Part shown: positions 1 to 36,003 of the stretch, piece by piece
Layout of the letters: every line of letters starts with the position of its first letter
Position numbering within the stretch: the stretch's first letter is position 1
Source of the DNA: Akkermansiaceae bacterium
GTDB lineage: Bacteria > Verrucomicrobiota > Verrucomicrobiia > Verrucomicrobiales > Akkermansiaceae
DNA length: 36,003 nt
Assembly: GCA_033722655.1 (NCBI GenBank)
Contig: JAWVYP010000001.1
Span: forward strand, 1-36,003
Reading direction: 5' to 3'
The notes under the pieces: generated by a model
Database searches by the model: none
The model's input: the letters and a program-made list of their open reading frames with translations, nothing else
What the model was told of the DNA's origin: nothing
Made by a program: the position numbers and the translations under genes

Positions 1-134
1 TCGCCGATGGTGACCTTGCCCTTGTCGGAGGTGATTTCGCCATCGATGGTGCCGTCGATGATCATGTCGTTGCTGAAACGGATGGAACCGGTGATTTCGA
101 TGCCGCTGGAGAGAACGTTGGTGGGATTGGCCAT
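1..134 (-). CDS. Bactofilin / polymer-forming cytoskeletal protein (CcmA family), 5' part only; continues beyond the window edge
   Basis: Not in the ORF track. Manual translation from ATG at 134 gives MANPTNVLSSGIEITGSIRFSNDMIIDGTIDGEITSDKGKVTIG, a typical bactofilin beta-helix repeat pattern. Confidence 0.85.
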   Translation of the reverse strand, partial: MANPTNVLSSGIEITGSIRFSNDMIIDGTIDGEITSDKGKVTIG

Positions 135-351
135 TGCGGGATGAAAATGCACAGGAGAGGGCATTCTTGGCAACTTCAAAGATGGCCGTGGGCGCCGAAA
201 GACTCGCCACCGCCGTCTGAAAAAAAGTGGAAAATCTACAAATAAATTTCCCTCGGCTGCGTCTCATCCAAGTGAAGGCCCTTTACTTTGATGAGATCAG
301 GGCCAAGCTACCTGTATAATACACACCCCATTACTCCCCATTACTGACCCC

Positions 352-816
352 ATGAAACCGCTATTTGCCATCATTCTCGGTTCCCTGACCCCTTTTCTGC
401 TGGTCTCCTGCTTTCCCAAGGATCTGACCGGTGATGCCTACTCCCGGGACGAAGTGGGCCAGGCTCAGCAAATCCGTAGGGGCACCGTGGAGAGTGTTCG
501 CTATGTCGAAATCCAAGCCGGCCAGGGCGCGGGCTCAACCATTGGCGCCATTGCTGGTGGCATTGCCGGCAGTACGATCGGTAGCGGCAGCGGCAGAACG
601 CTGGGCGTTCTCGGTGGTGCGGCTGCTGGCTCCGTTGCAGGTGGTGCAGTCCAACAGACCACCGGCAACCGCCAAGGTGTCGAAATCACCGTCAAATTTG
701 ACGATGGAGGCGAATCCGAGGCCTTTGTCCAGCAGCATGCGGTCCGCGAGCCCTTCAACGTCGGCGACCGGGTGAAAGTGCTCTACGGCAGCGGCCGGGT
801 CCGCGTGACCCACTGA
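352..816 (+). CDS. Outer-membrane lipoprotein, SlyB-like (glycine zipper 2TM)
   Basis: Lipobox-like LLVSC; glycine zipper GAIAGGIAGSTIGSG...GGAAAGSVAG; C-terminal GVEITV...VQ...F.VGDRV typical of SlyB/Pcp. Confidence 0.85.
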   Translation: MKPLFAIILGSLTPFLLVSCFPKDLTGDAYSRDEVGQAQQIRRGTVESVRYVEIQAGQGAGSTIGAIAGGIAGSTIGSGSGRTLGVLGGAAAGSVAGGAVQQTTGNRQGVEITVKFDDGGESEAFVQQHAVREPFNVGDRVKVLYGSGRVRVTH

Positions 817-840
817 TTGAGTTTTTCCTGCAAGTTTCGC

Positions 841-875
841 AAGCTGCACCACGCAACCAGTGGTGCAGCTTTTTT
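841..875 (+). terminator. Rho-independent terminator after the SlyB-like gene
   Basis: Perfect 11-bp stem AAGCTGCACCA / TGGTGCAGCTT with a 9-nt loop, running into a T6 tract, 24 nt after the stop. Confidence 0.75.
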
Positions 876-886
876 GTGCAATGTCC

Positions 887-1630
887 ATGAAACGACCTCC
901 CCTCATCCAGTTGCTGACCTTCATCCTGTCTGCCGGCCTTGCATCTGCCCAGAATTCCACACCGCACGCCTCGAAAGGAGAGCTCTTCGAAGGCCCTGAA
1001 TTCCGCATGGCCTTCAGGAATCCGCAGGATGAGGAGGGCTTGCCGAGCGTGTTGCTGATCGGCGATTCCATCTCCATCGGCTACACAATCGACGTTCGCA
1101 AGCTCTTGGCCGGCAAGGCCAATGTCCACCGCATTCCGGGCAACGGCCAGACATCGGGACATGGAGTTGAGAACCTGCCCAAGTGGTTGGGAGACAAAAA
1201 GTGGGATGTCATCCACTTCAACTGGGGCTTATGGGACGTGGCCTACCGCCACCCGGATTCCAAAGTCCCGGGCAAGCGCGACAAGGTGAACGGCACGCTG
1301 TCCACCACGCCCGAACAATACCGCAAGAATCTCGAGGCCGCCGTGGCCATCCTCAAGCAGACGGGCGCCAAGCTGATCTGGTGCGCGACCACACCCATAC
1401 CGGAGGGAGAGCCCGGACGTCATGCGGGTGACGCTGCAAAATACAACGAAATCGCCGCGGAGGTGATGAAGAAGCACGGCATAGGGATCAACGATCTGCA
1501 CCGCCACGCCAGCAAACGCCTGCCCGAAATCGCCATCCAGCCGGGGGACGTGCACTTCACCGACGAAGGCAGTGCTTACCTGGCGCTGCAGGTGGCGGAG
1601 TCCATCCTCGAGTCAATCGAGGCCAAGTGA
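887..1630 (+). CDS. Secreted SGNH/GDSL-family hydrolase
   Basis: GDSIS block I, FNWGLWD block III, DVHF block V; signal peptide. Start is probably ATG 881 or 887 rather than 860, which lies within the terminator hairpin. Confidence 0.85.
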   Translation: MKRPPLIQLLTFILSAGLASAQNSTPHASKGELFEGPEFRMAFRNPQDEEGLPSVLLIGDSISIGYTIDVRKLLAGKANVHRIPGNGQTSGHGVENLPKWLGDKKWDVIHFNWGLWDVAYRHPDSKVPGKRDKVNGTLSTTPEQYRKNLEAAVAILKQTGAKLIWCATTPIPEGEPGRHAGDAAKYNEIAAEVMKKHGIGINDLHRHASKRLPEIAIQPGDVHFTDEGSAYLALQVAESILESIEAK

Positions 1631-3580
1631 TCAGCTGCAGAAGTGGTGATGGAGGATGTGAAGGCCCAGGAGGTGGTTGAGCAGGGCGTCCTTGCGCACC
1701 AGAGAGGTTGGATCGGTGTCGTCGCGGTAGCCCTGGATGAACTGGTCCACAGCGTCTTGGGAGAGAATGCCACAGCGGCCTACTGCATCGCGGTTGAGGA
1801 AGCCGTCGATGAGTTCATTGACCTTGGCCTTCTTCTTCTCGTCGGTGTGGGCCGGCGGCGCCATGAAGGCGAACTTCTCGCGCTTGTAGAGAATCTCGGG
1901 CAGCACGCCACGCACGGCTTCGCGCAGTACGTATTTCTCGATGTTGCCCTTGATGCGGTAGTGGGGCGGCACCTTGAAGGCAGCCTCCGCGAGGTGGTGG
2001 TCGAGGAATGCCGGACGGGATTCCATCGAGTTGGCCATGTCCACGCGGTCACCACCCCAGTTGAGGATCTGGCCCTCAAGCTGGCACTTGGCCCAGGTGT
2101 ATTGGGCGCGGTCGAGCGGGTGGCGGTTTTCCATCATCTTGCCATCGATGCGTGAGGCGATTTCCTCGATGGGATCGTATTCCAGCAGCTCCTTGTGGTC
2201 CTGGTTGAGCAGGGGCTTCACCAACTCAAGCGTTTCCATCCAAGGCTGAATCCAAGAGGGGGTGAACCCACAGATGGCGTCAAATGCGGGGTGGTGGCGC
2301 TCGTTTTCGGAGAGGATGGCACCCTTGAAGAGGCTGTTGGTTTTTTCGAGCGCCTCCTTGTATTCGGCGCGGATGTGCTCGGGCTCGTGATCGATGCCGT
2401 GCAGGAACATGTCCTTCTTGAAGCCGGGATAGCCCGCAAACAACTCGTCGGAGCCCTCACCGGTGACCACGCAGCGGTAGCCGCAGTCCCAGACGCGCTT
2501 GGACATCAGGTTCTTGGCCACGCCGAGGGTGTTGTAGAAGGTCCGCTCCGCGTGCCAGACGGTGTCGATGTAGTTCTGGCCGTAGAGGTCGTCGGCAGCG
2601 AGGGTGATCATCTCCTGGTCGGCATTCATCGAGACCGCCATCTCGCGGGCAATGCTCGACTCGTCGTAGTCGTCATTGTCGAAGGCAATGGTGAAAGCCT
2701 TGACGGGAGACTGCATGGCACCACTGGCGAGGCCGAGAATGCAGCAGGAGTCGATGCCTCCGGAGAGGTAGCAGCCGACCGGCACATCGGCCTCCAGGCG
2801 CAGGACGACGGCTTCGGTGAGCTGTTCGCGCACCAGATCGACGTGGTATTGCTCGTTCTCGGGCTCGTCGTGACCGCCTTCCTCGGGGAAGTCGAGGTCC
2901 CAGTATTTGATGGTCTCGGTCTCGAGCCGGTCGCCCTTCTTGCGGACACGCATGACATGGCCCGGAGCGAGGGAGTGGATGTTGCGAAACGCACTCATGC
3001 CCGGCGCGATGGTCTGCATCAGCTGGTGCACGGCGGCCTTGGGATCGAGTTCGGCCGGGATATCAGGATGGGCCAGCAGGGCCTTGACCTCGGAACCCCA
3101 GTGAATGGTGTGGTTGTCCTCGATGTGGATGAAAAGCGGACGGATGCCCCAGCGGTCGCGGGCGATCAGCAGTTCCTCCTGCTCGCGGTCGTAGAGAACG
3201 AAGGCGAACTCACCGCGCAGGTGCTGGAGAAAATCGAGGCCCATCTTGCGGTAAAGGCCGATGGCGATTTCGGAGTCCGACTTGGAGGCGAAACGCTGGC
3301 CTTCGGCCATCAGCAGGGAACGGTACTTCTTGAAGTTGTAGAACTCGCCGTTGACGGTGGTCACATAGCGCTTGTCCTGGGAGTGGATGGGTTGCGCGCC
3401 ACCCTCAAGGTCGTTGATGGACAGGCGAGTGTGCCCAAGGGCGATGCCTTGTTCGGTGTCCATCCAGCAGGTCTGGGCGTCAGGGCCGCGGTGGAGGATG
3501 GCCTTGAGCTGATCCATCAGGACGAGTTCGCGGGATTGGTGAAGGGGTCGGGCGGAGAAGGATCCGGCTATGCCACACAT
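1631..3580 (-). CDS. asnB: Asparagine synthase B-family glutamine-dependent amidotransferase (substrate probably not aspartate; see findings)
   Basis: N-terminal MCGIAG (Ntn Cys), HRGPD, LGHTRLSI.D, NGEFYN, PP-loop LSGGIDS, TGEGSDELFAGY, DRVDMANSMESRPAFLD. Confidence 0.9.
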   Translation of the reverse strand: MCGIAGSFSARPLHQSRELVLMDQLKAILHRGPDAQTCWMDTEQGIALGHTRLSINDLEGGAQPIHSQDKRYVTTVNGEFYNFKKYRSLLMAEGQRFASKSDSEIAIGLYRKMGLDFLQHLRGEFAFVLYDREQEELLIARDRWGIRPLFIHIEDNHTIHWGSEVKALLAHPDIPAELDPKAAVHQLMQTIAPGMSAFRNIHSLAPGHVMRVRKKGDRLETETIKYWDLDFPEEGGHDEPENEQYHVDLVREQLTEAVVLRLEADVPVGCYLSGGIDSCCILGLASGAMQSPVKAFTIAFDNDDYDESSIAREMAVSMNADQEMITLAADDLYGQNYIDTVWHAERTFYNTLGVAKNLMSKRVWDCGYRCVVTGEGSDELFAGYPGFKKDMFLHGIDHEPEHIRAEYKEALEKTNSLFKGAILSENERHHPAFDAICGFTPSWIQPWMETLELVKPLLNQDHKELLEYDPIEEIASRIDGKMMENRHPLDRAQYTWAKCQLEGQILNWGGDRVDMANSMESRPAFLDHHLAEAAFKVPPHYRIKGNIEKYVLREAVRGVLPEILYKREKFAFMAPPAHTDEKKKAKVNELIDGFLNRDAVGRCGILSQDAVDQFIQGYRDDTDPTSLVRKDALLNHLLGLHILHHHFCS

Positions 3581-3587
3581 GGTAGTA

Positions 3588-3622
3588 AGTTTAGAGTTAG
3601 GAGTTGGGAATGATGAGTTTGT
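3588..3622. repeat. Degenerate 7-bp tandem repeat downstream of the four-helix-bundle gene
   Basis: AGTTTAG AGTTAGG AGTTGGG AATGATG AGTTTGT, 7-bp periodicity. Confidence 0.55.
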
Positions 3623-3994
3623 CAGTTGGTTATGGCCGAACTGCAGCTCTTTGAGCTTTTTAGAATGGTGACGAAATTGCGATTAGCTGATCCGTTTCGT
3701 TTTCGAGATCTTCGAGCTTGCCGGGGGGAGAAGCTCAGCGTTTCGAATCAGCTCCAACCAGTAGGCGGTTTCGTCGAGTTCCTTGAGGCTGTCTCCAATT
3801 TTAGCTTCAAATTCAGCCTTCGAACGGGATCGGCAGGCCTCTCTGTGATTAGCGCCAACAGATGAACTGGAGCGGAGCATCTGTCTGCCATAGACCCTAG
3901 ATTCTTCAGATCTTGGCAACGCACGGAAAAGCCTGAGACATCGCAGCGAATAGGACATGAGTCGATCGCGCAGTTCTTTGGTTTTCTCGTTCAT
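3622..3994 (-). pseudogene. Four-helix-bundle protein (23S rRNA intervening-sequence protein / Avd-like family), apparently frameshifted near the C-terminus
   Basis: QMLRSSSSVGANHREA.R.RSKAEF..K...LKELDET.YWLELI family pattern. The expected last helix (KLEDLENETDQLIAI / FVTIL) is recovered only by adding one base at the G6 run 3723-3728 and one at the A3 run 3674-3676. The unshifted ORF stops at 3683. Confidence 0.7.
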
Positions 3995-4020
3995 GATTAG
4001 CGAGGGTGATTTCAATTCTA

Positions 4021-4041
4021 ATATCAGAAATCAGATATCTT
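4021..4041. repeat. 7-bp tandem repeat upstream of the four-helix-bundle gene
   Basis: ATATCAG AAATCAG ATATCTT. Confidence 0.5.
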
Positions 4042-5141
4042 CACTTGAAATCCGGGAGGCGGTCGAGGCGACCGAGGATGGCGAGCATCAGGGCTTGGCG
4101 GACGAAGACCGCGCCGTGGGCCTGGGAGAAGTAGAGGTTGTGGGGCGTCTTATCGAGTGAGGTGTCGAGTTCGTCGAGACGGGCCAAGGGGTGGAGAATG
4201 ACGGCCTCTTGCTTGAGCGGGCTATTGGCATCGAGCTTGTAACGGGCATCCAGCGACTTGTAGGAGTCGCCGAGGAAGGCGATGGAGTTCATGTAGATGA
4301 CGTCCAGACGCGGCAGATTCTCCCGGATGTCGTTGGTGACCTCGTATTCGATCTTTGCACGGTCGAGACTGTCGGTGACATCCTTGCCGAAGGGATCGGC
4401 CATTTCGGAAATCACGGTCACCTTGGCGATGTGGTCGCTGAAGAGCAGCGACATCAGCAGGAAGGACTTCACCGCGCGCATCGAACCGGGAGTGCCGAGG
4501 ATGCCCAGTTGCAGTTTCTTGCCGTCCTTTTCGACGGGCATGGCCAGTTGCGGCCGCCATTTGAGGATGGCAAACCAGTCGGCGAGGGCCTGGGTGGGGT
4601 GCTCGCCCGAGCCGTTGCCGGCGTTGATCAGGGGGACCCGGAGGTTTTCGAGGATGCGCTTTGGGGCATCGGTGTCGGTGTGACGCATGACCACGCAGTC
4701 GCAGTAGGCGTTGAACATCTCACCGATGTCCTGCAGCGACTCGCCCTTCTTGGCGCCGGTTACAGAACCGTCGGGAATGGAGATGATCTTGCCACCCAGG
4801 CGATAGACCGCGCTTTCGAAGCTGGTGCGGGTGCGGGTGGAGGCCTCAAAGAAGGCCGTCGTGGTGATCTTGCCGTCCAGGGGGTGATGCGGCCAGATTT
4901 CGACCTGCTCCAGCACTGCGGCGAGTTTGCAGAGGTGAATGACCTGGTTCATGCTGAATTGGCGCGCGAAGAGCACGTTCTGACCGGTCAGTTCGGCGAG
5001 CACATTCAGGTCCGGAGGTTCCGGACTGAACAGGTTGCTGGGTTCCGGGCGGGTGGCTTCGGAGCCCCGGGGCGGCTTGAGGTAGGGTGTAGCCGGATTC
5101 GGATCGAAGGATTCCGGGTTGGGGTCGAATGAGTTTTTCAT
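4041..5141 (-). CDS. Aspartate carbamoyltransferase-like transcarbamylase with an altered acceptor site
   Basis: Carbamoyl-phosphate motifs FFEASTRTR, KKGESL.D, VMRH, HPTQ and HPLAR are present. The PyrB YMTRVQKER motif is replaced by YMNSIAFLG. Confidence 0.85.
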   Translation of the reverse strand: MKNSFDPNPESFDPNPATPYLKPPRGSEATRPEPSNLFSPEPPDLNVLAELTGQNVLFARQFSMNQVIHLCKLAAVLEQVEIWPHHPLDGKITTTAFFEASTRTRTSFESAVYRLGGKIISIPDGSVTGAKKGESLQDIGEMFNAYCDCVVMRHTDTDAPKRILENLRVPLINAGNGSGEHPTQALADWFAILKWRPQLAMPVEKDGKKLQLGILGTPGSMRAVKSFLLMSLLFSDHIAKVTVISEMADPFGKDVTDSLDRAKIEYEVTNDIRENLPRLDVIYMNSIAFLGDSYKSLDARYKLDANSPLKQEAVILHPLARLDELDTSLDKTPHNLYFSQAHGAVFVRQALMLAILGRLDRLPDFK

Positions 5142-5224
5142 GGCTTGTTAAGGAAGGTGGTAAGGAAAAAAAGGGGGGGTAATGGGAAAAAAAGGGGGAA
5201 GCGATCGGTTGGCGCGGCGAAACC

Positions 5225-5344
5225 TTACCAGAGCTCCTTGTTTTTCCAATCCCTGAACAGGAGGACGAGCAAAGTGATCACCCCCAGACCTGTCCAGGTC
5301 AGGGCGACGATGGTGAGTACGAAGAGAAAGGTTGAGGAAAACAT
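5225..5344 (-). CDS. 39-aa single-pass membrane peptide, below the ORF-track cutoff
   Basis: MFSSTFLFVLTIVALTWTGLGVITLLVLLFRDWKNKELW*; ATG 3 nt after the symporter stop; one hydrophobic helix and a charged tail. Confidence 0.7.
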   Translation of the reverse strand: MFSSTFLFVLTIVALTWTGLGVITLLVLLFRDWKNKELW

Positions 5345-5347
5345 GGT

Positions 5348-6766
5348 TCAGGCTTTGCGATCAATGGGTGTGGGAGAAATCCAGCGGGCGGCGATGGTGA
5401 TGACCATGGAAACCGAAGCGCCGATGAGGGAGGCCGTAAACCAGCCCAAGAGGTAATACGCCAGGACGCCAACCGTGCAGGCCACGCCAATTCCGACCAA
5501 TACCAACTTGCGGTTGATTTTCTGCCAATACAGGCCGGCAATGATGGGCCAGATCAGAGATGCGACCAGAGGCCCGGAAAGGTAGAGCACCTTGACGATC
5601 GGCCAGCGGGGCAGCGACAGCGACCAGACCAGCAAGCCAACTGCGATGGTCACGATGCCGGCGATCTTGTGGAAGTTGCCTTCTTGGATCTCCTTGCCGA
5701 GGACGACCTTGGTCATGTCGCTGAGAATCAGGTCTGAGGTTGCGGCCAACAGGGAGTCGATGGAGGAGGCGATGGAGCAGAAAAGCACCACCAGGATCAG
5801 CAAGCCAGCGATCATGCCGAAGCCGGCCTGCAACAGGACGTGTTCGGCGACCACCGGGCCAGTCTGGTTGACATCGGTGATGTTGACCCCCAGGGGAGTG
5901 GCGGCGATGGCGGCAAATCCGGCTGCCACCGGGATGGGCAACCAGAGGAGACCCGCCAGGAAAAAGGCCTTGGGCGCGATGTCCTTGCGGATGGCAAAGG
6001 CACGGGACCACCAGACGTTGTTGTGGAAGACCTCACCGAAGCCGAAGAGCATCAGGTTGAAGAGGGAGAGCAGGGCGACGGGCATCCCGTAATGGAGCAA
6101 GGTGGGCTGGGTTTCGACGATGCTTTGGTGGGCCTTGGGCACGTCAATCTGGTTGAGCACCAGGACGCCAATCAGCAAGATGCCGCCAAGAATGATGAGG
6201 CTCTGCACAAAGTCGGTTCCCACCACCGCATAGAGGCCACCGAAGAGGGTGTACAGGACACAGACCACCAGGATCAGTGTCATGCCCTGCCAGTAGGGGA
6301 TATCCGCCAAGGCCTTGAGCAACTCACCACCGGCGATCGACATGGTGACCAGCCAGGCGATCGAATAGATCAGGGTGATGATCATGAAGAGAACCCAACC
6401 AGCCTTGCCAAAACGGTGATGAAAAAAATCCCCAGCCGTCATTCCCTTGGGCAGGATGCTGCGGATGCGCAGGCAAAGCGGGGCAAAGAGCAGCAAACCG
6501 AATGCAGCTGCGGAATATCCCAACATTCCCCAGATTCCCTGGGTGAAGGCCAATTTCGGAGCCACCATGACCGTGTTGGAGGTGATCCAGGTGGCCATGG
6601 CAGTCGCGGCACCCAAGGCGAGGCCGATGTTGCGGCCAGCAAGCATGAAGCCCTCGGAGTCCTGGGACTTGCGTCCCCACCAGATGCCGAGCCCCACCCA
6701 GATGATGCCCAAGGTGATGACCACGGACCAGCCGACGGGTGCTGAAATGGAGACAGCAAGAATCAT
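5348..6766 (-). CDS. Sodium:solute symporter (SSS family, urea transporter DUR3-like)
   Basis: About 13 hydrophobic segments; F.LAGRN.G, ATWITSNT, YTLFGGLYAVVGTDFVQ, ASSIDSLL.A SSS-type motifs; start overlaps the upstream stop (ATGA). Confidence 0.88.
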   Translation of the reverse strand: MILAVSISAPVGWSVVITLGIIWVGLGIWWGRKSQDSEGFMLAGRNIGLALGAATAMATWITSNTVMVAPKLAFTQGIWGMLGYSAAAFGLLLFAPLCLRIRSILPKGMTAGDFFHHRFGKAGWVLFMIITLIYSIAWLVTMSIAGGELLKALADIPYWQGMTLILVVCVLYTLFGGLYAVVGTDFVQSLIILGGILLIGVLVLNQIDVPKAHQSIVETQPTLLHYGMPVALLSLFNLMLFGFGEVFHNNVWWSRAFAIRKDIAPKAFFLAGLLWLPIPVAAGFAAIAATPLGVNITDVNQTGPVVAEHVLLQAGFGMIAGLLILVVLFCSIASSIDSLLAATSDLILSDMTKVVLGKEIQEGNFHKIAGIVTIAVGLLVWSLSLPRWPIVKVLYLSGPLVASLIWPIIAGLYWQKINRKLVLVGIGVACTVGVLAYYLLGWFTASLIGASVSMVITIAARWISPTPIDRKA

Positions 6767-7410
6767 GCGTCCAGATTGCGGTGTTTGTGGGAAAGATGAC
6801 CATGGGCGATGGCACTGACCGTAATCAGCACCACCAGTCCTCCGAGAATGAGCAACAAGCGGATCTGGCTCCTTGGCATGTATTTGACTTCGGCGACGAG
6901 CACCTCAGACCAGGGGCCGGGCTCTCCGTCCACGTCCTGGATGCGCACGCGAAACCTGTGGGTGCCCTCAGCAAGCCCCGTGACCACACTGGATTGGTCC
7001 ATGCCTTCGTAGCGTCTTTCAAAGGTATCCGGCGATGAGGGCTGGGTCGCCTGAAGTAGGAAAGGACCATTGTGTTTGGTGGTCCAGCGCAGGTCGATCA
7101 CGCCTTCCCTGGAGTGGTAAATGCCATCCTCTCCCGGCTTGGGTAGATCCTCGCTTTTCAGGCTCAGCGTCTGAGCTCCCAGAGTGGCAACGCTGGTTAT
7201 GAACACAGCAAAGACCAGACCGGTGAGAGCCGATCGGCAAAACTGGACGCTGGAACGGAAATTCCTGATGACGAAGTCGTGTGTGGAGGCCGCGCACGAA
7301 GGCTTACAGGTGCGACAACTTGGCGCTAGCTTTGCCAGTGAAGCCCATGGATTGCAAATTCTTTCTGGATTGAGTCCAGATCCGCCTTTTACTGGTAGCC
7401 ATGCAGACAA
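6763..7410 (-). CDS. Membrane-anchored protein with a fibronectin type III-like domain; true start probably downstream of 7410 (about 7200-7270)
   Basis: Signal-like stretch, LRW...Y.G...VTGL.EG...FRVR...GPWS FN3-like pattern, C-terminal TM helix; coupled to the symporter. The first ~50 codons of the called ORF overlap the divergent promoter region. Confidence 0.65.
   Translation of the reverse strand: MSAWLPVKGGSGLNPERICNPWASLAKLAPSCRTCKPSCAASTHDFVIRNFRSSVQFCRSALTGLVFAVFITSVATLGAQTLSLKSEDLPKPGEDGIYHSREGVIDLRWTTKHNGPFLLQATQPSSPDTFERRYEGMDQSSVVTGLAEGTHRFRVRIQDVDGEPGPWSEVLVAEVKYMPRSQIRLLLILGGLVVLITVSAIAHGHLSHKHRNLDA
7320..7337. promoter_or_regulatory. Sigma54 (-24/-12)-type motif readable on both strands, between the divergent arms
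   Basis: Plus: TTGGCGCTAGCTTTGCC. Minus: TGGCAAAGCTAGCGCC. Both have GG-N10-GC. Confidence 0.5.
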
Positions 7411-8651
7411 CGGAAGACGTGAGCATCTCCATCGATCGATTGAAGGAGGACTTGCGGGAACTCTCCGAAATCGGACGCAGCGAGGACGGGGGAGTTTACC
7501 GCATGGCCTTCACCAAGGCAGACATGGAGGGCAAGGACTGGCTGGAAAGGAAAATGCAGGATGCTGGACTCGCAACCCGACGAGACGGCGCCTGCAATGT
7601 CATCGGCCGCATCGAGGGCAAGGATCCCGATGCTCCGGCTCTCGTCATCGGATCCCACATCGACACCGTGCCCTGCGCCGGCATCTTGGACGGAACCCTC
7701 GGTGTGCTGACCGGGCTGGAATGCCTTCGCTCGCTCATCGAAACCGGCGCCAATCCTGCCTGTCCGGTCGAGTTGATCGCCTTTTCCGATGAAGAAGGCC
7801 GCTTTGGCGGCATGTTCGGCTCCCAAGCCTATGCCGGCATGATTACCCCGGAAACCATCCACCAAGCCAGCGACCTCGATGGCGTGAAACTGGCCGATGC
7901 CATGGAGGAACATGGGCTCGATCCCTGGAAGGCCCTGGAAGCGCAACAAAACCCCGAGGCCGTCAGTCAATACCTCGAGCTGCACATCGAGCAGGGCCCC
8001 GTGCTCTCGGAATCCCAGGAACAGGTCGGCATTGTCGAAGCCATCACCGGCCTCTTCAAGTGGTCGGTCATCCTCAACGGCGAGCCCAATCACGCCGGTA
8101 CAACGCCCATGCCCATGCGCAAGGACGCCTTCATGGGGGTCGCCGACTTTGCCCACGAATTGCCGCGCATCATCGACGAGAACGGCTCTGACGTGTCCCG
8201 CGCCACCATCGGCCGGGTCGAATTGCTTCCGGGCTCACCCAATACCGTGCCGGGCGACGCCAAGTTCTCCATCGATGTCCGCGACACCGACGAGGAAATC
8301 CTGCGCGAACTCGAGACCGCCATCCGCAAGGCCTTGGGAGCCATCGCCCGCCGTCGCCAACTGGCCTTCACCTACGAGTTGGAAAGCTGGATCAAGCCGG
8401 TGCTCTGCCATCCGCCACTGGTGAATGAACTGGAGAAGGCCGCAAAGGGCGCCGATGTCCGCTACCGGCGCATGCCCTCCGGAGCCGCCCACGATGCCCA
8501 GATCATGGCCAATGTCTGCCCGGTGGCCATGGTTTTCGTACCTTCCAAGGACGGTCGCTCCCATTCTCCCGCGGAGTGGACTGCCATGGATGACATCGAG
8601 GCAGGGGCTGTGGTGTTCCAGCGCGCCATCAAGTCACTTGCATTCAACTGA
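7401..8651 (+). CDS. Zn-dependent N-carbamoyl-L-amino-acid amidohydrolase (M20 hydantoinase/carbamoylase family, AmaB/AllC-like)
   Basis: GSHIDTVP, DEEGRFG, YLELHIEQGP, HAGTTPM, SGAAHDA, SHSPAE. Confidence 0.9.
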   Translation: MQTTEDVSISIDRLKEDLRELSEIGRSEDGGVYRMAFTKADMEGKDWLERKMQDAGLATRRDGACNVIGRIEGKDPDAPALVIGSHIDTVPCAGILDGTLGVLTGLECLRSLIETGANPACPVELIAFSDEEGRFGGMFGSQAYAGMITPETIHQASDLDGVKLADAMEEHGLDPWKALEAQQNPEAVSQYLELHIEQGPVLSESQEQVGIVEAITGLFKWSVILNGEPNHAGTTPMPMRKDAFMGVADFAHELPRIIDENGSDVSRATIGRVELLPGSPNTVPGDAKFSIDVRDTDEEILRELETAIRKALGAIARRRQLAFTYELESWIKPVLCHPPLVNELEKAAKGADVRYRRMPSGAAHDAQIMANVCPVAMVFVPSKDGRSHSPAEWTAMDDIEAGAVVFQRAIKSLAFN

Positions 8652-8661
8652 ATTCCCCTTC

Positions 8662-9441
8662 ATGACCCCCCCAGTGAGCAATACCAAGCCAGCCAGCCCG
8701 GGAAAACCCACCAGCAAGGATCCCCTGCGTGAGAATTATCGCGAGGCCTTCGTCACCAACCCGCGGCGCAAGGAGCATCTCGCCGAGGGCAAGATCGCAC
8801 TCATGTGCATTGACGTCCAATACCTCGATGCCGCCGATGGCTGGGGGCTTTTCAGTGATCCGGAAAAGAGTGGAGTTACCGAGGAGGGACGCCGCTACTA
8901 CTTCAACCGCCTCAAGCAAACCGTGCTGCCCGGCATGCGCAAGCTGCAGGACGCTTTCCGCGAAAACATGCTCGAGGTCATCCACTGCCGCATCTGTGCG
9001 TTGACCAAGGATGGCCGCGACCGCAGTCCTGGCCACCGTCGTCTCAACCTGTTGGCCGCCCCCGACAGCAAGGAGGCCGAATTCCTTGAGGAAGTGGCAC
9101 CCAAGGGCGACGAAATTGTCATCAACAAGACTGCCAGCGGGGTGTTCTCAAGCACCAACATCCACTACGTGCTCAGCAATATGGGCATCCGCTCGCTCTA
9201 TCTCTGCGGTGTCTACACCAATGAGTGCGTCGAGACCACCGCACGCGATGCCTGCGATCTGGGCTACTTCGTCACCGTGATCGACAATGCCTGCGCCACG
9301 GTGACCCAACAGCTTCACGACGCTTCCTTGGCGACACTGCGCGACCGCTATGCACGCATCTGCACGGTGGAAGAGACCCTGTCCGAACTGGAAACCCTCA
9401 GCGTCTGCTCGACGACGGGCATCATCACAGTGATGGATTGA
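8662..9441 (+). CDS. Isochorismatase-family cysteine hydrolase (amidase)
   Basis: Catalytic triad D (IDVQ), K (INKT), C (TNECVETTARDA.DLGY); ATG 8662 is 10 nt after the upstream stop. Confidence 0.88.
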   Translation: MTPPVSNTKPASPGKPTSKDPLRENYREAFVTNPRRKEHLAEGKIALMCIDVQYLDAADGWGLFSDPEKSGVTEEGRRYYFNRLKQTVLPGMRKLQDAFRENMLEVIHCRICALTKDGRDRSPGHRRLNLLAAPDSKEAEFLEEVAPKGDEIVINKTASGVFSSTNIHYVLSNMGIRSLYLCGVYTNECVETTARDACDLGYFVTVIDNACATVTQQLHDASLATLRDRYARICTVEETLSELETLSVCSTTGIITVMD

Positions 9442-9456
9442 AAGCCTGACGGCTTA

Positions 9457-9477
9457 TCATTGGTCATTGGTCATTGG
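9457..9477. repeat. Exact (TCATTGG)x3 heptamer repeat forming the 3' end of rnhA
   Basis: TCATTGG TCATTGG TCATTGG; encodes MTNDQ* on the minus strand. Confidence 0.8.
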
Positions 9478-9933
9478 AAAACCTTCGTCTTCGAGAAGAC
9501 CGCTACCTGCTACAGCCTCGTTGGCCAATTCGTCGCAGCGTTCGTTTTCCTGGTTGCCGGCATGGCCCTTGACCCATTTCCAGGTGATCTTGTGGGCTTG
9601 CATGGCTCGGATGAGACGCTGCCATAGGTCCTGGTTTTTGACCGGCTCCTTCTTGGAATTGATCCAGCCGCGCTTCTGCCAGCCCAGGATCCAGCGATCG
9701 TTGATGGCCTGGACGAGATATTTGGAGTCGGAATGCAGCTCCACCTTGCAGGGGGATTGCAGGAGTTCGAGCGCGGTGATGGCCGCGAGAAGCTCCATGC
9801 GGTTGTTGGTGGTGAGGCGGTATCCCGCGGAAATCTCCTTGCGGTGTTTGCCGGAGAGCAGAACCGCGCCGAAGCCACCCGGGCCCGGATTGCCCTTGCA
9901 GGCTCCGTCCGTGTAGATGGTGACTTGGCTCAT
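9457..9933 (-). CDS. rnhA: Ribonuclease HI
   Basis: [49 protein letters not shown]. Confidence 0.96.
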
Positions 9934-10361
9934 GACTGGTGAAAGGGCGACGCCGCTTTGGACTTGGCTCGCGCGTAGAGAGGTGCGGACAGGACCACGC
10001 TGGCAATGGACAACCAGAACAGCAGCCCCCTGAGCTGGACGAGTTCATCGTTCAGGACGAACAGGGCAATGAAGCCACAGCCTTCGCACAGGGCCAAACC
10101 GGCGATCATGAATGGCAGCTTGGTTTGAAGGGTCTTGCAGCTTGGCACCACCACGAAGCGCATGATCAAGCCCAACAGGACTGCAGCAATTCCAATCAGG
10201 GCCAGGGGCGGAAACTGCATTGGGCCTGCCAGCTTCTCCACGGTCTTGAGCTCTGGAGCCATCACCAGCGCAATCACAAACAGCCCTGATAGAATGAAAA
10301 ACCAGATAATCCACATGGTCATGACCAACTGACTTTCAGGCACCGTCTTGTCTCGGTTCAT
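9930..10361 (-). CDS. Hypothetical 4-TM membrane protein
   Basis: Four hydrophobic segments; stop overlaps the rnhA start (ATGA); ATG 10361 chosen to avoid overlap with gltB. Confidence 0.7.
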
Positions 10362-10413
10362 ATCGGTAGGTTTGAAGTGGATATTGGGAAAGCGAGCTTG
10401 CATGCCCTTGAAA

Positions 10414-13400
10414 TCAGGCCGGTTTGGGCGTGCTGGCAGCCTCGTGGATTTCCTCGGCGGCTTCCAGTTCGGCGTGTGTCTTGGCAATGACGCGCACCAT
10501 CTTGCGCGCGGTGTCTTCCCAGTTTTCGAGCAGGGTCTTGGCTTGCGCACTGTCGGTCTCGGCAGCGTGACGCTCGATCAGCGCCTTCATGGTCTCGACG
10601 TCTTGGCTGCGCTTGACGGGAAGGGCGACGACCATCTCGGAGTTGACGCGCGAGTAGAACTTGCCGTCGACGTCATAGACGTAGGCGGTGCCGCCGGACA
10701 TGCCGGCACCGAAATTGCGGCCGGTCTTGCCGAGGATGACGATGGTGCCATTGGTCATGTATTCGCAGCCGTGATCACCGACTCCCTCCACGACAGCCGT
10801 GGAGCCGGAGTTGCGGACCGCGAAGCGCTCGCCGGCGCGGCCGTTGGCGAAGAGGAAACCACCCGTTGCTCCGTAGAGGCAGGTATTGCCGCAGATGGTG
10901 TTGGTGGCCGCCTCGAAACCGGCATTGTTGGGCACCTTGAGAATGATCTCGCCTCCAGCCATGCCCTTGCCGACATAGTCATTGGCTTCGCCGGTGAGGG
11001 TCAGGCGCACCCCTTGGACCAGGAAACAGCCCAAGGATTGGCCAGCCGTGCCGGTCAAGTTGAGATGGATGGTGGGTTGGTGGAGACCGTGATTGCCATG
11101 GATTTCAGCGATGCGTCCAGACAGGCGGGTGCCGATGTTGCGGTCCGTGTTGACGACTTCGTAATCGAGGGTTACCGCCGGACGATCGGGCATCAGGCGG
11201 ATGGCTTCGTGCATTTGTTCGGTCACGGAACCTTCGCCGTAGTGGACCTCGGGAATCTCGCCTTCGTCGAGCATGGCCTTCTGCAGGTCGGCGAGGATTT
11301 GCAGGTCGAGCGCCTGCTTGGCAATGCCATCATTGCGTTCCTGCATGTGGATGCGCGAAATCTGCTCGGGAGCGATGCCGAGCTGGGTGGAGAGGTCTGG
11401 CGCCACGTCCTTGAGCACCGGTCCGAGATCCAGGGTATTGGCCTTGGGATGATCGGGCACCTTGCGCTGGCGCAGGAACTCGGGGCGACCGATGAGCTCG
11501 TCGAGCGTGCGCGCTCCGAGCGCCGCCATGTGTCGACGGGCCTCTTCGGCCACCGCAGTGAAGTAGTTGATCACCATTTCCGGTGTGCCCTTGAACTTGG
11601 CGCGGAATTTGGGATCGGTCGTGGCAACACCCACCGGGCAGGTATTGAGGTGGCATTTGCGGACGTAGACGCAACCCATGGCAATCATGGCCGTGGTGCC
11701 GAAGTTGAATTGCTCGGCACCCAGGATGGCGGCAACGACCACATCGCGACCGTTGCGGATGCCGCCGTCGGTGCGCAGGATCACACGGTCGCGAAGGTTG
11801 TTGATCATCAGGGTCTGCTGGACCTCGGAAAGGCCAAGCTCCCAGGGACTGCCCGCGTGTGTGGTGGAGGAAAGCGGGGAGGCACCGGTGCCACCGTCGT
11901 GACCGGAGATCAGGATGTTGTCGGCGGAGGCCTTGGCGACGCCAGCCGCGACGGTGCCCACACCGGTTTCGGCCACCAGCTTCACAGTCACCCGGGCCCG
12001 GGGATTGACTTCCTTGAGGTCGTGGATGAGTTGGGCGAGATCCTCGATGGAGTAGATGTCGTGGTGGGGCGGGGGAGAAATCAGCTGCACGCCGGGCTGG
12101 GTGTTGCGCAGGCGCGCAATCAGCGGATTGACCTTGTGGCCGGGAAGCTGTCCACCCTCACCGGGCTTCGCGCCTTGGGCCATCTTGATTTCGAGCTCGG
12201 AGGCATTGACCAGGTAGTGTGCGGAAACGCCGAAGCGGCCCGAGGCGATCTGCTTGATGTAGGAGCGGGCAAAGTCGCCGTTGGGGTAGGGGGCGTAGCG
12301 CTTGGCGTCTTCACCTCCTTCGCCGGAGTCGGATTTGCCGCCAATGCGGTTCATCGCAATGGCAAGGGTCTCGTGGGCCTCGGGTGAGAGCGCACCCAGG
12401 GACATGGCCGCCGTGGTGAAGCGCATGCGGATGTTCTCCATCGCTTCGACCTCCTCGAGCGGCACGGGGCCGTTGGGAGAGGGGGCGAACTCGACCAGAT
12501 CCTTGATCGCCACCGGATGGGTCTCGAGCGAGACGCGGACATACTCCTCGTAGTCCTCGGGCTTGCCTGACTTCACGTAGGTGTGGAAGTTTTTAATGAC
12601 CTCGGTGGTGTAGACGTGGCGCTCGCCGGTCTTGCGGTAGCGATTGTAGCCGGGATCTCCCAGATCGAGGGTCTCGCCCTCGGCCACCTCGGGTTCGTAG
12701 GCAGCGCGGTGGCGGATGATGGATTCGTCGGCAATCTCGGTGAAGCCGATGCCGCCGATGCGCGACTGCACCCCGGTAAAGGAGAAGTCGACGACTTCCT
12801 TGCCGATGCCGATGGCCTCGAAAATCTGTGCGCCCTGATAGGAGTTGAGCACCGAGATGCCCATCTTGGACATGATCTTGAGCAGGCCCTTCTCCAAGGC
12901 TTTGCGGTAGTTTTCCATGGCCTTGCGCGGGCTGAGCTCATGACTCTCGGCGAGTTGACGCACGGTGGCATAGCCGAGGTAGGGGCAGACGGCGGTCGCC
13001 CCGAAGCCGAAGCAGGTGGCAATCTGGTGGACGTCGCGGACTTCCCCGGTTTCGACCACGATCGAGGCGCGCATGCGGCGGCGAATGCGGTTGAGATGGT
13101 GATGAACCGTGCCGATGGCCAGCAGGGCGGGAACGGGAATGCGTTCGGCGGAGGTGGCGCGGTCGCTGAGCACGAGGATGCTGTAGCCCTTTTCCACCGC
13201 CTGTTCGGCCTCCTGACAAAGTTGGTCGAGGCGCTCCTTCAGTCCCTTTGCTCCAGCCTCAGCAGGCCAGGTGATGTCGAGGATGGTGGAATCGAAGCCG
13301 TGCTCCTCGAGGTGTTGCAGGCGCTCCAGTTCGTGTTCGTAGAGGATGGCGCTCTTGAGGGCGACCGTGTGGCAGTGGTCGGGCGTCTCATCGAGCAGGT

Positions 13401-15063
13401 TGCGCTCGGGGCCGATACCGGCAGCCAAGGACATGACCGCCCACTCGCGGATGGGGTCGATGGGCGGGTTGGTGACCTGGGCGAAGAGCTGCTTGAAGTA
13501 GGTGAAGAGCAGGCGCGGATAGCTGGAGAGAACCGCGAGCGGGATGTCGTCACCCATGGAAAACACGGCTTCCTGCGCACCCTTGAGCATGGGCGGAAAG
13601 ACCATGTCGAGTTCCTCCTTGGAAATGCCATTGGCGACCTGGCGACGCGACAGGTCGAGGGCCTCGAAGTCGACATCGGGCTCGTGGGCATCGGGAGAAA
13701 CGAATTCGCGCAACTGCAGCTGTTTCTCGTCCAGCCAGCGACCGTAGGGTTTCTGGCGGGCGAGCTCCTCCTTGATCTCGCGATCGTATTTGAATTCGCC
13801 GGTGGCCGTATTGGCCGAAATCATCTGGCCGGGACCGAGGCGTCCCTTGCGAATGACGCGCGCATCATCGATGATCACGGCACCGGCTTCCGAACCGATG
13901 TAGAGCAGGCCGTCGGAGGTCAACTTGTAGCGTGAGGGCCGCAGACCGTTGCGATCCAGGGAAGCGCATAGCTTGGTGCCATCGGTGAAGACCAGGCCGG
14001 CGGGACCATCCCAGGGCTCGGAGAAGGAGCGGATGAACTGGTAGAAGGCGCGCACTTCCTCCGAAATGCTCTCGTCGTTGCGGTAGGCCGGGGGAATGAG
14101 CATGCACATGGCGTGCTCGAGCGAGCGACCGGAGAGCACCAGAAGTTCGAGTGCGTGGTCGAGCGAGGCCGAGTCCGACTCGCCCTCGCGCATCAGATCG
14201 CGAACCAGGTCGATATCCTCGCCCCAGACGGGAGACTCAAAGAACTCCTCGCGGGAAGTCATCCAGTTGCGATTGCCTTCCACGGTGTTGATCTCGCCAT
14301 TGTGGCACATCATGCGGAAGGGTTGACCCAGCGGCCAGGCGGGGAAGGTGTTGGTGGAGAAGCGCTGGTGGTAGAGCGCGATGGCCACCTGGTAGTCGGG
14401 GCTCTGGAAATCGAGATAGAATCGGCGCAGGGCGTCGGGCATGGCCAGTGCCTTGTAGGAAATCAGACGCGCGGAGAAGGTGGGGAGGTAGATTCCGGGG
14501 ATGTTGGCCGTCTCGCGCTCGATTTCGCGGCGGCAGAGGTAGAGCTGGCGCTCAAAATCGTCGCCGGATAGACCCTCGGGCTTTTTCATTAGCAGATGGA
14601 GAATGTCGGGGCGACTCTTGCGCGCGATGTCGCCGAGGGCGTCGATGTCGACGGGCACTTCGCGCCAGCCAATCTTGGGGATGGAGCGCTTGGAGATGAT
14701 GTTCTCAGCGATCGTTTGAACCTCCTGCTGGATGGTCTCGTTGTTTTGCGGAACAAAGAAAACACCCACAGCTATATCTCCTTCTTCGTCAATGGCTTCT
14801 CCTAATTTTTCCGCTTCTTTTTGAAACAGGGGAAAGGGCAGCTGGGTGAGCACTCCAGCACCGTCACCGGTCTTCATGTCGGCGTCGACGGCACCTCGAT
14901 GGGTCATGCAGCAGACCGACTCCAGGGCGAGATCGAGAATCTCCCGGCGGCGCTTGCCGTTGATGTCCGCGATGGCGCCCATGCCGCAGTTGTCGTGCTC
15001 GTGACGCAGATCGTGAAGGGAGCCGGGAACGCGCGGTGTCAGCGGGTGGTAGGGAGAATTCAT
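10414..15063 (-). CDS. gltB: Glutamate synthase large subunit
   Basis: HDNCGMG catalytic Cys, HQRFSTNTFP, EPWDGPA, DRNGLRP, FAQVTNPPIDP, AQGAKPGEGGQLPG.KV, [3Fe-4S] motif CVYVRKCHLNTC, C-terminal GXGXG beta-helix. Confidence 0.97.
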   Translation of the reverse strand: MNSPYHPLTPRVPGSLHDLRHEHDNCGMGAIADINGKRRREILDLALESVCCMTHRGAVDADMKTGDGAGVLTQLPFPLFQKEAEKLGEAIDEEGDIAVGVFFVPQNNETIQQEVQTIAENIISKRSIPKIGWREVPVDIDALGDIARKSRPDILHLLMKKPEGLSGDDFERQLYLCRREIERETANIPGIYLPTFSARLISYKALAMPDALRRFYLDFQSPDYQVAIALYHQRFSTNTFPAWPLGQPFRMMCHNGEINTVEGNRNWMTSREEFFESPVWGEDIDLVRDLMREGESDSASLDHALELLVLSGRSLEHAMCMLIPPAYRNDESISEEVRAFYQFIRSFSEPWDGPAGLVFTDGTKLCASLDRNGLRPSRYKLTSDGLLYIGSEAGAVIIDDARVIRKGRLGPGQMISANTATGEFKYDREIKEELARQKPYGRWLDEKQLQLREFVSPDAHEPDVDFEALDLSRRQVANGISKEELDMVFPPMLKGAQEAVFSMGDDIPLAVLSSYPRLLFTYFKQLFAQVTNPPIDPIREWAVMSLAAGIGPERNLLDETPDHCHTVALKSAILYEHELERLQHLEEHGFDSTILDITWPAEAGAKGLKERLDQLCQEAEQAVEKGYSILVLSDRATSAERIPVPALLAIGTVHHHLNRIRRRMRASIVVETGEVRDVHQIATCFGFGATAVCPYLGYATVRQLAESHELSPRKAMENYRKALEKGLLKIMSKMGISVLNSYQGAQIFEAIGIGKEVVDFSFTGVQSRIGGIGFTEIADESIIRHRAAYEPEVAEGETLDLGDPGYNRYRKTGERHVYTTEVIKNFHTYVKSGKPEDYEEYVRVSLETHPVAIKDLVEFAPSPNGPVPLEEVEAMENIRMRFTTAAMSLGALSPEAHETLAIAMNRIGGKSDSGEGGEDAKRYAPYPNGDFARSYIKQIASGRFGVSAHYLVNASELEIKMAQGAKPGEGGQLPGHKVNPLIARLRNTQPGVQLISPPPHHDIYSIEDLAQLIHDLKEVNPRARVTVKLVAETGVGTVAAGVAKASADNILISGHDGGTGASPLSSTTHAGSPWELGLSEVQQTLMINNLRDRVILRTDGGIRNGRDVVVAAILGAEQFNFGTTAMIAMGCVYVRKCHLNTCPVGVATTDPKFRAKFKGTPEMVINYFTAVAEEARRHMAALGARTLDELIGRPEFLRQRKVPDHPKANTLDLGPVLKDVAPDLSTQLGIAPEQISRIHMQERNDGIAKQALDLQILADLQKAMLDEGEIPEVHYGEGSVTEQMHEAIRLMPDRPAVTLDYEVVNTDRNIGTRLSGRIAEIHGNHGLHQPTIHLNLTGTAGQSLGCFLVQGVRLTLTGEANDYVGKGMAGGEIILKVPNNAGFEAATNTICGNTCLYGATGGFLFANGRAGERFAVRNSGSTAVVEGVGDHGCEYMTNGTIVILGKTGRNFGAGMSGGTAYVYDVDGKFYSRVNSEMVVALPVKRSQDVETMKALIERHAAETDSAQAKTLLENWEDTARKMVRVIAKTHAELEAAEEIHEAASTPKPA

Positions 15064-15147
15064 GATGGTCGAAATGGGCAGGTGTGGATTGGAAAATCAG
15101 CAATGGGGGGGATAGAGGGCAGAAAAGGCGGAAAGGCCTCATGCGCC

Positions 15148-15165
15148 AAGCAGGAAATGTGCCCG
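15148..15165 (-). promoter_or_regulatory. Sigma54-type promoter motif upstream of gltB
   Basis: Minus strand CGGGCACATTTCCTGCTT (GG-N10-GC with GGCAC and TGCT), about 85 nt before the start. Confidence 0.55.
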
Positions 15166-15170
15166 TACAA

Positions 15171-16025
15171 TTAGTGGAAATCCAGGTCTGGATCCTCTTG
15201 CAACAGGCCGATGTCAACCAGGAAGCGGTCCGCCGCGCCAATGGTGGCCTCAAAGCGGTCGTGACTGACATTGAAGTTGAAAAAACTGTGGTCTGCGCGT
15301 TCGAAATCGATCAAGTCGAAACGATTGCGCCAGAAGCGCAACTTGCGCCGGAATTTTTCCACATCGGCAAAGGGGGTGATGCGGTCGGATTTGCCGTGGA
15401 AGGCAATCATGGGCGGCAGTTTGCGCCGAACCCGGCGCAGTGGACTCAGGCTTCTCGCCTGCTTGTAATCGCGGAAGCGGCCAAGGGCCTTGGGCACGCT
15501 CAGCGGGTTGACCAGGGAGCTGAAGAGGATGAGGGCCTGGGCGCGACAATCCGTGGAGTTGGGGATGTCGAGCTTCTTGTCCTTGGGCAGGGTGGTCAAC
15601 AGCGCCAGCAGTGCGCCTCCGGCCGCGCCTCCAGCCACCACACGGCTGGGATCGACCCCGAGATCCCCGGCGTTGTCGCGCACCCAGCGGATCAGGTCGC
15701 GCGCGTCGTCAATGGCTTCCCGGGCACCCGTGCCGTGAACTTTCTCGCTGCGGGTCTCCGCTGTGATGGTCACCGCGCCACGACTGGCAAAATGCAGGCA
15801 GTGGGGGACGAACTGGGTCGGGGTGGGAGTGTCCCAGAAGCCGCCATGAAAGAAGACCACGGCAGGCCGCGGTTCGGCGCTTTCGCGTCCCTCCTCGGGA
15901 AAATAGACATGAGCCTGAACCGCTCCTTCGGGCCGCTCCGCGTAGGCATAGGTGGCCGCATCCTTCAGGATCTCCCGATCCCGCTCCTCGCCGATGGGGG
16001 CTACTCGTTTCAACACATCGCTCAT
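15171..16025 (-). CDS. Alpha/beta hydrolase fold protein (BD-FAE/HSL-like) with Ala in place of the nucleophile Ser
   Basis: VFFHGGFW, LGVDPSRVVAGGAAGG, FHGKSDRITP, ADHSFFN; start probably ATG 16025. Confidence 0.8.
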   Translation of the reverse strand: MSDVLKRVAPIGEERDREILKDAATYAYAERPEGAVQAHVYFPEEGRESAEPRPAVVFFHGGFWDTPTPTQFVPHCLHFASRGAVTITAETRSEKVHGTGAREAIDDARDLIRWVRDNAGDLGVDPSRVVAGGAAGGALLALLTTLPKDKKLDIPNSTDCRAQALILFSSLVNPLSVPKALGRFRDYKQARSLSPLRRVRRKLPPMIAFHGKSDRITPFADVEKFRRKLRFWRNRFDLIDFERADHSFFNFNVSHDRFEATIGAADRFLVDIGLLQEDPDLDFH

Positions 16026-16109
16026 GATCAGACAAAATGTGCCATTCCGGAGCAATGGCACTTCATTTGTTTGTTGTGAAATGGGCCTTCTTGTCGAATG
16101 GTTTTAGAC

Positions 16110-16997
16110 ATGATCCGCATATTTTCTCTGATTTTGATTCTCGGCTGCGGCCTCTCCATGGCTCAGGAAGCTCAGGAAGATGAGTTGCGCAAGGACCTCG
16201 AGCGCACCTACGAATTCTGGAGGAAGAGCATCCTTGAGCGCAATGACCTGAACTGGCGCAAGGCAACTGCCGCGCACCGCCAAGTCGCCGTGAAGAACCT
16301 GATCCTCTCGGAAAAGCGCAAATACCCGGCTTCCATCTTCGATCTGCCCGCTCCACCTCCGCCCCTCAACGGACTCACGCATCTGGCAACGCTGCGCAAG
16401 GGACCGACTGCGAAGTCCTACTACTATGGCAAAATCGACTTTGGTCTCGGCGGGGAGCCGGACAATCTGATGGTGCTATCCTATGTGGGTGCCGCCGGCA
16501 CCTGGAAATTCGACCAGGTGGAATACATCAATCTGGCAGCCCTGCCGGAAATCCGGGATCAACTCATGGCAGGGGACATCCAATACATCAAGAACACCCC
16601 CGAACTGCTGCCATCCGGCGAAGTTCCGCCTGTCCCGGTGGAGATCAAGGAGCCTGCATTCATCGCCAAGGTGTATGCCTATTGTCCGACCCGGGAAGTG
16701 AAAGTGCAGGTCAACCAGACCAGCCGACACACATTCACCAGCACCAAGGCCGCGGAATTGGTCATTGGCGGCGTCAATGACGGACGCAATGAGATCCAAT
16801 ACACCATCACGCCACTGGAAGACGAGGACCCCCTGGATCCTCTGACCATCCGCGTCTACCTGTTTTCTCAGGTGCAAGGGGTCAAACCGGTCAAGATCTT
16901 CGAGCATCTGGTTCCCAAGGGCGAGAAACCTCAAGCCTTCGGCAAGGGGGAATTTGTCGTCACCAAGGAAATTCGCGACAAGCTGCTGGGGCGCTGA
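16110..16997 (+). CDS. Hypothetical exported protein
   Basis: Long ORF with host-like codon usage; signal peptide MIRIFSLILILGCGLSMA; no recognised family. Confidence 0.75.
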   Translation: MIRIFSLILILGCGLSMAQEAQEDELRKDLERTYEFWRKSILERNDLNWRKATAAHRQVAVKNLILSEKRKYPASIFDLPAPPPPLNGLTHLATLRKGPTAKSYYYGKIDFGLGGEPDNLMVLSYVGAAGTWKFDQVEYINLAALPEIRDQLMAGDIQYIKNTPELLPSGEVPPVPVEIKEPAFIAKVYAYCPTREVKVQVNQTSRHTFTSTKAAELVIGGVNDGRNEIQYTITPLEDEDPLDPLTIRVYLFSQVQGVKPVKIFEHLVPKGEKPQAFGKGEFVVTKEIRDKLLGR

Positions 16998-17221
16998 AGA
17001 TTCTGGATGAAGAGGTGAATGGTCCGTTTCAATTCAAAGGCCTGCATCGTCCCAATTGCTCCTTTTAAAGACTCCGCATTACATATATTGTAACAAGTAG
17101 TAAATCGGCAGACAGAAATGCACGGATTTCGAGCTAATGCTCGCAAACTCTCGAAATTGGGACAAATTCTGCCCATCGAGGCGCTCGTTGCCGAGAAATA
17201 CAGGTCCCCGCCCCCTTGCCC

Positions 17222-18724
17222 ATGAAAAGTCACATCCCCTCCCGAATGCTCGTTCTTGGCCTCCTCCTGCTTCCTGGAGCGCTCAGTGCCGAGGAAAAGG
17301 CCGCCAAACTGCAGGAGCAGACAGCCAACAAGGCAGCTGCTCTTCCCGAAGCAGTCACCCGCGAAGGCAGCGTCAAGATTGGCGGCAAGGTGATCAACTA
17401 CGAGCTTACCGCCGGCAGCATGCGCATTGAGCGCGACAAGCAGCCTGCGGACATCTTCTACGTCGCCTACCAGCGAATCACCGACAATCCCACCGTGGAC
17501 CGTCCGGTCATGTTTGCCTTCAATGGCGGCCCGGGCTCTTCAGCCGTCTGGCTGCACATCGGGATGCTGGGTCCGAAAATCCTGAATCTGCCCGGTGACG
17601 GCACCACGGCTCCCAAGCCGCCCGTCACCGTCCGGGACAATCCCCAGAGCCTGCTCGATGTCTGCGACCTGGTCTTTGTCGACCCGGTTTCCACCGGCTA
17701 CAGCCGTCCCGGGAACGAAGACAAGGCCAAGCACTTCCATGGCGTGGATGCCGACATCGAGGCCTGTGGCGAATTCATTCGGCGCTGGATTACCGAAAAC
17801 GATCGCTGGGCCTCTCCCAAATACCTGCTCGGCGAATCCTATGGCGGCATTCGTGTGGCGGGACTCGCCCAATACCTGCAATCGCGCCACGGCATGGGCC
17901 TCAATGGCGTCGTCCTGCTCTCCGTGATCTTGGATTTTGCCACCATTCAGGGCTCGAACACCGGAGACCTGTCCCATTCCATCTTCCTGCCCGCCTACGC
18001 GGCCGTGGCCCACCATCACGGCAAACTGGAGGGAGACCGTGACCAGCTTGTGGACGAGGCCGGCAAATTTGCCTACGGCGACTATGCCTCCGCCCTGATG
18101 AAGGGCGTGGAACTCGATAATGCCACCAAGACCGAAATTGCGGAACGCCTCTCCAGTTTCTCCGGCATTGCCACCGAGGTCTGGCTCAGGCACAACTTGC
18201 GCATCCAGCCCACGCTCTTCCGCGCCGAGTTGCTGCGCGATGAAGGCAAGACCCTGGGCCGCTTCGATGGCCGTGTGGCCTGGGACAATCCGGACCCGAC
18301 CACGGACGACGCCAGATACGATCCCTCCTACTCGCTGGCGCTCGGGGCATTCTCCACGGCTCTCAAGGATTATCTGGGACGCGAAATCGGCTACAAGCTC
18401 GATGAACCTTACGAAATCCTGACCAGCAAGGTGCATCCCTGGAAATGGGGTCGCGAAAATACCATCCTCGATGTCAGTGACCGGCTTGCCACCGCAATGC
18501 GGGACAACCCCCATCTCAAGGTCCTCGTCATGAGCGGTCACACCGATCTCGCCACCCCTCCGGAATGCGTGGCCTACTCGCTGCGTCATCTCCATGACCT
18601 TCCCGCTGCTCAGCGCGACAACATCAGGACGGAGTATTATGAGGGAGGTCACATGTTCTACCTCAACCCGCCGGACCTGAAAAAATCCCGTGCCGACCTG
18701 CTGGAGTTCCTGGAATCCGAATAA
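17222..18724 (+). CDS. Serine carboxypeptidase, peptidase S10 family
   Basis: FNGGPGSS, VFVDPVSTGYS, GESYGG nucleophile, DLATP, GGHMFY; signal peptide. Confidence 0.92.
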   Translation: MKSHIPSRMLVLGLLLLPGALSAEEKAAKLQEQTANKAAALPEAVTREGSVKIGGKVINYELTAGSMRIERDKQPADIFYVAYQRITDNPTVDRPVMFAFNGGPGSSAVWLHIGMLGPKILNLPGDGTTAPKPPVTVRDNPQSLLDVCDLVFVDPVSTGYSRPGNEDKAKHFHGVDADIEACGEFIRRWITENDRWASPKYLLGESYGGIRVAGLAQYLQSRHGMGLNGVVLLSVILDFATIQGSNTGDLSHSIFLPAYAAVAHHHGKLEGDRDQLVDEAGKFAYGDYASALMKGVELDNATKTEIAERLSSFSGIATEVWLRHNLRIQPTLFRAELLRDEGKTLGRFDGRVAWDNPDPTTDDARYDPSYSLALGAFSTALKDYLGREIGYKLDEPYEILTSKVHPWKWGRENTILDVSDRLATAMRDNPHLKVLVMSGHTDLATPPECVAYSLRHLHDLPAAQRDNIRTEYYEGGHMFYLNPPDLKKSRADLLEFLESE

Positions 18725-18740
18725 GAGGAGCCCGTCACAT

Positions 18741-18797
18741 TAGCTCGGATCTTTCATGATTCTCGTGGGCGAGGCGCAGGAATTCTCGACGGGCTAG
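18741..18797. mobile_element. Internally deleted copy of the MITE-like repeat
   Basis: 18746-18789 is a 44-bp exact match to 26979-27022; ends TAGCTCG...CGGGCTA are an imperfect inverted pair. Confidence 0.65.
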
Positions 18798-18802
18798 AGT
18801 AT

Positions 18803-19084
18803 TCAGGAAGCGGCGCGCCTCTGCTCGAGGCCACGCTTGGCATTGTCGAGCTCCTGCAGCACGCGGCTGCAATGCCTGAAAAAGATCTCGCCCTCCGCAG
18901 TGAGCTTCACCTTGCGTCGGCTGCGGTCGAGCAGCTTGCAGTCGAGTTGTTCCTCGAGCGCGCGGATCGAATGGCTCACTGCCGACTGCGTGACGAAAAT
19001 CTGCTTGGCGGCCAGGGTGAAACTGCCCTGGTCGGCCACCGCGACGAATGCCTTGACTTGCCTGAAATCTGGAACCCAATTCAT
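18803..19084 (-). CDS. LysR-type regulator, HTH plus linker helix only (truncated or stand-alone)
   Basis: DFRQVKAFVAVADQGSFTLAA..IFVTQSAVSHSIRALEEQL...LLDR....VKLTAEG; stops after about 93 aa with no effector-binding domain. Confidence 0.75.
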   Translation of the reverse strand: MNWVPDFRQVKAFVAVADQGSFTLAAKQIFVTQSAVSHSIRALEEQLDCKLLDRSRRKVKLTAEGEIFFRHCSRVLQELDNAKRGLEQRRAAS

Positions 19085-19121
19085 GCCCACGAGATGCGGT
19101 AATCAACCATGTGAAATTTTC

Positions 19122-19138
19122 AGCAGTAGACATGCCAA
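19122..19138 (-). promoter_or_regulatory. Sigma54-type promoter motif facing the short LysR gene
   Basis: Minus strand TTGGCATGTCTACTGCT (GG-N10-GC). Confidence 0.6.
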
Positions 19139-19148
19139 AAATTGGCAA

Positions 19149-19165
19149 TTGGCATTGGAAACGCT
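19149..19165 (+). promoter_or_regulatory. Sigma54-type promoter motif facing the NrtA/NasS-like gene
   Basis: TTGGCATTGGAAACGCT (GG-N10-GC), 12 nt before ATG 19178. Confidence 0.55.
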
Positions 19166-19177
19166 CTATGCCCACTG

Positions 19178-20233
19178 ATGTCCGTTTCGTCCAGCCAGTC
19201 CGACAAAGGCCAGAATGCTGCATCCGGGGCTTCTGCCAGTCCCCTGAAGCTCGGATTTGTGCCCATGTTCGACTGCGCACCGATCGCCATCGCCCATGAA
19301 CTGGGCTTGTTCGATCGCTACGACCTGCAGGTCGAACTCTCGCGCGAGGGCGATTGGAATGCCATCCGCGACAAAATCTATTCGCGCCAGTTAGACGCCT
19401 CCCAATCCATTGCTGGCATGGCCTTTGCACTCGGCATGGGTTTTCCCGAATTGCGCTGCGATGTGGCTGTTCCCCTCATTCTCAATCTCCACGGCAATGC
19501 CATCACCCTCAGTAGTCGGCTCGATCCTATGGAAATCGCCCATGGTGAAGGCTTGGCTCTCTGGTTGCGGAAGCATCCGCAGCTTACTCCCCTCACCTTT
19601 GCCACCAGCCACCCCTTCTCGTCCCACCACATCCTGCTGCGCCAATGGCTCGGACACCAGGGGCTCAACGATCATCCCCAGGTGAAGGTGGAGTTCCATC
19701 CAGCCCACCGGATGCCCGACTTGCTGGTGGATGGATCGATTGACGGTTTCTGCGTCGGCGAACCGTGGAACTCCAAGGCGGTGCTCTCGGGGGATGCCTG
19801 GAGCGCGGCAAATCCCCGGCTCGTGGACGGGACAAGCGCGGAGAAAGTCCTGCTGATGTCGGGGCGCCTGCTAAGCAAGCGGCGCGATGAAGCCATCCGG
19901 CTGGTGGCTGCCCTGATCGAATCCTGCCGCCTCTGCCAGGATCCCGATTTCGGTGAAACCCTGGTCCATGTGCTGTCTCAAAGGAAATACACGGGGATTG
20001 CGCCCGAAGTGCTCCGTCACGAACTGGACGGCTCATTGCTGCATGATGGGCATCGGCGCGCCTACAACATCTTCCATGGCGAGGAAGTGAACCGACCCAC
20101 GGTGTCTCGCGCTTCCTGGGTGCTGGCCGGACTGACCTCCATTGCCGCCCTGCCCCAGATCACTGCCGGATCGCTGTCGCGCATCTACCGCGAGGATCTC
20201 TACCTGGAGGCACTCAAGCTCTGCATGAGTTGA
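19178..20233 (+). CDS. NrtA/CmpA/NasS-family binding protein with no signal peptide (nitrate-sensor-like)
   Basis: LKLGFVPMFDCAP..IA.ELGLF, W.AIRDK, GNAITL, PFSSH..LLR.WL, IDGFCVGEPWN, EKVL; no ABC permease or ATPase gene nearby. Confidence 0.8.
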   Translation: MSVSSSQSDKGQNAASGASASPLKLGFVPMFDCAPIAIAHELGLFDRYDLQVELSREGDWNAIRDKIYSRQLDASQSIAGMAFALGMGFPELRCDVAVPLILNLHGNAITLSSRLDPMEIAHGEGLALWLRKHPQLTPLTFATSHPFSSHHILLRQWLGHQGLNDHPQVKVEFHPAHRMPDLLVDGSIDGFCVGEPWNSKAVLSGDAWSAANPRLVDGTSAEKVLLMSGRLLSKRRDEAIRLVAALIESCRLCQDPDFGETLVHVLSQRKYTGIAPEVLRHELDGSLLHDGHRRAYNIFHGEEVNRPTVSRASWVLAGLTSIAALPQITAGSLSRIYREDLYLEALKLCMS

Positions 20234-20257
20234 GCAATCGATCGGAATCGCAATTCC

Positions 20258-22948
20258 TCAGGGTCTGGGCAGGGGGTCGTTGGCGAAGTGGTGGTATTGG
20301 CGCCGCAGCTCCGTATCGACAGGCGCATGGAAGATGGCCTTGTTCGACCATCTCAGGGCTTCTTCACGGTTGCCCTTGGCAAAATGGATTTCAGCCATGG
20401 TGTCGAGGTAGGCAGCCTGATCCGGGGACAGTTCCAAGGCCCGTTTCTGGATGCCCTCTGCTGCCTTGAGTTCCCGCTGGGCGCGTGATGCAAACCAGCC
20501 TGCCGCGTTGCAAGTGTTGGCCGAGTCTGGGAAGAGTTCGATGACCCGGGTCAACTTTTCCCAGGATGCATCGAACCACTGGTTGTGCTGTTCCTGCAAT
20601 CCGGCAACCCGCAGGACCGGGAAAAAGAAGTCGGCCAGCACCCCATCCGTCATATGGTTCTCATGGCACTTTGCGAGAATGGCGATGGCTGTCTTGCGGT
20701 CCTTCTTGAGGATGCTCAGGGCGCGGTAGACATCCGCCTTGAGACGCAGTTTCATTTCGGCATAGGGAACGTCGTTCTCGTAGTAGGAATTTTCGATGGA
20801 CTCACAGGCTGCGAGTTCGTTGAGCGCTGCCACCCGACGCCAATGGCTGGGCTCCATCAGTATGCTCTCGGCATAGGCCAGCGTGATGGCCGAGAAGTCA
20901 CTGCTGCCGGGATCCGCGGTCAGGGCGGCCCGCTCCCACCATTCACGGCTTCGCGCATGATCGCCGCCAAAGGCATAGGCCATGGCGATCTGCATGGCCT
21001 TCCGGCTGTCTCCAAGGCAAAGCAGATCAGCCATGTGGTCGTGATGCCTAGCCTCTTCAAGGCGACCGGCCCGGCGCATCGAGGTGGCGGCGTATGCGTG
21101 GATCTCTGCGTGGACGGATCCACCTTCGCCTTGTTCCACCTCATCAATCCGCTCGACCAGCAATTCGCTGACCGCATCCCAGTCATCGCGCGCCGAAAGG
21201 TGGGCGATCTGCTGGCGCCAGATGTAGTTGCTGCTGTAGTCTTCGGGGATCAACGGCCAGACCTTGCGGCTCAGTTCGACATCACCCGTATTGAAGGCCA
21301 GATTGATCAGGCGCATCAGCACCGATTGTTTTTCCTGCCCCTCTTCCAGGTCCTGGTAATGTTTCCACGCAAGATCCAGCCACCTCTGGCGCTGCCTGCC
21401 CTGATTGGGCACGTGGCGCAGGATAACCATCACGCTCTCGAGCCGTTCTGCTCGGGTGGTTTCGGGGTCCAGTTCTGCCAGCAGTTTCCACCATTCGTGG
21501 CTGTCGTCATCCCCGGACCAGAAGGTGTCGATCAGCAGGGACCAACGCTTGTCATCTTCTCCGGCCCAGTCGGAGGCGATCCGGGTGGCCAGCAATGGCG
21601 AGGGCAGGTAACTTCCGCTCTGGTGGTAGAGCCGCATCATGAAATCGAGGAAGGCAGCCCGGTCCTTGTCGCCAAAGGCAATGGTCGGTTCCCGGAAGCA
21701 TTCCAAGGCGAGATCGTGAAGGCCGCGGTTTTCCAGGAACCCCGCCATCAGACACAGGCTTAGGGCCTGCTTGGAATCCTCGAGATCGCGGAAGCCATCC
21801 TCGCCGAGATTGTCGAACTGAAGGCTGACCCATTCCTTCGTGCAGGGCTTCTGCGGCGTGTGAGCCAAAAGCTCGAGGACCTTGTCCACCTCTTCCTGTA
21901 TCTGGTAATAGAAGGCGGCCTTGATGGGCGCATCCTTGACCAGTGATTGCTCTGCAGTGCGGTGCTCGCCCAGCATGAAGAGGGCGCTGCGGGCCATGTG
22001 CCGATAGCGGGAGCTGCGCTTCTCCTGAATGCTGACCAGCTTGTCCAGGTCACTGAAGTCCATCGAATTGCTGTTCCAGCGGTCCGAGGCGAGTCGCGCG
22101 TAGATGCTCAGAGTGTGGTTTCTCGACCTGCGGTCTTCCTCCTCCCAGTTGGACGCGCGGAGCTGGAGCCAGGGAAGCGGGTCGCCGTTGAGCGCTGCCA
22201 GGCCCGCGTGAAGGAAGGGCTGCTTGTCCGCATCGGTTTCCGCCAGAGCCTGCTCGACCTTTCCCGCGGCCCGGTAGAGCGCAATGCGCCATTGGGCCGC
22301 CCTGTCTCCTTCAAGCTTGGAGGCCTTCTCAAGTTCGGCGTCCAGGGTGCCATGAGTCCGGTGGAATTCAGCCAGGGCGAGCATGGAGAGCGGGCCGTCG
22401 GGAGCGAGTTCGAGCATCTCGAGCGCCTCCTCGGGTTTCTCCCGGGTCAACAATTCCCGGGCCGCGTAAACGGCGATGCGCTGCAGGGTCGATTGGTGAT
22501 GTCTGCGCACGCCTTCATGGGTTTCTCCCTGATAGAGCATGAGCATCTGCTTCCATGCCTTGCGGCTCTGCAGTTCTGCCAGCAACTTGCTTTTCTCGCT
22601 GGGTCTCGCCTCTGAATAGCGCTCGACGATGGCCAGCAATTCGGGATCGGAGTCCGGGAACACCCCCATTTCGATCTTGCGCACCAATTCGCGGGCGCGC
22701 GTGGCCTGCTCCGGGTCTTCGGAGTCGGCAAGCTTCCTGAGCTTCGGGAGGGCCGCATTCCCCAGTTTCCACAGTTCATGTGTGGCCTTTTCGCGGACAC
22801 TGAAGTGAGGGTCGGCCAAGTCTTCGGTCCACTGGTTCAGCTTGGGATCCGTCTGGTTGTTGAGTGGCGCTGCCGATGCCGCCCAAACAAGAGCCAAGAC
22901 ACTCAGGAGGCTCGTGAGGAGAATTGACTTTTTCTGGCTGGGAAACAT
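20258..22948 (-). CDS. Large exported HEAT/TPR-repeat protein
   Basis: Signal peptide; HEAT-like LADPHFSVREKAT.ELWKLG; C-terminal TPR ALELSPDQAAYLDTMAEIHFAKG.REEAL.W; start probably ATG 22948. Confidence 0.8.
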   Translation of the reverse strand: MFPSQKKSILLTSLLSVLALVWAASAAPLNNQTDPKLNQWTEDLADPHFSVREKATHELWKLGNAALPKLRKLADSEDPEQATRARELVRKIEMGVFPDSDPELLAIVERYSEARPSEKSKLLAELQSRKAWKQMLMLYQGETHEGVRRHHQSTLQRIAVYAARELLTREKPEEALEMLELAPDGPLSMLALAEFHRTHGTLDAELEKASKLEGDRAAQWRIALYRAAGKVEQALAETDADKQPFLHAGLAALNGDPLPWLQLRASNWEEEDRRSRNHTLSIYARLASDRWNSNSMDFSDLDKLVSIQEKRSSRYRHMARSALFMLGEHRTAEQSLVKDAPIKAAFYYQIQEEVDKVLELLAHTPQKPCTKEWVSLQFDNLGEDGFRDLEDSKQALSLCLMAGFLENRGLHDLALECFREPTIAFGDKDRAAFLDFMMRLYHQSGSYLPSPLLATRIASDWAGEDDKRWSLLIDTFWSGDDDSHEWWKLLAELDPETTRAERLESVMVILRHVPNQGRQRQRWLDLAWKHYQDLEEGQEKQSVLMRLINLAFNTGDVELSRKVWPLIPEDYSSNYIWRQQIAHLSARDDWDAVSELLVERIDEVEQGEGGSVHAEIHAYAATSMRRAGRLEEARHHDHMADLLCLGDSRKAMQIAMAYAFGGDHARSREWWERAALTADPGSSDFSAITLAYAESILMEPSHWRRVAALNELAACESIENSYYENDVPYAEMKLRLKADVYRALSILKKDRKTAIAILAKCHENHMTDGVLADFFFPVLRVAGLQEQHNQWFDASWEKLTRVIELFPDSANTCNAAGWFASRAQRELKAAEGIQKRALELSPDQAAYLDTMAEIHFAKGNREEALRWSNKAIFHAPVDTELRRQYHHFANDPLPRP

Positions 22949-23019
22949 GTCTGGTGAACACTGTGGCGCAATTTTGGCCACTGCGCAATCTCCGGCTTGG
23001 GGATCTGGGCCAGCTTGCC

Positions 23020-23382
23020 TCAGGCCGCAAAACTCTCCCCGCAGGAGCAGGTCACCATGGCATTCGGGTTGCTGACCTTGAAGCCTCCCTGCTGCAGGTC
23101 ATCGGAGTAATCGAGCTCACTGCCGCCGACAAAGAGGGCGCTTTTCGGATCAATCACCACATTGACTCCGTTGCTGTGGACCAAGATGTCCCGGTCTCTG
23201 GGGCCATCGACCAGGTCCATCTTGTACTGCAGCCCGGAGCAGCCGCCGCCGACCACCGCGATGCGGAGCGCGCCCTCGGGACGGCCCTGGCGCTTGAGCA
23301 GGCCACAGAGATGGCGGGAAGCGCCATCCATGACCCGGATGAGCTTCTCGTTGCCGGTCTTGAAATTTGCCGTGGCCGCCAT
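23020..23382 (-). CDS. Iron-sulfur cluster assembly accessory protein (IscA/SufA/ErpA, HesB family)
   Basis: LRIAVVGGGCSGLQY, DPKS..F..GSELDY, NPNA..TCSCGESF. Confidence 0.93.
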   Translation of the reverse strand: MAATANFKTGNEKLIRVMDGASRHLCGLLKRQGRPEGALRIAVVGGGCSGLQYKMDLVDGPRDRDILVHSNGVNVVIDPKSALFVGGSELDYSDDLQQGGFKVSNPNAMVTCSCGESFAA

Positions 23383-23442
23383 GTGTGTGGACATCATTGA
23401 ACCCGGATGTGCGCGCCGTCAATGGCTGCTGACAGGGCCATG

Positions 23443-23476
23443 AAAAATGGGCTGATCCGGAATCGGAACAGCCCAT
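23443..23476 (-). terminator. Rho-independent terminator after the histone-like gene
   Basis: Minus strand stem ATGGGCTG...CAGCCCAT with extra inner pairing, followed by a T run, about 20 nt after the stop. Confidence 0.7.
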
Positions 23477-23495
23477 GTGGAAATGGCAGGGACAC

Positions 23496-23807
23496 TCAGT
23501 CTTTCTTTTCGGCCTTCTTGGTGGCCTTCTTGGCCGCCTTTTTCTTGGTGGCCTTCTTGGCCGCTTTCTTCGCGGCCTTCTTGGCTGGAGCCTTCTTCGT
23601 TGTCTTCTTGGCCGCCTTTTTTGCAGCCTTCTTGGCAGGTGCCTTTTTCGCTGCTTTCTTGGCGGCCTTCTTCGGCGCTTCAGCAGCAGCTTTTTTCTTC
23701 ACCGAGGGCTTCTTGACGATGCCTTCGAGCTTGGCCTTCTCCTTCTGGCGCTTGATGTATTTGGCGCGACGGCGGCGTTTGATAACTTTTCTGTGTTGTT
23801 GTCCCAT
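23496..23807 (-). CDS. Histone H1-like Lys/Ala-rich basic protein
   Basis: MGQQHRKVIKRRRRAKYIKRQK followed by many KKAA/KKAPA repeats; followed by a terminator. Confidence 0.8.
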   Translation of the reverse strand: MGQQHRKVIKRRRRAKYIKRQKEKAKLEGIVKKPSVKKKAAAEAPKKAAKKAAKKAPAKKAAKKAAKKTTKKAPAKKAAKKAAKKATKKKAAKKATKKAEKKD

Positions 23808-23930
23808 AGCGGTAGGGCTTCTGGCTAGGGCCTGGAGGCACTCGATTCAAGAGGAAATCGCTTCGCTCTGGCGATTACGCGCCGATTCGCATTCGACAAA
23901 CCCCAGGTCTTGGCCCCAGATTTCCGCCCC

Positions 23931-25091
23931 ATGGCAGGCCTTATCATCGCACCTCGAGCCCGGATCTTCCACGGCCACGAATGGGTTTACTCCTCCGAAA
24001 TCAGGAAAACCTTCGGCAAACCCCAAGCGGGCGACGTGGTTACCCTCAAGGATTTCCGCGATCGGCCCCTGGGCTCCGCCATCTACAATCCCGAGTCCCA
24101 GATTGTGGCGCGCCGCTTCTCGCGCCGCAAGCAGGACCTCGACCAGGACTTCTTCGAGCGCCGCATCCGCCAAGCCATCGATCACCGCGAGAAAATCGGC
24201 ATCTCCCCCACCCTCGCCCGCCTGGTCTGGAGCGAGTCCGACGGCCTGCCAGGTCTGATCGTGGACCGTTACGGAGAGCATCTCGTGGTCCAGACACTGA
24301 CTCTGGCCATGGACCAGCGCAAGGAGCGCATTCGCGACGCGCTCATCGCCCTGCTCAAGCCCGGCTCCATCGTCCTGCGCAATGATTCCCCCTTTCGCAA
24401 GGCCGAGGGTCTCGAAGAGGGCATTCACATGCTCCATGGCGAGAACCCCGGACCCTTCGAGGTCGATGTGGAAGGCATCCGCTACGAGGTCGATCTCTTC
24501 GACGGCCAGAAAACCGGCCTCTACCTCGACCAGCTTCAGTCCCACGCCGAGGTCGCCGGCCTCGCCAAGGGCAAGCGGGTGCTCGATTGCTTCACCAACC
24601 AAGGAGGCTTCGCGCTTGCCTGCGCCAGGGCCGGAGCGGCCAGCGTGACCGCGGTCGACATTTCGGCCAGTGCCTGCGAGGCCGCCCGCGAGAACGCCAA
24701 ACGCAATGGCGTGGAGATCGAGGTCATCGAGGCAAACGTCTTCGACTTCCTCAAGAAGGCCGAGGCCGAGTACGACCTCATCATCCTCGATCCACCCAGC
24801 TTTACCCGCAACAAGAAGACGCTCAACGACGCCATGCGCGGTTACAAGGAGATCCACCTGCGTGCCCTCAAGCTGCTCGGCAAGGGCGGCATCCTTTCCA
24901 CCTTCTGCTGCTCGCATCACGCCAGTCGCGAACTCTTTCTCGAAAACATCGGGCGCGCTTCGGTGGACGCCAAGAAGAGCCTGCGCTTGGTGGCGGAACA
25001 CGGCCAGCGCGCCGACCACCCCGTCCTCATCACCATCCCGGAAACCAGTTACCTCAAGGGCTTCACGGTGGAGGTCATTCCGAGCCGCTGA
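23931..25091 (+). CDS. rlmI: SAM-dependent rRNA m5C methyltransferase, RlmI-like
   Basis: PUA-like GHEWVY, SESDGLPGLIVDRY, GQKTGLYLDQ, VLDCF...GGFAL, DLIILDPPSF, DHP...IPETSYLK. Confidence 0.85.
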   Translation: MAGLIIAPRARIFHGHEWVYSSEIRKTFGKPQAGDVVTLKDFRDRPLGSAIYNPESQIVARRFSRRKQDLDQDFFERRIRQAIDHREKIGISPTLARLVWSESDGLPGLIVDRYGEHLVVQTLTLAMDQRKERIRDALIALLKPGSIVLRNDSPFRKAEGLEEGIHMLHGENPGPFEVDVEGIRYEVDLFDGQKTGLYLDQLQSHAEVAGLAKGKRVLDCFTNQGGFALACARAGAASVTAVDISASACEAARENAKRNGVEIEVIEANVFDFLKKAEAEYDLIILDPPSFTRNKKTLNDAMRGYKEIHLRALKLLGKGGILSTFCCSHHASRELFLENIGRASVDAKKSLRLVAEHGQRADHPVLITIPETSYLKGFTVEVIPSR

Positions 25092-25233
25092 CATGGCCCG
25101 CAAGTGACCGCAACCGGCCCATGCATCCAACCTTTCGCGAACCAATGACTCCCGAAAAAATCAGCTCCTCCCCGCGTTCGGCCTCAAAGGTGGATGACCA
25201 TCTCCAATTTCCCAACTTCCATTCTAAAAAAGC

Positions 25234-26976
25234 ATGACCCGCGAAGACTTGGCAGACGCTCTCGACGAAATCGCCATCCTGCTTGAGCTCAAGGGTGAAA
25301 ACCCCTTCAAGATCCGCGCCTACCGCAATGGTGCAGAAATCGTGCGCAACCACGAAGAGGACATCCTGCAACTCGCCAAGGATGACGAACTCAAGGGCAT
25401 CAAGGGAATCGGTGAAGCCCTGCAGGACAAACTCCACATCCTGGCGAGCACCGGAGAGCTGCCCTTCCTCCTGGATTTGCGCGGAGAGTTTCCCGAGGGA
25501 CTCTTCGATCTCTTCGACCTTCAGGGCCTCGGCCCCAAGAAGATCAAGGCGCTCTACGAAGAACTCAAGATCACCTCCATTCCCGAGCTCCAGGCCGCCT
25601 GTGACCAGGATCAGGTCGCCGGTCTCAAGGGCTTCGGCATGAAAACCCAGGAGAAGATCCTTGAGGCCATTTCCGCCAAGGAGGCCTATTCCGACCGCTT
25701 CCTGCTGGGTGCGGTCGTGCCCATTGCCGAGGAAATCCTCGGGCTCTTGCGCCAGCATCCCGAGGTCAGCCGGGTCGCCGTCGCCGGCTCCTACCGTCGC
25801 GCCAAGGAAACCGTTCACGACCTCGACTTCCTGGTCGAGACCAAGGAGGGCAAGCTGGTCTGTGAGGACTTCGCCACCATTCCCGACGTCAAGGACGTCA
25901 TCGCCTGCGGTGAGACCAAGGCCTCGGTGCGTCTCGAAAGTGGTCTGCAGTGCGACCTGCGGGCCGTCAGCAGCGAGCAGTTCCCCTTCGCTCTGATGTA
26001 TTTCACCGGCTCCAAGGAGCACAATGTGGCCATCCGTTCACGCGCCCTCAAGCAGGGCCTCTCCCTCAACGAATACGGCTTTACTCAGGCCAAGAAAGGC
26101 AAGCCGGCGGATATTCCCTCCGGTCTCCACGAAGAAAAGGACATCTATGCCCACCTCGGTCTGGCCTACGTCGATCCCGAGCTGCGGGAAGATCGCGGTG
26201 AGGTCGAGGCCGCGGAAAAGGGACCGCTGGAGCGGCTCGTCGAACTCGAGAACCTGCGCGGCACCTTCCACAACCACACCACCGCCTCGGACGGCAGGAA
26301 CACCCTTGAGGAAATGGCCAATGAGGCGATGGAGATGGGTCTCTCCTACCTGGGCATCGCCGACCACTCCAAGCTGCTGGCCTTTGCCAACGGCCTCGAC
26401 GAGGAGCGCCTCGCCCGACAGATCGAGGACATCGAGGCTTTCAACAGGAAGCAGGATGGCTTCCGCCTCTTTGCCGGCAGCGAGGTCGACATTCTCAAGG
26501 ACGGCAGCCTCGACTTCGATGACGAGATGCTGGCCCAACTCGATTACGTGGTCGCCTCGGTTCACACCTCGCTCCAGCTCGACGAGGAGCAGATGACCAA
26601 GCGCATCATTCGCGCCATGGAGAACGAATACGTGACCATGCTGGGACACCCGACCGGCCGTCTGCTGCTGCGCCGCAAGGCTTACTCGGTCAATCACGAG
26701 CGCATCATCGATTGCGCGGCAGAGACCCGCACCATCATCGAACTCAACTGCACGCCCAGCCGCCTCGACATGGACTGGCGCTGGTGGAAACGCGCCCGCG
26801 ACCGGAACGTGCTCTGCTCGATCAATCCCGACGCGCACTCCACCGAGGGCCTGCACCGGCTCGATATCGGCGTGCGCTGTGCCCGCAAGGGATGGCTGCG
26901 CAAGCAGGACCTGCTCAACACGTGCAGCATTAAGGAAGTGGAAGCCTATTTCAGCAAACCCAAGGACAAGCGCTAA
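25234..26976 (+). CDS. polX: DNA polymerase X with PHP domain
   Basis: GENPFKIRAY, GLGPKK, GSYRR.KETVHDLD, CDLR, YFTGSKEHN, LNEYG; PHP motifs HNHT, DHS, EVDI, HPTGR, DAH. Confidence 0.95.
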   Translation: MTREDLADALDEIAILLELKGENPFKIRAYRNGAEIVRNHEEDILQLAKDDELKGIKGIGEALQDKLHILASTGELPFLLDLRGEFPEGLFDLFDLQGLGPKKIKALYEELKITSIPELQAACDQDQVAGLKGFGMKTQEKILEAISAKEAYSDRFLLGAVVPIAEEILGLLRQHPEVSRVAVAGSYRRAKETVHDLDFLVETKEGKLVCEDFATIPDVKDVIACGETKASVRLESGLQCDLRAVSSEQFPFALMYFTGSKEHNVAIRSRALKQGLSLNEYGFTQAKKGKPADIPSGLHEEKDIYAHLGLAYVDPELREDRGEVEAAEKGPLERLVELENLRGTFHNHTTASDGRNTLEEMANEAMEMGLSYLGIADHSKLLAFANGLDEERLARQIEDIEAFNRKQDGFRLFAGSEVDILKDGSLDFDDEMLAQLDYVVASVHTSLQLDEEQMTKRIIRAMENEYVTMLGHPTGRLLLRRKAYSVNHERIIDCAAETRTIIELNCTPSRLDMDWRWWKRARDRNVLCSINPDAHSTEGLHRLDIGVRCARKGWLRKQDLLNTCSIKEVEAYFSKPKDKR

Positions 26977-27154
26977 CCCGGATCTTTCATGATTCTCGTG
27001 GGCGAGGCGCAGGAATTCTCGATGTTGCCAAGACCGACGCTGAAAACGCAGTCAGGGCTGAGTTGACACTCTGTCCACCTGCGTTTTCAAGGAGAACGCA
27101 GGCAACATCGGCAAGGACAAGCCGCAGACCGAGCTTTCATGAAATTTCCGGGTT
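26975..27154. mobile_element. ~180-bp MITE-like non-coding element with terminal and nested inverted repeats
   Basis: 18-bp terminal inverted repeats AACCCGGATCTTTCATGA / TCATGAAATTTCCGGGTT (2 mismatches); perfect inner pairs at 27020-27029/27101-27110 and 27041-27051/27079-27089; partial copy at 18746. Confidence 0.7.
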
Positions 27155-27178
27155 GGCCGATAAGCGGCTCAGTGCCGT

Positions 27179-27904
27179 TCATTCCTCAAGGGCCTTGAGG
27201 ATCTTGTCGCGGGACTCCTCGGAGAGTTTCTCCATCGGGAATTCAATGCCCGCGCCATTGGGCATGATGAAGGTGACCGTGGTCTTGTCCGCTTTCTTGA
27301 CGGCAGCCTTCATGGTCTGCCCTTCGGCGTTCGTCCACTCCTGCTGCTCGAAGAGCTTGGAGCGCCTACCCAGCGGTTCGTCTTCCGGCTCATCGCCGGT
27401 TCCCGCCGGAGGATCCTCCTTCAGCGCATCCTTGACTGCGCTGTCGAACTTGCGGTCGCTCGGGCGACCATCGAAGACCTTGTTTCCGGCCCGGTCAAAG
27501 ACCAGGATGTGGGGAATGCCGCGAACATTGACGGGGCCTCTGGCTCCCTTGGTGATGGTGTATTCGACCTTGGCGCCTTTCAGGACTGGCTCGATCTGCT
27601 TCTTGGAGTGGCCCTGGGACTCGGCGCCAATGATCACCAGGCCGTCATCGCGGTAGCGACGATCAAGTTTCGCCAAGTGGGGCAGTGAGGCGATGCAGGG
27701 CGGACAACGCACGCCCCAATACTCGAGCACCACCACCTTGCCCGCGAGATCGTCGATCTTCACTTCCTCACCGAAGAGGGTCTCACCCAGGGACCATTCC
27801 GAGAGCTGCTGTTGCTTGCCATCCTTTGCATGAGCGCAAGGAAGCAGGAATGCAGCCCATGCCAGCAAGGCGATGTGGATGAACGGGAATGTTGAAATTG
27901 CCAT
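27179..27904 (-). CDS. Exported TlpA-family thiol-disulfide oxidoreductase with a C-terminal SHD1-like domain
   Basis: GKVVVLEYWGVRCPPC, GIPH..VFDR.G; tail WTNAEG..MKA...P.EKLSEE.R; start ATG 27904 followed by a signal peptide. Confidence 0.85.
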   Translation of the reverse strand: MAISTFPFIHIALLAWAAFLLPCAHAKDGKQQQLSEWSLGETLFGEEVKIDDLAGKVVVLEYWGVRCPPCIASLPHLAKLDRRYRDDGLVIIGAESQGHSKKQIEPVLKGAKVEYTITKGARGPVNVRGIPHILVFDRAGNKVFDGRPSDRKFDSAVKDALKEDPPAGTGDEPEDEPLGRRSKLFEQQEWTNAEGQTMKAAVKKADKTTVTFIMPNGAGIEFPMEKLSEESRDKILKALEE

Positions 27905-28004
27905 GACACAAGAATCACGCATCCGGGTCGCATTGCAAGCATGGCTTGTGTCCAAGGGTTGCCCCGCCAGAAGCAAGTCCGCACCAAGCCCCCTCCGCCT
28001 CCCA

Positions 28005-29156
28005 TCAGTCGAGCCGTGGCACATCGACCCAGGCCCCGCGTTCATGGGACTCCCAGCTGAGCTCGGCCAGTTGCACCCCCTTGGCTCCCTCGCGCAGGGA
28101 CCAGGGAAAGGATTCATCGTTGACCACGTGTCTGATGAATTTCTCCCATTGCAGCTTGAAGGCGTTGTCGAACTCCATCTGGTTCGGCACCACCGTCCAG
28201 TTGTCATAGTAATCGATGGGACTGTCGATGTCGGGATTCCAGATCGGGCGCGGGGTCACGCTCTCGTGCTGGGCCCAACAATTGCGCAGGCCGACGATGG
28301 CGGAACCTTTGGTGCCATCGACCTGCATGGTAAATAGATCATCGCGGCGCACGCGCACGTTCCAGGAGGAGTTGAACTGGCAGATGATGCCCGTCTCGGT
28401 CTCGAAGAGGGCATAGGCCGAATCATCAGCGGTGCATTTGTAGGGCTCACCATTCTCGTCGCGGCGTTGGGGAATGTGAGTGGCCGCCTTGCAGAAGACC
28501 CGGGTCACCTCGCCGAAGAGATTGTCGATCACGTAACGCCAGTGGCAATGCATGTCGACGATGAGTCCTCCGCCGTCTTCCTTGCGGTAATTCCAGCTCG
28601 GTCGCTGGATGGGTTGGCCTTCGTGCTCCCCGGTGAAGACCCAGTAACCGAACTCACCGCGCACGCTGAGGATGTCACCGAAAAATCCCTGTTCCTTGAG
28701 CAATTGGTATTTGCGCAAGCCCGGCAGCCACAGCTTGTCCTGGACGGCCCCGTTCTTCACGCCCGCCCTTTCTGCCAATTCGGCCACTCGCAGGGCTTCA
28801 TCGAAGGAAGTGGCGGTTGGCTTCTCGCAATAGACGTGCTTGCCCGCGGCAATGGCCCGCTCGAGGAAGCCGACCCGGTAGGGTGTGCCCGAGGCATCAA
28901 AGAAGACCTCGTTGTGTCCGTCTGCCAGCGCGGCGTCGAGGTCGGTGGTGTAGCGCTCAACCTGGTGGGACTCGGCGAGGGCCTGCAGCTTGTCATTGTT
29001 GCGACCGGTGAGGATGGGATCGGGCATGACCAGAGTGTCTCCACACATCACCCCGCCCCGCTCGCGGATTGCGAGAATGGAGCGGAGGAGATGCTGGTTG
29101 GTGCCCATGCGTCCGGTGACGCCGTTGAGGATGATGCCGAGTTTCCTGGTCTTCAT
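28005..29156 (-). CDS. Gfo/Idh/MocA-family oxidoreductase
   Basis: GIILNGVTGRMG Rossmann-type start, GKHVYCEKP, GGGLIVDMHCH. Confidence 0.9.
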   Translation of the reverse strand: MKTRKLGIILNGVTGRMGTNQHLLRSILAIRERGGVMCGDTLVMPDPILTGRNNDKLQALAESHQVERYTTDLDAALADGHNEVFFDASGTPYRVGFLERAIAAGKHVYCEKPTATSFDEALRVAELAERAGVKNGAVQDKLWLPGLRKYQLLKEQGFFGDILSVRGEFGYWVFTGEHEGQPIQRPSWNYRKEDGGGLIVDMHCHWRYVIDNLFGEVTRVFCKAATHIPQRRDENGEPYKCTADDSAYALFETETGIICQFNSSWNVRVRRDDLFTMQVDGTKGSAIVGLRNCWAQHESVTPRPIWNPDIDSPIDYYDNWTVVPNQMEFDNAFKLQWEKFIRHVVNDESFPWSLREGAKGVQLAELSWESHERGAWVDVPRLD

Positions 29157-29179
29157 GAGTGGTTTTGTTGGGGGGTGAT

Positions 29180-29992
29180 TTATAGGTCGGCGCAACTGGC
29201 GATGACTTTGTCGAGGAAGCCGAGTTGGTCCTCGGACCAGTATTTGCTGGAAAAGATTTCGACTTCACTTGGGCCATCAAAGCCCGCCTCATGAACCATT
29301 TTGGAGATCCGTGCCGAGGCATTCACTCCTTCCCCTGGCAATCCGCGATCAAGCAGAACATCCTCGAAGTCGGGCTTGAATTCACAGACGTGAAAGGCAA
29401 ACAACCGCTGGGCCTCAGCGCAGCGCCGAATCTGGGCTTCAAGCCCGCTCTCCCACCAGACGTGGAAGACATCGAGCGCCACACCCACCAGCGGATGATC
29501 CAGCGTTTCGGCGAGCTCATTGGCGTCGCGCATCGAGGCCACGCCGGAGCGATCGCCGGCATACATGGGATGCAGGGGTTCGATGGCGAGCTTGATTCCC
29601 GCCGCTTGCGCCTGGGGAAGGATGGCAGCGATGCCGTCACGAATTTGCTCCAGATTCTCCTCCGGGCTTTGCCCCAAAGTTGCGCCGCAGACCAGCACCA
29701 CCATGGGCAGACCGAGGGTCTCCGCTTCCCGCAGGGCTTGGCGGTTGGCCACGATGGCGGCATCGCGCTCTGCCTGTTTTGCGCCGGTGAAGAATCCACC
29801 GCGGACGAGGCTCACGGGCTTGAGCCCACTGTCATCGAGGTGGCGCTTCACGCTCGCCAGGTCCTCTCCGACAAGCGTTTCACGCCAGATGGAAATCCCT
29901 CCGATGCCCTTGCGGGCGTAATGTTCCAAGCACTCGTGAATGGACCAGGGCTTGGTGGTGAAGGTGTGAATGGCGAGTTGGTCAGGGGTCAT
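29180..29992 (-). CDS. Sugar phosphate isomerase/epimerase (xylose-isomerase-like TIM barrel)
   Basis: LAIEPLHP, LDVFHVWW, FHVCE, DRGLPGEG, EVEIF metal-binding pattern. Confidence 0.88.
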   Translation of the reverse strand: MTPDQLAIHTFTTKPWSIHECLEHYARKGIGGISIWRETLVGEDLASVKRHLDDSGLKPVSLVRGGFFTGAKQAERDAAIVANRQALREAETLGLPMVVLVCGATLGQSPEENLEQIRDGIAAILPQAQAAGIKLAIEPLHPMYAGDRSGVASMRDANELAETLDHPLVGVALDVFHVWWESGLEAQIRRCAEAQRLFAFHVCEFKPDFEDVLLDRGLPGEGVNASARISKMVHEAGFDGPSEVEIFSSKYWSEDQLGFLDKVIASCADL

Positions 29993-30975
29993 GGGGTTGA
30001 GTCTCCTGGAATGACTTTTCCGCTCAGGCGCTGCAGTTTTCCGCTCGGCTGGTTTTCGATGATCTCCTTCTGAAGGCGCAAGGCTGCCTGCTCGGCCAGT
30101 TCCTCGACCGGCAGACTCACCGTGGTCAGCATGGGTCGCGAGAGGCGGCGCACCGGAGAGTCGTCAAAACCCGTCACTGCAATCTGACCCGGCACCTCAA
30201 GCCCGTTCTGGAAGAGCTCACTCAAGATCACGGTACCCACAATGTCATTCACGCAAATCAGCACGTTTGCCTTCTGTCCCGCCTCTGCCATTCCTTCCCA
30301 CTGGATCGCGGCGGTGTTTTCAAAAACCAGGCAGTCCTTCTCCGGATCGAAGGCAATCCGGCGTAGCCTGCAAGCCGCATCAAAAGCCGCAAGGCGCTCC
30401 TCATGAATGCTGCCCAAGTCTTCGATGGATATGAACTTGGGGCGAATCTCTTTCATCCGTCCGATCAGATGATCCAGCAATTCCAGCATCCCCAAATCGT
30501 GATCCACGGCGACACAGGGCATGTCCGGAATGGCCCGGTTGAGCACCACAAAGGGAACGTCATGACGCTCTAGCTTCTTGATCAGCGATGCTGCCGGGCG
30601 GTGGAAGGCAAATACGAAGGCGTCAATGTCTCCTCCCTTCTTGTGTGGAAAGGGCTTGAATCCGGGAGCATTCACTTCGCACAGCAGATTCAGTCCGCAA
30701 AGCGTGAAGCCACGACGCAAGCCCTCAACCAATGCTGCAAAATCATAGAAGAGAGACCGCTCGGGATCGGAGTGACGCGGCAGGACCAACTTCACATTGA
30801 GAATGGCCCGCCCACGGTGGCGGCGGTTGGGGCGCTTGTCGTAGCCCGCATCCCGGGCCACCGCATCGATCTTATCGCGCATGGCCGCGCTGATCAGGCG
30901 AGACCCATTGAGCGCGCGTGAGACGGTCGATGCGGAAACCCCGACTTTGCGGGCGATGTCATTGATGGTTGGCAT
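29989..30975 (-). CDS. LacI-family transcriptional regulator
   Basis: TINDIARKVGVSASTVSRALN HTH; CVND, VPGQIAVTGFDD, LTTV. Confidence 0.92.
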   Translation of the reverse strand: MPTINDIARKVGVSASTVSRALNGSRLISAAMRDKIDAVARDAGYDKRPNRRHRGRAILNVKLVLPRHSDPERSLFYDFAALVEGLRRGFTLCGLNLLCEVNAPGFKPFPHKKGGDIDAFVFAFHRPAASLIKKLERHDVPFVVLNRAIPDMPCVAVDHDLGMLELLDHLIGRMKEIRPKFISIEDLGSIHEERLAAFDAACRLRRIAFDPEKDCLVFENTAAIQWEGMAEAGQKANVLICVNDIVGTVILSELFQNGLEVPGQIAVTGFDDSPVRRLSRPMLTTVSLPVEELAEQAALRLQKEIIENQPSGKLQRLSGKVIPGDSTP

Positions 30976-30984
30976 GGTGCAATC

Positions 30985-31932
30985 TCACACTTCGTAGCCG
31001 AGGCGCTTGGCGCAGTCCTCGAGGATTTCAGCCTCCCAATCGGGGCGGCGCGGGCATTTTGGATGGGGCTCAGGACTCGGGATGCGACCGAGCAGGTGCT
31101 GAAACACCGCACAGCTGTGCTTGTAGGCAGGCACCGGGGCGCGAAAGCCGACATTGCCGAGATGCTGCAAGGCGTCATTGAGTTCGTGGTAACGCTCATC
31201 CCCATCGAGCCAGTACTGGTCGCGCAGGGCAAACTTCTCGGGGCAGAATGCCGCCAGCCCCAGCAGGTAGTCCGAGCCGTATTCGATCATGTCGATGCCC
31301 AGATCGTTGCCGGTGAAGATCATGAAGTCCGGACGGAGTTCGTCGCGGATTTCCAGACGGCGCAACTCGAGGCCCCGGTCCAGCGATGAGTGCTTGATGC
31401 CCTTGAGCGCCGGAATCCGCATCAAGCCACGAAAGGTCTGCTCGTCGTAGATCATGCCGTTGGGCGCGAACATCCTGCCCAATTCGAAACCGAAGACCGA
31501 TTCATGCCCTTCACAGACCTTGGCATACAGTTCGACAATCCTCTCGGCCGGCCAGTCGTGGAAGCGCGTCGTCTGGAACAGGATGGGCGTGCCTCCAAAG
31601 GAGACGATTTCATCCATCTGGCGACGGTAGAGATCCACCAAATCCCCTTCCATTCCCTCGACGAAGACCCCCGCCACAAAGTCCCGGCGGCCATCGATCA
31701 CTCCCTGGGTCCACCCAAGCACTTCAGTGCGTTCGGCTGCTGTCAGGTAATTTGCATAGCCGGTGTCCATGTTCACCGCACATCCGAGAGCCGCTTCCGT
31801 GGTGCGATGCACGGCCGCTTCAAAAGCCTCCCGGGCAATGGCTCCCCTTTCATCATAGGGCAGCAAACAGGCGGCATAGCCGTTGATTTTGCGGCGCAGT
31901 CGTTTGATGCCGTGGCGGGATTCAATGGTCAC
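30985..31932 (-). CDS. Dihydrodipicolinate-synthase-like class I aldolase/dehydratase (divergent, not DapA)
   Basis: LLPYDE.G.I, NMDTGY in place of GTTGE, GIKHSS Schiff-base Lys, FTGND; start probably GTG 31932. Confidence 0.75.
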   Translation of the reverse strand: MTIESRHGIKRLRRKINGYAACLLPYDERGAIAREAFEAAVHRTTEAALGCAVNMDTGYANYLTAAERTEVLGWTQGVIDGRRDFVAGVFVEGMEGDLVDLYRRQMDEIVSFGGTPILFQTTRFHDWPAERIVELYAKVCEGHESVFGFELGRMFAPNGMIYDEQTFRGLMRIPALKGIKHSSLDRGLELRRLEIRDELRPDFMIFTGNDLGIDMIEYGSDYLLGLAAFCPEKFALRDQYWLDGDERYHELNDALQHLGNVGFRAPVPAYKHSCAVFQHLLGRIPSPEPHPKCPRRPDWEAEILEDCAKRLGYEV

Positions 31933-31941
31933 GGGTCTTTT

Positions 31942-31994
31942 ATTGCATGCAATTATTGATTTGCAAATCCAATTCTGGCAAAGATTGTGACAAT
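31942..31994. promoter_or_regulatory. Three palindromes in the divergent promoter region; candidate operators for the LacI regulator
   Basis: ATTGCATGCAAT (31942-31953), GATTTGCAAATC (31958-31969), ATTGTGACAAT (31984-31994) in an AT-rich intergenic region. Confidence 0.5.
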
Positions 31995-32127
31995 TGATGG
32001 AAGACAGAAATGGCCAAACTTGGCCTTGCACCCGTGGCCTTGTGCCTTTTGGATCTCCGCCCTATCAGCCAATGGAGTGAAACCGGCTGAACCCATGCAC
32101 CGCCACTACGGCCATCGACTTCAACCC

Positions 32128-33846
32128 ATGAAAGAATCGAAAGACGAACTCGCCCAGATCGAGGAAGCCTCCAGGAAAGGTCCCCTCGGCAAAGCCGCCA
32201 TCTACACCAAACTCTCCGGCCCCGGCTGGTTGCAGAGCGCCATCACCCTTGGCGGTGGCTCCTTGGCCGGTGCGCTCTACCTCGGCGTGATCGCGGGCTA
32301 TGGCCTGATGTGGCTCCAACCCCTGGCCATGATCTGCGGCATCATCATGCTGTCGGCCATTGCCTACGTCACCCTTTCGACCGGCAGAAAGCCACTCCGT
32401 CAAATCAATACCCACCTCAGCCCTCTTCTGGGCTGGTCCTGGGTAGTCGCAACCATCATGGCCAACATGGTCTGGGCGATGCCGCAATTTGCACTCGCTA
32501 CCGCAGCCATCCAACAGAACCTGTTCTCCGAGCGGATCCCCACCAGCACCATTGTCATTCTGCTCTTTGCGACAGCTCTCTTCGTCAACCACCTCTACCA
32601 GTCGGGCGGGCGCGGCGCGAAGGCCTTTGACATCATCATCAAGCTGATGGTCGGCCTGATCGTAATCTCCTTCTTTGCGGTCGTCATCACGCTGACCACC
32701 AGTGGCAACATCAATTGGGGCGAAATCTTTGGCGGCTTCGCACCCAACTTCTCACTGCTCTTCAAGCCGGCTGCCGGTTTTGCCGACATCATTGCCAGCT
32801 CTTCCGATCCCACCTTCTGGAAGGAATACATCGCCGACGTGCAACGGGATCGCATCATGACCGCATTCGGCACGGCGGTGGGCATCAACATGACCTGGCT
32901 GCTCCCCTACTCGCTGCTCAAGAAGCGTTGGGGCAAGAAGCACCGCGGTCTGTCGATTTTCGACCTTTCCATCGGACTATTCATTCCCTTCTTCCTCGCC
33001 ACCACCTGCGTGGTGATTGCCGCGGCCTCCTCCTTCCACCTCAAGACCGGTGATCTCGACCCCGGGGCCGGAGCTGCAACCTTGCAGGAAATCCCAGCCA
33101 TCGAGCAATCCATCGGTGAATTCAAGAAACAGAATCCCGGGGATGAAAAAGGTCTGGAACTTCTCATTGCCTCCTCGACGAAGGCCCTTCCCGTTGCCGA
33201 CCACAAACTCGCTGACATGCTTGTCGGCAGGGATGCCAACTCGCTGGCCATCACACTGGAGCCATTTGCTGGAGAAACCGTTTCCCAGAAGATCTTTGGC
33301 ATCGGCGTGCTCGGCATGGCACTCTCCTCCATCATCATCCTCATGCTGATGAATGGGGTCGCCTTCCAGGAAGTCTTTGGCGGCAAGGATTATCAGCCCG
33401 GCGAAAAAGACTCCGCTTCCAAGACCAAGAAACTGTTCTTCATAGGTTGCGGCGTTTCCGGCCTGGCCGGTGGTTGCTTCGAGTTGCTCTGGTCCGGTCA
33501 GTCCAGGGCGGCCCTTGCCATTCCCACCTCGGTGATTGGAGGTTCTCTCATTCCCATCGCCTATTTCACCTTCCTGCTGATGATGAATTCCAAGAAAATA
33601 CTTGGAGACAGCCGCCCCACCGGACGCAAGCGCCTCCTCTGGAATGTCTTGATGGCGGCAGCCACCGTCATTGCTTCTTTCGGCTCGGTCTGGGTGCTTA
33701 TCGGCAAGGCCAACTTCGACAAATGGAAGGGCATGACCCCGGACAGTTGGCTCAGCGTGATTCCCGTCGTGGGACTCTTCATCCTGGTCGTGCTCTTCGT
33801 CGTCGGCACGCTCACCTTCATTGCCAAGGAAAGAAAAGCGGACTGA
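32128..33846 (+). CDS. NRAMP-related (APC superfamily) transporter lacking the DPGN motif
   Basis: SGPGWLQSAITLGGGS...G...GYGLMW start typical of NRAMP-like proteins; about 12 TM segments; start probably ATG 32128. Confidence 0.75.
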   Translation: MKESKDELAQIEEASRKGPLGKAAIYTKLSGPGWLQSAITLGGGSLAGALYLGVIAGYGLMWLQPLAMICGIIMLSAIAYVTLSTGRKPLRQINTHLSPLLGWSWVVATIMANMVWAMPQFALATAAIQQNLFSERIPTSTIVILLFATALFVNHLYQSGGRGAKAFDIIIKLMVGLIVISFFAVVITLTTSGNINWGEIFGGFAPNFSLLFKPAAGFADIIASSSDPTFWKEYIADVQRDRIMTAFGTAVGINMTWLLPYSLLKKRWGKKHRGLSIFDLSIGLFIPFFLATTCVVIAAASSFHLKTGDLDPGAGAATLQEIPAIEQSIGEFKKQNPGDEKGLELLIASSTKALPVADHKLADMLVGRDANSLAITLEPFAGETVSQKIFGIGVLGMALSSIIILMLMNGVAFQEVFGGKDYQPGEKDSASKTKKLFFIGCGVSGLAGGCFELLWSGQSRAALAIPTSVIGGSLIPIAYFTFLLMMNSKKILGDSRPTGRKRLLWNVLMAAATVIASFGSVWVLIGKANFDKWKGMTPDSWLSVIPVVGLFILVVLFVVGTLTFIAKERKAD

Positions 33847-33886
33847 TCATCAGCCTTGGCCACTTACAGCCGCTTCAACAGCGGCT

Positions 33887-34240
33887 TCAGACCTCGTAGA
33901 TGTCATCATCGTCGATGTCGGGAATCCCGATGACGAGCACGCGCATCTTGCCGATGGCCTCGTGGATCACGCCCGGCGGGATGTGGATCATGGTTCCCGG
34001 CCGCACGTCCTGCTTCTCACCGTCGAGGATGACGTGGCCCTCGCCACTGAGCACGTAGTAGAGCTCGGTGCTGCGCTTGTGGTAATGCGCCTTAGCGCCG
34101 TCGATGTCCACCGCATGGGCCCAGGCCGCCAGATCCCCGTCCCCACGACTGAGCAGGCGGTAGCGATGCCCACAGTTGCTCTTTTCGACCGTGGCCTCGT
34201 CCTCGTGGCGAAGGATCCATCGTTTGGGGGAATCGGACAT
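33887..34240 (-). CDS. Cupin-domain protein
   Basis: HYH..STELYYVLSGEG and IPPGVIH cupin motifs. Confidence 0.85.
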   Translation of the reverse strand: MSDSPKRWILRHEDEATVEKSNCGHRYRLLSRGDGDLAAWAHAVDIDGAKAHYHKRSTELYYVLSGEGHVILDGEKQDVRPGTMIHIPPGVIHEAIGKMRVLVIGIPDIDDDDIYEV

Positions 34241-34353
34241 GGTATGGTTATATCCACTAGTCGGCTTAGGGCAAGGCGTCAGGGAGCCCCTATCGTCACT
34301 CTCCCCACAATCCCCTTGATCAAAGCGCCTCTCTAAGCTTTCCCTTCCCCCGC

Positions 34354-36003
34354 ATGAGCGACCGCAAGACCCTCGAACAACGCCAGGAAATGACCGACCT
34401 GGAGCGCCTCCGCCACTCCGCTGCCCACGTGATGGCGACCGCCATCCTGCGGATCTGGCCGGATGCCCAGTTTGCCTACGGTCCGCCCGTGGAAAACGGC
34501 TTCTACTACGACCTCGATATGAAGCACCGGATCACCCCGGAGGATTTCGAGAAAATCGAGGCCGAGATGAAGAAGATCGCCAAGGAGAACCAGAAGTTCG
34601 AGCGCCAGGTCATCAGCCGCGAAGAGGCCAAGGCGATGGCTGAAAGCGGTCGCCTCGGTGGCCTCTCCGAGCGCCCCGGCAATCCCTCCCGCTTCAAACT
34701 CGACCTCATCGACAAGATTCCCGAAGGCGAGGAGATCTCCTGCTTCCAGAACGGTGAATTCATCGACCTCTGTGCGGGCCCCCACGTCGGCTTCACCTCC
34801 AAGTGCAAGAACGTGAAGCTGATGAGTGTGTCCTCCTCCTTCTACATGGGCGACAAGGACAAGGGTCAGCTGCAGCGCGTCTACGGTACGGCCTTCGCCA
34901 AAAAGGACGAACTGATGGAGCACCTCGAGCGCCTCGAGGAAGCCCGCAAGCGCGATCACCGCAAGCTCGGCCGCGAGCTTGGACTCTTCCACATCGATGA
35001 AATGGTCGGCCAGGGCCTCATCCTCTGGAAGCCCAAGGGCGCGCTGGTTCGCCGCGCCTTGCAGGACTTCATCACCGAGGAACTCGACAAGCAGGGCTAC
35101 CAACAGGTCTTCACGCCCCACATCGGCAAGCTCGACCTCTACCGCACCTCCGGCCACTTCCCCTACTACCAGGACAGCCAGTATCCCGCCATCGCCGAGC
35201 GCGACATCCTTGAGAAGCTCGCCGACGAGGACGCCACCTGCGCCACGCTCATCAACGGCCTCGAGAAAGGCGAATACGAGGGCTACATGCTCAAGCCGAT
35301 GAACTGCCCGCACCACATCAAGATTTTTGCGAGCGACCATCACTCCTACCGCGACCTGCCCGTGCGGCTTGCCGAATTCGGCACCGTCTATCGCTGGGAG
35401 CAATCCGGCGAACTCGGCGGCATGACCCGCGTGCGTGGCTTCACCCAGGACGACGCCCACCTCTTCTGCACTCCTGACCAACTCGCCAAAGAAGTCTCCG
35501 GCTGCCTCGACCTCGTCAAGAAGGTGCTCAACACCCTAGGCATGGAGGACTACCGCGTGCGCCTCTCACTGCGCGATCCCGACAGCGACAAATACGTCGG
35601 TGCCCCGGAAAACTGGGACAAGGCTGAGGACGCCCTGCGCGAAGCCGTCCAGTCCATGGGCGTGGACTACACCGAAGAGCTCGGCGAAGCAGCCTTCTAC
35701 GGCCCCAAAATCGACTTTGTGGTCAAGGACGTCATTGGCCGCGACTGGCAGCTGGGCACCGTTCAGGTCGACTACAACCTCCCTGTGCGCTTTGGCCTCT
35801 CGTATGTCGGAGCGGACAACCAGCCCCACGTGCCGGTGATGATTCACCGCGCCCCCTTCGGCTCCATGGAGCGCTTCACGGGACTCCTGATCGAACACTT
35901 CGAAGGCAAATTCCCCACCTGGCTCGCCCCCGAGCAGGTCCGGATCATCCCCGTCGCCGACCGCTTCCTCGACTACGCCGAGATGGTCGCCGAACACCTC
36001 CGA
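34354..36003 (+). CDS. thrS: Threonine--tRNA ligase, 3' end beyond the window
   Basis: Absent from the ORF track because there is no stop in the window. Manual translation: LRHSAAHVMA, GFYYD, DLCAGPH, LQRVYGTAF, RDHRKLG, LKPMNCPHH, RVRGFTQDDAH, AAFYGPKID, MIHRAPFGSMERF. Confidence 0.97.
   Translation, partial: MSDRKTLEQRQEMTDLERLRHSAAHVMATAILRIWPDAQFAYGPPVENGFYYDLDMKHRITPEDFEKIEAEMKKIAKENQKFERQVISREEAKAMAESGRLGGLSERPGNPSRFKLDLIDKIPEGEEISCFQNGEFIDLCAGPHVGFTSKCKNVKLMSVSSSFYMGDKDKGQLQRVYGTAFAKKDELMEHLERLEEARKRDHRKLGRELGLFHIDEMVGQGLILWKPKGALVRRALQDFITEELDKQGYQQVFTPHIGKLDLYRTSGHFPYYQDSQYPAIAERDILEKLADEDATCATLINGLEKGEYEGYMLKPMNCPHHIKIFASDHHSYRDLPVRLAEFGTVYRWEQSGELGGMTRVRGFTQDDAHLFCTPDQLAKEVSGCLDLVKKVLNTLGMEDYRVRLSLRDPDSDKYVGAPENWDKAEDALREAVQSMGVDYTEELGEAAFYGPKIDFVVKDVIGRDWQLGTVQVDYNLPVRFGLSYVGADNQPHVPVMIHRAPFGSMERFTGLLIEHFEGKFPTWLAPEQVRIIPVADRFLDYAEMVAEHLR

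Follow-up and report, generated by a model that had tools for sequence, protein, structure and literature searches.

A conserved symporter, transcarbamylase and AsnB-type cassette in an Akkermansiaceae bacterium, likely to make, recapture and degrade a small nitrogen-rich solute

The window analysed here is a stretch of 36,003 nucleotides from an Akkermansiaceae bacterium. Positions 1631 to 9441 of it hold two divergent sets of genes for which the initial annotation claimed seven open reading frames. All seven are intact at the positions it gave, but it overlooked a four-helix-bundle gene, which is included below.

1631..3580, minus strand: AsnB-type glutamine amidotransferase (649 aa; ORF intact)
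3683..4015, minus strand: four-helix-bundle (23S rRNA IVP-like) gene (PF05635, TIGR02436), frameshifted near its 3' end
4041..5141, minus strand: pseudo-ATCase transcarbamylase, HPLA/SIA type (366 aa; ATCase fold)
5225..5344, minus strand: hydrophobic microprotein of 39 aa with a C-terminal D-x6-W
5348..6766, minus strand: sodium:solute symporter (SSS) of the DUR3 type (472 aa; PF00474)
6763..7410, minus strand: FN3-TM protein, an FN3 domain plus a C-terminal helix as judged by an AlphaFold model and Foldseek
7401..8651, plus strand: M20 hydantoinase/carbamoylase (TIGR01879)
8662..9441, plus strand: isochorismatase-family cysteine hydrolase (259 aa; PF00857), 8662 being the best start

The stop of the FN3-TM gene and the start of the symporter gene share a 4-bp ATGA overlap, and the true start of the former lies somewhere within its listed frame. 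The four-helix-bundle gene sits between the transcarbamylase and asnB genes and occurs in one of 80 related loci; a continuation similar to a typical C-terminus is found in other frames. This gene is an insertion and stands outside the system. A glutamate synthase gene, named from its own sequence, lies close by at 10414-15063.

The core of the cassette is strongly conserved. The symporter, transcarbamylase and AsnB-type genes occur together in 80/80 related genome loci, and in all 80 the 39-aa peptide is flanked by the symporter and the transcarbamylase. The FN3-TM gene is found at 74/80 loci; at the other six the symporter match begins no more than about 25 bases from the start of the locus, leaving no upstream sequence. 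In contrast, a symporter or AsnB homologue was found at none of 74 metagenome control loci outside the transcarbamylase family (mostly RxQ-type ATCases, many of them on short contigs), and the same scan returned both genes at five of six family loci, the sixth lying on a contig of 1.5 kb. The co-occurrence of these genes is not chance, and the synteny on which the initial annotation had staked its proposal is conserved. The transcarbamylase is carried by 13 of the 171 genomes of the genus, and carriers elsewhere include the soil-type genera Chitinophaga, Sphingobacterium and Anseongella.

Though of the ATCase fold, the transcarbamylase scores under the ATCase cut-offs (175 vs 237 for TIGR00670 and 172 vs 263 for NF002032). 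Its carbamoyl-phosphate site is intact (S101-T104, reading STRT, with K132, R153, H181 and Q184), and the E. coli PyrB residues S52, T53, R54, T55, K84, R105, H134, Q137 and R167 are all kept. The changes are PyrB R229 to S286, Q231 to A288 and P268 to A320; R222, S286 and A320 are present in 80/80 loci and A288 in 78/80. Thus, where the motif for the aspartate side chain is defined as R229-x-Q231 together with HP[LG]P (PMC4016543, Table 1), this enzyme has S286-I-A288 and HPLA. Since R229 and Q231 are lost, the transcarbamylase is not PyrB, and we predict that it carbamoylates an L-amino acid other than aspartate. The retention of R167, the arginine for the alpha-carboxylate, suggests that the acceptor would still have a free alpha-carboxylate. 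In a quick tree the HPLA family forms its own long branch (SH-aLRT 99) separate from the RxQ ATCases. HPLA combined with AIA, AIS or SIA is found both at symporter-AsnB loci and among named proteins of Synechococcus, and 2004 of 8000 scored proteins match at E<=1e-60, a set that may include some true ATCases. Each of four named carriers has three carbamoyltransferase genes. In the present genome a canonical pyrB adjoining pyrC, as well as argF, lies away from the cassette; a search for a separate pyrB, which the initial annotation had recommended, therefore shows that the transcarbamylase is not the sole candidate for this role.

The AsnB-type protein passes the general model TIGR01536 with 396 bits (cut-off 267), and is under the cut-offs for AsnB (NF006949, 261/499) and AsnO (TIGR03104, 269/570). 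Its glutaminase residues C2, R52, N77, G78 and D102, along with the ATP loop SGGIDS and E375, D378 and K569, are invariant in 24/24 aligned sequences. In asparagine synthetase B the arginine of the TTIR motif is needed to form beta-aspartyl-AMP, and the position of this E. coli arginine is occupied here by Gly353 (NTLG). Judged by this residue the enzyme is probably not an asparagine synthetase, and it is predicted to amidate a carboxylate of an N-carbamoyl amino acid. The earlier interpretation of the two enzymes as a pair that carbamoylates glutamine, glutamate or a similar amino acid and then amidates it stands in part: the active-site residues support a non-aspartate acceptor and a probable non-asparagine synthetase, and the transcarbamylase residues, as we read them, rule out aspartate without singling out glutamine.

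The best solved relatives of the symporter are DUR3 urea transporters (E 3e-21; next family 1e-6). With residue positions hand-counted from the alignment to solved relatives, the AtDUR3 urea-pocket residues W93, T98, Y117 and W338 are retained as W60, T65, Y84 and W275, whereas small residues replace W95, Q124 and N305 (T62, G90 and G242) and the proton-linked D312 and E402 of this urea-proton symporter are absent (PMC11840088). The pocket is therefore predicted to be wider than in DUR3, and the symporter to import a ureido compound bigger than urea. A further difference from DUR3, as far as that system is described (PMC11840088), is that the cassette also encodes two putative accessory membrane proteins. 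One is the microprotein, which gave no family match in a profile search, has L25, D32 and W39 invariant in 41 aligned sequences and is likely an accessory subunit of the symporter. The other is the FN3-TM protein, which has no Pfam match. Its AlphaFold model (pLDDT 92) consists of a beta-sandwich and a helix at 100-134, and the top Foldseek matches to it are mostly fn3 domains; its FN3 identity rests on this model and these matches, and the C-terminal helix is a predicted membrane anchor.

The divergent arm encodes two hydrolases. The carbamoylase scores 396 bits against TIGR01879 (cut-off 204), is under the cut-off for the ErtE N-carbamyl-glutamate model (382/520) and has the L-carbamoylase 3n5f as its best solved relative (E 1e-87); residues H86, D97, E132, H195 and R294 are present in 33/33 orthologues. 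The cysteine hydrolase, whose relatives include biuret hydrolase and RutB, has D51, K156 and C189 in 31/31 sequences, is accompanied by the carbamoylase in every case (31/31), and is the predicted amidase of the first breakdown step. That one locus would both make and degrade its product, as first proposed, agrees with the presence of both hydrolases here, but the arm is optional: both enzymes are present at 31/80 loci and the arm is absent at 49/80, including 29 of the 54 loci with full flanks. Among five arm-less genomes only one has hydrolase orthologues elsewhere.

This gene block has appeared in print before without this function (Barba 2013, PMC4016543; Doré 2023, PMC10119275). The window reproduces the context of Barba subgroup 3, with a Na+ symporter on one side, an asparagine-type enzyme on the other, an adjacent carbamoylase and a separate pyrB, and its enzyme has both the HPLA and the SIA motif of Table 1. 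In the available portions of Barba 2013 (PMC4016543) the neighbour is called a putative asparaginase, no reaction is given to subgroup 3, and the peptide, FN3-TM protein, cysteine hydrolase and MarR are not mentioned. Table 1 of that paper assigns HPLA/SIA to subgroup 1 (the UGTCase group) and HSLP and VxP to subgroup 3. Since HPLA enzymes with AIA, AIS or SIA turn up at symporter-AsnB loci and in Synechococcus, which is the subgroup 3 context, these labels look swapped. The only assayed pseudo-ATCase in that account, the ureidoglycine carbamoyltransferase Rxyl_2847, is catabolic and shows that other amines can serve as acceptors for paralogues of this kind; it adjoins carbamate kinase and allantoinase (PMC4016543), whereas carbamate kinase was not found in five cassette carriers and neither gene was recognised among the recurrent neighbours of the 80 loci. 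The asnB-pyrB2-pydC cluster of Doré et al. has the same core order as the window, and the marine Synechococcus island comprises ureP/DUR3, a small membrane protein, pyrB2, asnB, the carbamoylase gene pydC and an Ntn aminohydrolase (PMC10119275). The Ntn enzyme stands where the window has the cysteine hydrolase, which suggests a different amidase family filling the same slot. Named Synechococcus proteins carry HPLA/AIA.

A chemical likeness is offered by the NAGGN system (AsnO plus Ngg), in which an amine is capped and a carboxylate amidated by the AsnB paralogue AsnO to give a neutral glutamine-based solute, with a hydrolase alongside. The proposed pathway would share the amine cap, the amidation by an AsnB paralogue, the neutral glutamine-based solute and the travelling hydrolase. 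However, the cap would be a carbamoyl group added by an ATCase paralogue to a single amino acid, the score against the AsnO model is under its cut-off (269 vs 570), and the window's neighbours include no Ngg gene.

We infer the following route from gene content, synteny, residue states and the separate pyrB; substrate, product, direction and induction are all predicted. The pseudo-ATCase would move a carbamoyl group from carbamoyl phosphate onto the alpha-amine of an L-amino acid with a free alpha-carboxylate (R167) and no aspartate side chain (R229/Q231 lost), for which glutamine or glutamate fit best. The AsnB paralogue, using ATP and glutamine, would then amidate a carboxylate and mask the last charge, and the DUR3-like symporter, assisted by the FN3-TM protein and the 39-aa peptide, would recapture the ureido compound. 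Optionally, the cysteine hydrolase would take off the amide, after which the L-carbamoylase would yield amino acid, CO2 and ammonia; amide removal would come before this step because the L-carbamoylase needs a free carboxylate (R294 is kept). The small chain of carbamoyl-phosphate synthetase is present in four of five carriers and missing only in the window's own assembly, which is 81% complete; urease is present in only two of the five.

That the cassette synthesizes a carbamoyl-amide is quite probable, and an osmotic role for the product is somewhat favoured. The full reading, in which an L-amino acid, likely glutamine, is carbamoylated, amidated, re-imported and broken down in reverse, has just over an even chance in our judgement, and a glutamine amide as the product falls a little short of one. 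The cassette likely makes, recaptures and degrades a small molecule that is rich in nitrogen and protects against salt; N-carbamoyl-glutamine amide is one possibility. This compound exists in Ectothiorhodospira marismortui (PMC1224877) and was described as a solute in 1991; our literature search found no genes assigned to it, and no protein named Ectothiorhodospira was among the matches listed (the best 120 per homologue search, most without an organism name). The cassette provides a two-gene candidate for making this compatible solute. If the reading is true, a new transcarbamylase specificity is hidden beneath thousands of pyrB annotations, and the Synechococcus island of pyrB2, asnB and pydC, together with the urea symporter annotated in it, would take on a new meaning that bears on dissolved organic nitrogen in the sea. 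At odds that we put somewhat below even, a one-species solute would become a widespread, four-nitrogen marine solute, as the cassette occurs in marine Synechococcus as well as in Verrucomicrobiota, Bacteroidota and Gammaproteobacteria.

The osmotic role draws support from the context of MarR, whose gene precedes 27 of the 80 loci. The best plasmid match of the cassette MarR (45%) heads kamA-SSS-ablB, an operon of the N-acetyl-beta-lysine osmolyte type, and the second (33% identity) lies beside proVWX and ectA; of four plasmid regions inspected, two have osmolyte genes, one has none and one is unannotated. No MarR gene lies beside the present locus, and a search of its genome gave none. Three salt proxies were tried within the genus: enrichment is seen for the Mrp antiporter (6/12 carriers vs 27/158 non-carriers; Fisher p 0.013, with kin not independent), and neither nqrA (0/13 carriers) nor BCCT (2/12 carriers vs 7/158, p 0.12) gives support. 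Rhodopirellula baltica carries the enzyme as RB13301 (Barba 2013, PMC4016543), and the reported NMR pool of this organism across salinities and nitrogen levels holds only glutamate, sucrose, trehalose and MGG (PMC3694870), which counts against our preferred reading. RB13301 is absent from the supplementary gene lists of PMC2754498, in which its neighbours RB13294 and RB13300 are up with salt and RB13294 also with heat and cold. The picocyanobacterial cluster is associated with warm water depleted in N and P (PMC10119275), a distribution that, together with the soil-type carriers, counts against an osmolyte.

Several of these observations would suit a product of the same chemistry that is a nitrogen store, a minor conditional metabolite or an Asn-, Ser- or Ala-based compound rather than a bulk osmolyte, an alternative we consider unlikely but worth weighing. 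The R. baltica pool, the nutrient-poor distribution, the two null salt proxies of three, the four nitrogens of the would-be glutamine product and the nearby glutamate synthase gene all point this way. A store would, however, need the breakdown arm that most loci lack, and some relatives of the associated MarR sit at osmolyte operons. A different direction of flow, in which the DUR3-like carrier imports an environmental ureide and the transcarbamylase runs in reverse by phosphorolysis, would agree with the catabolic precedent of Rxyl_2847, with the urea transporters that are the symporter's closest relatives, and with the placement of HPLA/SIA in the UGTCase group, if the labels of that table are not swapped as they appear to be (PMC4016543). 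We regard such scavenging as improbable, as none of five carriers has a carbamate kinase (arcC) over the cut-off, the ATP-consuming amidotransferase is the constant partner with the hydrolases optional, and in Prochlorococcus carriers the symporter has a score of 0 (PMC10119275), which fits synthesis better than uptake.

Comparably slim are the prospects that the two enzymes supply a building block for a signal, a secreted small natural product or an envelope component that is amidated, the FN3-TM protein then acting at the cell surface. Enzymes of the AsnB family amidate a wide range of acceptors, the AsnB-type protein has the hydroxyamidotransferase 7ylz as its closest solved structure, a distant HPLA enzyme occurs in Actinophytocola, and an extracytoplasmic FN3-TM protein is unusual in an osmolyte operon; against this, neighbour clusters of the 80 loci, read by eye, contain no further recurrent biosynthetic or glycan gene, and the hydrolase pair matches a simple reversible two-step modification. 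Very improbable, finally, is an ordinary pyrB and asnB, or the alternative pyrimidine route by which Doré et al. 2023 read the cluster (PMC10119275). Database names (aspartate carbamoyltransferase, asparagine synthase) and the TIGR01536 score favour it, and the AsnB-type gene is the sole Asn_synthase gene in the assembly, but gatB is present in five of five carriers and the AsnB arginine is replaced. Dihydroorotase is not among the recurrent neighbours of the 80 loci, a canonical pyrB-pyrC pair occupies another site in the genome, and the enzyme with its invariant S286 in place of R229, and with Q231 likewise lost, is confined to a small minority of the genus.

The cassette in the window is a real, conserved and misannotated module. 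The initial annotation had proposed seven genes in two divergent arms as a system that makes, imports and recycles an N-carbamoyl amino-acid amide, and each of the seven was located in the window with its open reading frame whole. They are listed here in arm order, together with one further gene that lies among them.

6763-7410 as initially drawn, minus strand, left arm: FN3-TM protein
5348-6766, minus strand, left arm: symporter
5225-5344, minus strand, left arm: 39-aa peptide
4041-5141, minus strand, left arm: transcarbamylase
3683-4015, minus strand: four-helix-bundle gene (TIGR02436) between transcarbamylase and asnB, with a frameshift near its 3' end
1631-3580, minus strand, left arm: AsnB-type amidotransferase
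7401-8651, plus strand, right arm: M20 carbamoylase
8662-9441, plus strand, right arm: isochorismatase-family cysteine hydrolase

The FN3 stop and the symporter start overlap by 4 bases, the peptide begins 3 bases past the symporter, and the cysteine hydrolase 10 bases past the carbamoylase. Two starts that overlap the carbamoylase gene were discarded, that of the FN3 protein at 7410 and a long one for the cysteine hydrolase at 8425. The four-helix-bundle gene occurs within the cassette in only 1 of 80 relatives, and 3683-4015 has a gapless match in a contig of sequencing run X1, which may be the window's own source. Scans for sigma-70-like promoters and for terminators returned 0 sites versus 2.5 expected and 3 versus 6.5 expected, respectively. 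The window, contig C1, comes from an 81%-complete assembly; among named organisms, Haloferula and Luteolibacter species are closest, with ~82-87% protein identity. No RNA dataset is listed as containing the locus. The best DNA dataset that does is a tidal-flat metagenome run whose contigs cover the locus piecewise with few differences, no single contig spanning the whole; this run may be the window's source and is thus not independent support. At a distance of 1 kb from the cassette (10414-15063, minus strand) is a gene that, judging by its sequence, encodes a glutamate synthase large subunit; it is not a recurrent neighbor. A 907-aa open reading frame at 20258-22981 (minus strand) has no Pfam match.

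A scan of species-representative genomes confirmed 110 related loci, of which the best 80, drawn from Verrucomicrobiota and Bacteroidota, were kept. The expected co-occurrence of families was borne out, with symporter, transcarbamylase and AsnB found together in 80/80 of these best 80 of 110 loci and the 39-aa peptide between symporter and transcarbamylase in every one as well. The FN3-TM gene is present in 74, with the remaining six having no upstream DNA. Both hydrolases, placed either divergently or downstream, accompany 31 of the 80 loci (25/54 among those with full flanks), and the cysteine hydrolase is never found without the carbamoylase among the 80. Among five genomes that do not have the pair near the cassette, one has it elsewhere. 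In some Bacteroidota loci a 970-aa protein is inserted between transcarbamylase and asnB (locus L083, 9052-11964, with similar inserts in L046 and L048); its N-terminal part is unknown, and it also has an M20 carbamoylase-like region that is split. Ten of the 80 loci encode a 140-aa protein upstream of the cassette that has no NCBIfam match (L078, 5541-5963, and nine others).

The distribution of the cassette is rare and patchy. Within the genus, 13/171 genomes carry the transcarbamylase; an even draw across the phylum found the family in 2/201 genomes, one of them G000, and an even draw around genome G240 found it in 1/301, which is G240 itself. A same-genus genome has a transcarbamylase split into two pieces in different frames (G677:C5:57895-58943). 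A metagenome scan with gammaproteobacterial-type seeds recovered six loci of the HPLA family, as we call pseudo-ATCase transcarbamylases with HPLA and SIA, AIA or AIS motifs, and five of the six have the symporter and AsnB; neither gene occurs at any of the 74 loci outside the family in that scan. Beyond these loci, members with names come from Synechococcus, Thiothrix, Pseudoalteromonas, Aliidiomarina and Ca. Thiodiazotropha, and cultured carriers include Haloferula sargassicola, Reichenbachiella agariperforans and marine Synechococcus. The transcarbamylase family was not encountered in searches of plasmids; the best AsnB plasmid matches reached 34-40%, and the single one inspected sat in an unrelated ACP/acyl-CoA ligase cluster.

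The transcarbamylase is not PyrB. It has an ATCase fold yet scores under the ATCase cut-offs, and the window genome has a separate canonical pyrB adjoining pyrC, as well as argF. Relative to E. coli PyrB the carbamoyl-phosphate site and R167 are retained, while R229, Q231 and P268 are replaced by S286, A288 and A320, states that are constant in 78-80 of the 80 loci. In PyrB, R167 holds the alpha-carboxylate, and R229 and Q231 hold the aspartate side chain. These residues point to an active carbamoyltransferase whose acceptor would be an L-amino acid other than aspartate, carbamoylated before amidation. In a quick tree the HPLA family is set apart on a long branch of its own (SH-aLRT 99), and a group of degenerate copies is nested within it. 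This nested clade (P0139, P0143, P0148, P0150, P0158, P0159, P0168, P0169, P0197, P0209, P0211 and P0214; SH-aLRT 100) comprises ~355-aa transcarbamylase-like proteins that have lost STRT or K84 and kept R167, and they are possibly catalytically dead paralogues.

In the AsnB-type enzyme the glutaminase and ATP-site residues are invariant across 24 aligned members, Gly stands in place of the Arg found in the TTIR motif of the E. coli enzyme, and only the cut-off of the broad model TIGR01536 is cleared. The enzyme is therefore predicted to amidate a carboxylate other than that used by asparagine synthetase. The presence of gatB in 5/5 carriers means that a free-asparagine enzyme may be dispensable. 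Regarding the hydrolases, the closest match of the M20 enzyme is an L-carbamoylase, and it retains an Arg aligned with R286 of 3n5f, the carboxylate-binding Arg; amide removal would thus have to come first. The cysteine hydrolase has an Asp-Lys-Cys triad. An Ntn aminohydrolase occupies the neighboring slot in Synechococcus (PMC10119275), which suggests that the amidase of the cassette is replaceable.

The best solved relatives of the symporter are DUR3 urea transporters. Of the AtDUR3 pocket residues listed in PMC11840088, W93, T98, Y117 and W338 are retained in the symporter, W95, Q124 and N305 are Thr, Gly and Gly in the window, and Y461 is Tyr in the window and Phe in 72/80 loci. Urease is present in only 2/5 carriers. 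The substrate is predicted to be a ureido compound bigger than urea. From gene coupling alone, the peptide and the FN3-TM protein are putative symporter subunits.

Most likely the compound that the cassette makes and recycles is an N-carbamoyl amino-acid amide, and the leading candidate is the glutamine amide (C6H12N4O3, monoisotopic mass about 188.09). As in the NAGGN system an amine would be capped and an acid amidated, but the cassette is not a member of that system. Synthesis is favored since no carbamate kinase exceeded the cut-off in five carriers, four of which have carbamoyl-phosphate synthetase. N-carbamoyl-glutamine amide is known from E. marismortui (PMC1224877, PMC7824335), and no gene assignment for it was found in the largely open-access literature searched. 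No protein bearing the name Ectothiorhodospira was among the 120 matches listed in each of three homologue searches, most of which are unnamed. The cassette makes this orphan-compound question testable with two genes. The product is only predicted, the block is already in print and the solute data of one carrier disagree. Barba et al. 2013 (PMC4016543) defined the marine pseudo-ATCase block and gave it no function. Table 1 of that paper lists the RxQ motif of ATCases and enters HPLA with AIA, AIS or SIA under subgroup 1. Exactly these three motifs occur in symporter-AsnB loci, with AIA in named Synechococcus proteins, and for this reason the motif rows of subgroups 1 and 3 look interchanged when set against the gene contexts that the paper describes. 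Doré et al. 2023 (PMC10119275) proposed an alternative pyrimidine route; loss of the RxQ motif argues against it.

Several observations count against the proposal. R. baltica carries the enzyme (RB13301; PMC4016543), but the solute pool reported for it by 1H and 13C NMR in PMC3694870 is glutamate, sucrose, trehalose and MGG. RB13301 was not among the matches in two supplementary files with the stress-response lists of PMC2754498, in which two neighbors are salt-up; RB13294 as MarR and RB13300 as the peptide region is a putative mapping that fits by size and spacing only. Doré et al. associated their cluster with waters that are warm and poor in N and P (PMC10119275). As to purpose, among salt proxies Mrp occurs in 6/12 carriers versus 27/158 other genomes, the only one of three proxies enriched in carriers, with nqrA and BCCT uninformative. 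A MarR gene, absent from the window, lies upstream of the cassette in 27/80 loci. Four plasmid regions with relatives of this regulator were inspected: one adjoins proVWX and ectA, one has no osmolyte genes, one is unannotated, and one heads kamA-SSS-ablB. The SSS protein adjoining ablB in Fulvitalea was ruled out as a member of the same subfamily, with just 25% identity to the window symporter. The Fulvitalea axinellae plasmid pFA9 (locus L172, 6001-10831) places a MarR of the same type as the cassette-associated one beside kamA-SSS-ablB, an N-acetyl-beta-lysine-type osmolyte set on a Bacteroidota plasmid.
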